Source: Planctomycetota bacterium (GTDB taxonomy: Bacteria > Planctomycetota > UBA8108 > UBA1146). From it: DNA of 64,000 nt. A model generated the notes under the pieces. That model had not been told where the DNA came from. It ran no database searches and was given only the letters and a program-made list of their open reading frames with translations. The position numbers were made by a program, and so were the translations under genes. Positions 1 through 64,000 of the stretch are shown piece after piece. Positions within the stretch are counted from its first letter, which is position 1. Each line of letters opens with the position of its first letter. The DNA is taken from the NCBI GenBank assembly GCA_014240375.1, contig JAAZXB010000012.1, positions 15,829 through 79,828 of the forward strand, written 5' to 3'.

Positions 1-946
1 GGGATCCGAGTCCACCGTTCCAGTTGAGGCTGGTCGCGGCACCATCGGTGTCTCCGGTCAGCGTTCCTGCGACCGTCGAGTATCCCACCTCTGCCACCGT
101 CTCCTCGGCAGTGTAACTGATCGTCTCTGCTCCGATGAAGGAGTAGACACAGCCGATGGTGATCCCGTCAGGATAGATGCTGGACTCTGCGAAACTGGGA
201 CCGTTGCCACCATCGAGGGCGGCGACCGGGCCAACCAGAGTCACCGAGGTCGCCTCGAGAAGGGTGGAATCGTGCCCCAGTCCCATCGAGAAACCCTGAG
301 TGGTGTTGGGGAAAGGGGCTCCGAGGGCACTGTTGTCCGTCTCGGAAACCGAGAGATCGGCAGTGAATCCGGAGATCCCATCGTCGGGATTGTAGGCCGC
401 AGTGACATCGGCGGCGGCGTAAGTGAACGTCGGACCAGGAATGGCGATCACTTCCATGTTGCCGGCATTCTGGGTCGGAACCAGGGATGCGCCGCCGACC
501 ACGGCAACCGTTGTGACCACCGGAGATCCGAGACTGTTGCAGAACTGAACCGGGTAATTACCCGGATTTACAGCACTGTCGATGGCGTAATCGGCACTCG
601 ACATGGTCAGCGTCTGCCCCTCGGGAATCGGGTTACAGCCGGTGAAGCAAATCACCACTCCCTGGGTCCATCCCCCCGGGAAAATCGACGACTGATTGAA
701 ATCGACTCCGTCACTCTCTTCGTTGTGGACGAGGCTGACGCTTCCGATGGAACTGTCATGACACATGCCAAAGGACCAGCCCTGAACTGCACCTCCGGAG
801 CCGGAGTTGTCGAGGGTCGCAGTGATGTTCATGGTGCCACCCGCGGCTGCGGAATCACTTCCGGCGCTGAAGATCTGAGCCTGAAGTGTCGGTGAGCCGA
901 ACAGGCCAAACAGAAGCCCGATCGTGACAAAATACATGCGATACAT
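1..946 (-). CDS. Secreted hypothetical protein (3'-truncated by window edge)
   Basis: My reverse-complement translation from the CAT at 944-946 reads MYRMYFVTIGLLFGLFGSPTLQAQIFSAGSDSAAAGG... A GGAGG lies 7 nt upstream and the N-terminus looks like a signal peptide. The ORF runs off the window start, so the ORF track did not list it. The +strand ORF 272-895 is its antisense. No family recognised. Confidence 0.5.
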   Translation of the reverse strand, partial: MYRMYFVTIGLLFGLFGSPTLQAQIFSAGSDSAAAGGTMNITATLDNSGSGGAVQGWSFGMCHDSSIGSVSLVHNEESDGVDFNQSSIFPGGWTQGVVICFTGCNPIPEGQTLTMSSADYAIDSAVNPGNYPVQFCNSLGSPVVTTVAVVGGASLVPTQNAGNMEVIAIPGPTFTYAAADVTAAYNPDDGISGFTADLSVSETDNSALGAPFPNTTQGFSMGLGHDSTLLEATSVTLVGPVAALDGGNGPSFAESSIYPDGITIGCVYSFIGAETISYTAEETVAEVGYSTVAGTLTGDTDGAATSLNWNGGLGS

Positions 947-1127
947 GAGCAGGATTCCTCCCAGAGAATAACCGTTCGAGGTGCCTACGATACAGGACCG
1001 GCAGGCATAACAAAAACATACTAACCTAGACAATAGGCTTGTTGATAATAGTGCCGGGTGGAGGGTATTGGTGCAAGTAGTTAATGTTAACTTGTGGGCA
1101 CGGAACGGAAAATGGAGCGACATCGGC

Positions 1128-1805
1128 CTAAAATGTGCGAATTGACAGGTTTCTGAATTGCAGGCGGGATCCATGAGACTGCAATTCGATCGCTCCTTTG
1201 TTAATGATCGGCTTTTCTCGGTCCCAGTAGTTCTCCAGCACCACATCATCGACCACTCGTTGGCCGTTGAGATCGACCGTGACCCGCTCTCCCTCCATGC
1301 GGATGCGGAAGTGATTCCACTGCCCGGTGGGAAGGTCGGCGGCGACTTGGGGCCGCGATGCGCCGGACTGGTTGTTGTAGAGACCTCCGGAACCCTCCGG
1401 ATGTTGCGCAATATCCCAGATTTGCACCTGGGGAGAGCCTCTCAGGTAGATGCCGCTATCTCCCCCCGGTTCGATCAGCCACTCCAGCTGCAACTCGAAA
1501 TCGGTGAATTGCTCGATGGTGCACAGGTGCGAGCCGTGGCCATCGAAGATCAGCATCCCCTGATCGACGCTCCAGTGCTCTCTCATCTGCTGGTCTGCCC
1601 GCTGCTGCGCCTCCGCTCGCGCCTCGGGTGCCAGCTGGGCCCGGCTGTAGGGGTTCCCCACCAGCCCCTGCCAGCCGCTCAGCGATTGGCCGTCGAACAG
1701 TGGCTGAAATGGCTCAGAGCGCGGATCGGTGGCGCCGCATCCCACCAGCAGTGAGAGGATCCCGAGCCACAGCAGCGGTGATCGGGCAGCCGTTTTGATC
1801 TTCAT
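1128..1805 (-). CDS. DUF1080 / 3-keto-disaccharide-hydrolase-like family lipoprotein (LamG-like jelly roll)
   Basis: The internal Met start gives MKIKTAARSPLLWLGILSLLVGC, which reads as a lipoprotein signal. The C-terminal KGAIELQSHGSRLQFRNLSIR is the typical end of DUF1080 proteins. The upstream 33 codons of the tracked ORF look non-coding. Confidence 0.7.
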   Translation of the reverse strand: MKIKTAARSPLLWLGILSLLVGCGATDPRSEPFQPLFDGQSLSGWQGLVGNPYSRAQLAPEARAEAQQRADQQMREHWSVDQGMLIFDGHGSHLCTIEQFTDFELQLEWLIEPGGDSGIYLRGSPQVQIWDIAQHPEGSGGLYNNQSGASRPQVAADLPTGQWNHFRIRMEGERVTVDLNGQRVVDDVVLENYWDREKPIINKGAIELQSHGSRLQFRNLSIRTF

Positions 1806-2023
1806 GATGAGTGTCCCCCTGGAGGAATATGGCACGGGAAGCGCCGCGAGACCAGCCCGGTCAGTCGTGGCCCCTCGCGGTCCGATGGCGTACGATCCTT
1901 CCACCGGACTCGAATCCAGTTGCGTTGAACCCCTTCGGGAGGAGTGGTGTATTGTCCGAAAATGGCCATGACGGTGCCGTTCTAGCCCCTCTGGACGGGG
2001 GACTGAAGTTCCGCCTGTCGATC

Positions 2024-3307
2024 ATGATGTTTCTCCAGTACGCCATCTGGGGCGCATGGTTACCGCTGCTGTGGGATCTGTTGATGAACGCCAAGGGCTT
2101 CACCGGTGCCGAGGTGGGGAATATCTTTGCAGTCGGGGCGGTGGGAGCGATCTTCGGCCCCTTCATCGCGGGTCAGGTCGCCGATCGCTGGTTCAGAACC
2201 GAGAGATTTCTGGCCCTCAGCCATCTGATCGGGGGAGGGCTGGCGTGGAAGATGGCCTCGCTCGATGATTACAACACCTTCTTCTGGTACGCCCTGATCT
2301 ATGGCCTGATCTATTCCCCGACACTGGCGCTGACCAACAGCCTCTCCTTCCATCACCTTACCGATCGGGATCGAGATTTCGGCAAGATCCGGTTGTGGGG
2401 TACCGTCGGCTGGATCGTCGCCGGAATCGGCATCGGCCAGTGGCTGTTGCATATGCATGCCGGTGGATCGTCGGATAACGCCAAGGCGCCGGAGGTGTAT
2501 GCGGGCATGGCGGATGCCTTCAGGCTCAGCGGCATCTGCGGCATCACCATGGGTTTCTTCTGTCTGTTCGGATTGCCCAGTACTCCTCCGAGCAAGTCTC
2601 AGGATGGAGACAATGCCACGGTAAAGGCGCTGGGCGAGGTCTCTCGTCAGCCGCTGCTGACGCTGTTTCTCATCGCAGTCCCTGTTTCCTGTATCCACCA
2701 GTTTTACTTCGTTCATACCGCGCCTTTTCTCAACACCATTCAGAGTGAACTGGGTGGCTCCGGGCTGGCCGCGAGCCTCAACTCCATCTTCGGCATTGGC
2801 GGTGGCGGATTGATGACGATCGGCCAGATGTCGGAGATCTTCGTACTGGCGATGATTCCGCTGCTGGCGCTGACGCTGAGTCGCAAGAAGTTACTGATGA
2901 TCGGGTTGCTCGCCTATGCCGCCCGGATGGCGCTCTTCGCCTACGCTCCGATGCTAGGTGGTGTGTACGGCATGTCACTGGTGATCCTCGGGGTGGCGCT
3001 TCATGGATTCTGTTTCGGCTGCTTTATCTTCGTCGCCTTCATGGTGGTCGATGAGGAGTGCTCGACGGATGTTCGGGCCAGCGCCCAGAACCTGTTCAAT
3101 CTGGTGATCATCGGTATCGGCATCATCGTCGGTAGCAAGGTCGCCAGTTCGGTGGCCGAGTGGGCGAGTGCCCGGGTCGCCGATGGAGCCCCTTGGTATG
3201 CAAAGACCACCGAAATGTTCCAGGTACCGATGGCCGCCAGCCTGGTGTGTCTGGTACTGCTGGCTCTGCTGTACCCCTCGACCGGAAAGAAGGAGATGTC
3301 ATCATGA
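2024..3307 (+). CDS. MFS transporter, nucleoside:H+ symporter (NHS, NupG/XapB-like) family
   Basis: [16 protein letters not shown]...[15 protein letters not shown]...[13 protein letters not shown] aligns by eye with the XapB/NupG N-terminal motifs (FLQYxxWGSWL, IVADKW, IRxFGTVGFI). About 12 TM segments. The first 71 codons of tracked ORF 1811-3307 are Arg/Pro-rich and look non-coding, so the start is moved to ATG 2024. The start is uncertain. Confidence 0.7.
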
Positions 3308-4263
3308 GACCAGAAGATCCCAACTGGAATCGCCGAGAGTTTTTCGGATGGAGTGTTGGATCGTTGGCTGTCATGGCGAGCCTGACCGGCTGTGCAGGCG
3401 TCGGTTACGGCGTCGTGAGTTCCCGCTGGGGAGCCGCTCCGAAGCCGAACTTCGATGTTTCACTGGCGCAGTGGTCCCTGCATCGCACCTTGCGAAGTGG
3501 AACGATGACGAATCTCGACTTCCCGCGCGTGACCCGTGAGGTGTACGGACTGGGCGCGGTCGAATACGTCAATTCTTTCTTCAAGGACAAGGCCAACGAC
3601 ACTGCGTACCTGACCGACTTGAAGAAACGTTGCACGGATCATGATATCCAGAGCCTGCTCATCATGTGCGATGGCGAGGGACGACTGGGGGATCCCGATG
3701 CCGGTGCCAGGAATCAGGCGGTGAAGAATCATCACCGCTGGGTCGACGCTGCGAAGTTCCTCGGTTGCCACTCGATACGGGTCAATGCCGCGAGCGCAGG
3801 GAGTTACGACGAACAGATGAAACTGGCAGCGGACGGATTGTCGTCGCTGACCGAATACGGCGCGGCCCAGGGGCTCAACGTGATCGTCGAGAATCACGGA
3901 GGGCTCTCCTCCAATGGTGCATGGTTGGCCGGGGTGATGAAGATGGTCGATCAGCCTCGCTGTGGAACCTTGCCCGACTTCGGAAACTTCAACCTCGGAG
4001 GTGGCAAGAGTTACGACCGCTACCTCGGTGTCGAGGAATTGATGCCGTACGCCAAGGCGGTCAGCGCCAAGAGTCACGCCTTTGATGAGAAGGGCAACGA
4101 GACTGCGACTGATTACAAGAGAATGATGAAGATCGTCATGGATGCGGGATACAGGGGTTTCGTCGGAATCGAGTTCGAGGGGGGCGGGGATGAAAAAACC
4201 GGCATCCTGGCGACCCGGGACCTGCTGTACCGGATCAAGAACGAATACTCGAGCAGTAGTTGA
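3304..4263 (+). CDS. Tat-exported sugar phosphate isomerase/epimerase (xylose-isomerase-like TIM barrel)
   Basis: ATG 3304 overlaps the MFS stop (ATGA), with AAGGAG 10 nt upstream. [24 protein letters not shown] is a twin-arginine signal. VIVENHGG...LPDFGNF is typical of PF01261-type TIM barrels. Confidence 0.75.
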
Positions 4264-4345
4264 AATACTCGATCCGTCGGGCCACTCGATCAGTGGTGAC
4301 GGTCGTGAAGAAATAGCAACAGATCTACCTTGAAGAGGAGACGAA

Positions 4346-5686
4346 ATGAACGATGAAGAAACGATGAAGCCGGCAGGGAATGACCGCCGTGACTTCCTCA
4401 AAGGCGCAGCACTGGCAGCCGGTGCCATCGCCATCAGTGGGAACAGTTTGCTCGGCTCGGAGCGGATCGGTGCCAAGACCGGTGTCATCGGTAGAGCCGC
4501 TCGTCGCACCCCCCTGGGCGACGATGGAGTGGTGCGAATGGGAGTCATCGGGACCGGAGGGATGGGCGGTGGCCACATCGATTCCTTCCTCCGCTTTGCC
4601 ACCCGTGGCGAGGACAAGGTCAAGATCGTTGCAGTCTGCGATGTCAACCATAAGCGCCGCGCTGTTGCCGAGAGTAAGATCAACAAGGCGCAAGGGGATG
4701 AGTGCACCGTCTACAACGATTACCTGGAACTGCTCGCTCGCGATGACATTCACGGAGTGCTGATCGCTTCCCCGGAACACTGGCACGCCCAGATGGCTGA
4801 AGATGCGTTGATGGCGGGCAAGGATGTGTACCTCGAGAAGCCGATGACGCTGCGTTTGCCGGAGGCGTTGCGCCTGCGTCAGGTGGTTCTCAATAACCCC
4901 GATGTGCTGCTCCAGGTCGGTACCCAGAAGATCATGCTGCCGAAGTACAAGGCGGCTCAGGCGATGGTTGCAGAGGGCGCGATCGGCAAGCCGACCTTCA
5001 GTCAGACCTCCTACTGTCGCAACTCCAGAGATGGGGAGTGGAAGTACTACGGCATCGATCCCGAGTGGAAGCCGGGGGTCAATGTCGACTGGGATCGCTG
5101 GTGTGGCCCGGCCGGAGTTCGCGACTGGAACCCGGCATTGTGTGCTCGCTGGCGTCGCTACAAGGATTTCTCGACCGGCATCGTCGGTGACCTGCTGGTT
5201 CACGAGATCACTCCGTTGATGATGGCGCTCGATCAGGGCTGGCCCACTCGGGTGGTGGCCACCGGTGGCCATTACATCGACAAGGCGATGGAAAATCACG
5301 ATCAGGTCAACTTGCAGATCCAGTTCGAGAAGGGGCACACCCTCATCGTGGCGGGGTCGACCTGCAACGAGATGGGTCTCGAGACGATGATCCGGGGCCA
5401 TCAGGGCACCATTTACCTCAACGGGGGCAACTGCAAGATGGTCCCTCAGCGCTTGTTCGCCGACGATGTCGAACCGCAAGAGGTGATCTGCGAGAGCATC
5501 GGCAATGATCAGGATGCGCTTCGTCGTAACTGGCTCGATTGCATTCGCACCCGTCGTCAACCCGATTCCAATGTCGATCTGGGGACCAAGGTGATCGTTG
5601 CGGTCGACCTGGCGACCCGTTCGATGTGGGAGGGCAAGGCGTTCGAGTTCGATCCTTCCTCGATGACTGCCACGAGCATCGGCTAG
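4346..5686 (+). CDS. Tat-exported Gfo/Idh/MocA family oxidoreductase
   Basis: GAGGAG precedes the ATG. The RRDFLKGAALAAGAIA Tat motif is followed by a Rossmann fold (MGVIGTGGMGGGH) and the EKP motif (VYLEKPMT). Confidence 0.85.
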   Translation: MNDEETMKPAGNDRRDFLKGAALAAGAIAISGNSLLGSERIGAKTGVIGRAARRTPLGDDGVVRMGVIGTGGMGGGHIDSFLRFATRGEDKVKIVAVCDVNHKRRAVAESKINKAQGDECTVYNDYLELLARDDIHGVLIASPEHWHAQMAEDALMAGKDVYLEKPMTLRLPEALRLRQVVLNNPDVLLQVGTQKIMLPKYKAAQAMVAEGAIGKPTFSQTSYCRNSRDGEWKYYGIDPEWKPGVNVDWDRWCGPAGVRDWNPALCARWRRYKDFSTGIVGDLLVHEITPLMMALDQGWPTRVVATGGHYIDKAMENHDQVNLQIQFEKGHTLIVAGSTCNEMGLETMIRGHQGTIYLNGGNCKMVPQRLFADDVEPQEVICESIGNDQDALRRNWLDCIRTRRQPDSNVDLGTKVIVAVDLATRSMWEGKAFEFDPSSMTATSIG

Positions 5687-5705
5687 TCGGTCGCGGGGAT
5701 ACGAG

Positions 5706-6608
5706 ATGATGCACAGGGGAGCTCTCCCGGCGATGGGAACTCGATTCGAGATCGTCGCCGGGGGAGCGGATCCCGCTCTTCTACGTGCTGCAGTGGAGGA
5801 AGCCTTCGAGGAGATCTCCACCTGTCATCGGTTGTGGAATGTTTTTTCCAACGACAGCACACTGGCACGAATCGATGCCGAATCTGCCGGTAAACCGGTG
5901 ACCATCGATGGGCTGACACTGGAACTGCTGCAGATCTGTTCCCGACTTCATCAGCAGACTGGCGGTTTCTTTGATCCGGTCATCGGAGCGGACCTGGCGG
6001 CCGGGGATCCGCGTCGCGCTCCGATCTTCGGTGTCGCTCCTCGAGATGGTTTCGGGGGAATCGAACTCGATGCTGCGGCTTCCACTGTACGGCGACACGA
6101 TTCTCGATTGAGGTTCGACCTGGGGGGGATCGCCAAGGGCTTTGCCTGTGATCTGGCCGCCTCGATCCTGCTCGAAGCGGGAGTGGAGTGTGCGTTGATC
6201 CATGGCGGCACCAGTAGCGTGGTGGCGTTGGGAGCGGCTCCGGGAAGGCAGGACTGGTCGATCGAGGTGAAGGGTTACGAGGGGAAGCAGATCGGACTGG
6301 TCGACCGTGCGATGGCGGTCACCTCCGCCGGAGGCGGCGGCGCAGGGGGCCACCTCATCGATCCCTTCAGCGGCGATCGACTCGGGCGTGATCGCGGTGG
6401 AGCGATGGTGGTCGGAGACAGTGCAACCGACTGTGATGGCTGGGCCACCGCACTGACTGTGGCTGGCTTTGAAGGAGATGTGGCCCGACAGATTCCTGCA
6501 ACGATGCAGGGCTATCGGCTCAACAATGAAGAATCGACTCACATGAAACCGGAAGCTGAGGCATCCGTGGAAGAGGAACGATGGAAACGGACCGTAGAGA
6601 TTTCTTGA
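5706..6608 (+). CDS. apbE: FAD:protein FMN transferase ApbE (no signal peptide)
   Basis: The AMGTRFEI (MGT motif), DLGGIAKGFA and AVTSAGGG motifs are characteristic of ApbE. The N-terminus starts directly at the catalytic core with no signal peptide or lipobox. It overlaps the next gene by 28 nt. Confidence 0.75.
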   Translation: MMHRGALPAMGTRFEIVAGGADPALLRAAVEEAFEEISTCHRLWNVFSNDSTLARIDAESAGKPVTIDGLTLELLQICSRLHQQTGGFFDPVIGADLAAGDPRRAPIFGVAPRDGFGGIELDAAASTVRRHDSRLRFDLGGIAKGFACDLAASILLEAGVECALIHGGTSSVVALGAAPGRQDWSIEVKGYEGKQIGLVDRAMAVTSAGGGGAGGHLIDPFSGDRLGRDRGGAMVVGDSATDCDGWATALTVAGFEGDVARQIPATMQGYRLNNEESTHMKPEAEASVEEERWKRTVEIS

Positions 6609-7810
6609 TCCAGAGCGCAGGTGCACTGGCCGGGATGGCACTTCTTCCAGGACTGGAAGCGATGGCGACGAATGTCCCGAAAGGCTATCCGGTTGCCATC
6701 ATCGGCATGGGCCGACAGGGTCGAGCGATTGCCGCAGAGTTGCAGAAACTGGGAGCGGCCATCGTGGCGATCTGTGACCTCGATGAGCCGCGATTGAGAA
6801 GTGCCAGGAGGCGCGTCTCGGATGCCACTCCCTATGCCGATTCGGATTCGTTGCTGACGACCGAGAAGGGAGTGGAGGCGGTCTTCATCGCCACCCCGAC
6901 CCACCAGCATCGGGCGATTGCCGAGGCGGCAGTGGCGGCGGGCAAGCATGTCTACTGCGAGGCGCCGCTGGCACATACCCTCGAGGATGCTCGGGCCATC
7001 GCCTTGGCCGCCCGTTCCAATCCGCGAGTTTTCCAGGTCGGGTTGTTGGCGCGATCCAATCCGGTCTACTCGCTGGCTCGCTCCTTCTTCCGCACCGAGG
7101 CGTTCCTCAAGTTGGTCTCGATGCGCGCCCAGAACTCACGGAAAACCTCCTGGCGTCAAGCGGCCTCGACTGCCGAGCGGCAAGCTCGTCTCGACTGGCG
7201 TCTCGACCCCACCGTGTCGCTCGGATTGCCGGGAGAATGGGGCACCCATCAGTTTGATGTCATTCATTGGTTCACCGGGCAGTATCCCCATCGTGTGTCG
7301 GGAAATGGCGGAGTGTTCGTGTGGGAAGATGGGCGCAAGGTCGCCGATACCGTCAACTTGACCCTCGAGTTTCCCAAGGGCCAGAGTCTCCAGTACCAGG
7401 CGACGCTGGGCAATTCATATGGTGGCCGCTACGAGGTGCTCCATGGCGTCAACTCCGCATTCAAACTGGCCTGGAGTCATGGCTGGATGTTCAAGGAAGC
7501 GGATGCGGCGACGCAGGGCTGGGAAGTCTACGCCAACCGTCAGCGCTTCTTCAATGACGAGGGGATCACCCTCATCGCTGATGCGACCAAACTCGCCAGT
7601 CAGAACAAGTTGAAGGATGGGGTTGGACTCCCCAATGATTCTCTCCATTACGGTGTGGCAGATTTCCTGCTGAGTTGTGCAGAGCAGATGAAGGTCAAGA
7701 CGGGGGTCAGTGAAGGACTGCGAGCGACTGCCGTGGGGATCGCTGCACAGCGTGCGGTGGTCGAGGGTGGCGTGATCGAGATCTCACAGGACGATCTGAA
7801 GGAGGCCTAG
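6581..7810 (+). CDS. Tat-exported Gfo/Idh/MocA family oxidoreductase
   Basis: The RRDFLIQSAGALAGMAL Tat signal is followed by a VAIIGMGRQGRA Rossmann fold and a CEAPLA (EKP-variant) motif. Confidence 0.8.
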   Translation: METDRRDFLIQSAGALAGMALLPGLEAMATNVPKGYPVAIIGMGRQGRAIAAELQKLGAAIVAICDLDEPRLRSARRRVSDATPYADSDSLLTTEKGVEAVFIATPTHQHRAIAEAAVAAGKHVYCEAPLAHTLEDARAIALAARSNPRVFQVGLLARSNPVYSLARSFFRTEAFLKLVSMRAQNSRKTSWRQAASTAERQARLDWRLDPTVSLGLPGEWGTHQFDVIHWFTGQYPHRVSGNGGVFVWEDGRKVADTVNLTLEFPKGQSLQYQATLGNSYGGRYEVLHGVNSAFKLAWSHGWMFKEADAATQGWEVYANRQRFFNDEGITLIADATKLASQNKLKDGVGLPNDSLHYGVADFLLSCAEQMKVKTGVSEGLRATAVGIAAQRAVVEGGVIEISQDDLKEA

Positions 7811-7813
7811 TCG

Positions 7814-8611
7814 ATGGGATCAATGCCAATCGCTGGAGAGGGGCTCAGTTCTCAACCGATGGGCATCCGGACCGGGATCAGCGCCCTGATCGTGGTGCTC
7901 TATATCGGACTCCTCGCCAGTGCGACGCACATGGTGAGTCACTTCGAGAATCGTGATGAACGACCCGGTTTCACCCTGGATGATGTGACCGGCGCGTACC
8001 ACGGTATCGACAGCCCTGGATTGCTCGGTACAGCCCTCGAAAGGGGACATCCGGAGACGCTGCCTGCGGCGCAGAGGGAGTTGCTACTGAGCTGGCTCAC
8101 GGGTGGGCGTATCGTCGAGGATTACGACAGCCTCGACCTGGAAATCCCACCCGCCGAGATCATCGATCTGAGTTGCATCGAATGTCACACCAGGGCCGCC
8201 GGTGCCGCGACCGGCTCGGTGATCCCACCGCTGGAGTACTTCGACGATATCAAGGAGATCGCCTTCTCCCGCAAGGTGCTGCCCACGCCGGTCGAGGTGC
8301 TGGCCGCCTCGACCCATGCCCATGCCCTGGCGCTGTCGATCCAGGGATTGGTGGTGATCGCACTGGCGTGCATGACACGCTGGCGGCGCCGCTGGATCTC
8401 CTTATTGATCGCCATCATGGGGCTGGGACTGGTCGGCGATGTAGGGGGTTGGTGGTTGGCCCGTTTCAGTCCATCCTGGACGCTGTGCATCATCGTCTCG
8501 GGGACGGCATACAGCGTTTCTCAGGGGATCTTGCTCGCCTCGGTGCTGGCGGATCTCTGGTGGCCCGGGGCCAGTACGAGCGGAACAAAACAGCAAACGG
8601 ACACGGAATAG
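7814..8611 (+). CDS. Small polytopic membrane protein with one CXXCH (c-type heme) motif
   Basis: AGGAGG lies 9 nt upstream. I count four hydrophobic helices (ISALIVVLYIGLLASA, LALSIQGLVVIALAC, ISLLIAIMGLGLVG, TLCIIVSGTAYSVSQGILLASVL). SCIECH sits in the loop between TM1 and TM2. No family recognised. Confidence 0.6.
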   Translation: MGSMPIAGEGLSSQPMGIRTGISALIVVLYIGLLASATHMVSHFENRDERPGFTLDDVTGAYHGIDSPGLLGTALERGHPETLPAAQRELLLSWLTGGRIVEDYDSLDLEIPPAEIIDLSCIECHTRAAGAATGSVIPPLEYFDDIKEIAFSRKVLPTPVEVLAASTHAHALALSIQGLVVIALACMTRWRRRWISLLIAIMGLGLVGDVGGWWLARFSPSWTLCIIVSGTAYSVSQGILLASVLADLWWPGASTSGTKQQTDTE

Positions 8612-8616
8612 GAGTC

Positions 8617-9891
8617 ATGATGAGCCAGCAGAAGCCAGGTGCGAGCCGTCGAGAGTTTTTGAAGGGTGCTGCGGTCGCTTCAGCGGCGACCTTGTTGACC
8701 CCCTCACTGTTGCAGGGCAAGGCGCATGCCGATGGCTCGGATGTGATCCGGGTTGGATTGATCGGCTGTGGAGGCCGAGGATCCGGTGCCGCCAACAACT
8801 GCGTGAACTCCTCCGAAGGAGTCAAGATCACCGCGATGGCGGATCTGTTCCGCGACCGTCTCGACTCGAGTCGAAACAACCTCAAGGGGCTGGGGGATCG
8901 CTTCGATGTTCCCGAGGAGCGCTGCTTCGTCGGCTTTGATGCCTACCAGCAACTGCTCGACTCCGGTGTCGACATGGTGATCCTGGCGACGCCTCCCGGA
9001 TTCAGACCGATCCACTTCGAGGCGGCTGTGGCTGCGGGTAAGCATGTCTTCATGGAGAAGCCGGTCGCCACCGATGGGCCGGGAATCCGCAAGGTACTGG
9101 CTGCCGCCAAGGTCGCCAAGCGCAAGGGGCTGGCGGTGGTCGCCGGAACCCAGCGTCGTCATCAGAAGAGCTATATCGAAACGATGCAGCAGATCCACGA
9201 CGGTGCCATCGGAGAACTGGTCGGCGCTCAGGTCTACTGGAATCAGGGGGGACTGTGGGTGACGCGTCAAACCCCGCAGATGTCCGACATGGAGTGGCAG
9301 GTGAGAAACTGGCTCTACTTTGCCTGGGCCAGCGGCGATCACATCGTCGAGCAGCACATCCACAACATCGATGTGATGAACTGGGCCTTCGGTGGACCTC
9401 CCGAGAAGGCCAACGCCATGGGTGGCCGCCAGGTGCGTACCGGTCCGGAGTACGGCCATATCTTCGACCACTTCGCAGTCGAGTACGTCTACCCGGGTGG
9501 AGTGAGAACCCTCAGTGAATGCCGTCAGATCGACGGCTGCTGGAACCGGGTTTCGGAGAAGATCATCGGCACCAAAGGGGTCGCCAATCCCTCCGGACGC
9601 ATCACCGGCGAAAAGAACTGGAGCGCCCCTGGCGGTGGAAGAAACGCCTATGTTCAGGAACATGCCGATCTGATCGCCAGTATCCGCGCCAATGAACCGC
9701 TGAATGAGGCGGAGCGGGTCGCGATGAGTACCCTGACCGCCATCATGGGTCGGATGAGTGCTTACACCGGCAAGGAAGTCACCCTCGAGTTCGCACTCAA
9801 CTCGCAGAACAGCCTGCACCCCGAGAAGTGGCAGTTTGGTGATCTGGCGCTGCCTGCAGTTGCGATCCCCGGACGCACGGCTCTGGTCTAG
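8617..9891 (+). CDS. Tat-exported Gfo/Idh/MocA family oxidoreductase
   Basis: AGGAG is 4 nt upstream of the ATG. The SRREFLKGAAVASAATLL Tat signal is followed by a VGLIGCGGRGSGAA Rossmann fold and the FMEKPVA (EKP) motif. The tracked ORF 8173-9891 extends upstream as an in-frame read-through of gene 7814-8611 and was trimmed. Confidence 0.85.
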   Translation: MMSQQKPGASRREFLKGAAVASAATLLTPSLLQGKAHADGSDVIRVGLIGCGGRGSGAANNCVNSSEGVKITAMADLFRDRLDSSRNNLKGLGDRFDVPEERCFVGFDAYQQLLDSGVDMVILATPPGFRPIHFEAAVAAGKHVFMEKPVATDGPGIRKVLAAAKVAKRKGLAVVAGTQRRHQKSYIETMQQIHDGAIGELVGAQVYWNQGGLWVTRQTPQMSDMEWQVRNWLYFAWASGDHIVEQHIHNIDVMNWAFGGPPEKANAMGGRQVRTGPEYGHIFDHFAVEYVYPGGVRTLSECRQIDGCWNRVSEKIIGTKGVANPSGRITGEKNWSAPGGGRNAYVQEHADLIASIRANEPLNEAERVAMSTLTAIMGRMSAYTGKEVTLEFALNSQNSLHPEKWQFGDLALPAVAIPGRTALV

Positions 9892-9900
9892 GGGGCAGCG

Positions 9901-10821
9901 TTGGATCGCAGAAATTTTATCTCCGCGGCAGCTCTGGGAGTGGTCGGCAGTAGCTGGGTGGGTGCCATGAAACCGGGGGCAGAAATGTCGACCCCAGCGG
10001 ACTCTTCGCTTCAGCCTCGCCTCAAGAAGTCTCTCAAGATCGGCATGGCGAATGTCGGAAAGACACTGGAGGAGAAGTTCGAAATTCTCAAGGAAGTCGG
10101 ATTTGACGGAGTCGAACTCGATTCGCCTTCCGCTCTCGACTGGCGAGAAGTGTTGCGCGCGAAGGCGGCGACCGGTCTCGAGATTCCCGGAGTGGTGTGC
10201 TCCTCACACTGGGGAAAGCCACTTTCTGCGACGGACGAAAAGGTCCGTCAGCAGGGGATCGAGGGAGTCGAAACCGCGCTGAGAGATTGCCGCCTCTTCG
10301 GTGGCACCACGGTGCTGGTGGTGCCGGGAGTTTGCCGAGATGGAGTCACCTACGAGCAGGCGTGGAAACGATCGACCGAGGCGATTCATCAGTTGATTCC
10401 TCTGGCGGCAGAATTGCGCGTTCGAATCGCCTTCGAGAATGTCTGGAATGATTTCATCACCGATGCCGATGAAGCGGTGAAGTATGTCGATCAGTTCAAC
10501 AGTCCATGGGTCGGCTGGTACTTTGATACCGGTAACATCGTTCGTTATGGCAGTCCCCCCGAGTGGGTGAGAAAACTGGGCGCACGAACCATCAAGGTCG
10601 ACATCAAGGATTATTCCCTCTCCCGCAAGGAGAAGGATGGAGTGTGGGCCGGATTCGCCTGCAAGATCGGAGATCCGGACTCATCGGTTCAGTGGTCTGA
10701 AACGATGAAGGCGCTCGTGGAGATAGGCTACCGTGGTTGGGGGTCTGCCGAGGTGAGCGGCGGAGATCAAGAGCGCCTGGCCGATATTTCCCGTCGTATG
10801 GATGACGTGTATTCCAGGTAG
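9901..10821 (+). CDS. Tat-signal sugar phosphate isomerase/epimerase (xylose-isomerase-like TIM barrel)
   Basis: A TTG start sits 7 nt after a GGGGG run. RRNFISAAALGVVGS is a Tat motif. IAFENVW...WYFDTGNIVRYG...IKVDIKD is typical of the family. Confidence 0.7.
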   Translation: MDRRNFISAAALGVVGSSWVGAMKPGAEMSTPADSSLQPRLKKSLKIGMANVGKTLEEKFEILKEVGFDGVELDSPSALDWREVLRAKAATGLEIPGVVCSSHWGKPLSATDEKVRQQGIEGVETALRDCRLFGGTTVLVVPGVCRDGVTYEQAWKRSTEAIHQLIPLAAELRVRIAFENVWNDFITDADEAVKYVDQFNSPWVGWYFDTGNIVRYGSPPEWVRKLGARTIKVDIKDYSLSRKEKDGVWAGFACKIGDPDSSVQWSETMKALVEIGYRGWGSAEVSGGDQERLADISRRMDDVYSR

Positions 10822-10921
10822 TGGTTTCCCGTGGAAGCCTCTATCATCGAAGAGTACCCCCGACTCGTATCGGGACGAGAGAACCTGACCGCAGTATTGA
10901 TCCCCATGAGAGGTCATCTTC

Positions 10922-13900
10922 ATGTCTCTGACGACTAAAAGCGTGTTCCTGTTGCTTGCACTGTCCCTCTGCTCTGGCCTATCGGGACAGGTTAGCGCGG
11001 ATTCCTGGGTCAACTGGGAAAGCCCTCCTGTTCATCCACTGGAACTGGTTTCGGGCAGTGACCTGCTGCTGGCAACCAACACGGCAGATTCCCATCTGGA
11101 GATCTACAACATCAGTTCCGGTGTCCCGGTGCCGCTCATGTCGGTGCCGGTAGGACTCGATCCGGTATCGGTGCGAGCTCGCAATGCCACCGAGGCGTGG
11201 GTGGTGAATCGAATTTCAGACACCATCAGTATCGTCGACCTTCAAAATGGCTATGTCCGATGGACATTGATGACAGCGGATGAACCTGCGGATGTGATCT
11301 TTGCTGGCACGCCGGAACGCGCTTATGTTTCCTGCTCGGGAACCGATGAGATCATGGTGTTCGATCCATCCGATGTGACGGCCTCCCCCGAGATCATTTC
11401 CTTGGTGGGTGAGGAGCCTCGGGCACTTGCCAAGAGCCCCGACGGATCGATCGTCTACTGCGCCATCTTTGAATCGGGCAATGGCACCACCGTGCTCGGC
11501 GGTGGTTTCGATATCGGGGCCAATGTCATCGCTTTTCCGCCCAATGTCGTCAATGATCCAGCAGGGCCTTATGGTGGCGTCAATCCTCCGCCCAATTCCA
11601 ATGGCGAGTTTGAGCCACCAATTAACCCCAGCATCGGTACACCTCCACCCGTGGCACTGATCGTCAAGAAGATCGACCAGGATGTGTGGGTCGATGATAA
11701 CGGAAGTGACTGGGGAGATCTGGTCAGCGGGCCACAGGCAGGCCTCTCGGGTCGCCAGGTCGGCTGGGATCTGGCAGATCATGATGTCGCGGTCATCGAT
11801 ACCACCGACAACTCGGTCACATACATCCAGTCGCTGATGAACATCTGCATGGCGATCGGTGTTCGTCCGACCGATGGAGCCATCTCGGTGGTCGGAACAG
11901 AGGCATTCAATCACATCCGCTACGAACACAATCTCAACGGGAACTTCATCGATGTGCTGCATGCGATGATCGCCCCGGGAGGTGCGGCCATTGCGCAGAT
12001 TGATGATCTCAATCCGCATCTACCCGCCAGTGGTGTCAGTGTTCCCCTCGATCAGCAGTTGCTGAGCATAGGAGATCCGCGTGCCATCGTCTGGAATGCC
12101 GCAGGTACCGAGGCTTTTGTCGCAGGCAAGGGATCCGGGAATGTGGTCCGGCTCCAGGCGGACGGAACCCGGGATCTTGTGGCGGATCCCATCGACGTGG
12201 GTGCCGGTGCGACCGGTCTCGCCCTCGATGAATCGAGGGGAAAGCTCTACGTGCTGGAGCACTTCGATGCCTCGGTCGCTTCCATCGATATTCAGACCGG
12301 CACCGTCAGTGGTCGAGAGACCTATCACGATCCCACCGGAGCAGTGGTGCGCTCGGGTCGAAAGTTCCTCTACGACACACACCTCACCTCCGGAATGGGC
12401 CAGGTCTCCTGTGCTTCTTGCCATGTCGATGCGCGGACCGATCGCCTGGCGTGGGATCTGGGAGATCCGGCGGGAGAGGAGGCTCCATTCGTCGATGTCT
12501 GCAACATGGGTCTGCCGCTTCCGGGTGTTCCTCCGTGTGATGATTTCCATCCGATGAAGGGGCCGATGTTGACCCAGACATTGCAGGACATCATCGGGAA
12601 GGAACCTCATCACTGGCGTGGAGACAAATTTGGTATCGAGGCCTTTGGTGGCGCATTCATGTCGATCAATGGGGATGATCTCCCGGTCGGAGGGGTAGCG
12701 ATGCAGGAGTTCGAGGCATACCTCGCCAGCATCTATTTTCCGCCCAATCCGTTTCGCGGCATGAGAAATGAGTTGCCCACCGCATTGCCACTCGACGGCC
12801 ATTTCACGACCGGTCGCTTCGGTTCTGAAGGTGAAATACTGGGCAGTGGAAATGCAGAGACAGGGCTGGATCTTTATCGCAATGCTGGCCTCGATGGAGG
12901 TTTGCAGTGTGTGACCTGCCACGCGCTTCCCATCGGAATCGGACCCAACTCTGAATTCAGTTCTGGTTTTGTCATGGCAACGATTCCCGACGGTCCGATG
13001 GGGGAAAAGCACCATGGTATGGTCAGTGTCGACGGTTCCGTTCAGCGGAACATCAAAATCCCTCAGTTGCGAAACGTCTACAAGCGCACCGGTTTCAACA
13101 CCACCCAACTGCTCAATACAACCGGATTTGGATACCTGCACGACGGGTCGGTGGATTCTGTTGAACGCTTCATCAGTGAGCCGGCCTTCTCGGTGACCAA
13201 TGATCAACAGATTGCAGATCTGACCGCCTTCATGCTGGCATTCTCTGGATCCGACCTACCAGAGGGAAGTAACCAGACTCCCTTCGAACCACTCGGGTCG
13301 CCGAGCCAGGATTCGCACGCTGCAGTGGGGATGCAGATCACCCTGGACGAGACCAATAGAGATGACGCTGAAGTGCTCGCAGATGCGCAGATCATCCTCG
13401 ATGAGGCGAGTCTGGGCAGGGTCGGTGTGATCGCCAAGGCGTGGCAAGGCGGATTCCTTCGTGGATGGGTAATGGTGGGCGCCGGCACCGGTGTGTTCCA
13501 GTCCGACATCCTCGCAGAAGCCACCACCTTCACCGACCTTCGCAACTCGGCGGTAGCCGGTGCGGAAGTGACCTTCACCGTGGTTCCGACCGGTTCGGCG
13601 CTGAGGATGGGGATCGATCGCGATCTCGATGGTCATTTTGATGGGGACGAACGCCTTGCCTGTTCCGATCCTGCCGATGCACTGTCTCAACCTGGATCCT
13701 GCTCTGGCGTGTTCTTTGTCCGTGGCGACGGAAATGGCGACGGCGCACTTGATATCTCCGACGCTATTTCAACGCTAACGCTCCTGTTCAGCGGTGGCAG
13801 TTCCAGCACCACCTGTGAGGATGGTCACGACAGTAATGATGATGGGGCCATCGATATCGGAGACCCGATCGCTCTGCTCTCGTACCTCTTTGCTGGAGCC

Positions 13901-13984
13901 GCAGAGTTGCCGGCCCCGGGGGCCAACTGCGGTGAGGATCAGACGGGCGACACCTTGCAGTGTAGCGAGACCGTCTGTCCCTGA
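10922..13984 (+). CDS. Secreted fusion protein: N-terminal beta-propeller-like region, di-heme cytochrome c peroxidase (CCP/MauG)-like domain, C-terminal dockerin-like module
   Basis: The signal peptide is MSLTTKSVFLLLALSLCSGLSGQVSA. FLYDTHLTSGMGQVSCASCH matches the CCP-family first-heme signature, and a second CXXCH is present (CVTCH). The C-terminus carries two Ca-binding dockerin-type repeats (GDGNGDGALDISDAISTLTLLF, DSNDDGAIDIGDPIALLSYLF) and then a CGEDQTGDTLQCSETVCP tail. Confidence 0.8.
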   Translation: MSLTTKSVFLLLALSLCSGLSGQVSADSWVNWESPPVHPLELVSGSDLLLATNTADSHLEIYNISSGVPVPLMSVPVGLDPVSVRARNATEAWVVNRISDTISIVDLQNGYVRWTLMTADEPADVIFAGTPERAYVSCSGTDEIMVFDPSDVTASPEIISLVGEEPRALAKSPDGSIVYCAIFESGNGTTVLGGGFDIGANVIAFPPNVVNDPAGPYGGVNPPPNSNGEFEPPINPSIGTPPPVALIVKKIDQDVWVDDNGSDWGDLVSGPQAGLSGRQVGWDLADHDVAVIDTTDNSVTYIQSLMNICMAIGVRPTDGAISVVGTEAFNHIRYEHNLNGNFIDVLHAMIAPGGAAIAQIDDLNPHLPASGVSVPLDQQLLSIGDPRAIVWNAAGTEAFVAGKGSGNVVRLQADGTRDLVADPIDVGAGATGLALDESRGKLYVLEHFDASVASIDIQTGTVSGRETYHDPTGAVVRSGRKFLYDTHLTSGMGQVSCASCHVDARTDRLAWDLGDPAGEEAPFVDVCNMGLPLPGVPPCDDFHPMKGPMLTQTLQDIIGKEPHHWRGDKFGIEAFGGAFMSINGDDLPVGGVAMQEFEAYLASIYFPPNPFRGMRNELPTALPLDGHFTTGRFGSEGEILGSGNAETGLDLYRNAGLDGGLQCVTCHALPIGIGPNSEFSSGFVMATIPDGPMGEKHHGMVSVDGSVQRNIKIPQLRNVYKRTGFNTTQLLNTTGFGYLHDGSVDSVERFISEPAFSVTNDQQIADLTAFMLAFSGSDLPEGSNQTPFEPLGSPSQDSHAAVGMQITLDETNRDDAEVLADAQIILDEASLGRVGVIAKAWQGGFLRGWVMVGAGTGVFQSDILAEATTFTDLRNSAVAGAEVTFTVVPTGSALRMGIDRDLDGHFDGDERLACSDPADALSQPGSCSGVFFVRGDGNGDGALDISDAISTLTLLFSGGSSSTTCEDGHDSNDDGAIDIGDPIALLSYLFAGAAELPAPGANCGEDQTGDTLQCSETVCP

Positions 13985-14017
13985 AGAACTGTGAGCCGCT
14001 GAGGCGATCGGAACCGA

Positions 14018-15847
14018 TCAGGAATAGAGGGGCCAGAAGTAGGGGATCAAGGTCCCTGCGATGGCCCAGATGATCAGTACCAGCGGGGCACCCACCTTGG
14101 CAAAGTCACTGAAGCGGTAGCCTCCGGCACCGTAGACCAGTGTGTTGGTCTGGTAACCGATGGGGGTCAGAAACGACAGTGAAGCGCCGAACGCCACCGC
14201 CATCACGAAGGGGATCGGCGAGACATCTCGCTCCATGGCGAGTCCCAATTGAGTAGAGATCTTCAGTGCGACCGGAACCAGCACTGCGGCGACCGCTGCA
14301 TTGGAAATCATCTCGGTGAGTAATGCTGCGGCGACCAGCGTCACCACGATCAGTCCGTAGGGGCCGACGTAAGGTTGCAGGTGAAGCACCTGGTCTGCCA
14401 GCCAGCCGGCGGTCTGGGTCGTCTCCATCGCTTTCCCTAGCGCCAGCGTTCCAGCGATCAGCACCAGGACTTTCCACTGCACCGCCTCGTAGATCTTGGT
14501 TCCGCTGATGCAGCCGGTCACCACCATCGCCACGGCGCCTGCCAGAGCGACCGTGGCCATCGGCCAGATCTGGGTGGAGAGTAATCCGATGATGGCGATG
14601 AGGATCAGGATCGCCAGCGGGGCCTTGCCCTTGCGCACCACCACATCGTCGACCCCGGACATCAGGACCAACCCCTCCTCGCCGCGAATCCTATCGAGGC
14701 CCTCGGGAGTCCCCTGGATCAGCAAGACGTCGCCGATGCGCAGCGGGTGTTCGCTGATCTTGCTGCGCATGTGCATGCCGTGGCGTTGCAAGCCGATCAC
14801 GTTGAGCCCGAAGCGGCGGCGCAATTCGACAGAACCGAGTAACTGGCCCACATAGGGACTGCTCGGAAGTACCAGCAACTCCGCCAGTTGCGCCTCCTTC
14901 TGAGTGGTACTTCCCTGCGTCTCCGAGACGATCTCCGACAAACTGGCCACTCCCGTTTGATCTTGAACTTCCATCAGATCTTCGATGGTGCCGGAGATCA
15001 CCAGAGCGTCACCGAGATCGAGCATCTCATCATCGAGTGGTGGCCAAAGGATGTCTTCACCGCGGATGATCTGGAGGATACGAACCTTGCCAGCGGTGGC
15101 GAGGATGGTGTCGCCGAAGCGCTTTCCGATCAGTTCTCCACCGCGGATTTCGATCTCTGTGATGTACTCCCGGTGGCGACGATCGCCTCCCAGGCTGGCG
15201 AGGGAGGTGATTGTCTGGCGTACTGGAAGAAGTTTCGGAGCGACCGTGAGCAGATAGACCAGGCCCACTGCGGCGAGAATCGCACCCATCTTGGTGAACT
15301 CGAACATGCCGAGTTCGATGCCGGCACTCTCCCGCGCGATGGATGCCACCAGGATGTTGGTGGAGGTTCCGATCAGGGTACATGTGCCACCGAGGATAGC
15401 TGCGTAGGAGAGGGGAATCAGAACCGCAGATGGGTTCATGCCACTGCGCAGGCAAATTCCCAGAACCACCGGGATGAACATCGCCACGACCGGGGTGTTA
15501 TTGAGAAATGCGCTGGCGATCAGCACGATGATCAGGATCAACGCGGTCATGATTCGATGGCTTCCGCGACTCCACTCCTGCAAATGATTGGACAGGAAAC
15601 CGAGAGCCCCGGTACGGAGCAGCCCCTCACTGACGATGAACAGGGCGCCCACTCCGATCACCGCCGGATGGCCAAAGCCCTCCAGCGCGTCCTCGATGGG
15701 GAGGATGCCCCGAGTGGTGAGGTAGAGCAGCAGTGAGATCGCAATGACATCGACCGAGAGAACCTCACTGGCGAAGAGCAACAACGCGGCAGCGAGCAGG
15801 ATCAACACCTCGATGATCTGAGGATTCAGCACCAAATCAGTCGTCAA
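14018..15847 (-). CDS. SLC13/DASS family anion:Na+ symporter with two central TrkA-C (RCK_C) domains
   Basis: A TTG start (MTTDLVLNPQIIEVLILL...) is preceded by GGAAGGGAAG. About 12 TM segments flank two soluble TrkA-C-like inserts. The 5' 74 codons of tracked ORF 14018-16069 look non-coding. Confidence 0.75.
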   Translation of the reverse strand: MTTDLVLNPQIIEVLILLAAALLLFASEVLSVDVIAISLLLYLTTRGILPIEDALEGFGHPAVIGVGALFIVSEGLLRTGALGFLSNHLQEWSRGSHRIMTALILIIVLIASAFLNNTPVVAMFIPVVLGICLRSGMNPSAVLIPLSYAAILGGTCTLIGTSTNILVASIARESAGIELGMFEFTKMGAILAAVGLVYLLTVAPKLLPVRQTITSLASLGGDRRHREYITEIEIRGGELIGKRFGDTILATAGKVRILQIIRGEDILWPPLDDEMLDLGDALVISGTIEDLMEVQDQTGVASLSEIVSETQGSTTQKEAQLAELLVLPSSPYVGQLLGSVELRRRFGLNVIGLQRHGMHMRSKISEHPLRIGDVLLIQGTPEGLDRIRGEEGLVLMSGVDDVVVRKGKAPLAILILIAIIGLLSTQIWPMATVALAGAVAMVVTGCISGTKIYEAVQWKVLVLIAGTLALGKAMETTQTAGWLADQVLHLQPYVGPYGLIVVTLVAAALLTEMISNAAVAAVLVPVALKISTQLGLAMERDVSPIPFVMAVAFGASLSFLTPIGYQTNTLVYGAGGYRFSDFAKVGAPLVLIIWAIAGTLIPYFWPLYS

Positions 15848-15992
15848 TCGTTCTTCCCTTCCAGGGATCGTTGCGAGCCCGCATCTCTGATGTAGGCTGA
15901 GAGGATACCGGGGAGAGTGTCGCTCTCTCCAGTCGATTTCTGGAAGCGGGCCTCGAAGGCTCGCAGTTGGCACCCTGCACGAATGGAGCCCG

Positions 15993-17129
15993 ATGGCGCC
16001 GAGTCGGCGAGATGTCGGCCGTAACTGGCAACTGGTGATTGTCGGGGGCGGATTGGCGGGATTGGCCACTGCCGCCAGTTGTGCCCGCAGGGGGATCGGA
16101 CCGATTTTGCTGGTCGAGCAGGAATCGAGACCAGGAAGTCACTCCAGCGGCAGAAATTCCGGTCTGATCCGAAGGGTCGCGGAAAACCCCATCACCACCC
16201 GGCTCTGCATCGAGGGGGCCGATGAGATCGAATCGCTGTGGAGTTCCCGGCGAGAAAACTCCCCTTTTCGTAGGTGCGGATCGGTGATCTTTGACCCCTC
16301 GGGTGAGATCGCCGATGGTTGCTGGAGTCAGGTTTCGTTCAACCGTTGGGACGAAACCCAGTTTCGATCGATGTTTCCAGAGTTCCAGCAGCTGCCGGCA
16401 GGGGAAGCACGATTTGTCGAGGCGGACGGGATCCTCGAAGTCCCGGCGCTACTGGGTCACTTCGCAGCACAGGCCAGAGATGCCGGCGTGGAGTTGCGGA
16501 TGGGGTCTCTCGCTCATCATCCACGAATCGAGGGCGGTCGATTCACCTCGATCCACATCGATGGAATCGAGATGAAATCAGAGGCACTGGTGGTGGCGAG
16601 CGGGGCGTGGGCGGGTCAATGGTCGCAGGCGGCGGGTGTCCCCATCGAGATGACTCCGTACCTGCGAAGTTGTGTTCACTCCGATCCGATCGGCCACCCA
16701 CCACGTCTTCGACCGTGGATCTGGGCCCATGATCCAGGGTGGTATCTCAAATTTGGCAACGAGAATACGCTCTGGAGCGCTTGTGAAGAGATCGCCGATC
16801 AGCCGGGTCGAGCGACTGTTTGCGGCGATCCCTGGCAACGAGTGAAGGAACGGGTCGGCCCCTCGATCGACGCCATCGAGGATCTGGAGCCTCGTCATAT
16901 CTGGGCCGGACATCGGAACTTCTGTCGCGACCGTCAATTCCTCTTGGGTCCCGATCCGCGGATCGAAGGCTGGCACTGGGCGGTCGGTCTCGGGGGGCAC
17001 GGTGTGACCGCTTCACCGGCGGTGGGTCAACGGGTGGCGGCGGGAATCATCGAGGGACTCGACGGGCTCGAGCCGGAACTGTGCTGGAGTGAAGAGCGAT
17101 TCCCGATGAACCGTGCAGGAACAACTTGA
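15993..17129 (+). CDS. FAD-dependent oxidoreductase (DAO / glycine-oxidase-like family)
   Basis: N-terminal LVIVGGGLAGLATA dinucleotide-binding motif; size and layout typical of DAO-family flavoenzymes. Confidence 0.7.
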   Translation: MAPSRRDVGRNWQLVIVGGGLAGLATAASCARRGIGPILLVEQESRPGSHSSGRNSGLIRRVAENPITTRLCIEGADEIESLWSSRRENSPFRRCGSVIFDPSGEIADGCWSQVSFNRWDETQFRSMFPEFQQLPAGEARFVEADGILEVPALLGHFAAQARDAGVELRMGSLAHHPRIEGGRFTSIHIDGIEMKSEALVVASGAWAGQWSQAAGVPIEMTPYLRSCVHSDPIGHPPRLRPWIWAHDPGWYLKFGNENTLWSACEEIADQPGRATVCGDPWQRVKERVGPSIDAIEDLEPRHIWAGHRNFCRDRQFLLGPDPRIEGWHWAVGLGGHGVTASPAVGQRVAAGIIEGLDGLEPELCWSEERFPMNRAGTT

Positions 17130-17210
17130 GAAGTGGTCTGAAGTCCGGATGATCTGTCGGAGTGGTTCAAGCGATATCCGGAGTGCAACTGCAGTGAGTA
17201 AGGGGAAGAC

Positions 17211-18059
17211 GTGGTAGCCGAGGCGAAGAACAACAAGAAGAAGAAGAAGAACAAGAAGAAGAAACCCGATCGACAGGCTTTTCTGGCCAACAAGCACGAC
17301 CTTTACCAGAGAGCGGTTCAGGAACCATCGGCAGACAACGAGTTCATGTCCAAGCTCTTTGCGCAGAAGTTCCAACGAGATGCCATCGTGATGAGGGAAG
17401 ACTTCTGTGGTACCGGCCTGCTCTCGGCCACCTGGGTCGAGGAAGATCCGCAGCGCAAGGCGATCGGTTACGATCTGGATGTGGAGACGGTGGAGTGGGG
17501 CATCGAGAACAATCTCGCCAAGCTGGATGATGAACAGCGCTCCCGTGTCGACCTGCGAATCGCCGATGTCCTGGATGCCCCGAAGGATCCGGTCGACATC
17601 ATCTGTGCGATGAATTTCTCCTGGTGGATCTTCAAGAAGCGTCAGGAGTTACTCGAATACTTCAGATCAGTTCGGTCCAGCCTTCATCCAGAAGGGCTCT
17701 TCATTCTCGACATCTATGGCGGCAAGGAAGCCTATGAGGAGATGGAAGAGGAACACGAGAAGGATGGTTTCGATTACATCTGGGATCAGGATGCGGTGTG
17801 CGGGGTCAGTGATGAAATTCTCTGCCATATCTCCTTCCACTTCCCCGATGGGTCGAAGATGAAAAGGGCGTTCACCTACGACTGGCGTCGCTACGGTATG
17901 CGTGAAAGCCAGGAGATCCTCCTCGATGCCGGTTTTTCCAAGGTCGAGGTCTACTGGGAGGGCGTCGATGATGAAGGTGACGGTGACGGCGAGTTCACCC
18001 TCACCACTCGGGCGGAGAGTACCGATGCCTGGATCGCCTACCTGGTCGCCATTCCTTAG
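17211..18059 (+). CDS. Class I SAM-dependent methyltransferase with poly-lysine N-terminus
   Basis: FCGTGLLS (motif I-like) plus downstream acidic motifs. An imperfect (AAG/AAC)n tract at 17225-17264 encodes KNNKKKKKNKKKKPD. Alternative start ATG 17346 (MSKLFAQ...). Confidence 0.65.
   Translation: MVAEAKNNKKKKKNKKKKPDRQAFLANKHDLYQRAVQEPSADNEFMSKLFAQKFQRDAIVMREDFCGTGLLSATWVEEDPQRKAIGYDLDVETVEWGIENNLAKLDDEQRSRVDLRIADVLDAPKDPVDIICAMNFSWWIFKKRQELLEYFRSVRSSLHPEGLFILDIYGGKEAYEEMEEEHEKDGFDYIWDQDAVCGVSDEILCHISFHFPDGSKMKRAFTYDWRRYGMRESQEILLDAGFSKVEVYWEGVDDEGDGDGEFTLTTRAESTDAWIAYLVAIP
17225..17264 (+). repeat. Imperfect (AAG)n trinucleotide tract (in-frame, encodes poly-Lys)
   Basis: gaagaacaacaagaagaagaagaagaacaagaagaagaaa. 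Confidence 0.9.
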
Positions 18060-18907
18060 GGTGCCGTCGGAATCACGGCAGTCGAAGTTCCCGAACTCGC
18101 TCCACTGACGCTGGCGACCAGCCACAACACCACCGGATACCCTGCCGCTTCGAGGGCTGCGGTTGCCGCACCCATCGTGGCCCCGGTGGTCAGAACATCA
18201 TCGACCAGCACGATCGATGGAGCGGTGGGACTCTTTGGCGCGGCTCCACAGTAAAAAGCACGGGCCGCGAGTGCTCGCCGTCGATGTGCCGGGAGAGTGA
18301 CTTGCGCTCTACCTGGGTTCCTCCTCAGTAGCCTTCGGTACGGCAGACCGCGCTGACGAGCGATCGGGATTGCCAGCCGTTCGGCGAAGGAGAGCCCCTC
18401 GATCCAGCTTCGGCGCCAGTGTCTGGGTATCGCCACCACAGTCCAGTGGCTGCACTCCTCGAACTGCAAAGAGCGGGATGGGCACTCCAGCGAGCGCCAC
18501 CGATCGACCAGGGTGGACGCCAGTAGCCCGGCGATATCGTCCCTCTGTTGGCTCTTTCCCTTGAGGATCAGACCCCGCAGAGAACCTTCATGAGTCGAGA
18601 TGTGGATCAGCGGGCGTTGCGGAGCCGTATCGAGGCAGGCGGCACAGCGCCCCTCGAACCGCTCCTCTCGCTGGAGGCAGCGGGGGCAGGTGGGGGACAG
18701 CGGCGGCAGATCACCGAGGCAGGTGCCGCAGAGAGCCCTGGCGGGGAGAGGATTCCCACCACAGAGACGGCACTGCTCCGGCCACAGTAGTGCCGCCAGT
18801 GCGGCCAGTGCGGCCCAGGCCGGAGGCGGTCTCCGGCCGTCCTCTTGTCCAGAAGTGGACGGTCGATCTGGACAGCCAGCGCTTGTACCGCTATCGTCGG
18901 TGCCCAT
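18056..18907 (-). CDS. comF: ComF family phosphoribosyltransferase (ComFC-like)
   Basis: An N-terminal Zn-ribbon (CRLCGG...CGTC...CPRC) is followed by the PRT motif VLVDDVLTTGAT. The start ATG (MGTDDSG...) lies at 18905-18907, directly abutting the tRNA on the other strand. The longer tracked ORF would overlap the tRNA and was trimmed. Confidence 0.7.
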   Translation of the reverse strand: MGTDDSGTSAGCPDRPSTSGQEDGRRPPPAWAALAALAALLWPEQCRLCGGNPLPARALCGTCLGDLPPLSPTCPRCLQREERFEGRCAACLDTAPQRPLIHISTHEGSLRGLILKGKSQQRDDIAGLLASTLVDRWRSLECPSRSLQFEECSHWTVVAIPRHWRRSWIEGLSFAERLAIPIARQRGLPYRRLLRRNPGRAQVTLPAHRRRALAARAFYCGAAPKSPTAPSIVLVDDVLTTGATMGAATAALEAAGYPVVLWLVASVSGASSGTSTAVIPTAP

Positions 18908-18983
18908 GCCGGTGTAGCTCAGTTGGTAGAGCAAAGGAATCATAATCCTTGGGTCCGGGGTTCGAGTCCCTGCGCCGGTACCA
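18908..18983 (+). tRNA. tRNA-Met (anticodon CAU), elongator-like, CCA encoded
   Basis: I folded the cloverleaf by hand. The D arm is GCTCAGTTGGTAGAGC, the anticodon loop is AATCATAAT (CAT at 34-36), the T arm is GGTTCGAGTCC, and the acceptor stem is 7 bp with two G-U pairs. It resembles elongator tRNA-Met. Confidence 0.8.
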
Positions 18984-18997
18984 ATTTGCGATGTGCA

Positions 18998-19030
18998 CTC
19001 CCGACCGACCGGGTCGGTCGGGAGTTTTTC
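18998..19030 (+). terminator. Rho-independent terminator downstream of tRNA-Met
   Basis: CTCCCGACCGACC-G-GGTCGGTCGGGAG is a perfect inverted repeat followed by TTTTTCTT. Confidence 0.75.
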
Positions 19031-19143
19031 TTCGATATCAGCGCTCATTCGTTGCACCATCGCTGGCGAGGAACTCGGGGGGCACTGCAACTCGAGTACC
19101 GATGGATCGAAATCGATGAATCGAAATCGAGAGGGGAAGCGAC

Positions 19144-19503
19144 ATGGCACAAGATGGGCCTTCTCACCATCCTCGGCCGGATCCTGATCGACCGGTGATC
19201 GACGAGGCGCTGGTGCGAAAAACCGCTCACCTGGCGCGGCTGGAAGTCTCTGACGATGAAATCCCGGGACTGGTCGAGCACCTGGAAAAGATTCTTGATC
19301 TGGTCGATACACTGCGATCGGTCGAGATTCCCGAGGGCCATCGGTCCGATCTTCACGTCTCGCAAGCGACCGTCTCGATGACCCGTGAAGATCAATCCGC
19401 AACCCCGACCGATGCCGGTGGCCCCAGAGACCCGGCAGCGTTCGGCGGAAATGCTCCCGACTGGCGAGATGGTTCCTTTGTCACCCCAAGAGTCGTCGGC
19501 TAG
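19144..19503 (+). CDS. gatC: Asp/Glu-tRNA amidotransferase subunit C
   Basis: IDEALVRKTAHLARLEVSDDEIPGLVEHLEKILDLVDTL matches the GatC core. Alternative GTG start at 19195. Confidence 0.8.
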   Translation: MAQDGPSHHPRPDPDRPVIDEALVRKTAHLARLEVSDDEIPGLVEHLEKILDLVDTLRSVEIPEGHRSDLHVSQATVSMTREDQSATPTDAGGPRDPAAFGGNAPDWRDGSFVTPRVVG

Positions 19504-19509
19504 GGGATC

Positions 19510-20973
19510 ATGTCGAATCGATCATCCCTACCTCCGATGGACGCCACGGTCGGTGAAGCGCAGCAATGGCTCACCGATGGCCACTGCACCTCGCGTCAGT
19601 TGATCGACGGCTACCTCGAGTTTCTTCAGGGGGTCGGCCGGGAGTTGAACGCTGTGGTCGAGATCTTCATCGAGTCCGCGCAGCAAACTGCCGATCAGAG
19701 TGACCAGAGGCGAGCCCAGGGGAAGTGCTTTGGGCCACTCGATGGAATCCCCTTTACCGCAAAAATGAACATCACGACACAACTCGGCAGTAGCGATGCT
19801 TCGAGCCCGATGCTCCGAGGATTCCAGGCTCAAGAAGATGCCACTGCGGTTCGCCGCCTCCGTGCTGCCGGTGCAGTACTGGTGGGGAAGACCAGTTGTG
19901 ATGAGTTCGCCATGGGAGCTTCCAACGAGACATCTTCCCACGGTGTGGTCTCCAATCCGTGGGACCGAGAGCGGGTGCCGGGGGGGTCGAGCGGTGGTTC
20001 CGCCGCACTGGCCGGGAGTCACGGTTGGTCTTTTCATCTCGGCAGCGATACCGGCGGATCGATCCGCCAACCGGCGGCTTTTTGCAATGCCACTGCCATC
20101 AAGCCGACCTGGGGCCGGGTCTCCCGACGTGGCCTGATCGCCTTCGGCTCGAGCCTCGATCAAATCTGTCCGATTGCCCGGGATGCCGTCGATTGTCAAA
20201 GCGTCTTGCAGGTGCTGGAGGGGCACGATCCGCTCGATAGCACCAGTTTGCGCCTGGACAGCTCTTCTCTGCCACCGATCGGTCGCGTCGCCTTGATCAG
20301 CGACGGTCTCGGGCCGGGCATCGATGCTTCCATCGCCACGGCGGTACGATCTGCTGCACAGCAGATGGCCAGTCAGGGGATCGAGATCATCGAGAGGTCA
20401 TTGCCGCATCTAGAGGCTGCGAACGCTTGCTACCAGGTGATCTCCACCGCCGAGGCGTCGTCGAATCTGGCTCGCTACGACGGGGTTCACGTCGGAGTGC
20501 GAGGGCAATCTGAAGATCTCCAGCAACTGTACGAGACCAGTCGCCATCAAGGATTCGGCAGCGAGGTTCGTCGAAGAATATTGCTCGGAACCTTCGTGCT
20601 CTCGGCGGGGTATCAAGATGCGTATTACAACCGTGCACTGGCAGTACGAGAGTTAATCCGTCAAGGGATCGATCAGGTACTGGAAGAGTGTGATGCACTT
20701 CTGTTGCCGGTTTCGCCCTTTGCTCCCTTCCCCATCGGTGAGCGTATCGACGATCCATTGGCGTTGTACGCCTGCGATATCTTGACGGTGACCGCGAACT
20801 TGGCCGGAGTTCCGGCGCTGGCGTTGCCGTGTGATTTTGATGAAGAAAAATTACCGATCGGAATGCAACTGATGGGGGCCCACGGTAGCGACCATGCACT
20901 ACTGGAGTTTGGCCAGCGTTGGCAGCGCTGGAACGATAAGCATCGGGCACTCCCGCAAGGGAGCGCACGATGA
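19510..20973 (+). CDS. gatA: Asp/Glu-tRNA amidotransferase subunit A
   Basis: Amidase signature GGSSGGSAALAGS and the size (487 aa) fit GatA, and it sits between gatC and gatB. Confidence 0.9.
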   Translation: MSNRSSLPPMDATVGEAQQWLTDGHCTSRQLIDGYLEFLQGVGRELNAVVEIFIESAQQTADQSDQRRAQGKCFGPLDGIPFTAKMNITTQLGSSDASSPMLRGFQAQEDATAVRRLRAAGAVLVGKTSCDEFAMGASNETSSHGVVSNPWDRERVPGGSSGGSAALAGSHGWSFHLGSDTGGSIRQPAAFCNATAIKPTWGRVSRRGLIAFGSSLDQICPIARDAVDCQSVLQVLEGHDPLDSTSLRLDSSSLPPIGRVALISDGLGPGIDASIATAVRSAAQQMASQGIEIIERSLPHLEAANACYQVISTAEASSNLARYDGVHVGVRGQSEDLQQLYETSRHQGFGSEVRRRILLGTFVLSAGYQDAYYNRALAVRELIRQGIDQVLEECDALLLPVSPFAPFPIGERIDDPLALYACDILTVTANLAGVPALALPCDFDEEKLPIGMQLMGAHGSDHALLEFGQRWQRWNDKHRALPQGSAR

Positions 20974-22415
20974 GCGGGAAAACGACGAGCTGGAAAACGG
21001 TGGTTGGCCTCGAGATCCATGCCCAGATGTCGACACGGAGCAAGATGTTCTGTGCCTGTGTGCGATCGACGGGAACCACTCCGAACCAGCATCTCTGTCC
21101 GGTTTGCACCGGCTGGCCCGGTGCATTGCCGGTGATCAACCAGGCGGCGGTTCGCCGGGCGATCCGAGCCGCGATCAGCCTCGACTGCGGAGTTCAACGA
21201 GAGAGTCGATTCGATCGCAAGAACTACTTCTATCCCGATCTTCCCAAGGGCTATCAGATCAGCCAGTTCTATCGCCCTTATGCCCTCGGTGGCGCCATCC
21301 AATTTGAACGAGACGATGGTTCCCCCGGGGTTCTGCCGCTGGTCCGAATTCACATGGAGGAGGACGCTGGCAAGTCGGTCCATGCCGAAGATGGCACCAG
21401 TCGTATCGATCTCAACCGATGCAGCAGTCCGTTGCTTGAAATTGTTACCGAACCGCTGCAGATGAGCGGGATCGAGGCGGCACGCTGCGTCCGCTCGACC
21501 CGAGAACTGTTGCGCTGGATCGGTGTTTGCGATGGCGATATGGAGAAGGGAAACCTTCGTGCGGATGTCAATGTGTCGATTCATCGCGAAGGGGATACTG
21601 TCCTGGGAACTCGCACCGAACTGAAGAACCTCAATTCGTTCGTCTCCATCGAGAGATCGGTCGAAGTGGAGTCTGCTCGCCAGGCGGTGGTACTGGAAGC
21701 GGGAGGCATGATTCGTCAGGAAACTCGTCTGTGGGATCAGGATCTGGAGCAGACCGAGGAGATGCGTGGCAAGGAAGACTCTCCAGATTACCGCTACTTT
21801 CCCGATCCGGATCTGCCCGTACTGATCATCGAAGCGTCAGACATCGATCGAGAACGGGACTCTTTACCCGAGTCCATCGGTGCCAGGAGAACTCGATACA
21901 TCGATCAGTTGAAGATCGATGCGCGAGATGCCGAATCGATCCTGGCGCGGCGAGAGTTCGGTGACTTCTTTGATCAATTGCTGGCCGCTGGTCTCTCACC
22001 CGCCTCGGCATCGAACTGGTTTCGTGGCGAGGTCCTCAAGCACCTCAATGATCGAGAGGAATCGATCGAGGAGTACCCACTGACCGCGGCTTCCATCGTA
22101 GAGGTGGTCGAGGCGGTGGAGGGGGATCGGATCAGCGTGGCCAAGGGGCGAGAAATCCTTCAGGCGGCCCTCGACCAGGGCTGCTCTCCGGCGAATATCC
22201 TTGCACAAACGGGTGAGCAGGTCAGTGACGAGGCTGCGCTGATCGGTTGGGTCCAGCAGGTCGTGGATGCCAATCCCGATGCCGCGACAAAGATCCGCGC
22301 CGGCGACAGTAAGCCGCTCGGCTTCCTCATGGGACAGGTGATGAAGGCCAGCTCGGGGCAGGCCCACCCTCGCCGGGTTCAGGAGATCCTCCAGCGGTTG
22401 ATTCAACACGACTGA
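20970..22415 (+). CDS. gatB: Asp/Glu-tRNA amidotransferase subunit B
   Basis: N-terminal WKTVVGLEIHAQMSTRSKMFCAC...CPVCTGWPGALP matches GatB. The start overlaps the gatA stop (ATGA). Confidence 0.9.
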   Translation: MSGKTTSWKTVVGLEIHAQMSTRSKMFCACVRSTGTTPNQHLCPVCTGWPGALPVINQAAVRRAIRAAISLDCGVQRESRFDRKNYFYPDLPKGYQISQFYRPYALGGAIQFERDDGSPGVLPLVRIHMEEDAGKSVHAEDGTSRIDLNRCSSPLLEIVTEPLQMSGIEAARCVRSTRELLRWIGVCDGDMEKGNLRADVNVSIHREGDTVLGTRTELKNLNSFVSIERSVEVESARQAVVLEAGGMIRQETRLWDQDLEQTEEMRGKEDSPDYRYFPDPDLPVLIIEASDIDRERDSLPESIGARRTRYIDQLKIDARDAESILARREFGDFFDQLLAAGLSPASASNWFRGEVLKHLNDREESIEEYPLTAASIVEVVEAVEGDRISVAKGREILQAALDQGCSPANILAQTGEQVSDEAALIGWVQQVVDANPDAATKIRAGDSKPLGFLMGQVMKASSGQAHPRRVQEILQRLIQHD

Positions 22416-22442
22416 ACTTATGTCACCGGTGAGCACTGCGTC

Positions 22443-24566
22443 TCAGGGGGTCGGCAATACGATCGTTTCCGGACCCTCCGAGGTGATCACGAAGGTGCTG
22501 TACCTGCCGTTGGCTTCGATCCGGATCTGTCTCGATCCGAATGCGGGGACCTCGAGCCAGCCGGGTGGTATCAGCGTTTCACCGGAATCGAGGATCATTC
22601 GGGCCGGTGAACTGGTTTTTACCCGAACCGGAATCGTCAAGCCTGCGGTCGCGTCATTCGATGGGTACTGCTCGAGTAACTGGAAATTGATGCGCCTCAC
22701 CTCGGTCAGGTTGTGCTGGACCCGTGCCTCATCGGCTCGGCGGCGCAGTGCCGCGGCCTGATGATCTTGCGCTTCCCACTGCTCCCTCAAACTCCGGGTT
22801 TCGGCAACAGCACCGTATTGGCTCGCCAATTTCAACTGCTGGCGGACCGCCTCGGAGTTGCCGAGGATGCGGGCGCCCTTGGCGGCCAGGATGGCACTGT
22901 GGGCGAGAGTTGAGTAGTGGCTCCGACCGTCCTGTCTGCGCTTCTCGACCAGCGCTTCCGCACTGTCGAGACCTTCTTTCCACGGACCGGGGGGGAGCCA
23001 TTGGAGCCAGGGCTGGGCTTCTTTTTGCCACTGTTCCGGGGGCATGGTATCGGCAGTGGCGATCACATGTTGCAACGAAAACTCTGCATAGATGAGAATC
23101 ACTGCGGTGGCCAGGAAGGGTGCAAGCATGCAGAACCTGCGGATGTGGCGAAGTGCTTTCTGTCCCGTTCGAGCTTGTGTCTCCTCGACTCCTCTGTTTC
23201 TCCGTAGCACCCGTACGCTTTCTGCAATCTCTCGCGCCCTGTGGATGTTTCCCTCGGAGGCCTGGCGTGCTGCGAGGCGTTCGAGTGCCTGTTCGGAGGC
23301 CTGTTCCTCGCCATGGTCGAGCAGGAAGTCAATTTTAGCCTGTTGCATCTCGTGATCATCCGGGTGCAAAGCCTCGAGGCTATCGATGATTCTCAGCGCC
23401 CTGCGGCGGTGTGTCCCTCTGTGCAAGTGAGAAGCGACGCGAACTCCTTCGCGGATCTGCATCGAAGGAGTCTCATGGGTCGCGATCAGTTGGAGTCTCA
23501 GTTGGTCTTCATCGGAGACCTCGATGGCTCTCCTGAGGTAGCGCCTACCCTCCTCCGGTTGACTGCCACCGAGCAATTGTTCGGAGCGTTCGACGAGGAT
23601 CTCGATGCGAGTGTTGTGGGCCAGATCATCTTCGGGTGATTCCGTCAGGATCTGGTCGAGAATGGCGATGGCGGACTCGGGATCCCTGGCAGTTCGGTGG
23701 GCTTCGACGATGCGGATCTCCGCCGATCGCTTTGCATGGCGATCTCCGCTCAGTTGATGCAAATGCCGCAACTTCTCGAGAATCTTGATCGGTTCCGCTG
23801 CCATCGGTGTCGCCTGTTCCAGTTTCTCTACCAGTTCAGATCGGGAAGTTTCGTCGATCTGGTCGAGCCTGACCCGGGCCAGTTCGGGGAATTTCTTCTT
23901 GAAGAGCCAACCCTGGCGAGTTCCTCCTGCCAGGTAGTGCAGCGTCCAGATGGGAGAGAAGGGGGAGTCCGCTTCGATCTCCCGTATGGTCCTGAAACCG
24001 TCCACCAGCATGGCGATGCGAGCGAAGCACCAGTGACCCTGTTCGTCTCGAGCCTGGATCCCACCGGGAGAGAGCAGCACGAGTTCCTCAGGAGCCGGTA
24101 GTATACTTCTGGCTTTTTCCAGTATCGCCAACTGCTGATCCAACTGATCCATCAACGTCTTGGCGTCGATACCACTGGTGATCTCCACCGTGCTGCCCGA
24201 TTGTTCCTCGAACAGGAAACCCTCGCCATTTCCGGTGAAAGCGTGGATCAGGATCGAGACCGCCTGTTGTTGGCAGATCTTGTTCCGGACACCCTCATCG
24301 AGGTCCTTTACCGAGGATAGGATCACTTTCAGATCGCGACTTTCGGTGTACCAGAGAGCCAGCAGCGAGTCGAGTTGCTCCGGTGCCAGCACATTGGACC
24401 AGTCACTGACATCGGGGAAGTGCTGGGCGGTGGGCTCGGAATAAAACTGGAATAGAGTTCCATCGAAGAGGATCCTCTGGGCGTCTTGTCCACGACCCAG
24501 ATGGAATGTTCCGGCGGTCTTCTCTGCGACCTTTTGCTCGAGAATTTTTTTCAGATCGTCATTCAT
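22443..24566 (-). CDS. Hypothetical protein (N-terminal DUF4388-like region, TPR-like middle, one TM helix, C-terminal PEGA-like beta domain)
   Basis: Start MNDDLKKILEQ with GGGAG 9 nt upstream; the stop of the upstream gene is 2 nt before it (TGA-ac-ATG). The TM segment is FCMLAPFLATAVILIYAEF. Domain calls are tentative. Confidence 0.55.
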   Translation of the reverse strand: MNDDLKKILEQKVAEKTAGTFHLGRGQDAQRILFDGTLFQFYSEPTAQHFPDVSDWSNVLAPEQLDSLLALWYTESRDLKVILSSVKDLDEGVRNKICQQQAVSILIHAFTGNGEGFLFEEQSGSTVEITSGIDAKTLMDQLDQQLAILEKARSILPAPEELVLLSPGGIQARDEQGHWCFARIAMLVDGFRTIREIEADSPFSPIWTLHYLAGGTRQGWLFKKKFPELARVRLDQIDETSRSELVEKLEQATPMAAEPIKILEKLRHLHQLSGDRHAKRSAEIRIVEAHRTARDPESAIAILDQILTESPEDDLAHNTRIEILVERSEQLLGGSQPEEGRRYLRRAIEVSDEDQLRLQLIATHETPSMQIREGVRVASHLHRGTHRRRALRIIDSLEALHPDDHEMQQAKIDFLLDHGEEQASEQALERLAARQASEGNIHRAREIAESVRVLRRNRGVEETQARTGQKALRHIRRFCMLAPFLATAVILIYAEFSLQHVIATADTMPPEQWQKEAQPWLQWLPPGPWKEGLDSAEALVEKRRQDGRSHYSTLAHSAILAAKGARILGNSEAVRQQLKLASQYGAVAETRSLREQWEAQDHQAAALRRRADEARVQHNLTEVRRINFQLLEQYPSNDATAGLTIPVRVKTSSPARMILDSGETLIPPGWLEVPAFGSRQIRIEANGRYSTFVITSEGPETIVLPTP

Positions 24567-24568
24567 GT

Positions 24569-25672
24569 TCAGCGGCTCCCTCTGCTTTTGAGGACTTTCC
24601 ACGGGTGTTTTCTTAACTGTGTCGCTAGCGGTAACAGAGGGTCGGTAGTGTCGAGTTGGTCGATGGTTTCCCGCAGAAGTTGCCACGCACCGGGGGTTCG
24701 ACTACGAGCGAGTCCGAACATTGTTGCAGTTCGTATCTGGTCATTGGTCGAGAGCAATAGCGATTGCAAGGTGCTGCGAGATTCCATCTGGACGCAACTG
24801 GCCAGCGATTCGATGCAATTCCAGCGCAAACTTGGATGTTCCGAGGTGACACCCTGGAGTAGCCAAGGGCTTGCCTCCTCGAGAGCAAGGATGCGATACG
24901 CTTGGGCGAGTCGCTTCTTGCCGGTCAAGTCGCTGGCGGGCCAAGCCGTGACCAGTCGTGCCTTCTGGCGTACGGTGCCGCGATTTTTCAGGTATTCGAT
25001 CGTCAGCATCGACACCGCTGGGTCTTGCGAGTGGGGGATCAGATCAGCGATTCCCGGCGCAGCGAAGAGCCAGTTTTTCTGCAGGTACAGTTCGAGGTAG
25101 GAGCGTTGTACTGCCGGTGCGCTCTCGCGACCGAAGGCGGTATCGATGATCTTCAACTGCTGTGCATCGGGATCCGGCCCATACGTGCGCCACCAACCGA
25201 TGGCGATCCTACGTACCACCTCGTCGGTCGCTTCCAGCAGTGACAAGGCGATCGCTGGATCTGTTTTTGCCTGTAACAGTTGCTGCAGGGGCTGTAACAC
25301 CGAGGAGTCATTCACCCGTAGATATCCGCCGGGTAGGACCGTGGCATCTGCGGTTGAAAATTCTCCTTCGACCTCAGCGACCACGAGCCATGCCCCGCGT
25401 TGACCGATGAGGGCACCGATTCCCTCGGTGCCCTCTCCTTCCGGCTCTCTCAACCACCAACTATCACGACCAGCGACTCGCTGGCGATCGGTGGTGATGT
25501 GATAGAGACGGTCCCTCTCTCCTCCGAGCAGTTCGACCACGGTCCCGTGAAGGACCTGATCCGATCTGCGAAACAGCAGCCAGGGGTCTTCGGCCCCCAA
25601 CAGCGATGGTCCCAGCAGTTGGCTGCCGACGAGGAGTATCATGATTTTGAAAATCGAGTTTTTGTTGATCAT
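24569..25672 (-). CDS. Secreted hypothetical protein (signal peptide; alpha-helical repeat-like)
   Basis: Signal peptide MINKNSIFKIMILLVGSQLLGPSLLGA. The start ATG directly abuts the upstream stop (TAG-ATG). Confidence 0.55.
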   Translation of the reverse strand: MINKNSIFKIMILLVGSQLLGPSLLGAEDPWLLFRRSDQVLHGTVVELLGGERDRLYHITTDRQRVAGRDSWWLREPEGEGTEGIGALIGQRGAWLVVAEVEGEFSTADATVLPGGYLRVNDSSVLQPLQQLLQAKTDPAIALSLLEATDEVVRRIAIGWWRTYGPDPDAQQLKIIDTAFGRESAPAVQRSYLELYLQKNWLFAAPGIADLIPHSQDPAVSMLTIEYLKNRGTVRQKARLVTAWPASDLTGKKRLAQAYRILALEEASPWLLQGVTSEHPSLRWNCIESLASCVQMESRSTLQSLLLSTNDQIRTATMFGLARSRTPGAWQLLRETIDQLDTTDPLLPLATQLRKHPWKVLKSRGSR

Positions 25673-27778
25673 CTACGGCTCCAGGGTGGTCCACTCGGCG
25701 ATGTACGCCTCGTTCAGTTCGTTGAAACGGTAACCCGATTCACCCTCGACCAGTGCCGAGGTCAGGCCCAGTGCAGAAGACATCACATTCAGTCCAGGGG
25801 TGTCGACGTGATAAGCAGTGGTGAAGGGGCCGGTGAAGTCGGCACTCGAAACTCCGCCGAATAATCCGCTAGGTGGAGCTCCATTGGCGCACAGACCCAC
25901 GGCATGCCCTACCTCGTGTGCTGCGACCACTGCGACGATCCGACTCCATGCGTCGATGGCGTTCCAAACTCCGTCATAGCGCTGATTCTCAGCGCTGCTA
26001 TTGGTTGGATCGAGGCGCTCAAAGTTCTCCCCCAGTACCACAGCATCGATGGGGTGTTCTCCGACCGCCACTCCCAGTCCTGGGAGCACTTCCTCGAATC
26101 GATTCCGAAAGGTCCAGGAGTTCCAGTAGAACTGCACCATGTTGCTGGTGAAGACCCCTCGATTGGGGGCTCGTTCATCGTTGGTATTGCTGTTTCTGAA
26201 ATCGAAAGTGGCGCGGCCCAGTGCGTAACTGTTGCCATCCACGTCGTCTCCACCGATGCCGAGGGCGCTGGTCGAGTTGACCGGGCTGACCTGGAATTTC
26301 AGTTGTGGTTGCAGGTCTTGTCCGTCGAGCAGTGAGCCCTCGCCATAGAGGTACTGGATGCGCTCGAGGATCGATTGCTCGACCCAAAACTGCACTCTCA
26401 GATCACAACCGGCCGCTACCGCAGCCGTGGTGGGTTGATTCGATTGCAGCCCGATGGTCACCAGGTCCTGCTGGTGATCGGCGCTCCCATCTGCTCCGGT
26501 GTTGGCGAAGGGGACCAGATCTCCTACCGAGTCCAGGTGCCAACCGATGCTGTAATTGTCGCGGGAGAAGTCGAGGTTCCAGCGATCCTGCCAGTCGAAG
26601 GGCAGGGAAGCGGTCGACGCCGGGTGAACATGGAGCTGGTATTGCTGTGCTTCGGAAGGGTTACCCCGCACATCATCGATGACAGCGGTGATGGTGAGGG
26701 TGCCCGTGGGCAGCGATTGTGCGGCGGAGACTTGCCAGCTTGCCGAGCTTCCATCGATGGTGAACAGGTCCGCCAGGTTGGTGTTGGAATCTCGATTGGC
26801 CAGTGGCAGGTTCGCCACGATCGATAAGGTTTGCGCATCGGCGGCGGCTCCTCCAGCTCCTGCGCTCCAATTGACCTGGATCAGGGTACCGATGGCGGGA
26901 ATCGACAGGGTGAAGGGGATGGTTGAGGAGTTGTTGTCGATGTAAGGCTCGCTGCCATTGAGGTAGGGGGGGATCTCGCCGATGGTGATCGAGTTGACGA
27001 TCGGTGCGATGGTATTGAGTGCGATGTAGGGACTGACGGCGGTGGACGATCCGCTCGCATCGGAAGCCACCACACGAACCCTGGCGAAGGGACTCACTAC
27101 TCCGGGAGTATCGATGTGCGAGTTCCAGATCATCTCGACCTGGGAAATCCCCTTGTCGCCGGGAATCACCAGTTCGACACCCGTTTCGAGGGTGGCGATG
27201 TTCCACGGCTCGCTGCCGTCGAGAGACCATTCGAGATGGACCGTGAGAAAGTCCCCATCCGCATCCGAAATCAGGCTGTTGACCGGGATCGGGCCTCCCA
27301 CGGCGCCGGTCGGAATGGTCACCGAATCGACGATGGGAGGGGAGCCCTCTCCGATGGAGAGAGGGTCACTGCGTCGGAATGCATGAACATGGTCATCGAG
27401 ATCGAGCAGTCGTACTTCGAGCAAAATGTCTGCCTGTGGTAGGGTCGTGAGATCTCCGCGGAAGGACCATTCGGTCTGCACCGACTCGAAGGGTGGAGTC
27501 AATGAGATGATGCCATCACTTCCGGAGACTGGAGTGACCGAGTGCCACTGCTGGCCAAGATCGTCGCTGTAATAGAGCCAGGCGTCCCAGGTCCGTGCAG
27601 CGGGATCCACCACATCGAAGCCCACCACGGCGGAACTACTATGTATCTCTACGGTGAAGTTATCGATGGTCGGGGCAGCGGCCTGAGCGAAGACGCTCTT
27701 CTTCTGGCAGCCGCAGGTCAGCAACAGTAAACCGATGAAGAGCAGCCCGATGGTTCGGGAATGGAGGGGTTCGTGCAC
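25673..27778 (-). CDS. Secreted/lipoprotein-like putative zinc metallopeptidase (HEXXH)
   Basis: A GTG start gives MHEPLHSRTIGLLFIGLLLLTCGCQ (signal, possible lipobox), preceded by GAGG. A C-terminal AAHEVGHAVGL HEXXH motif is followed by NELNEAY, a possible gluzincin-type third ligand. The upstream 70 codons of the tracked ORF were trimmed. Confidence 0.6.
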   Translation of the reverse strand: MHEPLHSRTIGLLFIGLLLLTCGCQKKSVFAQAAAPTIDNFTVEIHSSSAVVGFDVVDPAARTWDAWLYYSDDLGQQWHSVTPVSGSDGIISLTPPFESVQTEWSFRGDLTTLPQADILLEVRLLDLDDHVHAFRRSDPLSIGEGSPPIVDSVTIPTGAVGGPIPVNSLISDADGDFLTVHLEWSLDGSEPWNIATLETGVELVIPGDKGISQVEMIWNSHIDTPGVVSPFARVRVVASDASGSSTAVSPYIALNTIAPIVNSITIGEIPPYLNGSEPYIDNNSSTIPFTLSIPAIGTLIQVNWSAGAGGAAADAQTLSIVANLPLANRDSNTNLADLFTIDGSSASWQVSAAQSLPTGTLTITAVIDDVRGNPSEAQQYQLHVHPASTASLPFDWQDRWNLDFSRDNYSIGWHLDSVGDLVPFANTGADGSADHQQDLVTIGLQSNQPTTAAVAAGCDLRVQFWVEQSILERIQYLYGEGSLLDGQDLQPQLKFQVSPVNSTSALGIGGDDVDGNSYALGRATFDFRNSNTNDERAPNRGVFTSNMVQFYWNSWTFRNRFEEVLPGLGVAVGEHPIDAVVLGENFERLDPTNSSAENQRYDGVWNAIDAWSRIVAVVAAHEVGHAVGLCANGAPPSGLFGGVSSADFTGPFTTAYHVDTPGLNVMSSALGLTSALVEGESGYRFNELNEAYIAEWTTLEP

Positions 27779-28059
27779 GATGTCATCTACCTCTCGATTC
27801 CATCCCCCCCCTCTCAAAACGGGAATGGTTTCGGTTTCTTCCGTTCGGCTGGGCCGAAATGGGTTCAGGCACGAGGCTGCCCGAGAAGCCAGTGACACGG
27901 GACATCCACAGGGATGCGATCCGTCAGAGAAGAATACGATAATCTGCTGCTGCAGCCCAATCGACAATGGTGGCAGGGTCCTATCCATCGGCCAATAACA
28001 CCTCTACAATGACCTCTGGTCGGAATTCAACGATTCCGCCTCCGGAAGGAAGCCCGGCG

Positions 28060-29466
28060 ATGTCCCACGCCCATTGCTCTCATCCGGCCTCACGATCCAG
28101 TGCCCTCCGTCGATCCGGAGTCGGTGCTCTTTGTGTGGCCATCCTGACCTTTTTCGCCTCGGTCTGGCTAATTCCAGCGACCACCGTCCACGGCGGAAGT
28201 GAGCGGAGCCTCGAGGCCTCCACCTCCGATGTCTCCCGTGCCAGGTCGCAACTGGCCGAGGCGATCCAGAAGGACCGCTTTGACGAGGCTTCCCGTGCGG
28301 TCGATGAACTGGTCAAAGATGGCAGCAAGAAGGCGATCAATGCGCTGGTCCAGGTCGGTCTCGGCGGCAAGTCCTACGGAATCGAACGCTACATCGGATC
28401 GAAGTTGGTGGGCATCCCGGCCGGCGCAGGACTCGATCAACTCTGTCATCTGGCGAACAAGGATAAGCGCTCCTCCGCGCGGATCATCTTGACGCTGGTG
28501 CTGTCCGCACGCTCGGAGAGCAACGCCTACAAGGCAGTTCTGACCAACTTGTACGATCCCGACGACTCGGTTTCCCTCACCGTCATCGAAGCACTGGAGA
28601 AGAAGGACGACCTCGGTTCGGTCGAGCACCTGATCACTGCGCTGGCTCGTCAAGAAAAAGCCGGTCGGGCAGAGACGTTGCTCGCTTACGAGATTCGCAA
28701 GTGTCTGCTGAAACTGGTCGGAGAAGATTTCAGGGCGGCTGCGGACTGGAAAAACTTCTGGGAGCCGCGAAAGCACGATTACAAGAGGCCTCCTCCAGGG
28801 GAACAGAAGCGAGGAGTGACATCGGTCAAGCGCGATCCTCCAGCCTTCTTCGGAATGGAAGTGGCGGCCAAGAATGTTGTCTTCTTGCTCGATGTGTCCG
28901 GCAGCATGGAAGTGATCGATGACCTCCCGGAAGATCCGGGCGACGGAGTCGGTGGGCGTCGCACCGGGGTCGGTGAAGAGGAAGAAAAACCGAAACCGAC
29001 CCCCAAGCAGCAGGAAGCTCGCCAGCGAATTCGACGGGTGCAGGATGAGTTGATCCGGACCATCGATAAGTTGCCGAGTGATGTTCGCTTCAACATCATC
29101 ACTTTCAATCACGAGGTGCATGCGATGTCGAAGGGGTTGATCGCTGCATCGTCTCGCCGCAAGAGGGAAGCGATTCAATACGTGAGGAAGTTCAGCGCTC
29201 AGGGGGAGACCTGGACCGATCACGCCCTGCGTGAGGCATTCGGTGCGCCCAACCTGAAGGCGATCTTCCTCCTCTCCGATGGCGCACCGCGGCGCGACAA
29301 TCAGCTGCTCGAGACAGCGCCGATCTTGCAGTGGGTGCGAGAGGCCAATCGATTTCGGCGCATCCGCCTCAATACCGTCGGGTTCGAGCAAGCAGGCAAG
29401 AAATTGCGCGCCTTCATGAAAAAACTCGCACTGCAAAATAATGGCGAATACATCGAGCTTCGCTGA
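28060..29466 (+). CDS. vWA domain protein with N-terminal membrane anchor/signal and HEAT-like repeats
   Basis: ATG 28060 follows GGAAGGAAG. The hydrophobic segment is VGALCVAILTFFASVWLI. A vWA MIDAS-like DVSGSM motif is present, and the C-terminal half has the expected vWA layout. Confidence 0.65.
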   Translation: MSHAHCSHPASRSSALRRSGVGALCVAILTFFASVWLIPATTVHGGSERSLEASTSDVSRARSQLAEAIQKDRFDEASRAVDELVKDGSKKAINALVQVGLGGKSYGIERYIGSKLVGIPAGAGLDQLCHLANKDKRSSARIILTLVLSARSESNAYKAVLTNLYDPDDSVSLTVIEALEKKDDLGSVEHLITALARQEKAGRAETLLAYEIRKCLLKLVGEDFRAAADWKNFWEPRKHDYKRPPPGEQKRGVTSVKRDPPAFFGMEVAAKNVVFLLDVSGSMEVIDDLPEDPGDGVGGRRTGVGEEEEKPKPTPKQQEARQRIRRVQDELIRTIDKLPSDVRFNIITFNHEVHAMSKGLIAASSRRKREAIQYVRKFSAQGETWTDHALREAFGAPNLKAIFLLSDGAPRRDNQLLETAPILQWVREANRFRRIRLNTVGFEQAGKKLRAFMKKLALQNNGEYIELR

Positions 29467-29666
29467 ATCCTCTCGAATTATATGCAAGTCCTGTTTCTGG
29501 CAAGACTTGGTTCAGGTCCGGTAGGGCCGATCCGGTTGCCGCCCATCGCCGTTTCTGGTAGAAGCACCTTTTCCGGATGAGCGGCACGCCCTGAGGGTTG
29601 ATTCTGCTCCGACGAGGCCTGATCCGCAGGGCTCGAGTTTCGACCGTTAAATGAAGGAGAACCAAG

Positions 29667-31784
29667 ATGGATTCGTGGGTGGACTACCTGACCAGCGATA
29701 AGGGTGCGATGCTCGGCATCGGCATCTCCGTGATTTCCCTGATCTATGCATTTTACCTCAACAGCTGGATCAAGAAGCAATCTGCCGGCACCGAGCGAAT
29801 GCAAGAGCTGGCTGGATTCGTCCAGCAGGGTGCGATGGCATTTCTCAAGACCGAATACAAGATGCTGGGAGTGTTCGCCGTTTGCGTGGCGATTGCCCTC
29901 AACTTCGGGGTCAACTCTCAAACCGCCATCTCTTACGTGGTGGGGGCTCTCGCCAGTGGCGTCGCCGGCTGGATCGGCATGAAGACTGCCACGGTCAGTG
30001 CAGTGCGTACTACCGAAGCGGCGAAGACCGGACTCACCGGAGCCTTGACCGTGGCGTTTCGCTCGGGAGCGGTGATGGGATTGACCGTGGTCGGCCTCGG
30101 CTTGCTCGGCGTCTCGACCCTGTTCATCTACTGGCACGGCAACACAGCCCCTGGAGGGAACTTCGTCCAGCCACTCTTTGGCTTCTCCTTCGGTGCCTCC
30201 AGCATCGCGCTCTTTGCCCGGGTGGGCGGAGGCATCTTCACCAAGGCTGCCGATGTGGGCGCCGACCTGGTCGGCAAGGTGGAGGCGGGAATCCCCGAGG
30301 ATGACCCGCGCAACCCGGCCACCATCGCGGATAACGTGGGTGATAACGTTGGCGACGTTGCTGGCATGGGTGCGGACCTGTTCGAATCCTATGTCGGTTC
30401 GATCATCGCATGCATGGCTCTCGGGATCGCGGCTTTTGCGACGGTCGAGGGTGCAGACATGGACGTGGATATCATGCCGTGGGTGGCACTACCACTGGTC
30501 CTCTGTGCTCTGGGAACCCTTTCCTCCATCATCGGCACCGCAGTGGTCAAGACCAAGGACGAGAACAAGGTTCACTCGGCGCTGTTCAATGGCCTGTTGA
30601 CCGCAAGCGTCATCTTCGCCGGATTGGCCGCCTTCGTCTTCAGCAAGATGCCAGGGGATAACCTGCCGTTTGCCGATGGCGCCACCAAGTGGGGTATCTA
30701 CGGAACGCTGGTCGGGGGCCTGCTGCTCGGGATCATCATCGGAAAGATCACCGAACATTACACCTCCGAGCAGGCGCCTCATGCGCGGAAGATCGCCGCC
30801 GATTCGGAACAGGGAACCGCCACCAACATCATCAGTGGACTGGCCATCGGAATGCAATCGACGGTGTGGCCGGTGATCTGGATCTGTGTCGCGATCTACT
30901 CCGCACATCACTTCGGAGGCCTCTACGGAATCGCTCTCAGTGCCGTCGGCATGCTCTCGACGCTGGGCATCTCGCTTGGCATCGACGCCTACGGACCGGT
31001 CGCTGACAATGCCGGCGGCATCGCCGAGATGGCGGGTTGCGATCCGGAAGTGCGTCAGCGCACCGATGCTCTCGATGCGGTAGGAAACACCACCGCCGCC
31101 ATCGGTAAGGGATTCGCCATCGGTTCGGCCGCCCTCACCGCTCTGGCCCTGTTCAACACCTACTCCAACGAGGTGAAGGCAGGACTCGATCGACTTGGTC
31201 TCGATCCTGCGATCTTCGAGAATCTCGACATCCTCAATGTCAACGTGACCATCGGACTGTTCCTCGGAGCGGCGATGACCTTCCTCTTCTCCGCCCTGAC
31301 GATGAAGGCGGTGGGCAAGGCAGCGGGCTCGATGATCGAAGAGGTGCGGCGTCAGTTCCGCGAGATTCCTGGAATCCTCGAAGGAACCGGAAAGCCTGAC
31401 TATGCCGCCTGCGTGGAGATCTCGACCAAGGGATCGCTGCGCGAGATGGTGTTACCCGGATTCCTCGCCATCGTGGTGCCGGTCGCGGTCGGCTGCTGGT
31501 CGATGCAGGTGCTCGGCGGACTGTTGGCGGGATCGCTGGCTACCGGGGTGCTGTTTGCCATCTTCATGTCGAATGCCGGTGGCGCCTGGGACAATGCCAA
31601 GAAGTACATCGAAACGGGACAGCATGGCGGCAAGGGCTCCGAGGCTCACAAGGCTTCGGTGGTCGGCGACACCGTGGGCGATCCGTTCAAGGATACCAGC
31701 GGGCCTTCACTGAACATCCTGATCAAGTTGATGACGATTGTCAGTCTGGTGTTCGTGCCGCTGTTCCTGAAGATGGCCGGGTAG
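29667..31784 (+). CDS. hppA: Membrane-bound H+-translocating pyrophosphatase (K+-stimulated type)
   Basis: [22 protein letters not shown] and the other PPase motifs are present, with 15-16 TM segments. [10 protein letters not shown] has Ala at the K+-dependence position. AAGGAGA precedes the start. Confidence 0.9.
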
Positions 31785-31810
31785 ACCGATTTGTTCTGAT
31801 CGATCCTCGA

Positions 31811-31850
31811 GGGGCCGCCCGCCGGTTGCCGGTGGGCGGCTTCTCTTCAT
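31811..31850 (+). terminator. Probable intrinsic terminator after hppA
   Basis: GGGGCCGCCCGCCGG-ttgcc-GGTGGGCGGC hairpin (one G-U pair) followed by TTCTCTTCAT. Confidence 0.5.
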
Positions 31851-31906
31851 CTGGACTTGTGGCAGGGGATTGGCCTGATACTCTCTGTAGGATCGAAAGG
31901 TATCGA

Positions 31907-32329
31907 ATGGATCTGAACATGAACTCGGAAGCAAGCCAGGGTGTGGAACAGCTGGAGTTGATCGCTGCCGATACGGCTCGTTTTCTGTTTGATCAGAAGG
32001 CGGACCAGATCCTGGTATTGCGTGTACGAGAGATGATCCACATCTCTTCCTACTTCATCCTCGCTTCCGGACGCTCGGCGCGTCAGGTCCGAACGATGGG
32101 GGACTCGGTCGAACGATTCCTCAAGCCGATGCACTTGCCCCGGATCGGCTTTCACGGCCGAGACGACTCCCGCTGGTATTGCCTGGATCATGGTGAAATT
32201 GTTATTCACCTGTTCGAGGAGGAAGCACGGGAATATTACGACCTGGAAAATCTATGGGTGAAGGCCCCTCGCCTCGAGGTGGATTTCATGAGTCGGGCGA
32301 TCACTTCGGAGCCTGAAGACGCCGCCTAG
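31907..32329 (+). CDS. rsfS: Ribosome silencing factor RsfS (Iojap family)
   Basis: ADTARFLFDQKADQILVLRVREMIHISSYFILASGRSARQVRTMGDSVERFLK...IVIHLFEEEAREYYDLENLW is the Iojap signature. The ATG at 31907 sits inside the TTG-initiated tracked ORF. Confidence 0.8.
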   Translation: MDLNMNSEASQGVEQLELIAADTARFLFDQKADQILVLRVREMIHISSYFILASGRSARQVRTMGDSVERFLKPMHLPRIGFHGRDDSRWYCLDHGEIVIHLFEEEAREYYDLENLWVKAPRLEVDFMSRAITSEPEDAA

Positions 32330-32350
32330 GGCGTGGATTCGCCGGGGAGT

Positions 32351-34516
32351 TTAACGCCCATCTTTGGCCTCCTCAGAGACTTCTTCCTGAGCATTTTGCT
32401 GGGCTTCATCCTGGGCTCCATCTTGGACTTCATCCTGTTGCGGGATCGGTCTCACCAACTCGATCACACTGCTCGATGGCATCGACTGATCGGCGCGTCG
32501 TGCGATCAGCAGTTCACCACCCTCGAGCGGCAGCGGCGTGCCTCCCCTCGAACTCTCCGGCCACGGTAGAATTGCCAACGCGGAACCATCGCGCAGCGAG
32601 TGGACCTCGATACCGGCAGCGGAAGGGATCCAGATACGGCCGGAGAAGATCCTCGGTTGGCCCCTCAGCAGTGGCTCCTGGAGAGACGTGGGATCATCCT
32701 TTTCTGTCATCGATTGTGCCGCCAGGGCGATGGCCCACGGTCCCGCCACTACCTCACCATTGCGTGGGTCGAGACCGGTCAGGTGAATCGTACTTTTCCC
32801 CACCCCGATGCTCCCATCGAACAGCCAGGCGATGCCATCGACGATCCCCAGCAGCGAGGTCTGGCGCCCCGCCGGATGGCTCCAGCGGATGTGCCAGGAA
32901 TCTTTCTCGAGGGCGATCAACATCCGTCCATCTGGCGGCAATAGAAGCCACGGGATCGACTCATCCTCCGGCACCTGGATCGGTGAGTTGGAACGGGGTC
33001 GTAATCCCGGGTAGGCAAGGAAACGCTGGTTGCCCCAACGAATATCACTGAGGCTCGGCAACTCCTCGAAGCGCCATCGTGGCAGATAGAAGGTGGCACG
33101 GTGTGCTCCGCTACTGGCGGACAGGCATTCGATGGCTCCGCCGGAACGACTCACCAGAAGATCATCTCCAGATCGTGCCAGCGAAGCGGAGAGGATCTTG
33201 TCGCGAAGGTCATTGAGAGAGTGGGCTTCCAGTTCTCGTACCTCGAGTTGACGTCGCCACAATTCCTTGCCGTGGGCCAGATCGAAGGAGAATACCCACG
33301 TCTCGAGGGTCGACCACCCGCGTGTCGCCAGCAGCCATAGCCGATCGCCTTCGATCAGCGGCACCGGACAGGCACTGAATCCTTCGCTGGCGATGGGGGC
33401 GACCCAGGAGGAGCTGGGAGGTTTCTGAGGATCTGGAATTTCGAGCACCACCGCTTCCAGCCAGCCAAGATCTTTCCACGGCCCGCTCTCGATAATGATG
33501 TTGGTGGAAGGTCGCTGATATTGGCGTGGCGTCCGAAGCAGGAAGACGCAGCGATCACCGCTACTGACCGGAATCTCGGGAACACTGATGAACGGCAGTT
33601 GGGTGCGACCGGGGGACTCATCGGGGCGTGGGACCTGCCATTGCCACGCTTCTCGGGTCGGTTCATCGAGATCGATCGCCACTACACGATGGCCGTTGCC
33701 GAAGAGTGCCGTCCTCTGGCCCAGTAGCGGGAACAGGTCCGACAGCGGATGGCGCCGCGTCCACACCCGGGCTTTGCGATGGGCGGTCGCCTCCGGACCT
33801 GTCTCCGGCATCGGGATCGCCAGTGAACCCTCGACGCGGCTTGCCGCCGACTGTACCGGTGGTTGGATCAACGGTCCGTCACTGCGTCTCCAGGGCCCTT
33901 CCAGCGGCGGCGTACCCGCCAGCCAGCGCAGCCAATTGGGGTCGATCCCTGCACCAATTCCAGGTCGCTGCAGGAGTGCCCAGGCGGCACTTCGATCGGC
34001 TCGCTCGAGCGCCTCTTGCAGGGCACGATTTGCCTCGATCGCTCGATCGGGTTGCCAGACCAGCGGATGGGCTCCATCGATGGGAATCGGACCGAGTCGT
34101 TTGAGGGCCACATCGAGAAAGCCATCCGGCAGCGACCGGCCAAATCGTTCCAGTTGCCGAGAGGTACGCCCGATGCGAAGGGTTCCACGGCTGCCGATCG
34201 AGATGGTCCGCAGTGGAAAGATCAGCGATCCATGCCGCGTCTCGAGCCAGTCTTGCAACTGCTGGGCTGCCGCGGCAGGATTCTCGCCGGCTCGTCGGGA
34301 GATCTGCAACAGCGAATCCACATCTTGGTGATGAGGGATTCGCCCGGGGCCAGCGGCGGGGGGGCCAGGCAACTCGTACTCCTGTGGAACTACCGCCTGT
34401 GGATCAGCCTGTGGATCAGCCTGTGGATCAGCCTGTGGATCGGCACTCCACACGGTCAGCAGTGGCAGCAGCAGCCACGTCACCAGCAGCAGGGTGAACT
34501 TCAAGCGGAAAACCAT
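32351..34516 (-). CDS. Secreted hypothetical protein with (ADPQ)4 repeat after the signal peptide; possible beta-propeller
   Basis: Start MVFRLKFTLLLVTWLLLPLLTVWS is a signal peptide, followed by ADPQADPQADPQADPQ. A C-terminal acidic QDEVQDGAQDEAQQNAQEE tail is present. No family recognised. Confidence 0.65.
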   Translation of the reverse strand: MVFRLKFTLLLVTWLLLPLLTVWSADPQADPQADPQADPQAVVPQEYELPGPPAAGPGRIPHHQDVDSLLQISRRAGENPAAAAQQLQDWLETRHGSLIFPLRTISIGSRGTLRIGRTSRQLERFGRSLPDGFLDVALKRLGPIPIDGAHPLVWQPDRAIEANRALQEALERADRSAAWALLQRPGIGAGIDPNWLRWLAGTPPLEGPWRRSDGPLIQPPVQSAASRVEGSLAIPMPETGPEATAHRKARVWTRRHPLSDLFPLLGQRTALFGNGHRVVAIDLDEPTREAWQWQVPRPDESPGRTQLPFISVPEIPVSSGDRCVFLLRTPRQYQRPSTNIIIESGPWKDLGWLEAVVLEIPDPQKPPSSSWVAPIASEGFSACPVPLIEGDRLWLLATRGWSTLETWVFSFDLAHGKELWRRQLEVRELEAHSLNDLRDKILSASLARSGDDLLVSRSGGAIECLSASSGAHRATFYLPRWRFEELPSLSDIRWGNQRFLAYPGLRPRSNSPIQVPEDESIPWLLLPPDGRMLIALEKDSWHIRWSHPAGRQTSLLGIVDGIAWLFDGSIGVGKSTIHLTGLDPRNGEVVAGPWAIALAAQSMTEKDDPTSLQEPLLRGQPRIFSGRIWIPSAAGIEVHSLRDGSALAILPWPESSRGGTPLPLEGGELLIARRADQSMPSSSVIELVRPIPQQDEVQDGAQDEAQQNAQEEVSEEAKDGR
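34397..34444 (-). repeat. 12-bp tandem repeat x4 (encodes ADPQ x4)
   Basis: +strand ctgtggatcagc x4. Confidence 0.9.
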
Positions 34517-34731
34517 GCCTCTCTCTAGACCTCTTCTTGCCACTTCTGGCGATTGAAAGCGTTATCGAACTGGATCACTGAACTGCGGCGATCGCGCTGT
34601 GCGGATGACTCGAAGTCTCCGTTTGGGCCCACATCACGACCCCATCCTTGCGTGTGAAACGGCTTCGCGCTACCAGGGTTGTTCCCGATACAGGTGCCCG
34701 ATAGGCTCGCCGTTTCGGAAAGGCAGATACC

Positions 34732-35220
34732 GTGACCGAATCCAAAACTCCATCGACGCGGCTGATGCTCGCCTCCGAGGCCCAGACCGAGGCGCTAGGT
34801 GAGCGGATCGGCGCTGTGGCCCGGGCCGGCCTGGTGGTGGGCCTGTACGGGGATCTGGGAGCTGGAAAAACGGCTCTGGTGCGTGGTCTGGCCCGGGGAA
34901 TGGCTCTCGATGGCCGGGTTCGCAGCCCTACCTTTACCATCGCCTCACTCCACCGAGGAGTGGTGCCACTGCTTCATGTCGACGCCTATCGCCTTGAGGA
35001 TCCCACCGAACTGGCGCTTCACGGCTGGCAGGAATGGCATCAAGAGGGGGTGATCGCGGTGGAATGGGCGCAACGGGTCGAATCGATGCTCCCACCGCGA
35101 CATCTGAGGATCGAACTGTCTCATCGGGGTGAGGAACTTCGTCAGGGCCACATCCAGGTGCGGGGAGAGGGGCAAGACGATGCGGTGGAGCAGGCTTTTC
35201 TTGCCGCGATCGTTTGCTGA
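34732..35220 (+). CDS. tsaE: tRNA t6A37 biosynthesis ATPase TsaE
   Basis: GDLGAGKT P-loop, RSPTFTI and HVDAYRL motifs. GTG start; alternative ATG 34765. Confidence 0.8.
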   Translation: MTESKTPSTRLMLASEAQTEALGERIGAVARAGLVVGLYGDLGAGKTALVRGLARGMALDGRVRSPTFTIASLHRGVVPLLHVDAYRLEDPTELALHGWQEWHQEGVIAVEWAQRVESMLPPRHLRIELSHRGEELRQGHIQVRGEGQDDAVEQAFLAAIVC

Positions 35221-35305
35221 AGCAACTTGAAAGCAATCTCGTGGGCTTCACAATCAGTGGGCCCGACATTTCCATTTCCCCAGACCCGGGCAGGATCGAG
35301 AAACG

Positions 35306-35578
35306 ATGCCGAGACGCCGCCATGGTGGAGCCGGGAGAGGCTCCGAACCCGATGACGCCACCGATCAAGATGCCGCAGGCTGGCTTCTCGATGGCCTGGC
35401 GATCCGTCCGCCTCTCGAGGAGTTCCGGCGACTGTTCGAGATGAAGAAGAGAGCTTTTGAAGGCAAGGTCGATGCCGAGAGTTTACGCAAGTACGAGCAG
35501 GCGCGTCGTCTCGGAGAGAAATTCATCGCAGAGCAGGACTACGACCAGGAGACGGGTCCGAGGGGGGCGTCTTGCTGA
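35306..35578 (+). CDS. Small hypothetical ORF (doubtful)
   Basis: 90 codons with no recognisable family and rare codons (tta, aga). It overlaps the likely ribosome binding site and start of the next gene. It may simply be a 5' UTR. Confidence 0.2.
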   Translation: MPRRRHGGAGRGSEPDDATDQDAAGWLLDGLAIRPPLEEFRRLFEMKKRAFEGKVDAESLRKYEQARRLGEKFIAEQDYDQETGPRGASC

Positions 35579-38500
35579 TTCGCAGCCTTCGAGCCGAGGG
35601 ATTCTTGAAGTTCAGAAAACTTCGTATCGATAATTTTCCCCGTCGCGCCCTGATCGGAATTGTCGGACCCAACGAGAGTGGCAAATCGAGTATCGGGCAA
35701 CTGTTCCAGTTCGCTCTCTTTGGTTCAACCCATCACATGGTGCGCGGTTCGATCACCGACTTGATTCACTGGGACGATGATCATTGTGTGGTCGAACTCG
35801 ATTTCGAACATGCCGATGAAGGGTATCGGATCTGGCGCGAGATGGACCGCTTCGGCACCTCCTTTGCGCGACTGGTTCGGATCGACAAGTCGGGGGGGCC
35901 GCCGGGTGAAGAGATCGCCTCGGGAGCACTCCAGGTGCAGCGAGAAGTGCAGAGACGCTTTCACCTCGGCGCCGGAGAAACGATGCACTCCTTCTACCTG
36001 GCAGAGCGGGAATCGGTCACCACCCCGGAGCAGTTCAGATCCTTCCTCGATCGGGTGGCGGGAATCGATGTGCTCCAGGGAGCACGGGGAGAAGCGAGTC
36101 AGGCCCTCGATCTGCTGGAGAAAGATTTCACCTCGGTGCAGGAAGAGATCCACCGCAATGACCTGCACATTCAGCGTCTACAACCCAATATCGACAAGAT
36201 TCCAGATCTCGAAGAGGAACTGAAGGTCAGAGATTCCAAGGTCGAGGAAGCTCGCGCTCACGGGCGTGAGATGCAACGACTGGTGGAGCAGGAACTGAAA
36301 AAGCGTGACGAGGTTCAGAAGATCCAGCTCGAATTGCGATCCATCGATACTCTGATCGCTTCCGAGTCGCTGAGAAAGAGCAATGGCTTGATCGGGTTGC
36401 TACAAGCGGACCTGGCTCCGGAGCCTTTGCGCGACCAGGATTCCATCATCACTCCGCTGCGCGATGGATTGGAGCAGGTCTCCGATGCATGCAAGATCCG
36501 CGCAGAACTCGAGCAATGCGTGATCGACTCCATCGAGTCGTTAAAAGCACGTCTCGAAGGAGATCAAGAGGGGTCGATTGGCACCGAGAAAGAACTCCAG
36601 GAGCAAGAGATTCGCAACTCCTCGACCTCGCGGGTGCGCCATCGCGCAGGAGCCTTGGTGCTCTTCATCGCTGGCTTGGTGGGGATGGTGCTTGGCCTCG
36701 ATCTTGAACTGGACTGGGGAATCGGCCAGAAGATTCAATTCCTGGCCCAGATGGAGCCGGAAAAGGGGATCGGATTTCTGGTGGCTGCATTCTTTGCCTT
36801 CCTCTTCGTCGCTGCCTGTTGGTTGTCGACCCGCGCATCTCAATGTCTTCAGAAGACCTTCGATGCTCAGGGCATCCTGTCGCGATTGCAGATGGAGCAG
36901 AATGTCGGAAACAGTTCACTGGAAGCGGCGAGGGCGCATGTGTCCCGTTCATCGGGTGGGCTCGATCCTGGCGACGACATCGGAGAATGTCGGGTCCGTT
37001 CTGTACAAGAACACCTGGAATCTTTACGTGCTGCTCGCCGTGAGATCCACGGAGTCATGGGCGATCTGCCAGGCGAATTCTTGGCGGGGAAGTTGAAGAG
37101 TGCACTCGATCGAGTGCGCGCGACCCTCAAGGAGCGTCGTAAGTCGATGGATGAGTCCAGTGACTCGGTCAAACGCCTACGCTCCAAGAGTGATCGCATC
37201 CAGTCGGAGATTCGTGAGTATCAGAATCAGGACGGGCGTCGCCAGGCGTTGTCCGAGGTTTCTGACGGGAGTCGCAAGAAGTCACTGGCGATTCGCGATG
37301 AGATGGACATTCATCGACTGCTGGTCGAGTTGCTCGATGAAACCATCGAGTCGGTGCGGATGCGTGCTGGTCCCAGTCTTGGCAAGGGACTGTGCCGACT
37401 GCTGCCGCATCTGACCGGCGGCCGCTACCGTGATGCTCAGGTGACGCCAGAGTTCGAGATCCGTCTCTTCACTGGAGATAAGAGTGATTTTCTCCAGACT
37501 CATGAGCTTTCAGGGGGCACCTTGCAGGGGCTTTCCTTTGGCTTCCGTCTCGCCTTTGCCCAGGCTTTTGTGCGGGCGGTCACGGGTGCGCCACAGTTCC
37601 TCTTCCTCGATGAACCGTTCCCAGCGATGGACCGTGAGCGAGTCTTGCGAACCCTCCAGGCACTTCCACGTTTGAGTCAAGAATTGAGCCAGGTGATCGT
37701 TGCGCATCCCGATCTGGATCCCGCAGCTCGTCAGAGTTTTGATCTGTTGATCGAGACCGATCAATCTTCCGACCGGCTCGAGATCGATCTGGAGGATATG
37801 TCTCTGCCAGAGGTCTCTGCCCCTCGACGAGAACCGGTACAGATGAGCCCCACGATCCCCAGAAGTGAACCTGCCGCTCGTCGGGAGTCCGCGTCACGTC
37901 GAGAGTCCAGACCACGTCGCGATTCTGCTCCGCATCGCGAGTCTGCGCCACGTCGCGATTCTGCTCCGCATCGCGAGTCTGCTTCGCGAGGAGAGTCTGC
38001 GCCACGTCGGGAGTCTGCGCCACGTCGGGAGTCAGCGCCGCGTCGCGATTCTGCTCCGCGAGGAGAGTCTGCGCCACGTCGGGAGTCTGCGCCACGTCGA
38101 GAGTCTGCGCCACGTCGAGAGTCAGCGCCGCGTCGCGATTCTGCTCCGCGAGGAGAGTCTGCGCCGCGAGGAGAGTCTGCGCCGCGTCGCGATTCTACTC
38201 CGCGAGGAGAGTCCGCGTCACGTCGGGAGTCTGCTCCGCGTCGAGAGCCTTCTCCGCGTCGCGATTCTGCTCCGCGTCGAGAAGCCGGTTCCGGTCGAGA
38301 GTCCGCGGGACCACCGATCGAGTCGGATGACACCACTCGGCCCGCCAGATCCAGCGGCGACGATGGTCGCCGCCGTAGAGAAGCACGCAGTAACGAAGCA
38401 CGCAGTAACGAAGCACGCAGTAACGAAGCACGCAGTAACGAAGCACGCAGTAACGAAGCACGCAGTAACGAAGCACGCAGTAACGAAGCACGCAGTAACG

Positions 38501-39150
38501 ACCGACGAGAGCCTTCGCAAACGGCTCCATCGGACAAAGCAGTCGACGATTCGAGGAGACGTCGGAAGCCGCAGTCGCCCGCCGCATCGTCCGCCGCATC
38601 GTCCGCCGCATCGTCCGCTGCATCGTCGGCAGAATCGTCGGCAGAATCGTCGGCAGAATCGTCGGCAGAATCGTCGGCAGAATCGAAACGTGAAATGAGT
38701 TCGCGTAAGCCTGTCCGGGATGGCCGATCGAACGCCACTCCCGAGAGGAGGGGATCCGCGGCCCGCGAACCGCAACCCCAGACCACGGAAGATGCCGCCG
38801 AGTCTGGTACGCGCCGCCCGGCAAAACCGTCGAAACGACCTGCAGAGAAACGACCTGCAGAGAAACAATCTGCAGAGAAACGACCTGCAGAGAAACAATC
38901 TGCAGAGAAACGACCTGCAGAGAGACGACCATCCCCCGACTGGCCGAGTTACGCCGACTCGAAGCGAGGGCCCGACCCGGAGGCGAAGCCTCGTTCGCCT
39001 GCGGCGGCGAAGCCTGCCCGCAAGGAGTCGCGACAGCAGAAGCCTCCCGCTGCGGCACCCGAGTCCCCTCCGGCGGCCTCGACCCCTCCGCCAAAACGAT
39101 CTGCCATCAGCGACTTCAAGCCCGATGACTGGACGATTCCGGAAGCATGA
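35572..39150 (+). CDS. Rad50/SbcC/SMC-like ABC ATPase with transmembrane hairpin in the coiled-coil region and a ~400-aa low-complexity repeat tail
   Basis: TTG start with GAGGGGGG 6 nt upstream. The N-terminal head has LKFRKLRIDNFP...IVGPNESGKSS (Walker A, AAA_23/SMC_N-type). The C-terminal head has THELSGGTLQG (signature motif) and FLFLDEPF (Walker B/D-loop). Between them are coiled-coil-like segments and two hydrophobic helices (ALVLFIAGLVGMVLGL, IGFLVAAFFAFLFVAACWL) near nt 36640-36840. The tail is encoded by four tandem-repeat arrays: ESAPRR-like about 24 times, EARSN 8 times, AASS/AESS 9 times, KRPAEKQSAE about 3 times. Confidence 0.8.
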   Translation: MLIRSLRAEGFLKFRKLRIDNFPRRALIGIVGPNESGKSSIGQLFQFALFGSTHHMVRGSITDLIHWDDDHCVVELDFEHADEGYRIWREMDRFGTSFARLVRIDKSGGPPGEEIASGALQVQREVQRRFHLGAGETMHSFYLAERESVTTPEQFRSFLDRVAGIDVLQGARGEASQALDLLEKDFTSVQEEIHRNDLHIQRLQPNIDKIPDLEEELKVRDSKVEEARAHGREMQRLVEQELKKRDEVQKIQLELRSIDTLIASESLRKSNGLIGLLQADLAPEPLRDQDSIITPLRDGLEQVSDACKIRAELEQCVIDSIESLKARLEGDQEGSIGTEKELQEQEIRNSSTSRVRHRAGALVLFIAGLVGMVLGLDLELDWGIGQKIQFLAQMEPEKGIGFLVAAFFAFLFVAACWLSTRASQCLQKTFDAQGILSRLQMEQNVGNSSLEAARAHVSRSSGGLDPGDDIGECRVRSVQEHLESLRAARREIHGVMGDLPGEFLAGKLKSALDRVRATLKERRKSMDESSDSVKRLRSKSDRIQSEIREYQNQDGRRQALSEVSDGSRKKSLAIRDEMDIHRLLVELLDETIESVRMRAGPSLGKGLCRLLPHLTGGRYRDAQVTPEFEIRLFTGDKSDFLQTHELSGGTLQGLSFGFRLAFAQAFVRAVTGAPQFLFLDEPFPAMDRERVLRTLQALPRLSQELSQVIVAHPDLDPAARQSFDLLIETDQSSDRLEIDLEDMSLPEVSAPRREPVQMSPTIPRSEPAARRESASRRESRPRRDSAPHRESAPRRDSAPHRESASRGESAPRRESAPRRESAPRRDSAPRGESAPRRESAPRRESAPRRESAPRRDSAPRGESAPRGESAPRRDSTPRGESASRRESAPRREPSPRRDSAPRREAGSGRESAGPPIESDDTTRPARSSGDDGRRRREARSNEARSNEARSNEARSNEARSNEARSNEARSNEARSNDRREPSQTAPSDKAVDDSRRRRKPQSPAASSAASSAASSAASSAESSAESSAESSAESSAESKREMSSRKPVRDGRSNATPERRGSAAREPQPQTTEDAAESGTRRPAKPSKRPAEKRPAEKQSAEKRPAEKQSAEKRPAERRPSPDWPSYADSKRGPDPEAKPRSPAAAKPARKESRQQKPPAAAPESPPAASTPPPKRSAISDFKPDDWTIPEA
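37870..38930 (+). repeat. Four adjacent in-frame tandem repeat arrays (18-bp x~24 at ~37870-38300; 15-bp gaagcacgcagtaac x8 at 38379-38500; 12-bp gccgcatcgtcc/gcagaatcgtcg x9 at 38581-38686; 15/30-bp cctgcagagaaacga/caatct at 38836-38926)
   Basis: Read directly from the sequence. The unit lengths are all multiples of 3. The long minus-strand ORFs across this region are repeat artifacts. Confidence 0.9.
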
Positions 39151-39911
39151 GCCCATCAGGAACTGCCACGGTGATCGATTCGACATCCACTCGTCGATGC
39201 ATCATCGCAGCGGACTTGCACTGCGATGGGTCGGCGCGGCGGCTGGCGATGCTGGAGGCTCTTTTGCGCAGCTGTCGCCAGCTGGATGCGAGTTGTTACC
39301 TGCTCGGAGACCTGTTTGACGTCTGGCTTGGACCGGGACAGTTGGCTCTCCAGCAGACGCGTCGGGAAGTGGAAGCCTTGCAACGTGCGGTGGCTGCGAA
39401 CATCGATGTGGTGGTGATTCCGGGAAATCGCGACTTCTTGCTCGACGAAGCGTTCGAACGTGCCACCGGGGTGGTTGTCGGGGGCGATCATCTATTGCTC
39501 GAGACCGGCGATCAACGGTGGCACCTGTCCCATGGAGACCTGTTCGGTACAGCCGATGTCGGATACCAGCGCCTTCGCAAGATCTTGCGAAGCGGACCGT
39601 TCCGAATGCTGGTTCGCCACATGCCGCTGCTGTTGTGTCGCGCCCTCGCCACTTTTTTGCGTCGTCGTTCTCGCAAATCTTTGCAGCGCAAGGATCCGGC
39701 GCGGATTCAGCCGGACCTGCAGGTGATCGGGCAACTGGTGGAGAGCGGTTTTGACCAGGTGGTGTGTGGCCACTACCATCGACCCAGTGAGGAATTTCTG
39801 GAGCGGGGGGGGAGTTGCGGAATCTTCACCGTTCTCGAGGCGTTCGAGGATCGCGGGGCCCATCTCTTCATCGAGGACGGAGTGGTGGAACTCCGATACC
39901 TTCCGTCATGA
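39147..39911 (+). CDS. LpxH-like calcineurin-type metallophosphoesterase (UDP-2,3-diacylglucosamine hydrolase family)
   Basis: The motifs are AADLHCDG, LGDLFDVWLG, GNRDFLLDE, SHGDLF and GHYHR. The GDLFDxW plus GNRD pattern matches LpxH rather than SbcD/Mre11, which have GDxFD plus GNHD. The start overlaps the ATPase stop (ATGA); an alternative GTG lies about 24 nt downstream. Confidence 0.7.
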   Translation: MSPSGTATVIDSTSTRRCIIAADLHCDGSARRLAMLEALLRSCRQLDASCYLLGDLFDVWLGPGQLALQQTRREVEALQRAVAANIDVVVIPGNRDFLLDEAFERATGVVVGGDHLLLETGDQRWHLSHGDLFGTADVGYQRLRKILRSGPFRMLVRHMPLLLCRALATFLRRRSRKSLQRKDPARIQPDLQVIGQLVESGFDQVVCGHYHRPSEEFLERGGSCGIFTVLEAFEDRGAHLFIEDGVVELRYLPS

Positions 39912-39948
39912 GCCGTGCAAGAATGCCTTCGGTGGCACGGAACCGCCG

Positions 39949-40944
39949 ATGATCGGACTCAAGGCTCCACCACTGGCGGTCATCGTCGCAGGACCGACTT
40001 GCGGTGGCAAATCGCAACTGGCGCAGAAGATCGCCGAGCAGATGAACTGGCCGGTACATGTGATGGACTCGATGAAGGTCTATCGAGGTATGGATATCGG
40101 CAGCGCCAAGCCGTCTGAGGAGCTACGGCAGGGGCGTCCCTTCACGATGGTTGATCTGGTCGACCCCTGGCAAGAGTTCACCGTGTTCGACTGGTTACAG
40201 GCGTTGGCCGCCCAGGTCCCCACCGATCAGCCCTGGCTCTTCAGCGGTGGCACCAGTTTCTATCTACACGCCTTGCGAGAGGGGATCTTTGCCGGGCCCG
40301 GGTCCGATCCGCAGATCCGTCAACGTCTCGCCCACCAGGGACAGACCTCACCTGCGGGTACTCTCCATCAGCGCCTGGTGGAGGTCGATCCGGAAGTCGC
40401 ACGACAGATCCACCCCAACAACCACAAGCGCATCATCCGGGCGCTGGAGGTGTATGAGATCAGTGGCGAACCGATCACCGTGTGGCACCAACGACGGGTT
40501 CCCATCATCGATGCCCGGCGGACACTTCTACTGGGGGTGCATCGCCAGCGAGAAGAGATCCATCAGAGGATCGCTCGGCGCATCGAGGCGATGTTCGAGG
40601 CGGGTTGGGTGGCGGAGGTGGAGCAGTTACTGGCGAATCACGATCCTCCCTGGAGTCATACCGCGGCCCAATCGATCGGGTACCAGCAAATCGCCAAGGC
40701 ACTACAAGACGGCACCGACCCCCACCAACAAGTTGAATCGATCCAGGTCAAGACTCGTGCGCTGGTTCGATCCCAGATGGCCTGGGCTCGCAAGTTGCCC
40801 ATCGAATGGTATTCACCTGAAGAGGCAGCACTCGCTCTCGAGCGAGTGCAACAGGTGATGTCCGAGGTGGAGTCAGGAGGCGAGATCACTGCCGCTCCCG
40901 CCAGCCGATTGAAGTTGCATGAGAATCAGGAGAATCAGGATTGA
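39949..40944 (+). CDS. miaA: tRNA dimethylallyltransferase
   Basis: VIVAGPTCGGKSQLA P-loop, VMDSMKVYRGMDIGSAKP, and the overall MiaA layout. The upstream 66 codons of the tracked ORF were trimmed. Confidence 0.85.
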   Translation: MIGLKAPPLAVIVAGPTCGGKSQLAQKIAEQMNWPVHVMDSMKVYRGMDIGSAKPSEELRQGRPFTMVDLVDPWQEFTVFDWLQALAAQVPTDQPWLFSGGTSFYLHALREGIFAGPGSDPQIRQRLAHQGQTSPAGTLHQRLVEVDPEVARQIHPNNHKRIIRALEVYEISGEPITVWHQRRVPIIDARRTLLLGVHRQREEIHQRIARRIEAMFEAGWVAEVEQLLANHDPPWSHTAAQSIGYQQIAKALQDGTDPHQQVESIQVKTRALVRSQMAWARKLPIEWYSPEEAALALERVQQVMSEVESGGEITAAPASRLKLHENQENQD

Positions 40945-40988
40945 CGATTCTGCCGCGCATCTCTGCTGCTGGATCTCGCGATATAATC

Positions 40989-41038
40989 AGGCACGATAAA
41001 AAAACAGGCACAAAAAAACAGGCCCGGATGCTTGAGCA
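40989..41038 (-). terminator. Intrinsic terminator for the minus-strand lipoprotein gene
   Basis: On the minus strand a CAGGCCCGG/CCGGGCCTG hairpin (11-nt loop) is followed by TTTTTTTGTGCCTGTTTTTTT. Confidence 0.6.
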
Positions 41039-41081
41039 CCCGGGCCTGAGTCGATCGCTACTGGCCGACGAAAACGTGCGA

Positions 41082-41309
41082 CTAGTACTGTTCGATCGGA
41101 CGGTCGTCGAGATCCCAGACGATGCGGTCGATGTCGGTGCGTGCAGCCCGCAGGTCATCACCCATCTGACGGAAGACTCGCTTCCAGTACAGGCTCGAGG
41201 CCACGGTACTCTTGGGGCCCGAGGAACAGCCGGCGAAGGCCAGGGTCATTCCAAGGCACAGGAGCAGGACGAAAGTACGTGTAGTTCGACGATTGGAGTT
41301 AGGACTCAT
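41082..41309 (-). CDS. Small secreted/lipoprotein-like hypothetical protein (75 aa)
   Basis: Strong GAGGGAGGG Shine-Dalgarno before the ATG. Signal peptide MSPNSNRRTTRTFVLLLCLGMTLAFAGC. A terminator follows. Confidence 0.55.
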   Translation of the reverse strand: MSPNSNRRTTRTFVLLLCLGMTLAFAGCSSGPKSTVASSLYWKRVFRQMGDDLRAARTDIDRIVWDLDDRPIEQY

Positions 41310-41659
41310 GGTCCCTCCCTCATTTCTCTCTCTGGCGGCCGGACGCTGGACCGGAGTATACGGTCCAGTTTCGGCGGGTTTTCTTTCCGAGGCTCCCTCG
41401 ATACCGCTGAAGGCATCGCTAGGAAGGGAGAAGAGTAAGTGCCACCGGCCTCGAAGTCAACGAACCCGATCCGGTCTCTTTGACCCCTGTGGCTGAGCGG
41501 GCTAGGATCCGGGTAATAGCGGACCGGATCTCTTCCCACCGGGGGGGCTGGAGCGGTCCGCACCTGGCCGTACCAGGCTGCTTTTGGCTGCATCCGGCCA
41601 GAGATCATGCCTGGTCAGGGACTGTACAGGCTGTACCGGAGCTGGAGACAGGGGGAATC

Positions 41660-43189
41660 GTGTCTGAGGAGCGGATCCGCGAGATCAAGATCGAGAAGAT
41701 CCAGAAGTTGCGAGATCAGGGGATCCAACCGTATCCGGAGCGCTGGGAACGGACCCACACACCGGAGCAGGCTGCACGGCTCGAGCCGGAGGTGACAGGA
41801 GTTCGTGTCTGTGGACGGATTGTCAGCCGCCGAGATTTTGGCAAGTTGACCTTCTTTGACCTGCAAGATGCCAATGGACGCATCCAGTGTTCGCTCCAGC
41901 GAGATGGCATCGGCAAGGAGTCCTATTCTGATTTCATCAAACTGGTCGATGTCGGAGATTTCGTCGGCATCGAGGGAGAGACCTATCACACCAAGATTGG
42001 TCAGTTGACGGTACGAGGAGCGAGCTGGCAGCTGCTCGGCAAGATGTTGCGTCCGATGCCAGAAAAATTCCATGCCATTTCCGATCGAGAAATTCGCTAC
42101 CGTCGTCGCTACCTCGACCTGATTACCGACGAGCAGTCGCGCGCGCGCTTCCGTTTGCGCCGCGATTTCATCCGGGGACTTCGTCAGGGTCTGGAAGAGG
42201 CTGATTTCGATGAGGTCGAGACGCCGGTGTTGCAGACCAAGCCATCGGGAGCGTTGGCGACTCCCTTCGAGACTCACCACGCAGCTCTCGACATGCCGGT
42301 ATACCTGAGGATCGCTCCAGAGACTTATTTGAAGCGCTGCGTGGTGGCGGGTTTCGACCGTGTTTACGAGTTTGCACGGGTGTTCCGCAACGAGGGAATG
42401 GATCCCTCTCACCTGCAGGACTTCACGATGCTCGAGTATTACGCGTCCTACTGGAACTACATCGACAACATGGACTTCACCGAGAAGTTGCTCAGTACGG
42501 TGATCGAGCAATGCACTGGATCGCTCCAGGTGCCTCATGCCGCCGGTGAGATCGATTTCTCAGGGCCGTGGCCACGGCGATCGCTGCTCGAGTTGATCGA
42601 GCAGAGTACTGGCATTGCCGTTGAATCCTGCCCCGATGCAGATTCGTTGCGATCGGCACTCGAGGCGGCCGGAATCCACATCGATGGGGCACCAAAGCTG
42701 GGTCGAGGCGCACTCATCGATCAGTTGTACAAGAAAACAGTTCGTCCCAGCATCACGCAACCGACCTTTATCACCTCGCATCCGGTGGACCTCTCGCCGT
42801 TGGCCCGCAGGAACGATGATGAACCGACCATCTCCGACCGTTTCCAGCTGGTGATCCACGGCTGGGAGGTGATCAATGCGTACTCCGAACTGGTCGACCC
42901 GATCGACCAGCGGCAGCGTCTTGAAGAGCAGGCCAAGCTCAATGCCGAGGGCGACGATGAGGCGATGATGATGGACGAGGACTATCTGCTGGCGATGGAA
43001 CATGGGATGCCACCCATCTCCGGCTGGGGGATGGGGATCGACCGCATCGTGGCACTGCTCTGCGGTGCCGAGAATCTGCGCGATGTCGTGCTGTTTCCAT
43101 TACTCAAGCCTGAAGAGGGCAGCGCCATCGATGATGCGATCCTCGAAGCGGGCGAGGAGGCTCCCGCCATCGAGGGGGCAGAGGCCTGA
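41660..43189 (+). CDS. lysS: Lysine--tRNA ligase (class II)
   Basis: GTG start with AGGGGGA upstream. N-terminal anticodon-binding OB fold (RVCGRIVSRRDFGKLTFFDLQD) and class II motifs (FRNEG, GWGMGIDR). The upstream 60 codons of the tracked ORF were trimmed. Confidence 0.85.
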   Translation: MSEERIREIKIEKIQKLRDQGIQPYPERWERTHTPEQAARLEPEVTGVRVCGRIVSRRDFGKLTFFDLQDANGRIQCSLQRDGIGKESYSDFIKLVDVGDFVGIEGETYHTKIGQLTVRGASWQLLGKMLRPMPEKFHAISDREIRYRRRYLDLITDEQSRARFRLRRDFIRGLRQGLEEADFDEVETPVLQTKPSGALATPFETHHAALDMPVYLRIAPETYLKRCVVAGFDRVYEFARVFRNEGMDPSHLQDFTMLEYYASYWNYIDNMDFTEKLLSTVIEQCTGSLQVPHAAGEIDFSGPWPRRSLLELIEQSTGIAVESCPDADSLRSALEAAGIHIDGAPKLGRGALIDQLYKKTVRPSITQPTFITSHPVDLSPLARRNDDEPTISDRFQLVIHGWEVINAYSELVDPIDQRQRLEEQAKLNAEGDDEAMMMDEDYLLAMEHGMPPISGWGMGIDRIVALLCGAENLRDVVLFPLLKPEEGSAIDDAILEAGEEAPAIEGAEA

Positions 43190-43201
43190 GGGTCTCAGTC
43201 A

Positions 43202-44191
43202 CTACTGTTGCAGGTGGAACGGATCCCACCCTTGGGTTTCGCGCTGTAACGTTGCTCCGCCCAGTCGCACCTGCACCCGATCCGTGGTGATCGGCGCTCT
43301 GTCGGCGGAATCGATCACTCCAATCTGGTGCCAGCGTGTCGAATGTTGCACAGCGATCTCTGCAAATCGGTCGATGGCGTCGGGCTCGATCGCCATCAGT
43401 AACTCGTAATCTTCTCCACCCGCCAGCACCTGATCGGCAGTCGGGGCCAGGGCAGTGCCGACCAACGCATCGATGTCGATGGTGGCGCGCTGGCCACTGG
43501 CCTGGCAAAGGCGTTCCAGATCGATGTGAAGTCCGTCACTCACATCGATGGCCGCGTTGACGATCGGGCCATCGACTTGCGCCTGCGCCAGTGCCCGGGC
43601 AACATCGAGGCGCGAGATCGGCGAACTCCAGCGATCTTCACCGTGCGGGGGGAGATCGACTCCACCGCCGCCCGCAATTTTCTCTCGTGCCTGGGCAGCC
43701 ATGCCCGGGTCACCGGTCACCAGCAGCAGATCACCCTCCTTGGCGCCGCTGCGGCGCCATTCGCGCCCGCTCTGGATCCGTCCAAGGCAGGTACAGTGGA
43801 GCGAGAGGGCGCCGTCGCTGGCGGTGACATTGCCCCCCAGTAGGCGGATTCCGAGGCGCGCGCACTCCTCGTCGATGGCTCGCCAAAACCGATCACCCAG
43901 TCGGCCAGGAAGGCGCGGTGTTGCGACCGATAGCAAGAATCCGACGGCGCTCGCTCCCATTGCGGACAGGTCGCTGAAGCTGCAGCGAAGCAAGCGACGC
44001 GCCAGCGTTTCATCGTCGAGCCAATCAGCGATGAAGTGTTGCCCCTCGACCATCGCATCGACGGTCAGAACCGGTGAATCGGTGGCCAGAGGGGGGCCGA
44101 CGGCAGCGTCGTCACCGGGTCCGAGGAAGGAGCGAGAGGGCTCACCGCTGCGTGGCAGGATGTAAGTCTCGATCCACTGCGATTCGGTCAT
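43202..44191 (-). CDS. thiL: Thiamine-monophosphate kinase
   Basis: AIR-synthase-related fold with the ThiL-typical GEDYELL and DAMVEGQHF motifs. Confidence 0.8.
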   Translation of the reverse strand: MTESQWIETYILPRSGEPSRSFLGPGDDAAVGPPLATDSPVLTVDAMVEGQHFIADWLDDETLARRLLRCSFSDLSAMGASAVGFLLSVATPRLPGRLGDRFWRAIDEECARLGIRLLGGNVTASDGALSLHCTCLGRIQSGREWRRSGAKEGDLLLVTGDPGMAAQAREKIAGGGGVDLPPHGEDRWSSPISRLDVARALAQAQVDGPIVNAAIDVSDGLHIDLERLCQASGQRATIDIDALVGTALAPTADQVLAGGEDYELLMAIEPDAIDRFAEIAVQHSTRWHQIGVIDSADRAPITTDRVQVRLGGATLQRETQGWDPFHLQQ

Positions 44192-45828
44192 GACGAGGCT
44201 CTCGCGCCGTCGCCACCGGGGACCGGATCGGGGAACTCTTCCAGCAGTAACTGATCGATTTCCGCCTGCACATCTTGCAGCGCTTCGTCGGATAGGATTC
44301 CTTCTCGATAGGCCTCTTCCACCGCAGATCGCTGACGATGGAGCAGCCGGATCACCACATCCCTGACCTGTTCTGCCGCGAATTCGGGGTGATCTTCCAG
44401 CACTTGTTTCAGATCCTCGCGGATCGAATCACGAATCGACAGCAGGCGATCGCGCAAAGACTCGATGCGTTGCGGATCGATCTCGGTGCTGGAGACCGCA
44501 TCGGCGAGCTCCTCGATGGCGGTCTCGACGGCGATCGAACGCGCCTGGTGTCGTTCCCAACGCCTTCTCGCCTCGAGCGGACGAACGATCTTGAGCCGTC
44601 TCAACAGCCACTTGAGTGAGGTGCCCTGGATCAACATCGATAACATCACGACCCCTGCGACGATGGCTTGGAGCCGTGGTGCCACATCGATGAGGGCGAT
44701 CGAGCCGGTCAGGCCGAGCGCCAGTGCCACCGGCACCGTGCCCTTGAGGCCGCCCCAGTGAATGATGTGCAGCCACGATCGCGGATAGGTGCCACGCACC
44801 GCCTGATCGACACCGCCGATGGCGTAGGTCATCAATGCTCGCGCTGCAGTGGCGGCGAGCCAGACCAGTAGAACCAGGTGGAAGTTCTCGACCACCAGCA
44901 CCGGATCGACCGCAAAGCCGATGGCGATGAAGGCGAGCGAGTTGGCGATGAAGGCGATGACCTCCCAGGTCAAGCCGAGGCTCAAGATGGCGGTGGCACT
45001 CATGGCGGTCTGGCGACCGACATTGCCGACCATCAATCCGGCAAACACCACGGCGATCACCCCGGAAGCCTCGAATCGTTCCGCCAGCATGTAGGATCCA
45101 TAGGCGAGCAGGATCGAGAAGAGCACCTCGATCAGATGCTCGTCGATCCGTTCGATCAGCCAGTTGACCAGCGAGCCGAGCGATAACCCCACCAGCGCTC
45201 CGACTCCAATCATGTGGACGAAGGTGAGCAATCCCTCCGCGACGGTGATCTCTTGCCACCCCTGTTCCAGGCCACGCATCAGCAACAGGTAGAGCACCAC
45301 CACCAGGCCATCATTGAACAGTGATTCCCCCTCGACGATGGTCGAGAGTCGCTTTTCAACAGCCTGTTCACGGAAGATCGCCAGTACGCTGACCGGATCG
45401 GTGGGACTGACCATCGCTCCCAGGAGTAACGACAGATCCCAGTCCCAACCGGTCAAAGAACGGATCGCCGCGGTGGTGAGCAAGATGCAACCCAAGGTGC
45501 CGAGCAGCGCCATGGTGGCGATCAGCGTGCCATTTTCCTTCAGTTTCGAGAAGGCGGTGTTCATCGCCCCTTCGAAGAGCAGAGGAGGCAACAGGATCAG
45601 CAGGATCAGTTCCTCGGTCAGTGCGAAGTGGTCGGCACCACTCGGGAGAGCGCCCTGATGACGCAAGAATCCGATCGCTGCACCGGCGACCACCAGCCCA
45701 ACGGTGTAGGGGATGCGCAGCCTACGGGTGACCAGGGCCACCAGCATCGCCCCCAGCAGCAGCAGCACCAGGTCATCGAGCAGTGGCAAGGATTGGCTCG
45801 CCAGGGCCAAACTGTGGACCGAGATCAT
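44188..45828 (-). CDS. Na+/H+ antiporter, CPA1 (NhaP-type) with C-terminal cytoplasmic regulatory domain
   Basis: Start MISVHSL with GGAGGAG 6 nt upstream. About 12 TM segments and a FNDG motif. The stop overlaps the thiL start (ATGA). Confidence 0.85.
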   Translation of the reverse strand: MISVHSLALASQSLPLLDDLVLLLLGAMLVALVTRRLRIPYTVGLVVAGAAIGFLRHQGALPSGADHFALTEELILLILLPPLLFEGAMNTAFSKLKENGTLIATMALLGTLGCILLTTAAIRSLTGWDWDLSLLLGAMVSPTDPVSVLAIFREQAVEKRLSTIVEGESLFNDGLVVVLYLLLMRGLEQGWQEITVAEGLLTFVHMIGVGALVGLSLGSLVNWLIERIDEHLIEVLFSILLAYGSYMLAERFEASGVIAVVFAGLMVGNVGRQTAMSATAILSLGLTWEVIAFIANSLAFIAIGFAVDPVLVVENFHLVLLVWLAATAARALMTYAIGGVDQAVRGTYPRSWLHIIHWGGLKGTVPVALALGLTGSIALIDVAPRLQAIVAGVVMLSMLIQGTSLKWLLRRLKIVRPLEARRRWERHQARSIAVETAIEELADAVSSTEIDPQRIESLRDRLLSIRDSIREDLKQVLEDHPEFAAEQVRDVVIRLLHRQRSAVEEAYREGILSDEALQDVQAEIDQLLLEEFPDPVPGGDGARASS

Positions 45829-45870
45829 CGAGACTCCTCCCGGCAAGAGAGTGCCCCGTGACGGCGCTGT

Positions 45871-45888
45871 GAGCAAGGAACCTTGCTC
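45871..45888. promoter_or_regulatory. 18-bp perfect palindrome (candidate operator) in divergent intergenic region
   Basis: GAGCAAGG-aa-CCTTGCTC lies between the nhaP start (45828) and the downstream +strand gene. Confidence 0.35.
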
Positions 45889-45909
45889 CAACGATCTCGA
45901 TACGATCTG

Positions 45910-47058
45910 ATGGTGCGGAGAAGGAGGCGCGAGTTGTTACCATCAGGTCCATCGATCGGTCACGGGTGGAGGAGATGTGCAGTTCAGCAATGGCTGATCT
46001 GGCCCATCTTCTCGTTGCTGATCGGCTGCACCCCGTCCATCCCGCTCGATCCAGCAGCGACCTTTTCGTCGAGGATCCTTGATGCGGGACTCGCCAGCAC
46101 CGATCCCTGGGCTGGGGCTCACCTGATGCTGGCATTCCCCGAAGCGAACCGTCTCGCAGCAGTTCGGGCGAGGTGGATCGGACAGATCGAGGATGAAGAG
46201 GTGCAGATCCCCTTACATGGTGCCGATGGTCACCGTGGGGAGCAGCACCCTCACCTGCTCCTTCGCACCGCCGCCTGGGTGCTTCCATCGACTCACACTC
46301 CACATCTGAAGCAGCGAATTGAGCGTGCGCTGGCCGCCACCCCCATGCCCACCCACTGGAAGCAGATCAACGATCTCGCCTGGTTGGTCGAGGCGGCGGC
46401 GGTGTTGAAACTGCCCGCCACGACCGCCACCGCCGATGCCGATCTTGCGACACTGGCCCGAACGCTGCTCGATGCGGTCGAACAATCGGACCGGGTCGTG
46501 CACCGCTGCCTGGAGGAGGGGGGGCGTCCCGATGGATCCCTGGGTCCGGAACAGTCGGGCACCTGGGCCTACACCTGTGGCGGATTGCATCTCTTTTCTG
46601 CGCTGGTCGAGTCGGTCGGAGCGGGCTACCTGAGCGCTGCAGATCGACTGCGTTTGATCGATGGATTGTTACTGACGACCCGGCGCATCTCCTGGGAACT
46701 GCAGTTTCGACTCGATGAGGAGCAGCGAGCGCTGGCGGCAGGAGTCTCTCCTCGCCGGGCGGCGCGCCATGCGCTGTTGGCGCGCATGAAATTGGCGGGG
46801 CATGGGCTCGACCTGTTCGGTCGCTGTCGTGCCCTCGACCTGCTCACCGCCCAGCAAGTTGAACTCGCTGTCGAGCAAAGCCTGGAGGCGGCGAGCCAGA
46901 TCCAGACCCGCCTCCTCGAGGTGGTGGATCCGCAGGGAAAACTGCTTTCGGCGCAAACCGAGACGCAGGACCGAGAGACCTGGGAACGAACTTTCGGGGA
47001 TGGCTGTCATCTGTTACGAGGTCTGAGGATCTGGCAGGCCAACTCGGCTCGCCCTTGA
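45910..47058 (+). CDS. Hypothetical lipoprotein-like protein
   Basis: The tracked ORF begins with a TTG inside the palindrome. The first ATG gives MVRRRRRELLPSG...WLIWPIFSLLIGC, a hydrophobic stretch plus LIGC lipobox. No family recognised. The start is uncertain. Confidence 0.45.
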   Translation: MVRRRRRELLPSGPSIGHGWRRCAVQQWLIWPIFSLLIGCTPSIPLDPAATFSSRILDAGLASTDPWAGAHLMLAFPEANRLAAVRARWIGQIEDEEVQIPLHGADGHRGEQHPHLLLRTAAWVLPSTHTPHLKQRIERALAATPMPTHWKQINDLAWLVEAAAVLKLPATTATADADLATLARTLLDAVEQSDRVVHRCLEEGGRPDGSLGPEQSGTWAYTCGGLHLFSALVESVGAGYLSAADRLRLIDGLLLTTRRISWELQFRLDEEQRALAAGVSPRRAARHALLARMKLAGHGLDLFGRCRALDLLTAQQVELAVEQSLEAASQIQTRLLEVVDPQGKLLSAQTETQDRETWERTFGDGCHLLRGLRIWQANSARP

Positions 47059-47166
47059 CCGGGAGCAGGGTCACGATGAGGGTTGAGTCCCTTGCTAGCG
47101 ACCCTCTTCGCGACCAGTATCAGCGCAGTTCCCCGACCTGGTGAGGACCAACCGGAGAGGATGACG

Positions 47167-48345
47167 ATGGGTATCGGATCGAACAGGATCTCCAGTATAG
47201 GCACCTATGCGATGGCCGCTGTTCGCCAACGCACCGAGGAACTACGGGCCAAGGGGCTCCATCCGGTCGACTTTGGCATGGGCGACCCTTCGGCAGCCAC
47301 TCCCGAGTTCATTCGCCGCGCCTGTGCCGAGGGGATCGAGCGACATGCAGCCAGCGGCTATCCACCCTTTGCCGGGAGTCAGCCTTTTCGCCAGGCGGTG
47401 ACCGATTGGTTTGAAGGTCGTTTTGGTGTCTCGATCGATGCCGAAACTGAAATCGTGTCGTCGGTCGGTTCCAAGGAATCGATTTTTCACCTGCCGGAAG
47501 CATTGCTCAATCCAGGTGACGTGGCGATTTGTCCCGATCCTGGTTATCCGCCCTATGGCGGTGGAACCTTGTTTGCCGAAGGGGTGCCTTATTTCACGCC
47601 GATCCAAAAAGCGACTGATTTCTTGCCCGATCTCGATTCGATTCCAGATGAAATCGCAGAGCGAGCCAAGATCTTCTGGTTGACGACACCTTCGAGCCCC
47701 TCGGGTCGGGTCGCTTCGCCACAGTTTTTGAAACGGTGGGTGCAGTGGTGCCGTGATCGAAACATCATCGCCTGCAGCGATGAGGCCTATTCCGAGATCT
47801 ACTTCGACGAGCCGCCACATTCGGCGCTCGAAGAAGGGAAGGAGGGGGTGTTGGTCTTCAACTCTCTCTCGAAGCGATCGGCCATGACCGGATACCGGGT
47901 GGGGTGGGTTGCCGGTGATCCTGAAGTGATCGCTCTCTATCGCAAGCTGAAGGCCAATATCGACACGGGGACTCCCTGGTTCATCCAGGAAGCCGCCATA
48001 GCGGCCTATTCGGACGAGTCCCATGTGGCCGAGATGCGAGCGGGCTATCGAAAGCGACGCGATCTGTTTGTGGCGGCGTTTGAACAGGCCGGACTGCCGA
48101 GAAGTGAACCTGAGGCGAGCCTCTATGTGTGGCAAAGAGCGCCGGAAGGAATCACCAGTACACAGCTGTCGGAAGCCTTGCTCGATGAAAAAATCCTGGC
48201 CGTGACGATCCCTTCGGCGGCGTTGGTCGGGGATCCGGATCAACACGGTCCGGGGGAGCAATTTGTTCGTCTATCGATGGTCGCTAGCTGGGAAGAAAGT
48301 GAAAGAATCGCCTCTGCCATTTCGCAATATTTGAAACTGGGGTAA
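47167..48345 (+). CDS. PLP-dependent aminotransferase, class I/II (LL-DAP/aspartate aminotransferase-like)
   Basis: FNSLSKRSAMTGYRVGW is the class-I PLP-lysine motif. GGAGAGG lies 6 nt upstream of this ATG. The tracked ORF started further upstream. Confidence 0.8.
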   Translation: MGIGSNRISSIGTYAMAAVRQRTEELRAKGLHPVDFGMGDPSAATPEFIRRACAEGIERHAASGYPPFAGSQPFRQAVTDWFEGRFGVSIDAETEIVSSVGSKESIFHLPEALLNPGDVAICPDPGYPPYGGGTLFAEGVPYFTPIQKATDFLPDLDSIPDEIAERAKIFWLTTPSSPSGRVASPQFLKRWVQWCRDRNIIACSDEAYSEIYFDEPPHSALEEGKEGVLVFNSLSKRSAMTGYRVGWVAGDPEVIALYRKLKANIDTGTPWFIQEAAIAAYSDESHVAEMRAGYRKRRDLFVAAFEQAGLPRSEPEASLYVWQRAPEGITSTQLSEALLDEKILAVTIPSAALVGDPDQHGPGEQFVRLSMVASWEESERIASAISQYLKLG

Positions 48346-48353
48346 ATAGATTC

Positions 48354-48881
48354 GTGACGAAATCTCATTCAAACATGCTTCCGGTCCGAGTGATGGTTCA
48401 TGACTCGATGCAAGAGGGCTACATTTATCAGCGGACAGTCGCCGTGGGGAAGAAGTTCGATCCTGAATTTGAACCGGAACTGACACCTCGACAGATGCTG
48501 GAACTGGGGGTTTTCGGTGGCTGTTACATGACCGATTGTCGCGACGAGTTCCCGGACTCGTGGTTTCGAAAGGCCAAGTTGTCGCCCGGGATTCCCGATC
48601 CTCAACTCAATTTGTTCAAGATTCGTGCCTCGCAGCCTCTACGCGAATGGTATGTCCGTGGCTGGATAGATGAGAATGATCCGCGCGGTTGGTTCCAGTG
48701 GTATTGCAGGTACTACATGGGGCGTCGTGGCGAAGATGACGCCCGACAGATTCGTCGTTGGCGACAGATGCGTCGTCATCGTAGTCAGGTGGTCAAGAAC
48801 TGCGCGCCGGGTGACCTGGATTGTCGTCCCCGCCAACGACAGGCACTTCTTCACTGGGCCTATGATTCGCGCCAGTTCTGA
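48354..48881 (+). CDS. Hypothetical conserved-looking protein (Trp/Arg-rich, 175 aa)
   Basis: Long ORF with coding-like composition. GTG start; alternative ATG 48375. No family recognised. Confidence 0.45.
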   Translation: MTKSHSNMLPVRVMVHDSMQEGYIYQRTVAVGKKFDPEFEPELTPRQMLELGVFGGCYMTDCRDEFPDSWFRKAKLSPGIPDPQLNLFKIRASQPLREWYVRGWIDENDPRGWFQWYCRYYMGRRGEDDARQIRRWRQMRRHRSQVVKNCAPGDLDCRPRQRQALLHWAYDSRQF

Positions 48882-48899
48882 TGGAGTTGGAGCCGCAAC

Positions 48900-49538
48900 T
48901 CAGTGATCGGGTTGGTCCTTGAGGGTCAATTGGCGCAGCAATTCGCGGCTCGCTTCCAGTACTTCTGGGTGTGCTAGCGGTTCGAGCGAGTCGAGTAGTT
49001 CCTTCAGTTCGGACGCTTTTACGCCGGTTCGTAATGCGCCGCGAAGATGGGAGTGCAACGGGCTCATTCGCCCCTGGCCGATCAGCGAGGCGACCGCCAG
49101 CGATTCGATCTGGGCGGCTCCGAACCACGACGAGTCCATCACCGTCTGGTAGGCGAACTGTTCGATCCAGGATTCGAGATCGGGGTGTCGCTTTCGAAGT
49201 GAGTCGAGAACCCGTTCTCGTGCAGTTCCGTAGACGCTGTCGAACAGACCTGTAGCCCTTGCTGAAGAAGTGGGGCGTTGTGAAGATGCTGTGGGGTAGC
49301 GCTCTCGAAGCCAGCCGAGTGCTTCCACCGCAGCAGGAAAACCACTGTAGGGGATCGATTGAAGAATAGTTTCTTCCACTTCTTCGGCGGTGTGATGATG
49401 AAGAGAGCGTGAAAGGGCGGTTTGGACTGCCAGCCGCTCGGGGGCAGCGAGGGCAAAGGATAAGTGGCAGCAGCTGAGGTTCTTCATGCAGAAAGAATAA
49501 TCAGCGATGCTCGCCACATCCAGAGTTGTGGATCCCAC
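48900..49538 (-). CDS. Hypothetical protein (possibly carboxymuconolactone-decarboxylase/AhpD-like helical fold)
   Basis: ORF of 212 aa. ILQSIPYSGFPAAVEALGWL is reminiscent of CMD-family helices. The codon usage is somewhat atypical, so this is a weak call. Confidence 0.35.
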   Translation of the reverse strand: MGSTTLDVASIADYSFCMKNLSCCHLSFALAAPERLAVQTALSRSLHHHTAEEVEETILQSIPYSGFPAAVEALGWLRERYPTASSQRPTSSARATGLFDSVYGTARERVLDSLRKRHPDLESWIEQFAYQTVMDSSWFGAAQIESLAVASLIGQGRMSPLHSHLRGALRTGVKASELKELLDSLEPLAHPEVLEASRELLRQLTLKDQPDH

Positions 49539-49600
49539 TTGCTGAAGACACTGCAGCGGTTTAGTCTCATCGAACGGGCTGGGGAAAGAGGGGGGAGTGA

Positions 49601-50428
49601 ATGTCGAATCGACGTCGAGATGTTAGGATTGCATTCATCAACCAGAAGGGCGGTGTCGGCAAGACGACGCTGACCCTCAACTGTGCGGTGGGTTGGGCGA
49701 GACTCGGCTATCGCGTGTTGATGATCGACCTCGACCCCCAGGCGCACCTGACTCTCTCCCTTGGCGATTCTCTGGCCGAGGGCAGCCTCGAACGAATTGA
49801 ACACAACACCATCGAGTCGGCCTTGCGACGTGAGAAACCACTGGCGGAGTGTATCTTCGAGGTCGCTGGCGAGGGGGTGTCGCTGGTACCGTCCCATATC
49901 GACCTTTCCGGTGCCGAGGGGGAACTCTCGCAGGAACTGGGTCGCGAAATGTTGCTTCGCGATGCTCTCGACACCCTCGAAGATGACTTCGATCTGATAC
50001 TTCTCGATTGTCCTCCCTCCCTTGGTCTGCTGTCGCTCAACGCACTTGCCGCCGCAGACGAGGTGGTCGTTCCGGTGCAGGCGGAGTACCTGGCATTACA
50101 GGGTATGGCTCAGTTGATGAAGATCATCACGCTGGTCCAGGAGCGGCTCCATCCCGGCCTCAAGTGGAACGCGGTGGTGCCGACGATGGTCGATCCTCGC
50201 ACGCGACTTTCGCGCGAGGTGGTCGAGGAACTCCGACGCCATTTCCCCGATCAGTTGACCCGCACGCAGATCCCTTCGCGGGTCAAGGTGGCGGAGGCAC
50301 CATCTTTTGGAGTGTCGATCTTTGGTCATGACCCGCACGGTCCCGCTGCCGGTGAGATCGAGGACCTGTGTCTGGAGCTGGTCGAGCGGTTATCGCTCAC
50401 CCTGGCCGAGCGAGATATCGTCATCTGA
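49601..50428 (+). CDS. ParA/Soj/MinD-family P-loop ATPase (orphan ParA)
   Basis: Deviant Walker A (INQKGGVGKTT), Walker B (LILLDCPPS), and a Soj-like length. No ParB gene is adjacent. Confidence 0.85.
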   Translation: MSNRRRDVRIAFINQKGGVGKTTLTLNCAVGWARLGYRVLMIDLDPQAHLTLSLGDSLAEGSLERIEHNTIESALRREKPLAECIFEVAGEGVSLVPSHIDLSGAEGELSQELGREMLLRDALDTLEDDFDLILLDCPPSLGLLSLNALAAADEVVVPVQAEYLALQGMAQLMKIITLVQERLHPGLKWNAVVPTMVDPRTRLSREVVEELRRHFPDQLTRTQIPSRVKVAEAPSFGVSIFGHDPHGPAAGEIEDLCLELVERLSLTLAERDIVI

Positions 50429-50509
50429 CCCTTCAGTTCTCACTTCGGAAGACCGAAGAGTGGTGTAGAGACTCACACACCACCCGGAACAGATCAGTCA
50501 GGAGGCCAC

Positions 50510-50743
50510 GTGGCCAAGTCACTCAATCAAGAAGAACTCGAGTTTGTCCGCGCCATCGAGGAATACAAGAAGCAGAACGATAAGTTGTTCCTTTCCTGGA
50601 CAGAAGTGCTCGGAATTGCCAAGCGATTGGGGTACAGCCGCCCGGTCCAGTCACGAACCGGATCCGCCCGATGCGGCGCCGCGCCGACCAAGGCTACCCG
50701 CAAGGCGGCGGCCAACGGAGACGGCAGCAAGAAAGCGTCCTGA
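50510..50743 (+). CDS. Small protein (77 aa), helical N-terminus plus basic disordered tail; candidate ParA partner
   Basis: GTG start with AGGAGG 6 nt upstream, 81 nt after the parA stop. The sequence is MAKSLNQEELEFVRAIEEYKKQNDKLFLSWTEVLGIAKRLGY followed by a K/R/A-rich tail. Confidence 0.5.
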   Translation: MAKSLNQEELEFVRAIEEYKKQNDKLFLSWTEVLGIAKRLGYSRPVQSRTGSARCGAAPTKATRKAAANGDGSKKAS

Positions 50744-51045
50744 AGCGGGAACCCCACCATCCCCACCCTGCTTCTTCCCTGAACCTCTGGATCGCTTTGG
50801 CCCCACCGGGTGCCAGAAGCGCTCCAGAGGCTCTTTTTAGCCCCTCCACCGTCGATTTCGGTAAGTCGTTACCTTGGCAGGGGAAAGGGCAATTCTGCTC
50901 GTTGCGGGAGCGTCCACTGCGTGCTAGCCTCGATTGTCACAAACCCGTATGCCACAGGGGTCTACAGGATGAACCCCTGAATTCAAGGTGGCTCGATCTC
51001 GACGGTCGATGGGGCGGGTGTATTGTTGAAGAAGGAGCTCGCTCC

Positions 51046-51381
51046 ATGAATACCATCACCAAGCGTGATCTGGTCCAGCGGATCTCCGAAAATACCAAAG
51101 TCCAGCAGCAGAAGGCCAAGGAAGTGATCCAGGGTTTTCTCGATGAAATCATCAAGGAACTGGCTTGCGGGAATCGTCTCGAGTTCCGAGACTTTGGCGT
51201 CTTTGAACCGAAATCAAAAGCACCCCGCACCGCTCGGAATCCGCGCACTGGTGCCCGTATCCAGGTGCCCGAGAAGGTCACGGTCAAGTTCAAGGCGGGT
51301 CGCATGATGAAGGAAAAGATGCAACCGGCTACCGAGAGCGGGTCAGACCCTTCCAGTCCTCCTGCGCCACCGGCTGTTTAG
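51046..51381 (+). CDS. HU/IHF family DNA-binding protein with Pro/Ser-rich C-terminal extension
   Basis: GAAGGAG 8 nt upstream. MNTITKRDLVQRISE...GFGVFEPKSKAPRTARNPRTGARIQVPEKVTVKFKAG has the HU arm motifs. The tracked ORF was trimmed by 125 codons. Confidence 0.85.
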   Translation: MNTITKRDLVQRISENTKVQQQKAKEVIQGFLDEIIKELACGNRLEFRDFGVFEPKSKAPRTARNPRTGARIQVPEKVTVKFKAGRMMKEKMQPATESGSDPSSPPAPPAV

Positions 51382-51384
51382 AGG

Positions 51385-52569
51385 GTGACACCGGTCGAGG
51401 ATCGCCCGCTGATTCCCGAGGTAGCCCCTGCGGGAGCAAAGGGTGTGGTTCATCCCTGGCGCATCGCTCTTTCATCTCCGGATATCGATCACCACGACCG
51501 TGCTGCCGTCGATGCCGTTCTGCGGAGTGGCCGACTCGCGGGTGGTCCTGCCATCGGGCAACTGGAACAACTCGCCTCTGACACCTTCCGTCGACCCACC
51601 GTCTCCTGCAGTAGTGGCACCGCAGGTCTGATACTGGCCTTGCGTGCACTCGGTGTTTCGGGGGGGGAGGTGATCACGCCGGCTCTCGGATTCATCGCCA
51701 CGGCCCACGCCATTCGTGCCGTCGGTGCCACGCCGCGCTTCTGCGATGTCGATCGCGAGACGCTCTGCGTCGGCCTCGAGCAACTGGAGGCGGCCTGGAG
51801 TGATGATGTCAGTGCGGTGATTCCCGTCGATCTGCTCGGAGTCCCGGTGCCCATCGACGCCATCGTCGAGTGGGCGAAACAGCGCGCTGTTCCGGTCATC
51901 GAAGATGCCTGCGAGGCGCTCGGGTCTCGTCACGGTGACAGTCCTTGCGGCGCTGCCGCCGATGCCGCGGTGTTCGGTTTTTACCCCAACAAGATCATCA
52001 CGATGGGCGAGGGGGGGCTGGTCAGTTGTCGCGATCAGCCGCTCGCCGATCGGGTGCGGCAACTGGCCAACCAGGGCCGCACCGCCGCCGGCTTCTGCTT
52101 CGAGGGGGAGGGCTACAACTTCCGCCTGACCGAGATGCAGGCGGCGCTCGGTGCCAGCCAGTGGCTTCGTCTCGACGCTCTGATCGAGCGACGGCAGCAG
52201 CTGGCCCAGTTGTATCTGGAGCGGATCGAGGCGATCCCGGGAGTCATTCCTGCACCGGCACCGACCCGCATCGATGAGGGGGACCGCCGCAGTTGGTTCG
52301 CCTTTGTCGTGCTGCTCGAAGATTCTCGCTGGCGGACTCCGTTACGCGATGCGATGGCCCAGCACGGCATCGAGACCGGTCTCTACTTCCCCTCCATCGC
52401 CACCTTTACTCCCTACGACGAGGCTCCAGCGGCAGCGCTTCCCGTCACCGAACAGATCTCGCCGAGGATGCTCGCCTTGCCGCTGCATCCGCGATTGAAG
52501 CCGGCCCAGATCGACGAGGTGGTGGCGACGCTGGAGGAATCGCTGGGGCGCATCCGGCTCGAGGGGTGA
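51385..52569 (+). CDS. DegT/DnrJ/EryC1/StrS family PLP-dependent sugar aminotransferase
   Basis: DAVLRSGRLAGGP, the AVFGFYPNKIITMGEGG region, and the overall length. GTG start 3 nt after the HU stop. Confidence 0.75.
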   Translation: MTPVEDRPLIPEVAPAGAKGVVHPWRIALSSPDIDHHDRAAVDAVLRSGRLAGGPAIGQLEQLASDTFRRPTVSCSSGTAGLILALRALGVSGGEVITPALGFIATAHAIRAVGATPRFCDVDRETLCVGLEQLEAAWSDDVSAVIPVDLLGVPVPIDAIVEWAKQRAVPVIEDACEALGSRHGDSPCGAAADAAVFGFYPNKIITMGEGGLVSCRDQPLADRVRQLANQGRTAAGFCFEGEGYNFRLTEMQAALGASQWLRLDALIERRQQLAQLYLERIEAIPGVIPAPAPTRIDEGDRRSWFAFVVLLEDSRWRTPLRDAMAQHGIETGLYFPSIATFTPYDEAPAAALPVTEQISPRMLALPLHPRLKPAQIDEVVATLEESLGRIRLEG

Positions 52570-52705
52570 CATCTTCTGAATCCTCACCGAAGTGGCCAAC
52601 CTGCCCTTGTTCCGTCGTCGCCAAAACGCCATCCTGTGCTGCTGGCCTCATCGAGGGGGCCACACTGGAACGAGGCAACTGGAACTGGAACGATAAGGGA
52701 TCGGT

Positions 52706-52779
52706 GGGTCCTTAGCTCAGCTGGTTAGAGCGACGGACTCATAATCCGTTGGTCGCAGGTTCGAGTCCTGCAGGACCCA
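52706..52779 (+). tRNA. tRNA with CAU anticodon, most similar to lysidine-type tRNA-Ile2 (alternatively Met)
   Basis: The hand-folded cloverleaf has a perfect 7-bp acceptor stem (GGGTCCT/AGGACCC) and the anticodon loop CTCATAA. The sequence closely tracks E. coli ileX as I recall it (UUAGCUCAG..GGUUAGAGC..ACUCAUAAU..UUGGUCGC.GGUUC.AGUCC). CCA is not encoded. Confidence 0.75.
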
Positions 52780-52898
52780 CACCTTTATCCAACCCCATCT
52801 GGTGAGTGGTCGACATTTTACGTCGTTCGCAGAGCGATCCTGTAGGACCCACACCTTTTTCGCTTCTTGCTGCACCCTGCGAGAGAGGATTCCTCGGT

Positions 52899-54077
52899 AT
52901 GAATATTCTGGCCAGTAGGAGGAGCCGCAGTTTTCTGGCCATTGCTCTGTGGTCAGTGTTGCTGATTTTCTTGGGATTCTTTCTTCTCGATCGATACCGC
53001 ACTGAAAATCAACGTCTCACGGTAGAGATTCATCAGTTGCTCGGTGCCAGTAGTGTGGCGCAGCACATCGGAAACATCTCTGCTGGGAGAGATCCGAGAT
53101 ATTTCCCGCTGCTCCATCGGATGGCCCTGCTCGATTACCTCGCTTCAAATCCGTCAACGTTGACGCCAGAGCAGGAGGTCGAAGGGGTTCCTTTTCAGGT
53201 TTTTATCGATCGATACGAGGCGATCTGGGCGTTGACCCATCAGCCACAAGCCAGAAAAGCGCGCACCGTTCAGCAGTTTGGCTCCGGTGCGAATCAACTG
53301 TTCGCGCTGAATCCAGAATTCGAGAGCATGAACAGTTTGTCGATTCCTTTCTCGGGTAACGCTCTTTTGCTGGAAGAGCGAGTGGAGTGGGCGGCTCGAT
53401 CTCTTGAATGTATCGAAGGGTACACAGGAGGAAGCTTCCTGATCGATGAAACGACCCGTATCGGGCTGATTTCCGATTGGATCAACAAGTGCAGATTCTC
53501 GCTGCTCAAACTGAAAAGCGTGGATCACTTGCGGCGACTTCTGGTCGCTCTGGATGGTATCGAGCCGCCAGTCGTGGCGTTCCGGAGCGCGATGAAAATG
53601 GAATACGTCGCTACGATGGGAGTGCTTCAGACTTCTCGCAACGCAGCGCCGGGTGGGTCGATGCCATTATATCGTGAGCCCGAGCTTCACTATGTACTCT
53701 CTCATCTTAAAACCAGAATCCTCGATCTCGCCGAGCCAGTGGAGCCGTTGGATTCACCCTGGTATGGCACTCTCAACGAGGTCATTGATTCCAACACCCG
53801 CTACGGAATCTACACGTATTATGACGGCTGGTACGATGACGAGTTCATCAATCACACACTGGCATTGAGTCATGAACTGGCCGATGGAATCAAGTTCTTC
53901 CGAGAGGCGCTCAGATATCGTATCGCCCGTCTCGAACTGGGGGATCTGGCAATCCTTCGAGAGGACTTGACGGTGGACTCCCTGAACTCGGGGCAGATTC
54001 GCGTGACCTGGGTCGGTAAGCGGGTCACAACTCCGACACTGCCGGAGCTGTTCGACCCCTATCTTTTTCCAGAGTAG
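52899..54077 (+). CDS. Hypothetical membrane-anchored protein (lower GC than surroundings)
   Basis: Start MNILASRRSRSFLAIALWSVLLIFLGFFLL is an N-terminal TM anchor. The first about 400 nt are visibly AT-richer than flanking DNA. No family recognised. Confidence 0.55.
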   Translation: MNILASRRSRSFLAIALWSVLLIFLGFFLLDRYRTENQRLTVEIHQLLGASSVAQHIGNISAGRDPRYFPLLHRMALLDYLASNPSTLTPEQEVEGVPFQVFIDRYEAIWALTHQPQARKARTVQQFGSGANQLFALNPEFESMNSLSIPFSGNALLLEERVEWAARSLECIEGYTGGSFLIDETTRIGLISDWINKCRFSLLKLKSVDHLRRLLVALDGIEPPVVAFRSAMKMEYVATMGVLQTSRNAAPGGSMPLYREPELHYVLSHLKTRILDLAEPVEPLDSPWYGTLNEVIDSNTRYGIYTYYDGWYDDEFINHTLALSHELADGIKFFREALRYRIARLELGDLAILREDLTVDSLNSGQIRVTWVGKRVTTPTLPELFDPYLFPE

Positions 54078-54352
54078 GTCTTTCCTATCCCCTCTCAGTA
54101 CCACAGGAGTTTCCGGCTGACCTACGATGCATCCTCGAGAAAAGGTGTATGCAACTCGCCAGGCGAGGATCCGTCGCTACCCGCTCGGTTTGCAGCTCTC
54201 GTATTTCTCTTCAGGTATTCTTCTCCGCGTTCTGGCCAGCCCCGACCTGTACATGTGCCTGTTGGTAATTGTCATACGATGCACTTAGTCCTGGGTAGGG
54301 CATGGTGAAAGACTTGAGCGATGAATCGTGCGACAATGGCGGGGGAGGACTC

Positions 54353-55777
54353 ATGAACGTTCGATACACACTTCTCGCCCTGCTGACGGCGGCGCTATTG
54401 CCCGCAACTGGCCAATCTCAGCAGGCTGCCATCGAATTTGCCCCGCCCGTATCGGTCGTGATGGCGGACAAGGTCAATGCCGTCAAGATGGCGGACGTCG
54501 ATTCCGATGGCCACCTCGACATCATCGCCTTGCAGGGGGAGCCGGCACTCACTTCGGGGATGTTCGTCGCTCTCGGCGATGGCAGCGGCAATTTCGATGC
54601 CCCCGTCTTCAACGCGATCTCCATCAACTGGCCCTGGGCGATCGATTTCGGCGACATCAACGAGGATGGAGTCATCGATGCGGTCGTGACCGATTTCCTG
54701 AGCGGCCAATTTGCCTACATGGAAGGAAACGGCGACGGAACCTTCAGCGAACAGCCGAGGTTGGTGCCCGGCTGGGGAGGCGGAAATCCGCAGGTACAAC
54801 TCGCCGATATCGACGATGATGGGCACCTCGATGTGATCGCCGTCGAATTGTTCGGTTCGCGGTTACAGGTGGCATGGGGCACAGGAATCGATGATCCGCT
54901 GGCAGCGTTTGACGGTCTGTCGTCGATCCTGCTGACGGGATATCCACTCAGCTTTGATATCGCCGATCTCGATGGCGATGGCGACCTCGACCTGTGCTGC
55001 GGATTCAACGCCGGCAGCGGCGGTGGGGTGGCGACCAGCCTCTACCTGGGGGGCAGAACCTTCTCCGCCGAGGAACGCTCGATCGGCGGGCTGACCGATT
55101 CTCACTGGTCGACGATCGCCATCGATCTCGATGGCGGACTGCCAGAGATCGTGACCGTCGAGGAGGGGCTGGGGAACCTTGGAATCTTCACCGTGGCTGC
55201 AGGGATTCCCCAGGCCGGAATCCCGATCTTCACCGGATCGAATCAGCGCCATGTGGACGGTGGGGATCTCGACCTCGATGGCATCACCGACCTGGTGATC
55301 AGAAACTACTCTTCCGGAGATCTTGTCATCCTGCAGGGTATCGGCGCCTTGGAATTCCTGGATGTGTGGACCCTCGACGGATCGGTTTCCTTCTCGGGGC
55401 TGGAGCTGGTCGATGTGAACGGGGATGGAGGTCTCGATATCGTCGTCGGCAACTACGATCAATCGACCGTCTCCTACTACCTGAATCTGACGGTCAGCGG
55501 AGCCTTCAGGCGCGGCGAACTCAACGGCGATGGCAACACCAACATCGCCGATGCCGTGTTCCTGCTCGCCTACCTCTTCAACAATGGGTTCACGCCGGGT
55601 TGTCTGGATGCCGCCGACACCAACGATGATGGGGGGGTCAACATCTCCGATGCGGTGACGTTGCTGGCGGTTCTCTTCAGCGGGGCCCCGCCACTGCCGG
55701 AGCCGATCGGCTCGTGCGGTCCGGATCCGACCGATGATGCGCTCGAGTGCGAAGATTCAGGAGATTCCTGCCTGTGA
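54353..55777 (+). CDS. Secreted FG-GAP/VCBS-repeat (integrin-alpha-like beta-propeller) protein with C-terminal dockerin-like module
   Basis: GGGGGAGG 5 nt upstream. Signal peptide MNVRYTLLALLTAALLPATG. Repeated Dx(D/N)xDGxxDhhh motifs are present (DVDSDGHLDIIAL, DINEDGVIDAVVTDF, DIDDDGHLDVIAV, DLDGDGDLDLCCG, DVNGDGGLDIVVGN). The C-terminus has GELNGDGNTNIADAVFLLAYLF and DTNDDGGVNISDAVTLLAVLF, then a CGPDPTDDALECEDSGDSCL tail. Confidence 0.8.
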   Translation: MNVRYTLLALLTAALLPATGQSQQAAIEFAPPVSVVMADKVNAVKMADVDSDGHLDIIALQGEPALTSGMFVALGDGSGNFDAPVFNAISINWPWAIDFGDINEDGVIDAVVTDFLSGQFAYMEGNGDGTFSEQPRLVPGWGGGNPQVQLADIDDDGHLDVIAVELFGSRLQVAWGTGIDDPLAAFDGLSSILLTGYPLSFDIADLDGDGDLDLCCGFNAGSGGGVATSLYLGGRTFSAEERSIGGLTDSHWSTIAIDLDGGLPEIVTVEEGLGNLGIFTVAAGIPQAGIPIFTGSNQRHVDGGDLDLDGITDLVIRNYSSGDLVILQGIGALEFLDVWTLDGSVSFSGLELVDVNGDGGLDIVVGNYDQSTVSYYLNLTVSGAFRRGELNGDGNTNIADAVFLLAYLFNNGFTPGCLDAADTNDDGGVNISDAVTLLAVLFSGAPPLPEPIGSCGPDPTDDALECEDSGDSCL

Positions 55778-55815
55778 GGGCGATCGCCGCAATGCCGGAT
55801 CCCATCGACTCCTTC

Positions 55816-55869
55816 CACCTTGTCGACCTCATGCACCTTGTCGACCTCATGCACCTTTTCGACCTCATC
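55816..55869 (+). repeat. 18-bp tandem direct repeat x3 (imperfect) in long non-coding leader
   Basis: caccttgtcgacctcatg x2 then caccttttcgacctcatc. Other direct repeats are nearby: gcgcccccctccaac at 55883 and 55915, and tgagggcgctggcaatt x2 at about 56290-56325. Confidence 0.85.
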
Positions 55870-56101
55870 GGTACCCTGGCAGCGCCCCCCTCCAACTTCC
55901 GAGGGTAGGCTCCTCGCCCCCCTCCAACGGGCGTCATTGGGCCCGTAATGGGCTCCAGGCGCTGCTAGCAGCGCCCCTCAGAACCTATTTGAAATAATCG
56001 GTCCGGCCCCCCCGGTGAAGCGGATCACCCAGTAGCGGGCATGAGCCTGCTGGGCCGCCGGGACCCGCCTCCGGAGTCTAGAGAATGAAAGTTGGTGAAA
56101 C

Positions 56102-56215
56102 ATGACAGCAATCGTCAAACGCTTCGGAGTCTGGGGTCTGATCTTCTTCACGGTGAAGGGCCTCTTGTGGTTGGCAGTGCCGAGCATGGCCGTTTATCTG
56201 GGAATCGGTGGCTAG
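56102..56215 (+). CDS. Unannotated 37-codon ORF encoding a hydrophobic peptide (candidate small membrane protein)
   Basis: The ORF reads atg aca gca atc gtc aaa ... ggc tag, giving MTAIVKRFGVWGLIFFTVKGLLWLAVPSMAVYLGIGG. It is below the 60-aa cutoff of the supplied ORF track. The Shine-Dalgarno is weak (GGTGAAAC). Confidence 0.3.
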   Translation: MTAIVKRFGVWGLIFFTVKGLLWLAVPSMAVYLGIGG

Positions 56216-56542
56216 CCGCACCGATCGGGTACCCACTGATTCCTCGGAAAGTGGCCTCCACGCCCTCTACTGCCGGATCTCACGGGAGTTGAGGGCGCTG
56301 GCAATTGAGGGCGCTGGCATTTGAAGGCTGCAGATCCGCGGGCTCTGCCAGGAGCAGGAAACTGTAAAACCACGCGTATCGCCACTAATCAGCGATTTAT
56401 ACCAATTCCGACCCCATTTCTCGATCTACAGAAGTTTTCCGGTCCGGTGATCCCCTGGCTACGGATAGATAGGTAGCGGGCGAGCGCCCGCAGGGTGAGC
56501 GGGCCCGCACCCCGCGACTTCTGGACCAAAAGGTGGTGAATC

Positions 56543-57334
56543 ATGACCGAGATCAAGAACAACGAAATCGAGCGCGAGACCGAGTCGAACGAGAAGGCCA
56601 AGCAGTCCGGCAGCGGACGCGTCGACGCTCCCACCAGAACAGAGGAAGAGGTCACCTTCGCTCAGAGGCTTCGGTCCGAGACCGCCCAGGCACACCGCTT
56701 CGCCGAGTCCACCAACTTCATCAAGGGGATCCTGAAGGGCGTCATGGACCTCGAGAGCTTCGGTAACATGCAAGCGGGGATGTACCTCGTGTACGAGGCG
56801 CTGGAAGAGGAACTCGAGCGCCACAGGGATCACCCTCTGCTGGGCCAGATCTACTTCCCCGTACTCAGCCGCAAGGCTTCACTGGAAACCGATCTCGAGA
56901 GTCTCTACGGGGCTCACTGGCGCAGCCAGGTGCGCAGCACTCCCGCTCGCAGCGAGTATGTCGACCGCATCCACTGGCTCGGCGACAACGACCCCACCCT
57001 GCTGGTCGCCCACAGTTACACACGATACCTCGGAGACCTTTCCGGCGGTCAGGTGATCGCCAAGATCGCTCGACGCTCGTTGAATATCGAGGGGAGCATC
57101 GGCCTCACCTTCTTCCAGTTTGACGAGATCGAAGATGGCAAGGCGTTCAAGAACGAGTTCCGCAACCGGCTCAGCGCCCTGCCACTCGACGAGGATCGTG
57201 CTCAGGAGGTGATCGAAGAGGCCAAGGAGGCCTTCGCCTTCAATCAGCGCATCTTCGAGGAGCTGGAAGGCAGTTGGATCCGCACCCTCGCGAACTTCCT
57301 CCCACTCGGTTTTAATAGGCGCAAGCGGGCTTGA
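56543..57334 (+). CDS. Heme oxygenase (HO-1/HmuO/PbsA family)
   Basis: AGGTGGTGA Shine-Dalgarno. [28 protein letters not shown] closely matches the HO-1 distal-helix region ([28 protein letters not shown]). A proximal His-containing helix ([14 protein letters not shown]) is also present. Confidence 0.85.
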   Translation: [263 protein letters not shown]

Positions 57335-57447
57335 TTCTGCGCCCCGGCCACAGGGTCCGGGCGCTCGGGTCCGAGGATGTCAGCCCGTTCAATATTCAAC
57401 AGGACGAAATTCAACAGGGCGAAGAGTTGAATCAGGAGTGTGAATCG

Positions 57448-58638
57448 ATGGAAATCGTAGAACTGGGCGGTGAGACCGCCTCGCAAGATGCAGATCATGG
57501 CTTCGACCCCGAAACCTTCAAGGATTTCATCTCCTTCGATGTGGGGGACGGCGAGCCGATCTATTACCACAGTGTCGGTAAACTCTATCGCCAACCCGGT
57601 GGAGAGATCATCGCCGGAGTCGAGGCGCTGGTGAGTAACCGACTGGTGAAGATGGAAGGGAACCAGGCGGAAGCGGTGTGTCGGACGCTGGTGATCTATC
57701 GTGATCCCGATACCGGCGAGATCTTGCAGGATGAAGATGGTAGCCACATCATCCGCGAGTATCCCTACATCGTCGCTCAGTTCGAATTGAAGAAGAACCG
57801 GGTGGTGATCCATACCGAGGGCCTCAGTGGGCCGCACCAGAATGGGCTCTACGGCCTCGCAAGGGTCAGCAATGACAAGGTCTTTGCGCAGCGCTCCGGC
57901 GACACCACCTTCTTCTACTGGACCCTCTACGGCGAGGTCGAGACCCCCATCGGCAAGGTCTGGTTCAACGAGGCCTACAACGGCTCGACCGCTCCCGGGG
58001 TGCCCGATGTGATGGTGATGAACCGCTACGGCACGCTGCCGGCATTTGCCGGGATGGGAGACGGTTTCATGCAGACCACCGCCGCACGTATCGACTCCTA
58101 TGATGATCTGCCTGAGCACCTGCGCGAGTATGTTGCAGAGTACGCGCCTTCGCACTGCGGGCCGCCCGCCGACGATGCGGAGATCGAAGCCCTCAAGGAG
58201 CAGTACCTCGGCGATCATCCGCCCGAGGCACCGAAATCAGCGGCCCCCGAGCAGTTGAGCAAGGAGCAGATCGCCGAGGTCGTGGGCGGATACTTCTCGT
58301 GCCTTCGCAACATGCAGGTCGACGAGTTGCTCGAACTCTTCAGTGAAGATGCACTGAGCTGGGATCCGGTCGGCACGCCGCCGCTGCTGGTCCGCGACAA
58401 GTCGACCAACTACTTCAAGGCACTCTCCGGCTTCTTCGAGAAGATGGCCTTGACCGAGGATGACATGTTCGTGGCGGGTAACGAGGCCGCTGTCCGGTGG
58501 ACCGGTGTCGCAAAGTTGCGCAAGAAGGAGAAGGAACTCACCTTCGAGGGAGTCTCTGTCTTCACCGTCAATCCCGATGGATTGATCTCCTGCGTCCGTT
58601 CCTACTGGGACAAGAAGACGCTGATGTCGAGTCTTTGA
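57448..58638 (+). CDS. Hypothetical two-domain protein: ~280-aa uncharacterised N-terminal domain plus C-terminal SnoaL/NTF2-like domain
   Basis: AGGAG 10 nt upstream. The C-terminal roughly 120 aa (SKEQIAEVVGGYFSCLRNMQVDELLELFSEDALSWDP...TFEGVSVFTVNPDGLISCVRSYWD) have an NTF2-like/SnoaL-like pattern. I cannot place the N-terminal domain confidently. Confidence 0.65.
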   Translation: MEIVELGGETASQDADHGFDPETFKDFISFDVGDGEPIYYHSVGKLYRQPGGEIIAGVEALVSNRLVKMEGNQAEAVCRTLVIYRDPDTGEILQDEDGSHIIREYPYIVAQFELKKNRVVIHTEGLSGPHQNGLYGLARVSNDKVFAQRSGDTTFFYWTLYGEVETPIGKVWFNEAYNGSTAPGVPDVMVMNRYGTLPAFAGMGDGFMQTTAARIDSYDDLPEHLREYVAEYAPSHCGPPADDAEIEALKEQYLGDHPPEAPKSAAPEQLSKEQIAEVVGGYFSCLRNMQVDELLELFSEDALSWDPVGTPPLLVRDKSTNYFKALSGFFEKMALTEDDMFVAGNEAAVRWTGVAKLRKKEKELTFEGVSVFTVNPDGLISCVRSYWDKKTLMSSL

Positions 58639-58649
58639 GGAGGAATGCG

Positions 58650-59303
58650 ATGAGTGAAGCCGCCGACAATCCAGTGCTAGTCGATCCCGAAAAGTACGCC
58701 GCCGTTGCGGATAATTTCGTCTATGTCCACCGTGCCCTGCGTCGGGATCTGGCGCGAATCATCGGCGGCGGAGACGAGCTCTTCGCCAGCGACTTCCTGC
58801 GTTTTGCGCGGATCCTCGAGAAGCACTCGGAACTGGAGGACACGCTCTTCTTTCCACCGCTGGAGGAGCGCGCGCCCGGATCGACCGGTGCCAGCGTCGA
58901 TCAGCACCGTCAAATCGAAGCCCTCGTGACCACTCTATCAGGCGGCAATTCCACCGACATCCAGGGCGACCTGGCGAAACTGCAGGAACTACTGCTGACT
59001 CACCTCGATGATGAGGAGCAGCAGATCATGCCGGCGATGATGAAGCACTTCGAGGCGGCCGAGATCTGGGCCCTCGACGGCAGGATCATGGAGTTCTGCT
59101 CGCCGGAGTTCATGCAGGAGATGATGCCGTGGTGGTTCACCCACATCGATGCCGCCGATCGAGTCTGCGTCGCCCAGAACATACTTGCTGGGGTTCCCCC
59201 GGAGTTTCTGCCGGTGCTGAGCCAGTGGATCGCGAGCGGTCTCGATGAGACGCAGTGGAACGAGTTGGTCGGGCAAGTTCCTGCGCTGGCCGCGACCGCC
59301 TGA
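58650..59303 (+). CDS. Hemerythrin-like (HHE cation-binding) domain protein
   Basis: GAGGAGG 7 nt upstream. Two H...E...FP-type helices are present: VYVHRALRRDL...ILEKHSELEDTLFFPPLEER and LLTHLDDEEQQIMPAMMKHF. Confidence 0.7.
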   Translation: MSEAADNPVLVDPEKYAAVADNFVYVHRALRRDLARIIGGGDELFASDFLRFARILEKHSELEDTLFFPPLEERAPGSTGASVDQHRQIEALVTTLSGGNSTDIQGDLAKLQELLLTHLDDEEQQIMPAMMKHFEAAEIWALDGRIMEFCSPEFMQEMMPWWFTHIDAADRVCVAQNILAGVPPEFLPVLSQWIASGLDETQWNELVGQVPALAATA

Positions 59304-59318
59304 GTCGCGTCTGCAGTT

Positions 59319-59705
59319 CTATCGCTCCGGTGAGAAGGGCGCGGTGGGATCCCGGAGCATCGCCGATTCGAGCAGGATATTCCCTTCCTCACATTCTTTT
59401 AGAATGCCGTCGACAAAACAAATGTCACCGGGCTTCTTGCTTTGTGCCATCGCGGGTAAACGGCTGAAATCGCAACGGATTCCGTTTCCAAGATGGATCC
59501 ATCCGGCTTGCGGGTCGCTGACATCGGTCCGGGTCACGGTTCCTTTGATGGTGATTTTCTTGCCCAGATATTTCTGTCCTAGTGCTGCCACATCCTTTTC
59601 CAGAAACTGCGCTGCAGGCTGCCCATAGTCCATCTTCAACGCCTGGCACCCGACACTCAGGCTGACCAGGATCAAGATTGACATCTTCAGGAGTGTGCTT
59701 TTCAC
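59319..59705 (-). CDS. Hypothetical lipoprotein
   Basis: Signal plus lipobox MKSTLLKMSILILVSLSVGC. 128 aa. No family recognised. Confidence 0.55.
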   Translation of the reverse strand: MKSTLLKMSILILVSLSVGCQALKMDYGQPAAQFLEKDVAALGQKYLGKKITIKGTVTRTDVSDPQAGWIHLGNGIRCDFSRLPAMAQSKKPGDICFVDGILKECEEGNILLESAMLRDPTAPFSPER

Positions 59706-59801
59706 TGAGAGATCCTTTCGTGGAGTTCCCTGGTAGAAGGGCTGGAATCCACTCTATCGGAGTCCTACTCGATGACAACGAGGAGTCGATAGGATCTCGG
59801 C

Positions 59802-61385
59802 TCACTCCAACGACTTGTCGAGAAGCCGTTGATAAGCCTTTGTTCCCACCAGCATCTTGTTTTTCTTGGCGTAGTCGATCGCCATCTTGCCGTCGTTGTT
59901 GCGGGCGAGGGGATCGGCGCCCTTGTCGAGGAGTGCCTGAACGATCTCGGGGCTGGAGGAGAACTGAGCGGTGTACATCAGCGGGGTCATGCCGAGTGGA
60001 TCGGCGACATCCAGCCCAGCGCCGCTGTCGATGAGCAGCTTCACGATCTCGGGGGGCGAGGAGTTGCCGGTGGCGAAAAGCAGCGGCGTCATGCCGAGCG
60101 GATCACTGGCATCCAGTTCAGCGCCGCTGTCGATGAGTAACTTCACGATCTCGGCGCTGGTGGAGTGCGCTGCGGCGACGATCAGCGGGGTCATGTCGAA
60201 CTTGTTTCTGGCTTCCAGTTCAGCGCCGTTGTCGATGAGCAACTTGACGATCTCGGGGGTCGAGGAGTAGGCTGCGGCTTGCATCAGCGGGGTCGAGTCG
60301 GCACTGGAGGATGGGTCTCTGGCGAGCATCTGCGGGATCTTGTCGTCGTTGTTGTTGGCGTTGTTGCCCCTGGCTTCCAGTTCAGCGCCCTCATCCAGGA
60401 GAACTTTTACGATCTCGGGGCTGGTGGAGTGACGGGCGGCGATCATCAACGGGGTCGCGCCGGCGTTGCTCCTGGCTTCCAGTTCAGCGCCGCCGTCGAT
60501 GAACCGCTTCACGATCTCGGCGCTGGAGGAGTGTGCTGCGGCCAACATCAGCGGTGTCCTGCCCGAGCCGTCGTCAATCCTGGCTTCCAGATCAGCGCCC
60601 TTGTCGATGAGCAGCGTTGCGATCTCGGCGCTGGAGGAGTAACGAGCGGTGTACATCAGCGGAGTCATCCCCTTGTTGTTCTTGACCTCGACCCGGGCAC
60701 CCCTGTCGAGGAGCATCTGAACGATCTCGGGTTCTGAGGATCGCGCCGAGGCGAAATGGAGCGGCGTCATATCAATATTACTGCTGGTCTGGACATCGGC
60801 GCCCTTGTCGAGAAGCAGCTGAACGATTTCTGGCATGTAGGAATGCTGTACAGCGAACATCAACGGCGTCATGCCGCCCTTGTTTCGGTCGACGATCTGG
60901 GCACCGTGATCGAGCAGCATCTGAACGATCTCGATGGTCCTGGAATGTGCGACGGAGTACATCAATGCGGTCCCGCCCCCGTCGCTTCTGTTGTCGATCC
61001 TGGCGCCCCTGTCGAGCAGTAATTGAACCATCTCTGGAATATGGGATCGTGCTGCGGCAGCCATCAGCGGGGTCCCACCATCCGGGCCTCTGGCATCGAT
61101 CTGGGCACCCCTGTCGAGCAGGTACTCTGCGATCTTCGGGTTTGAAGAGCGTTGAGCGGCAAACCACAGCGGCGTCAAACTGTTCTTGTTCCTCGCATCG
61201 ATCACCGCACCCTCATCGACCAGCTGCTGGACCAGGGCTAAATTGTGAGTGCTGGCGGCGATGTGCAGTGGAGTGTCGTTGAAGCGGTTGGGTTCCTGAG
61301 CTTCAGTGGTGGCGACGAGGAATAGCATTGCCAGTAAGCAGGTCTGGGCTCGATCGAAAATTCGACTCTCGCTCTCTGGTTTCAT
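59802..61385 (-). CDS. Secreted ankyrin-repeat protein (~14 ANK repeats)
   Basis: Signal-like N-terminus (CLLAMLFLVATTEAQ), then reiterated 33-aa units of the form G(M/A)TPL(M/H).AA....S.EIV(K/Q)LL(I/L)D.GA.(L/I)(D/E)A(R/S). The strongly periodic DNA gives many overlapping spurious ORFs on both strands. Confidence 0.85.
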   Translation of the reverse strand: MKPESESRIFDRAQTCLLAMLFLVATTEAQEPNRFNDTPLHIAASTHNLALVQQLVDEGAVIDARNKNSLTPLWFAAQRSSNPKIAEYLLDRGAQIDARGPDGGTPLMAAAARSHIPEMVQLLLDRGARIDNRSDGGGTALMYSVAHSRTIEIVQMLLDHGAQIVDRNKGGMTPLMFAVQHSYMPEIVQLLLDKGADVQTSSNIDMTPLHFASARSSEPEIVQMLLDRGARVEVKNNKGMTPLMYTARYSSSAEIATLLIDKGADLEARIDDGSGRTPLMLAAAHSSSAEIVKRFIDGGAELEARSNAGATPLMIAARHSTSPEIVKVLLDEGAELEARGNNANNNDDKIPQMLARDPSSSADSTPLMQAAAYSSTPEIVKLLIDNGAELEARNKFDMTPLIVAAAHSTSAEIVKLLIDSGAELDASDPLGMTPLLFATGNSSPPEIVKLLIDSGAGLDVADPLGMTPLMYTAQFSSSPEIVQALLDKGADPLARNNDGKMAIDYAKKNKMLVGTKAYQRLLDKSLE

Positions 61386-61741
61386 GATGGCAGTGGTCGC
61401 TGGATTTTATTCGAGTAGCCGATGGAGATGAACCAGGGTGCTGCAGTATAAGCACAGCCCTGGGGCCCTTTGCCCGAGTCAGAGGTGGTGCAGATCTGGT
61501 CAGCAGTGTAGGGCGTGACCGAATCCGCTACTGGGCACCTTCCTATAACCCATGGAGGACCGGATATGGTCCTGTGGAGGCTCTAGTCACCACTATCGGA
61601 ACGGTCCTTTGAGGTCGAACTCCACGATCTGGTGGAGGGCGGGCAAACCCTGATTTGGAGCCACTTCCTGGACCCGTTTGGTAGGAAGTCGCACGGTTGC
61701 GGTATAAACTTGATCACTGGGTCCTCAGTGGTAAGGGAGTA

Positions 61742-62641
61742 ATGATGAACAGTCCCAGTAGTTTTGTTCGGCGGCACGGAGGATTACTCTTCGCAGCGCT
61801 GCTTCTATCCGGGTGCTCTTCGGAGGTGCCCGGTCCAGCCGCATCTACCGTGACTGAATCGGTGGAGACTCCCCAGAAGCAGGTCAGATCCATGACCTTT
61901 GGCATCGTCCCGCAGCAATCGGCGAGCAAACTTGCTCGATTGTGGATTCCCATCATGGAGCAACTGAGCCAAGAGGTCGGCGTTCAACTGGTATTTCAGA
62001 CTGCACGCGATATCCCTGAGTTCGAAAAGAACTGCAGGGATGGGAAATATGACATCGCTTACATGAATCCGTTTCATTACACCCAGTTTCATGAGGATCC
62101 AGGCTACGTTGCGGTGGGCAAACAAAAGGGCAAGAAGATTCAGGGGATCCTGGTCGCTCGAAAAGATCTGGAGACCGATGAGCAGTTGAAGGCTCTCCAC
62201 GGCCAGACTCTGGCGTTCCCCGCACCAGATGCGTTTGCAGCGACAAAACTGCCCGCCAAGGACCTGGAAAATAAGAAGATCGAATTCTCGCGGAAGTACG
62301 TGTCTTCCCATGATTCGGTCTACCGCAGTGTCGCCCAGGGGCTCTACATCGCAGGTGGGGGGATCGTTCGAACTTTCAAGAATGTGGACAAGGTTGTTTC
62401 CGACCAACTCCACATCATTCACAGGACAGCCAAGTACACTCCACATGCTTTCGCGGTCCATCCTTCCGTCGACGAGGAGACTCGAAATCGGCTCGCAGCG
62501 GCTCTGATGGGTCTCGGAAATTCCGAGGTTGGCCTTCAATTGCTGGAGAGTATCAAGTTTGCCGGTATCGAGTCCGCAGTGAACGAGGATTGGAAAGATG
62601 TACGAGATCTGAATCTGGCACCGAGCGAATTGAGTGACTGA
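61742..62641 (+). CDS. PhnD/SsuA-like periplasmic substrate-binding lipoprotein
   Basis: AAGGGAG 7 nt upstream. Lipoprotein signal MMNSPSSFVRRHGGLLFAALLLSGC. Type-2 periplasmic-binding-protein-like layout (FGIVPQQSASKL...). Confidence 0.7.
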   Translation: MMNSPSSFVRRHGGLLFAALLLSGCSSEVPGPAASTVTESVETPQKQVRSMTFGIVPQQSASKLARLWIPIMEQLSQEVGVQLVFQTARDIPEFEKNCRDGKYDIAYMNPFHYTQFHEDPGYVAVGKQKGKKIQGILVARKDLETDEQLKALHGQTLAFPAPDAFAATKLPAKDLENKKIEFSRKYVSSHDSVYRSVAQGLYIAGGGIVRTFKNVDKVVSDQLHIIHRTAKYTPHAFAVHPSVDEETRNRLAAALMGLGNSEVGLQLLESIKFAGIESAVNEDWKDVRDLNLAPSELSD

Positions 62642-62675
62642 TTGAGTTCCTTCCCTGTGCTTGAAAGAGTGTGAT

Positions 62676-64000
62676 ATGTCTTTCCGTCTCAAGACCGTTC
62701 TTGGGATTGCCGCCATCGAGGGTTTCTTACTACTGCTACTCGTCTGGAGCAGCAGTCAAACCCTTGAGGATTCAACGCTTAAAGAACTGGAGAAGCGCGG
62801 AGAGACAGCGGTTGAATTACTGGCCACCACTGCCAAGACCCCGATTCTTGAGCATGATCTGGCGACTCTCGTCGAGTTCGTCAACTCCGTGGTGACCAAT
62901 GAAGGATTTGTCTACGCTCGCATTCTTGGTCGTGATGGCATCGAACTCGCATCTGCGGGCGATGAGCAGTACTTCTCCGTGGCGAGGAAAGTGGATCTGA
63001 AACCCGAAGATGTCGATGATGGCATCTACGATTTGAGAAGAGAACTGCCGGAGTCCAATCAGGTGCTCGGAGTGATCGAACTCGGCATCTCTACCGATGC
63101 ACTGGACAGGCTTCAAAAAGATGCTCTACAGCGGCTCGGCCTCATCGCTCTGGTCGAGATGATCCTGGTGGCGCTGTTTTCGCTGGCTCTAGGGAATTAC
63201 CTGACGGGTGAACTGGCAAGACTCGAAACAGCAACCCGTACCGTTGCCGAAGGTGATCTGGGCCACCAGGTGGAAGTCACAGGCACCGATGAGATCGCTC
63301 GTACCATCCGTAGTTTCAACGACATGTCTCGTCGGGTTGAGGGTTCCTACCGGGAACTGCAGCAGAGTGAACTGCTGTACCGCTCCAGCCAACAACGCCT
63401 CGATGGGCTGGTGGCTTCGCTGCTGGAAGGTGTTTGTCTGCTCGATGATCAGCAACGAATACTGTTCATCAATCCGGCGGCAAGAGATCACATGCAGAAA
63501 CTGGGTAATTCGAGTGTCGAGATTGGGGCCACGGTTCAGTTTCCCGATCTGAAGCGGGAGCAGATAATTGTCGACAGTGGATTGACGGGCTTCGAACTGA
63601 CCACCACCTGGAATGACATCCCACATGTCTTCGAATTGACATCTCGCCTGGTTCCAAACCAGCAGGACCAGCAGAAGGAGTATGTGGTGGTGCTGCGAGA
63701 TGTCACCGATTTTCGAAAATCGCAGAATGCTCTCTTGAAACATCAAGAGTTGACCACGGTTGGTCAACTCGCAGCCGGAATTGCTCACGATTTCAACAAC
63801 ATTCTCACCGTGATCCTGGGCTACAGCGAACTCACCTTGAAGTCTGAAGAGCTACCGGAGCTGGTGCGCGAGTACTCCAATCGAATTCTGCTGCAGGGCG
63901 AGCGAGCAGCCCAGTTGATCCGTCAGATCCTCGATTTCAGCAGGAAAGTGGATGCCGAGAGTGAGCGAATCGATCTCGTGGAGTTCCTTCCCGAGGCGGT
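62676..64000 (+). CDS. Sensor histidine kinase (TM, periplasmic region, HAMP, PAS, HisKA), 3'-truncated by window end
   Basis: MSFRLKTVLGIAAIEGFLLLLLVW is TM1. LIALVEMILVALFSLALG is TM2, followed by a HAMP-like segment (TRTVAEGDLGHQVEVTGTDEIARTIRSFNDM). A PAS-like region follows, then the H-box LAAGIAHDFNNILTVILGYSEL. The ORF runs off the window end, so it is not in the ORF track. Confidence 0.8.
   Translation, partial: MSFRLKTVLGIAAIEGFLLLLLVWSSSQTLEDSTLKELEKRGETAVELLATTAKTPILEHDLATLVEFVNSVVTNEGFVYARILGRDGIELASAGDEQYFSVARKVDLKPEDVDDGIYDLRRELPESNQVLGVIELGISTDALDRLQKDALQRLGLIALVEMILVALFSLALGNYLTGELARLETATRTVAEGDLGHQVEVTGTDEIARTIRSFNDMSRRVEGSYRELQQSELLYRSSQQRLDGLVASLLEGVCLLDDQQRILFINPAARDHMQKLGNSSVEIGATVQFPDLKREQIIVDSGLTGFELTTTWNDIPHVFELTSRLVPNQQDQQKEYVVVLRDVTDFRKSQNALLKHQELTTVGQLAAGIAHDFNNILTVILGYSELTLKSEELPELVREYSNRILLQGERAAQLIRQILDFSRKVDAESERIDLVEFLPEA

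Follow-up and report, generated by a model that had tools for sequence, protein, structure and literature searches.

A conserved heme oxygenase gene cassette with putative tetrapyrrole- and iron/O2-handling partners in marine Planctomycetota and Myxococcota

Organization of the locus

We analyzed a 64,000-nt stretch of planctomycete DNA (contig JAAZXB010000012.1; the window), in which three plus-strand genes run in series behind a long intergenic region. A sequence-only reading of this DNA had reported the three genes, the gaps between them, a set of repeats and a 37-codon ORF, and all of these are present where that reading had placed them. The features are as follows.

55805-55868, plus strand: 18-nt tandem repeat, three copies, 3' of the stop codon of an FG-GAP/dockerin gene and 5' of motif copy 1
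55883 and 55915: 14-nt repeat unit, present twice
56001-56025, plus strand: motif copy 1 (GTCCGG-N14-CGGAT), position weight matrix (PWM) score 45.6, ~100 nt 5' of the micro-ORF ATG; followed by GTAGCGGGC
56102-56215, plus strand: micro-ORF, 37-aa predicted single-pass membrane protein MTAIVKRFGVWGLIFFTVKGLLWLAVPSMAVYLGIGG
56258-56300, plus strand: GC-rich hairpin (inverted repeat 56261-56297), ~45 nt past the micro-ORF stop
56284-56315, plus strand: 16-nt direct duplication (TTGAGGGCGCTGGCAA-like)
56442-56466, plus strand: motif copy 2 (GTCCGG-N14-CGGAT), PWM score 51.2, 101 nt 5' of the heme oxygenase ATG
56543-57334, plus strand: HO-1-family heme oxygenase (HO), 263 aa; PF01126, E 6.7e-72
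57448-58638, plus strand: middle gene, 396 aa; SnoaL_2 at residues 281-381, E 1.6e-14
57448-58242, plus strand: N-terminal domain of the middle protein (~aa 1-265), predicted 10-stranded meander beta-barrel with flanking helices, remote DUF1838 relative
58243-58638, plus strand: C-terminal domain of the middle protein, NTF2-like (SnoaL_2/ketosteroid isomerase-like)
58650-59303, plus strand: hemerythrin/HHE gene, 217 aa; PF01814, E 2.1e-11; N-terminal four-helix domain with a predicted di-iron site and a conserved C-terminal region of ~90 aa without family assignment

Read directly, the 113-nt gap between the HO gene and the middle gene contains AGGAG before the ATG at 57448, a start position that 23 homologues share, and the 11-nt gap between the middle gene and the HHE gene holds GGAGG before the ATG at 58650.

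Conservation of the gene trio

The three genes had been proposed to act together, and they are clearly not unlinked in relatives: the order HO-middle-HHE is kept in 27 species-level genomes and 27 metagenome loci, so the trio is one conserved unit. In the 46 distinct loci compared, which come from two phyla, the HO gene precedes the middle gene in 42 of the 43 testable cases and the HHE gene follows it in 31 of 32. The cassette was found in marine Planctomycetota and Myxococcota, with many of the source samples being dark-ocean or hydrothermal-plume metagenomes, and the middle protein is still 68–70% identical between the phyla. Departures from the standard arrangement were seen in the clade of loci L006 and L007, where the HHE gene is replaced by a short-chain dehydrogenase and a methyltransferase-like gene, and at L036, where the HO gene is directly followed by a stand-alone barrel homologue (54% identical) and a canonical DUF1838 protein; stand-alone barrel relatives at L078 and L063 have no adjoining HO. 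Apart from a syntenic FG-GAP paralogue, no co-conserved neighbour family was found across the loci. Pfam families of heme transporters (TonB-dependent receptor or ABC transporter) were absent within 4–6 kb at every locus, and the neighbourhoods of the examined loci contained no linked reductase or ferredoxin gene.

Paired promoter-like motifs and a small membrane protein gene

The conserved element of the leader is a bipartite motif, GTCCGG-N14-C(G/T)GAT (-N6-GTA). In the 64-kb window, PWM scores above 12 are confined to copies 1 and 2, and the 126 nt around one copy align without gaps to the 126 nt around the other, with 71 identical positions. Across 37 sites from 20 diverged loci the first box reads GTCCG(G/A) and the second C(G/T)GAT; the GTCCG, C and GAT positions are invariant and the spacer is fixed at 14 nt in length, its sequence carrying ~0.1–0.5 bits of information. 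Most planctomycete loci possess exactly two sites in the ~600 nt 5' of HO, of which the first precedes the micro-ORF and the second the HO gene, and in the micro-ORF-bearing planctomycete loci copy 1 occupies an equal relative position with a spacer that is not conserved. Both the micro-ORF and the motif are missing from Myxococcota loci and from some planctomycete loci. At L015 a third copy precedes the gene of an unrelated secreted protein.

Two boxes at fixed spacing, an unconserved spacer and a position upstream of genes are the hallmarks of promoters read by alternative (ECF-type) sigma factors, and we infer from this pattern that the motif represents the -35 and -10 elements of such a factor. 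Copy 2 is probably the promoter of the three-gene operon, and the HO 5' untranslated region is probably only ~70 nt long. If the shared motif is a sigma-factor promoter, it would turn on the micro-ORF in concert with the three-gene operon.

The hydrophobic micro-ORF that had been noticed in the leader exists and is, beyond that, a real and widespread small membrane protein gene. Its core, VKRFGVxGLIFFTVKGLLWLxVP, is invariant, its variable sites are distributed 10/6/26 over the codon positions, and pN/pS is 0.19; judged by this codon pattern, the micro-ORF is under purifying selection. Counted from the most conserved ATG it encodes 35–40 aa in 20 of the 33 testable loci, with longer in-frame upstream starts at some loci. 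A profile search recovered a large, uncurated family of 444 proteins that is absent from Pfam and NCBIfam. Most sampled members are not adjacent to HO; in two other lineages (L070 and L079), members immediately precede unrelated HO genes, which are only 25–26% identical to that of the window.

Repeats and hairpins of the leader

The interval 5' of HO had been described as a 750-bp repeat-rich leader. It is not a single untranslated leader, since it carries a separate small gene that comes with a promoter-like motif of its own and a hairpin resembling a terminator. The repeats within it had been proposed as regulator sites, and they do exist. However, the 18-nt repeat varies from 0 to 4 copies of divergent units in close relatives, is absent at L010, L061 and L040, and is a strain-variable minisatellite, probably without function; the 16-nt duplication is limited to the window, every relative having a single copy. 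The leader repeats are probably neutral, strain-variable slippage products.

The hairpin at 56258-56300 has 16 predicted pairs (consensus -22.7 kcal/mol), three of which are preserved by two-sided changes across seven diverged sequences. It fails an intrinsic-terminator scan because no T-tract follows it, and it is probably a terminator or the 3' end of the micro-ORF transcript. A structured leader RNA had also been envisaged, and both putative 5' untranslated region starts can form a 6–7-bp hairpin, GCGGGC-N4-GCC(C/U)GC. Nevertheless, these regions fold no better than shuffled sequences (z -0.19 and -0.77), and comparison of the leader with Rfam returned chance-level matches only (E 3.7 and 9.6). 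Nor did a Fur, Irr or PerR box rise above background in the leader when scanned with consensus sequences from other phyla: the best Fur match is 10/19, which 434 positions of the window equal or better, and the Irr and PerR scans were similar.

The three encoded proteins

The HO matches PF01126 with 242 bits (cut-off 23) over profile positions 2–204 of 204, and resembles the cyanobacterial/animal HO-1 type (PDB 1we1, E 7e-65) more closely than HmuO-type enzymes (1iw0, E 8.5e-40). A near-identical distal-helix motif had been pointed out in this protein, and the 12-residue motif is in fact identical to that of 1we1. The His of TAQAHRFAE aligns with the His of TKKSHSMAE in 1we1; from established HO-1 structural knowledge we take this residue to be the proximal heme ligand and the Gly-rich motif to be the distal helix. 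The N-terminal extension comprises 36 acidic/basic residues.

The middle protein joins two domains. Its C-terminal domain shows both an NTF2-like profile match and a cone-shaped alpha+beta fold. In comparison with the ketosteroid isomerase (KSI) mhKSI (6p3l), D306 falls on the Asp of VEDPVG, which mutant 6p44 replaces by Asn, and Y282 on the Tyr of HRYLEF; both residues are invariant among homologues. On this alignment the domain retains the predicted catalytic Tyr (oxyanion hole) and Asp (general base) of KSI, and the third KSI acid is a Ser, as it is in mhKSI. Identity to mhKSI and to MonBI-MonBII (9kw6) is 25–27%, so the similarity to KSI/MonB-type enzymes is one of family and not of orthology. 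Unlike those enzymes, the NTF2-like domain of the middle protein is fused to a barrel and encoded in an HO operon.

By sequence the predicted soluble barrel lies near DUF1838 and outside the nitrobindin and bilin lyase families. With 20.2 bits against the DUF1838 profile (PF08894), the window protein falls short of the cut-off of 25, whereas stand-alone relatives found with the barrel profile pass it at 38–41 bits, which makes the window protein a divergent DUF1838 relative and not a scoring member. No sequence-level homology was found to nitrobindins (Rv2717c, the C-terminal domain of THAP4) or to S/T-type phycobilin lyases (CpcS, CpeS, CpcT, CpeT), identity being 4–9%. At the level of fold the predicted barrel matches nitrobindins and the CpeT, CpeS, CpcT and CRL bilin lyases, a match that is not specific to bilin binders; its strands are longer than those of nitrobindins and lyases, giving a larger barrel that resembles outer-membrane barrels equally well. 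C78 is invariant throughout the fusion family and is also found in P0029. The NTF2-like protein had been put forward as a binder of the tetrapyrrole product, and the barrel fold together with the NTF2-like domain plausibly makes it a handler of such a ligand.

The HHE protein matches PF01814 over residues 21–129 with 44.8 bits (cut-off 25.3), and H27, H59, E63, H86, E90, H118 and E122 do not vary among 29 distinct homologues, so that it keeps a complete predicted His/Glu set of di-iron ligands. In these ligands and in its four-helix domain it resembles bacteriohemerythrin, YtfE/RIC and the mycobacterial hemerythrin-like protein 6q09, the last being its nearest solved relative at a weak E of 0.11. 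Unlike known HHE proteins, to which its kinship is only distant, it carries the conserved ~90-aa C-terminal region; scores against NCBIfam models fall far under their cut-offs, and a Pfam search found no output domain. The hemerythrin-like protein represents a new subfamily.

Interpretation of the cassette

Bacterial HO operons for heme utilization recover iron from heme and have a regulator of their own, in many cases an ECF sigma factor that responds to iron starvation. As in HmuO, HemO/PigA and the hmu/phu/has operons, the cassette includes an HO-1-family HO; unlike these systems, it comes without a TonB-dependent receptor, an ABC transporter, a heme chaperone gene or a Fur box. Our literature search found the barrel-NTF2 fusion, the hemerythrin-like protein and the 37-aa membrane protein in no described heme-uptake locus, and no published description of an HO operon of this composition, in keeping with what the sequence-only reading had supposed.

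The account we favour, and to which we give about an even chance of being right, is that of a horizontally shared, self-contained and co-regulated heme-degradation cassette with new accessory proteins that putatively handle the tetrapyrrole and iron or O2. HO would cleave heme to biliverdin, Fe2+ and CO, and the barrel domain would hold a tetrapyrrole, either the incoming heme or, more likely, the outgoing biliverdin. The KSI-like domain may perform a proton-transfer step on the barrel-held ligand or merely complete the binding site. The hemerythrin-like protein may take up the released iron, or supply or sense O2 for HO, and the small membrane protein could be the membrane partner of HO.

Heme forms one of the ocean's major stores of iron. 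When the genomes of six cultured marine planctomycetes were surveyed, neither heme oxygenase nor heme transporter was recorded (PMC11588811). The cassette bears on heme use or recycling by pelagic members of Planctomycetota and Myxococcota that have not been cultured. In it a textbook enzyme is joined by three uncharacterized partners: a divergent DUF1838 relative, which gene linkage ties to tetrapyrrole chemistry, the hemerythrin-like protein, and a member of a highly conserved family of small membrane proteins that repeatedly neighbours HO genes. The promoter motif offers a handle on the regulon of organisms that cannot yet be grown.

A rather unlikely alternative is that the cassette does not salvage iron but makes and processes a linear tetrapyrrole, giving a new bilin or biliprotein in non-photosynthetic bacteria. 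HO would yield biliverdin, the lyase-like barrel would bind it, the KSI-like domain would isomerize or hydrate it, and the product would serve as pigment, sensor or antioxidant. The HO being nearer to 1we1 than to 1iw0, the barrel fold shared with bilin lyases, the conserved Tyr/Asp pair, the invariant C78 and the lack of linked heme-uptake genes all fit this alternative. Bilin clusters of heterotrophs, which consist of HO, pre-PcyA and a bilin-biosynthesis-associated globin and occur in Myxococcales and Planctomycetes (PMC10151467), provide a precedent for HO-associated bilin-binding proteins, and like them the cassette places an HO gene beside a candidate non-photosynthetic tetrapyrrole-binding protein. 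Unlike them, it has a barrel plus NTF2-like domain as the candidate binder and neither a globin nor a ferredoxin-dependent bilin reductase; the reductase family is absent from the precomputed Pfam lists of the loci, and phytochromes are likewise absent from all loci. KSI-type isomerization is, moreover, not obvious for fully conjugated biliverdin, the many dark-ocean and hydrothermal-plume sources argue against a light-related role, and the fold match is unspecific.

We consider it unlikely that the barrel-KSI fusion is a new bilin-processing or bilin-carrying co-worker of HO and that, separately, the family of 37–50-aa membrane proteins is an unrecognized HO partner. This family recurs beside three unrelated HO subfamilies. 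If both proposals were true, the fusion and its membrane partner would constitute a new way for abundant heterotrophs of the dark ocean to break down heme.

It is quite improbable that the cassette is a stress or gas-sensing module, belonging to a stress regulon and not responding to iron limitation, with the hemerythrin-like protein as a sensor of O2, NO or peroxide and with HO chiefly clearing pro-oxidant free heme or making protective CO and biliverdin. Stress-responsive ECF sigma factors typically use promoters of this architecture, a Fur-type box is lacking, the third motif copy at L015 suggests a broader regulon, and the HHE protein has its nearest solved relative in mycobacterial 6q09. 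Against this, the HHE protein lacks an output domain, the loci contain no linked regulator gene, and the two-domain fusion, ligand-binding or enzyme-like in character and placed between HO and HHE in 46 loci, would go unexplained.

Finally, that the repeats and hairpins of 55778-56542 are regulator sites or a structured cis-regulatory RNA of riboswitch type, with the micro-ORF as a regulatory upstream ORF, is highly improbable and largely refuted by the variable or window-unique repeats and the lack of an Rfam match, of excess folding and of regulator boxes. Also against it are the protein-level conservation of the micro-ORF, the separate promoter-like motif and conserved 3' hairpin that go with it, and its membership of a family that occurs in many unrelated contexts.

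A conserved heme oxygenase operon in two bacterial phyla

All elements of the gene trio described in the sequence-only reading were found in the window, in series on the + strand (NCBI proteins MDE0958911 to MDE0958913), with intergenic gaps of 113 nt and then 11 nt and the ribosome-binding sites AGGAG and GGAGG, respectively. A convergent lipoprotein-like gene closes the unit.

Genes of the trio and the convergent gene downstream
56543-57334, + strand, HO-1-family heme oxygenase (HO), 263 aa; Pfam PF01126, E 6.7e-72
57448-58638, + strand, middle protein, 396 aa; Pfam SnoaL_2 in the C-terminal part, E 1.6e-14
58650-59303, + strand, hemerythrin/HHE protein, 217 aa; Pfam PF01814, E 2.1e-11
59319-59705, - strand, lipoprotein-like gene, convergent with the trio

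The ATG at 57448 is the genuine start codon of the middle gene, as shown by 23 homologues that start at the same place. The NCBI annotation of the MAG gives a 435-aa middle protein, read from a TTG at 57331 through the HO-to-middle spacer, which is probably an over-extended version. This spacer (57331-57447) measures 113 nt in the window, compared with about 24-30 nt in most relatives, and its extra nucleotides include a short tandem, TTCAACAGGRCGAA, present twice. Bordering the cassette are an FG-GAP/dockerin protein (assigned by Pfam; 54302-55777, + strand) upstream and a 527-aa protein (59802-61385, - strand) downstream, in which ankyrin-type-looking repeats are seen by eye behind a signal-like N-terminus; both families have several copies each in related loci.

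A profile search with the middle protein identified 27 loci from species-representative genomes (22 marine Planctomycetota and 5 Myxococcota) and 27 more from metagenomes, and removal of duplicates left 46 distinct loci. HO lies directly upstream of the middle gene in 42 of the 43 loci long enough to tell, and a hemerythrin-like gene directly downstream in 31 of 32 testable loci, bearing out the earlier proposal that the trio forms a unit. When gene order was compared by tblastn using the window proteins as queries, it was identical to that of the window everywhere except in one clade, represented by the loci L006 (5162-8742) and L007. There, HO and the middle gene are followed, in place of the hemerythrin-like gene, by genes for a 280-aa short-chain dehydrogenase and a 235-aa protein with weak similarity to methyltransferases, which are possible alternative tailoring enzymes. 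The presence of the cassette in two phyla, between which the middle protein is still 68-70% identical, points to its horizontal transfer as a functional module. Clustering of all ORFs in all loci revealed no further co-conserved gene family; the sole recurrent neighbour, an FG-GAP/dockerin paralogue, merely reflects synteny among close relatives. No linked gene for a transporter, reductase, ferredoxin, bilin reductase, phytochrome or regulator was found in the loci.

Two local arrangements were also observed. In a Myxococcota MAG (L005:146-4733), a stand-alone SnoaL_2 gene on the opposite strand immediately precedes the trio. Beyond it, on that same strand, are genes for a cupredoxin-like protein, a multiheme cytochrome and an MtrB/PioB-type porin; as a group they resemble an extracellular electron-transfer set. 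In three loci (L011:9192-9302, L042 and L043:8192-8302), a fragment ~1.4 kb downstream of the intact hemerythrin-like gene resembles the C-terminal end of that protein (57% identity to residues 179-211) and may be a duplication remnant.

Protein domains and a candidate role in heme degradation

We are highly confident of the anatomical parts of the locus, namely a conserved operon, a duplicated promoter-like motif and a genuine micro-protein gene. As a whole, a co-regulated heme-degradation cassette is the best-supported model, and our confidence in it is evenly balanced. HO would cleave heme, the middle protein, a barrel-KSI fusion, would handle the tetrapyrrole, most plausibly by biliverdin uptake, and the di-iron hemerythrin-like protein would capture the freed iron, or supply or sense O2. 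HO turnover is limited by biliverdin release. Each inferred step of this model is directly testable.

HO operons are well known, and each domain of the trio belongs to a known superfamily. No description of an HO operon with this composition was found in the literature searched (DUF1838; HO with hemerythrin and SnoaL; Planctomycetota with NTF2). That literature appears to contain no account of the operon composition, the barrel-KSI fusion, the link between a DUF1838-like domain and HO, the promoter-like motif or the HO-associated micro-protein family; a paper on pre-PcyA makes no mention of an NTF2, SnoaL or hemerythrin partner (PMC10151467).

The window HO is closest to PDB entry 1we1 (E 7e-65; Synechocystis HO-1) and to the mammalian enzymes HO-1 and HO-2, and is less close to HmuO-type enzymes (1iw0, E 8.5e-40). 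It keeps the heme-ligand His and the distal-helix motif.

The full-length middle-protein family is narrow, forming one 50%-identity cluster among 1.8 billion representatives. AlphaFold predicts a two-domain protein (pLDDT 81.8 overall; pLDDT 90.7 and pTM 0.88 for residues 1-265), the first domain composed of an N-terminal helix, ten long antiparallel strands forming a barrel, and C-terminal helices. Invariant residues in this domain include H41, C78, R79, H100, R103, H130 and Y177. Its predicted resemblance to nitrobindins and bilin lyases, beside an HO gene, is suggestive at the level of the fold only: identities to them are 4-9%, outer-membrane barrels scored just as high, and Foldseek searches returned no more than weak generic barrel matches. 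By sequence, the barrel domain is a divergent DUF1838 relative: the window protein scores 20.2 bits, below the DUF1838 threshold of 25, and stand-alone relatives of 240-300 aa retrieved by the middle-protein profile score above it. Signal peptides are found in many of the stand-alone relatives but not in the HO-linked clade. A functional tie between the barrel domain and HO is independently supported by the locus L036, which has, in this order, an HO gene, a stand-alone barrel homologue (54% identical) and a canonical DUF1838 protein (E 1e-40). Against a general link, two stand-alone barrel relatives, in L078 and L063, have no HO neighbour.

In the L036 lineage (L036:4267-7173; also L037 and L038), the barrel homologue has 247 aa and the DUF1838 protein 285 aa, and an unassigned 190-aa protein follows; encoded on the upstream side are a PASTA-domain protein and a hybrid kinase/response regulator. 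Two candidates for more remote HO-linked barrels were rejected: the protein P0037 is a singleton on a contig of 801 nt, and P0027 (from L078) has no adjoining HO.

The C-terminal NTF2-like domain aligns by sequence with the ketosteroid isomerase mhKSI (6p3l, E 6.6e-8) and with MonBI/MonBII (E 1.4e-8). D306, within a shared DPVGxPP motif, is aligned with the catalytic Asp of the isomerase, the residue changed to Asn in the mutant entry 6p44, and Y282 with the oxyanion-hole Tyr. Both residues are invariant throughout the middle-protein family, and the domain thus looks catalytic rather than just a binding module. A bilin-product pathway is an alternative that we regard as possible, if rather unlikely; the fusion protein would then make or carry a modified bilin.

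In the hemerythrin-like protein, H27, H59, E63, H86, E90, H118 and E122 are invariant among 29 distinct homologues, which by alignment gives it the full residue complement for a di-iron site. The protein is remote from all solved or curated members (best PDB E 0.11), and its C-terminal ~90 residues are conserved without a family assignment. That the trio is a stress or gas-sensing module seems to us improbable.

A duplicated promoter-like motif upstream of HO

Returning to the co-regulated cassette, the first clue to a shared control element was a gapless alignment of the 126 nt 5' of HO with the 126 nt 5' of a hydrophobic 37-codon ORF (56102-56215), which is present as the sequence-only reading had described; the alignment contains 71 identities. 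Across loci (37 sites in 20 loci), the motif consists of two boxes, GTCCG(G/A) and C(G/T)GAT, separated by 14 nt of near-zero information, with GTA six nt after the second box and an AT-rich stretch upstream. In most planctomycete loci the ~600 nt preceding HO contain exactly two copies, copy 1 lying ~65-105 nt before the micro-ORF start and copy 2 before the HO start. Two conserved boxes, rigidly spaced around an unconstrained spacer, typify an ECF-type alternative sigma-factor promoter, and we infer that the motif is such a promoter. Scanning of 55600-59800 detected no sigma-70 promoters or intrinsic terminators on the + strand.

When a matrix (PWM) was built from the other loci, only these two sites scored in the 64-kb window, and the scan found no further copies that would mark other regulon members. 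Since the bare pattern is expected ~1.3 times by chance in the window, the evidence is the phylogenetic footprint and not the window count. Outside the planctomycete loci, a relaxed pattern gave no convincing copy in the Myxococcota loci or in L026, L027, L036, L070 and L079. A third copy (GTCCGR-N15-KGAT) is found in the loci L012 (L012:2763) and L015 (L015:2754-3342). In L015 it lies ~50 nt upstream of a secreted protein of 179 aa, and next comes a homologue of the unassigned 423-aa protein encoded at 52806-54077 in the window. This copy hints at a wider regulon, of which the secreted-protein locus may be a further member.

The direct and inverted repeats noted earlier upstream of HO (55778-56542) do exist in the window. 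The proposal that leader repeats are conserved operators failed on alignment with close relatives, where copy number varies or the repeat is absent. The 18-nt tandem at 55805-55868 is a minisatellite with 0-4 divergent copies in close relatives and is missing from three relatives, and the 16-nt duplication at 56284-56315 occurs in the window only. The minisatellite-like stretch (55805-55930), 18-nt units followed by CGCCCCCCTCCAAC twice, begins just past the FG-GAP/dockerin stop, and its copy number varies between MAGs ~90-92% identical in the middle protein. A structured leader or upstream ORF as the explanation of the locus is very improbable, given that Rfam searches of 55600-56700 gave chance-level matches only, that neither putative 5'UTR folds more stably than shuffled sequence, and that scans with Fur, Irr, PerR and RirA consensuses, which are those of other phyla, stayed at window background.

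A membrane micro-protein associated with heme oxygenases

Of 33 testable loci, 20 carry the micro-ORF. It encodes 35-40 residues counted from the best-conserved ATG, with the invariant core VK(R/K)FGVxGL(I/V)FFTVKGLLW(L/I)xVP. Its variable sites number 10, 6 and 26 by codon position (pN/pS 0.19), and just 3' of it the sequence has diverged to random (31% ungapped identity). Judged by its sequence, the micro-ORF is a gene. A GC-rich hairpin ~45 nt past its stop is conserved, with three compensatory pairs, and the micro-ORF thus looks like its own transcription unit.

A profile search with the micro-protein identified 444 proteins, 36-69 aa long and in most cases 46-50 aa, with Acidobacteriota and Actinomycetota among their sources. 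They are single-pass membrane proteins with the almost invariant core KRFGVAGFxFFLVKGLLWLIVPAL, and neither Pfam nor NCBIfam contains a model for the family. Seven protein look-ups outside the trio revealed no HO neighbour in five (L066; L071; L074 and L081, which share the same gene context; and L076). In the other two, L070 and L079, an HO gene begins 36-41 nt after the micro-protein gene; these two HOs share 25-26% identity with the window HO and 38% with each other. That the membrane peptide repeatedly adjoins HO genes, of three different lineages, speaks for a functional link to heme oxygenase, for which membrane tethering, or coupling to import or export, are possibilities. A 350-aa protein adjoining the micro-protein in L066, L071 and L070 was considered as its conserved partner and rejected, as the L070 protein bears no relation to those of L066 and L071. 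In one NCBI record, a member of the micro-protein family is wrongly labelled 'alanyl-tRNA synthetase'.
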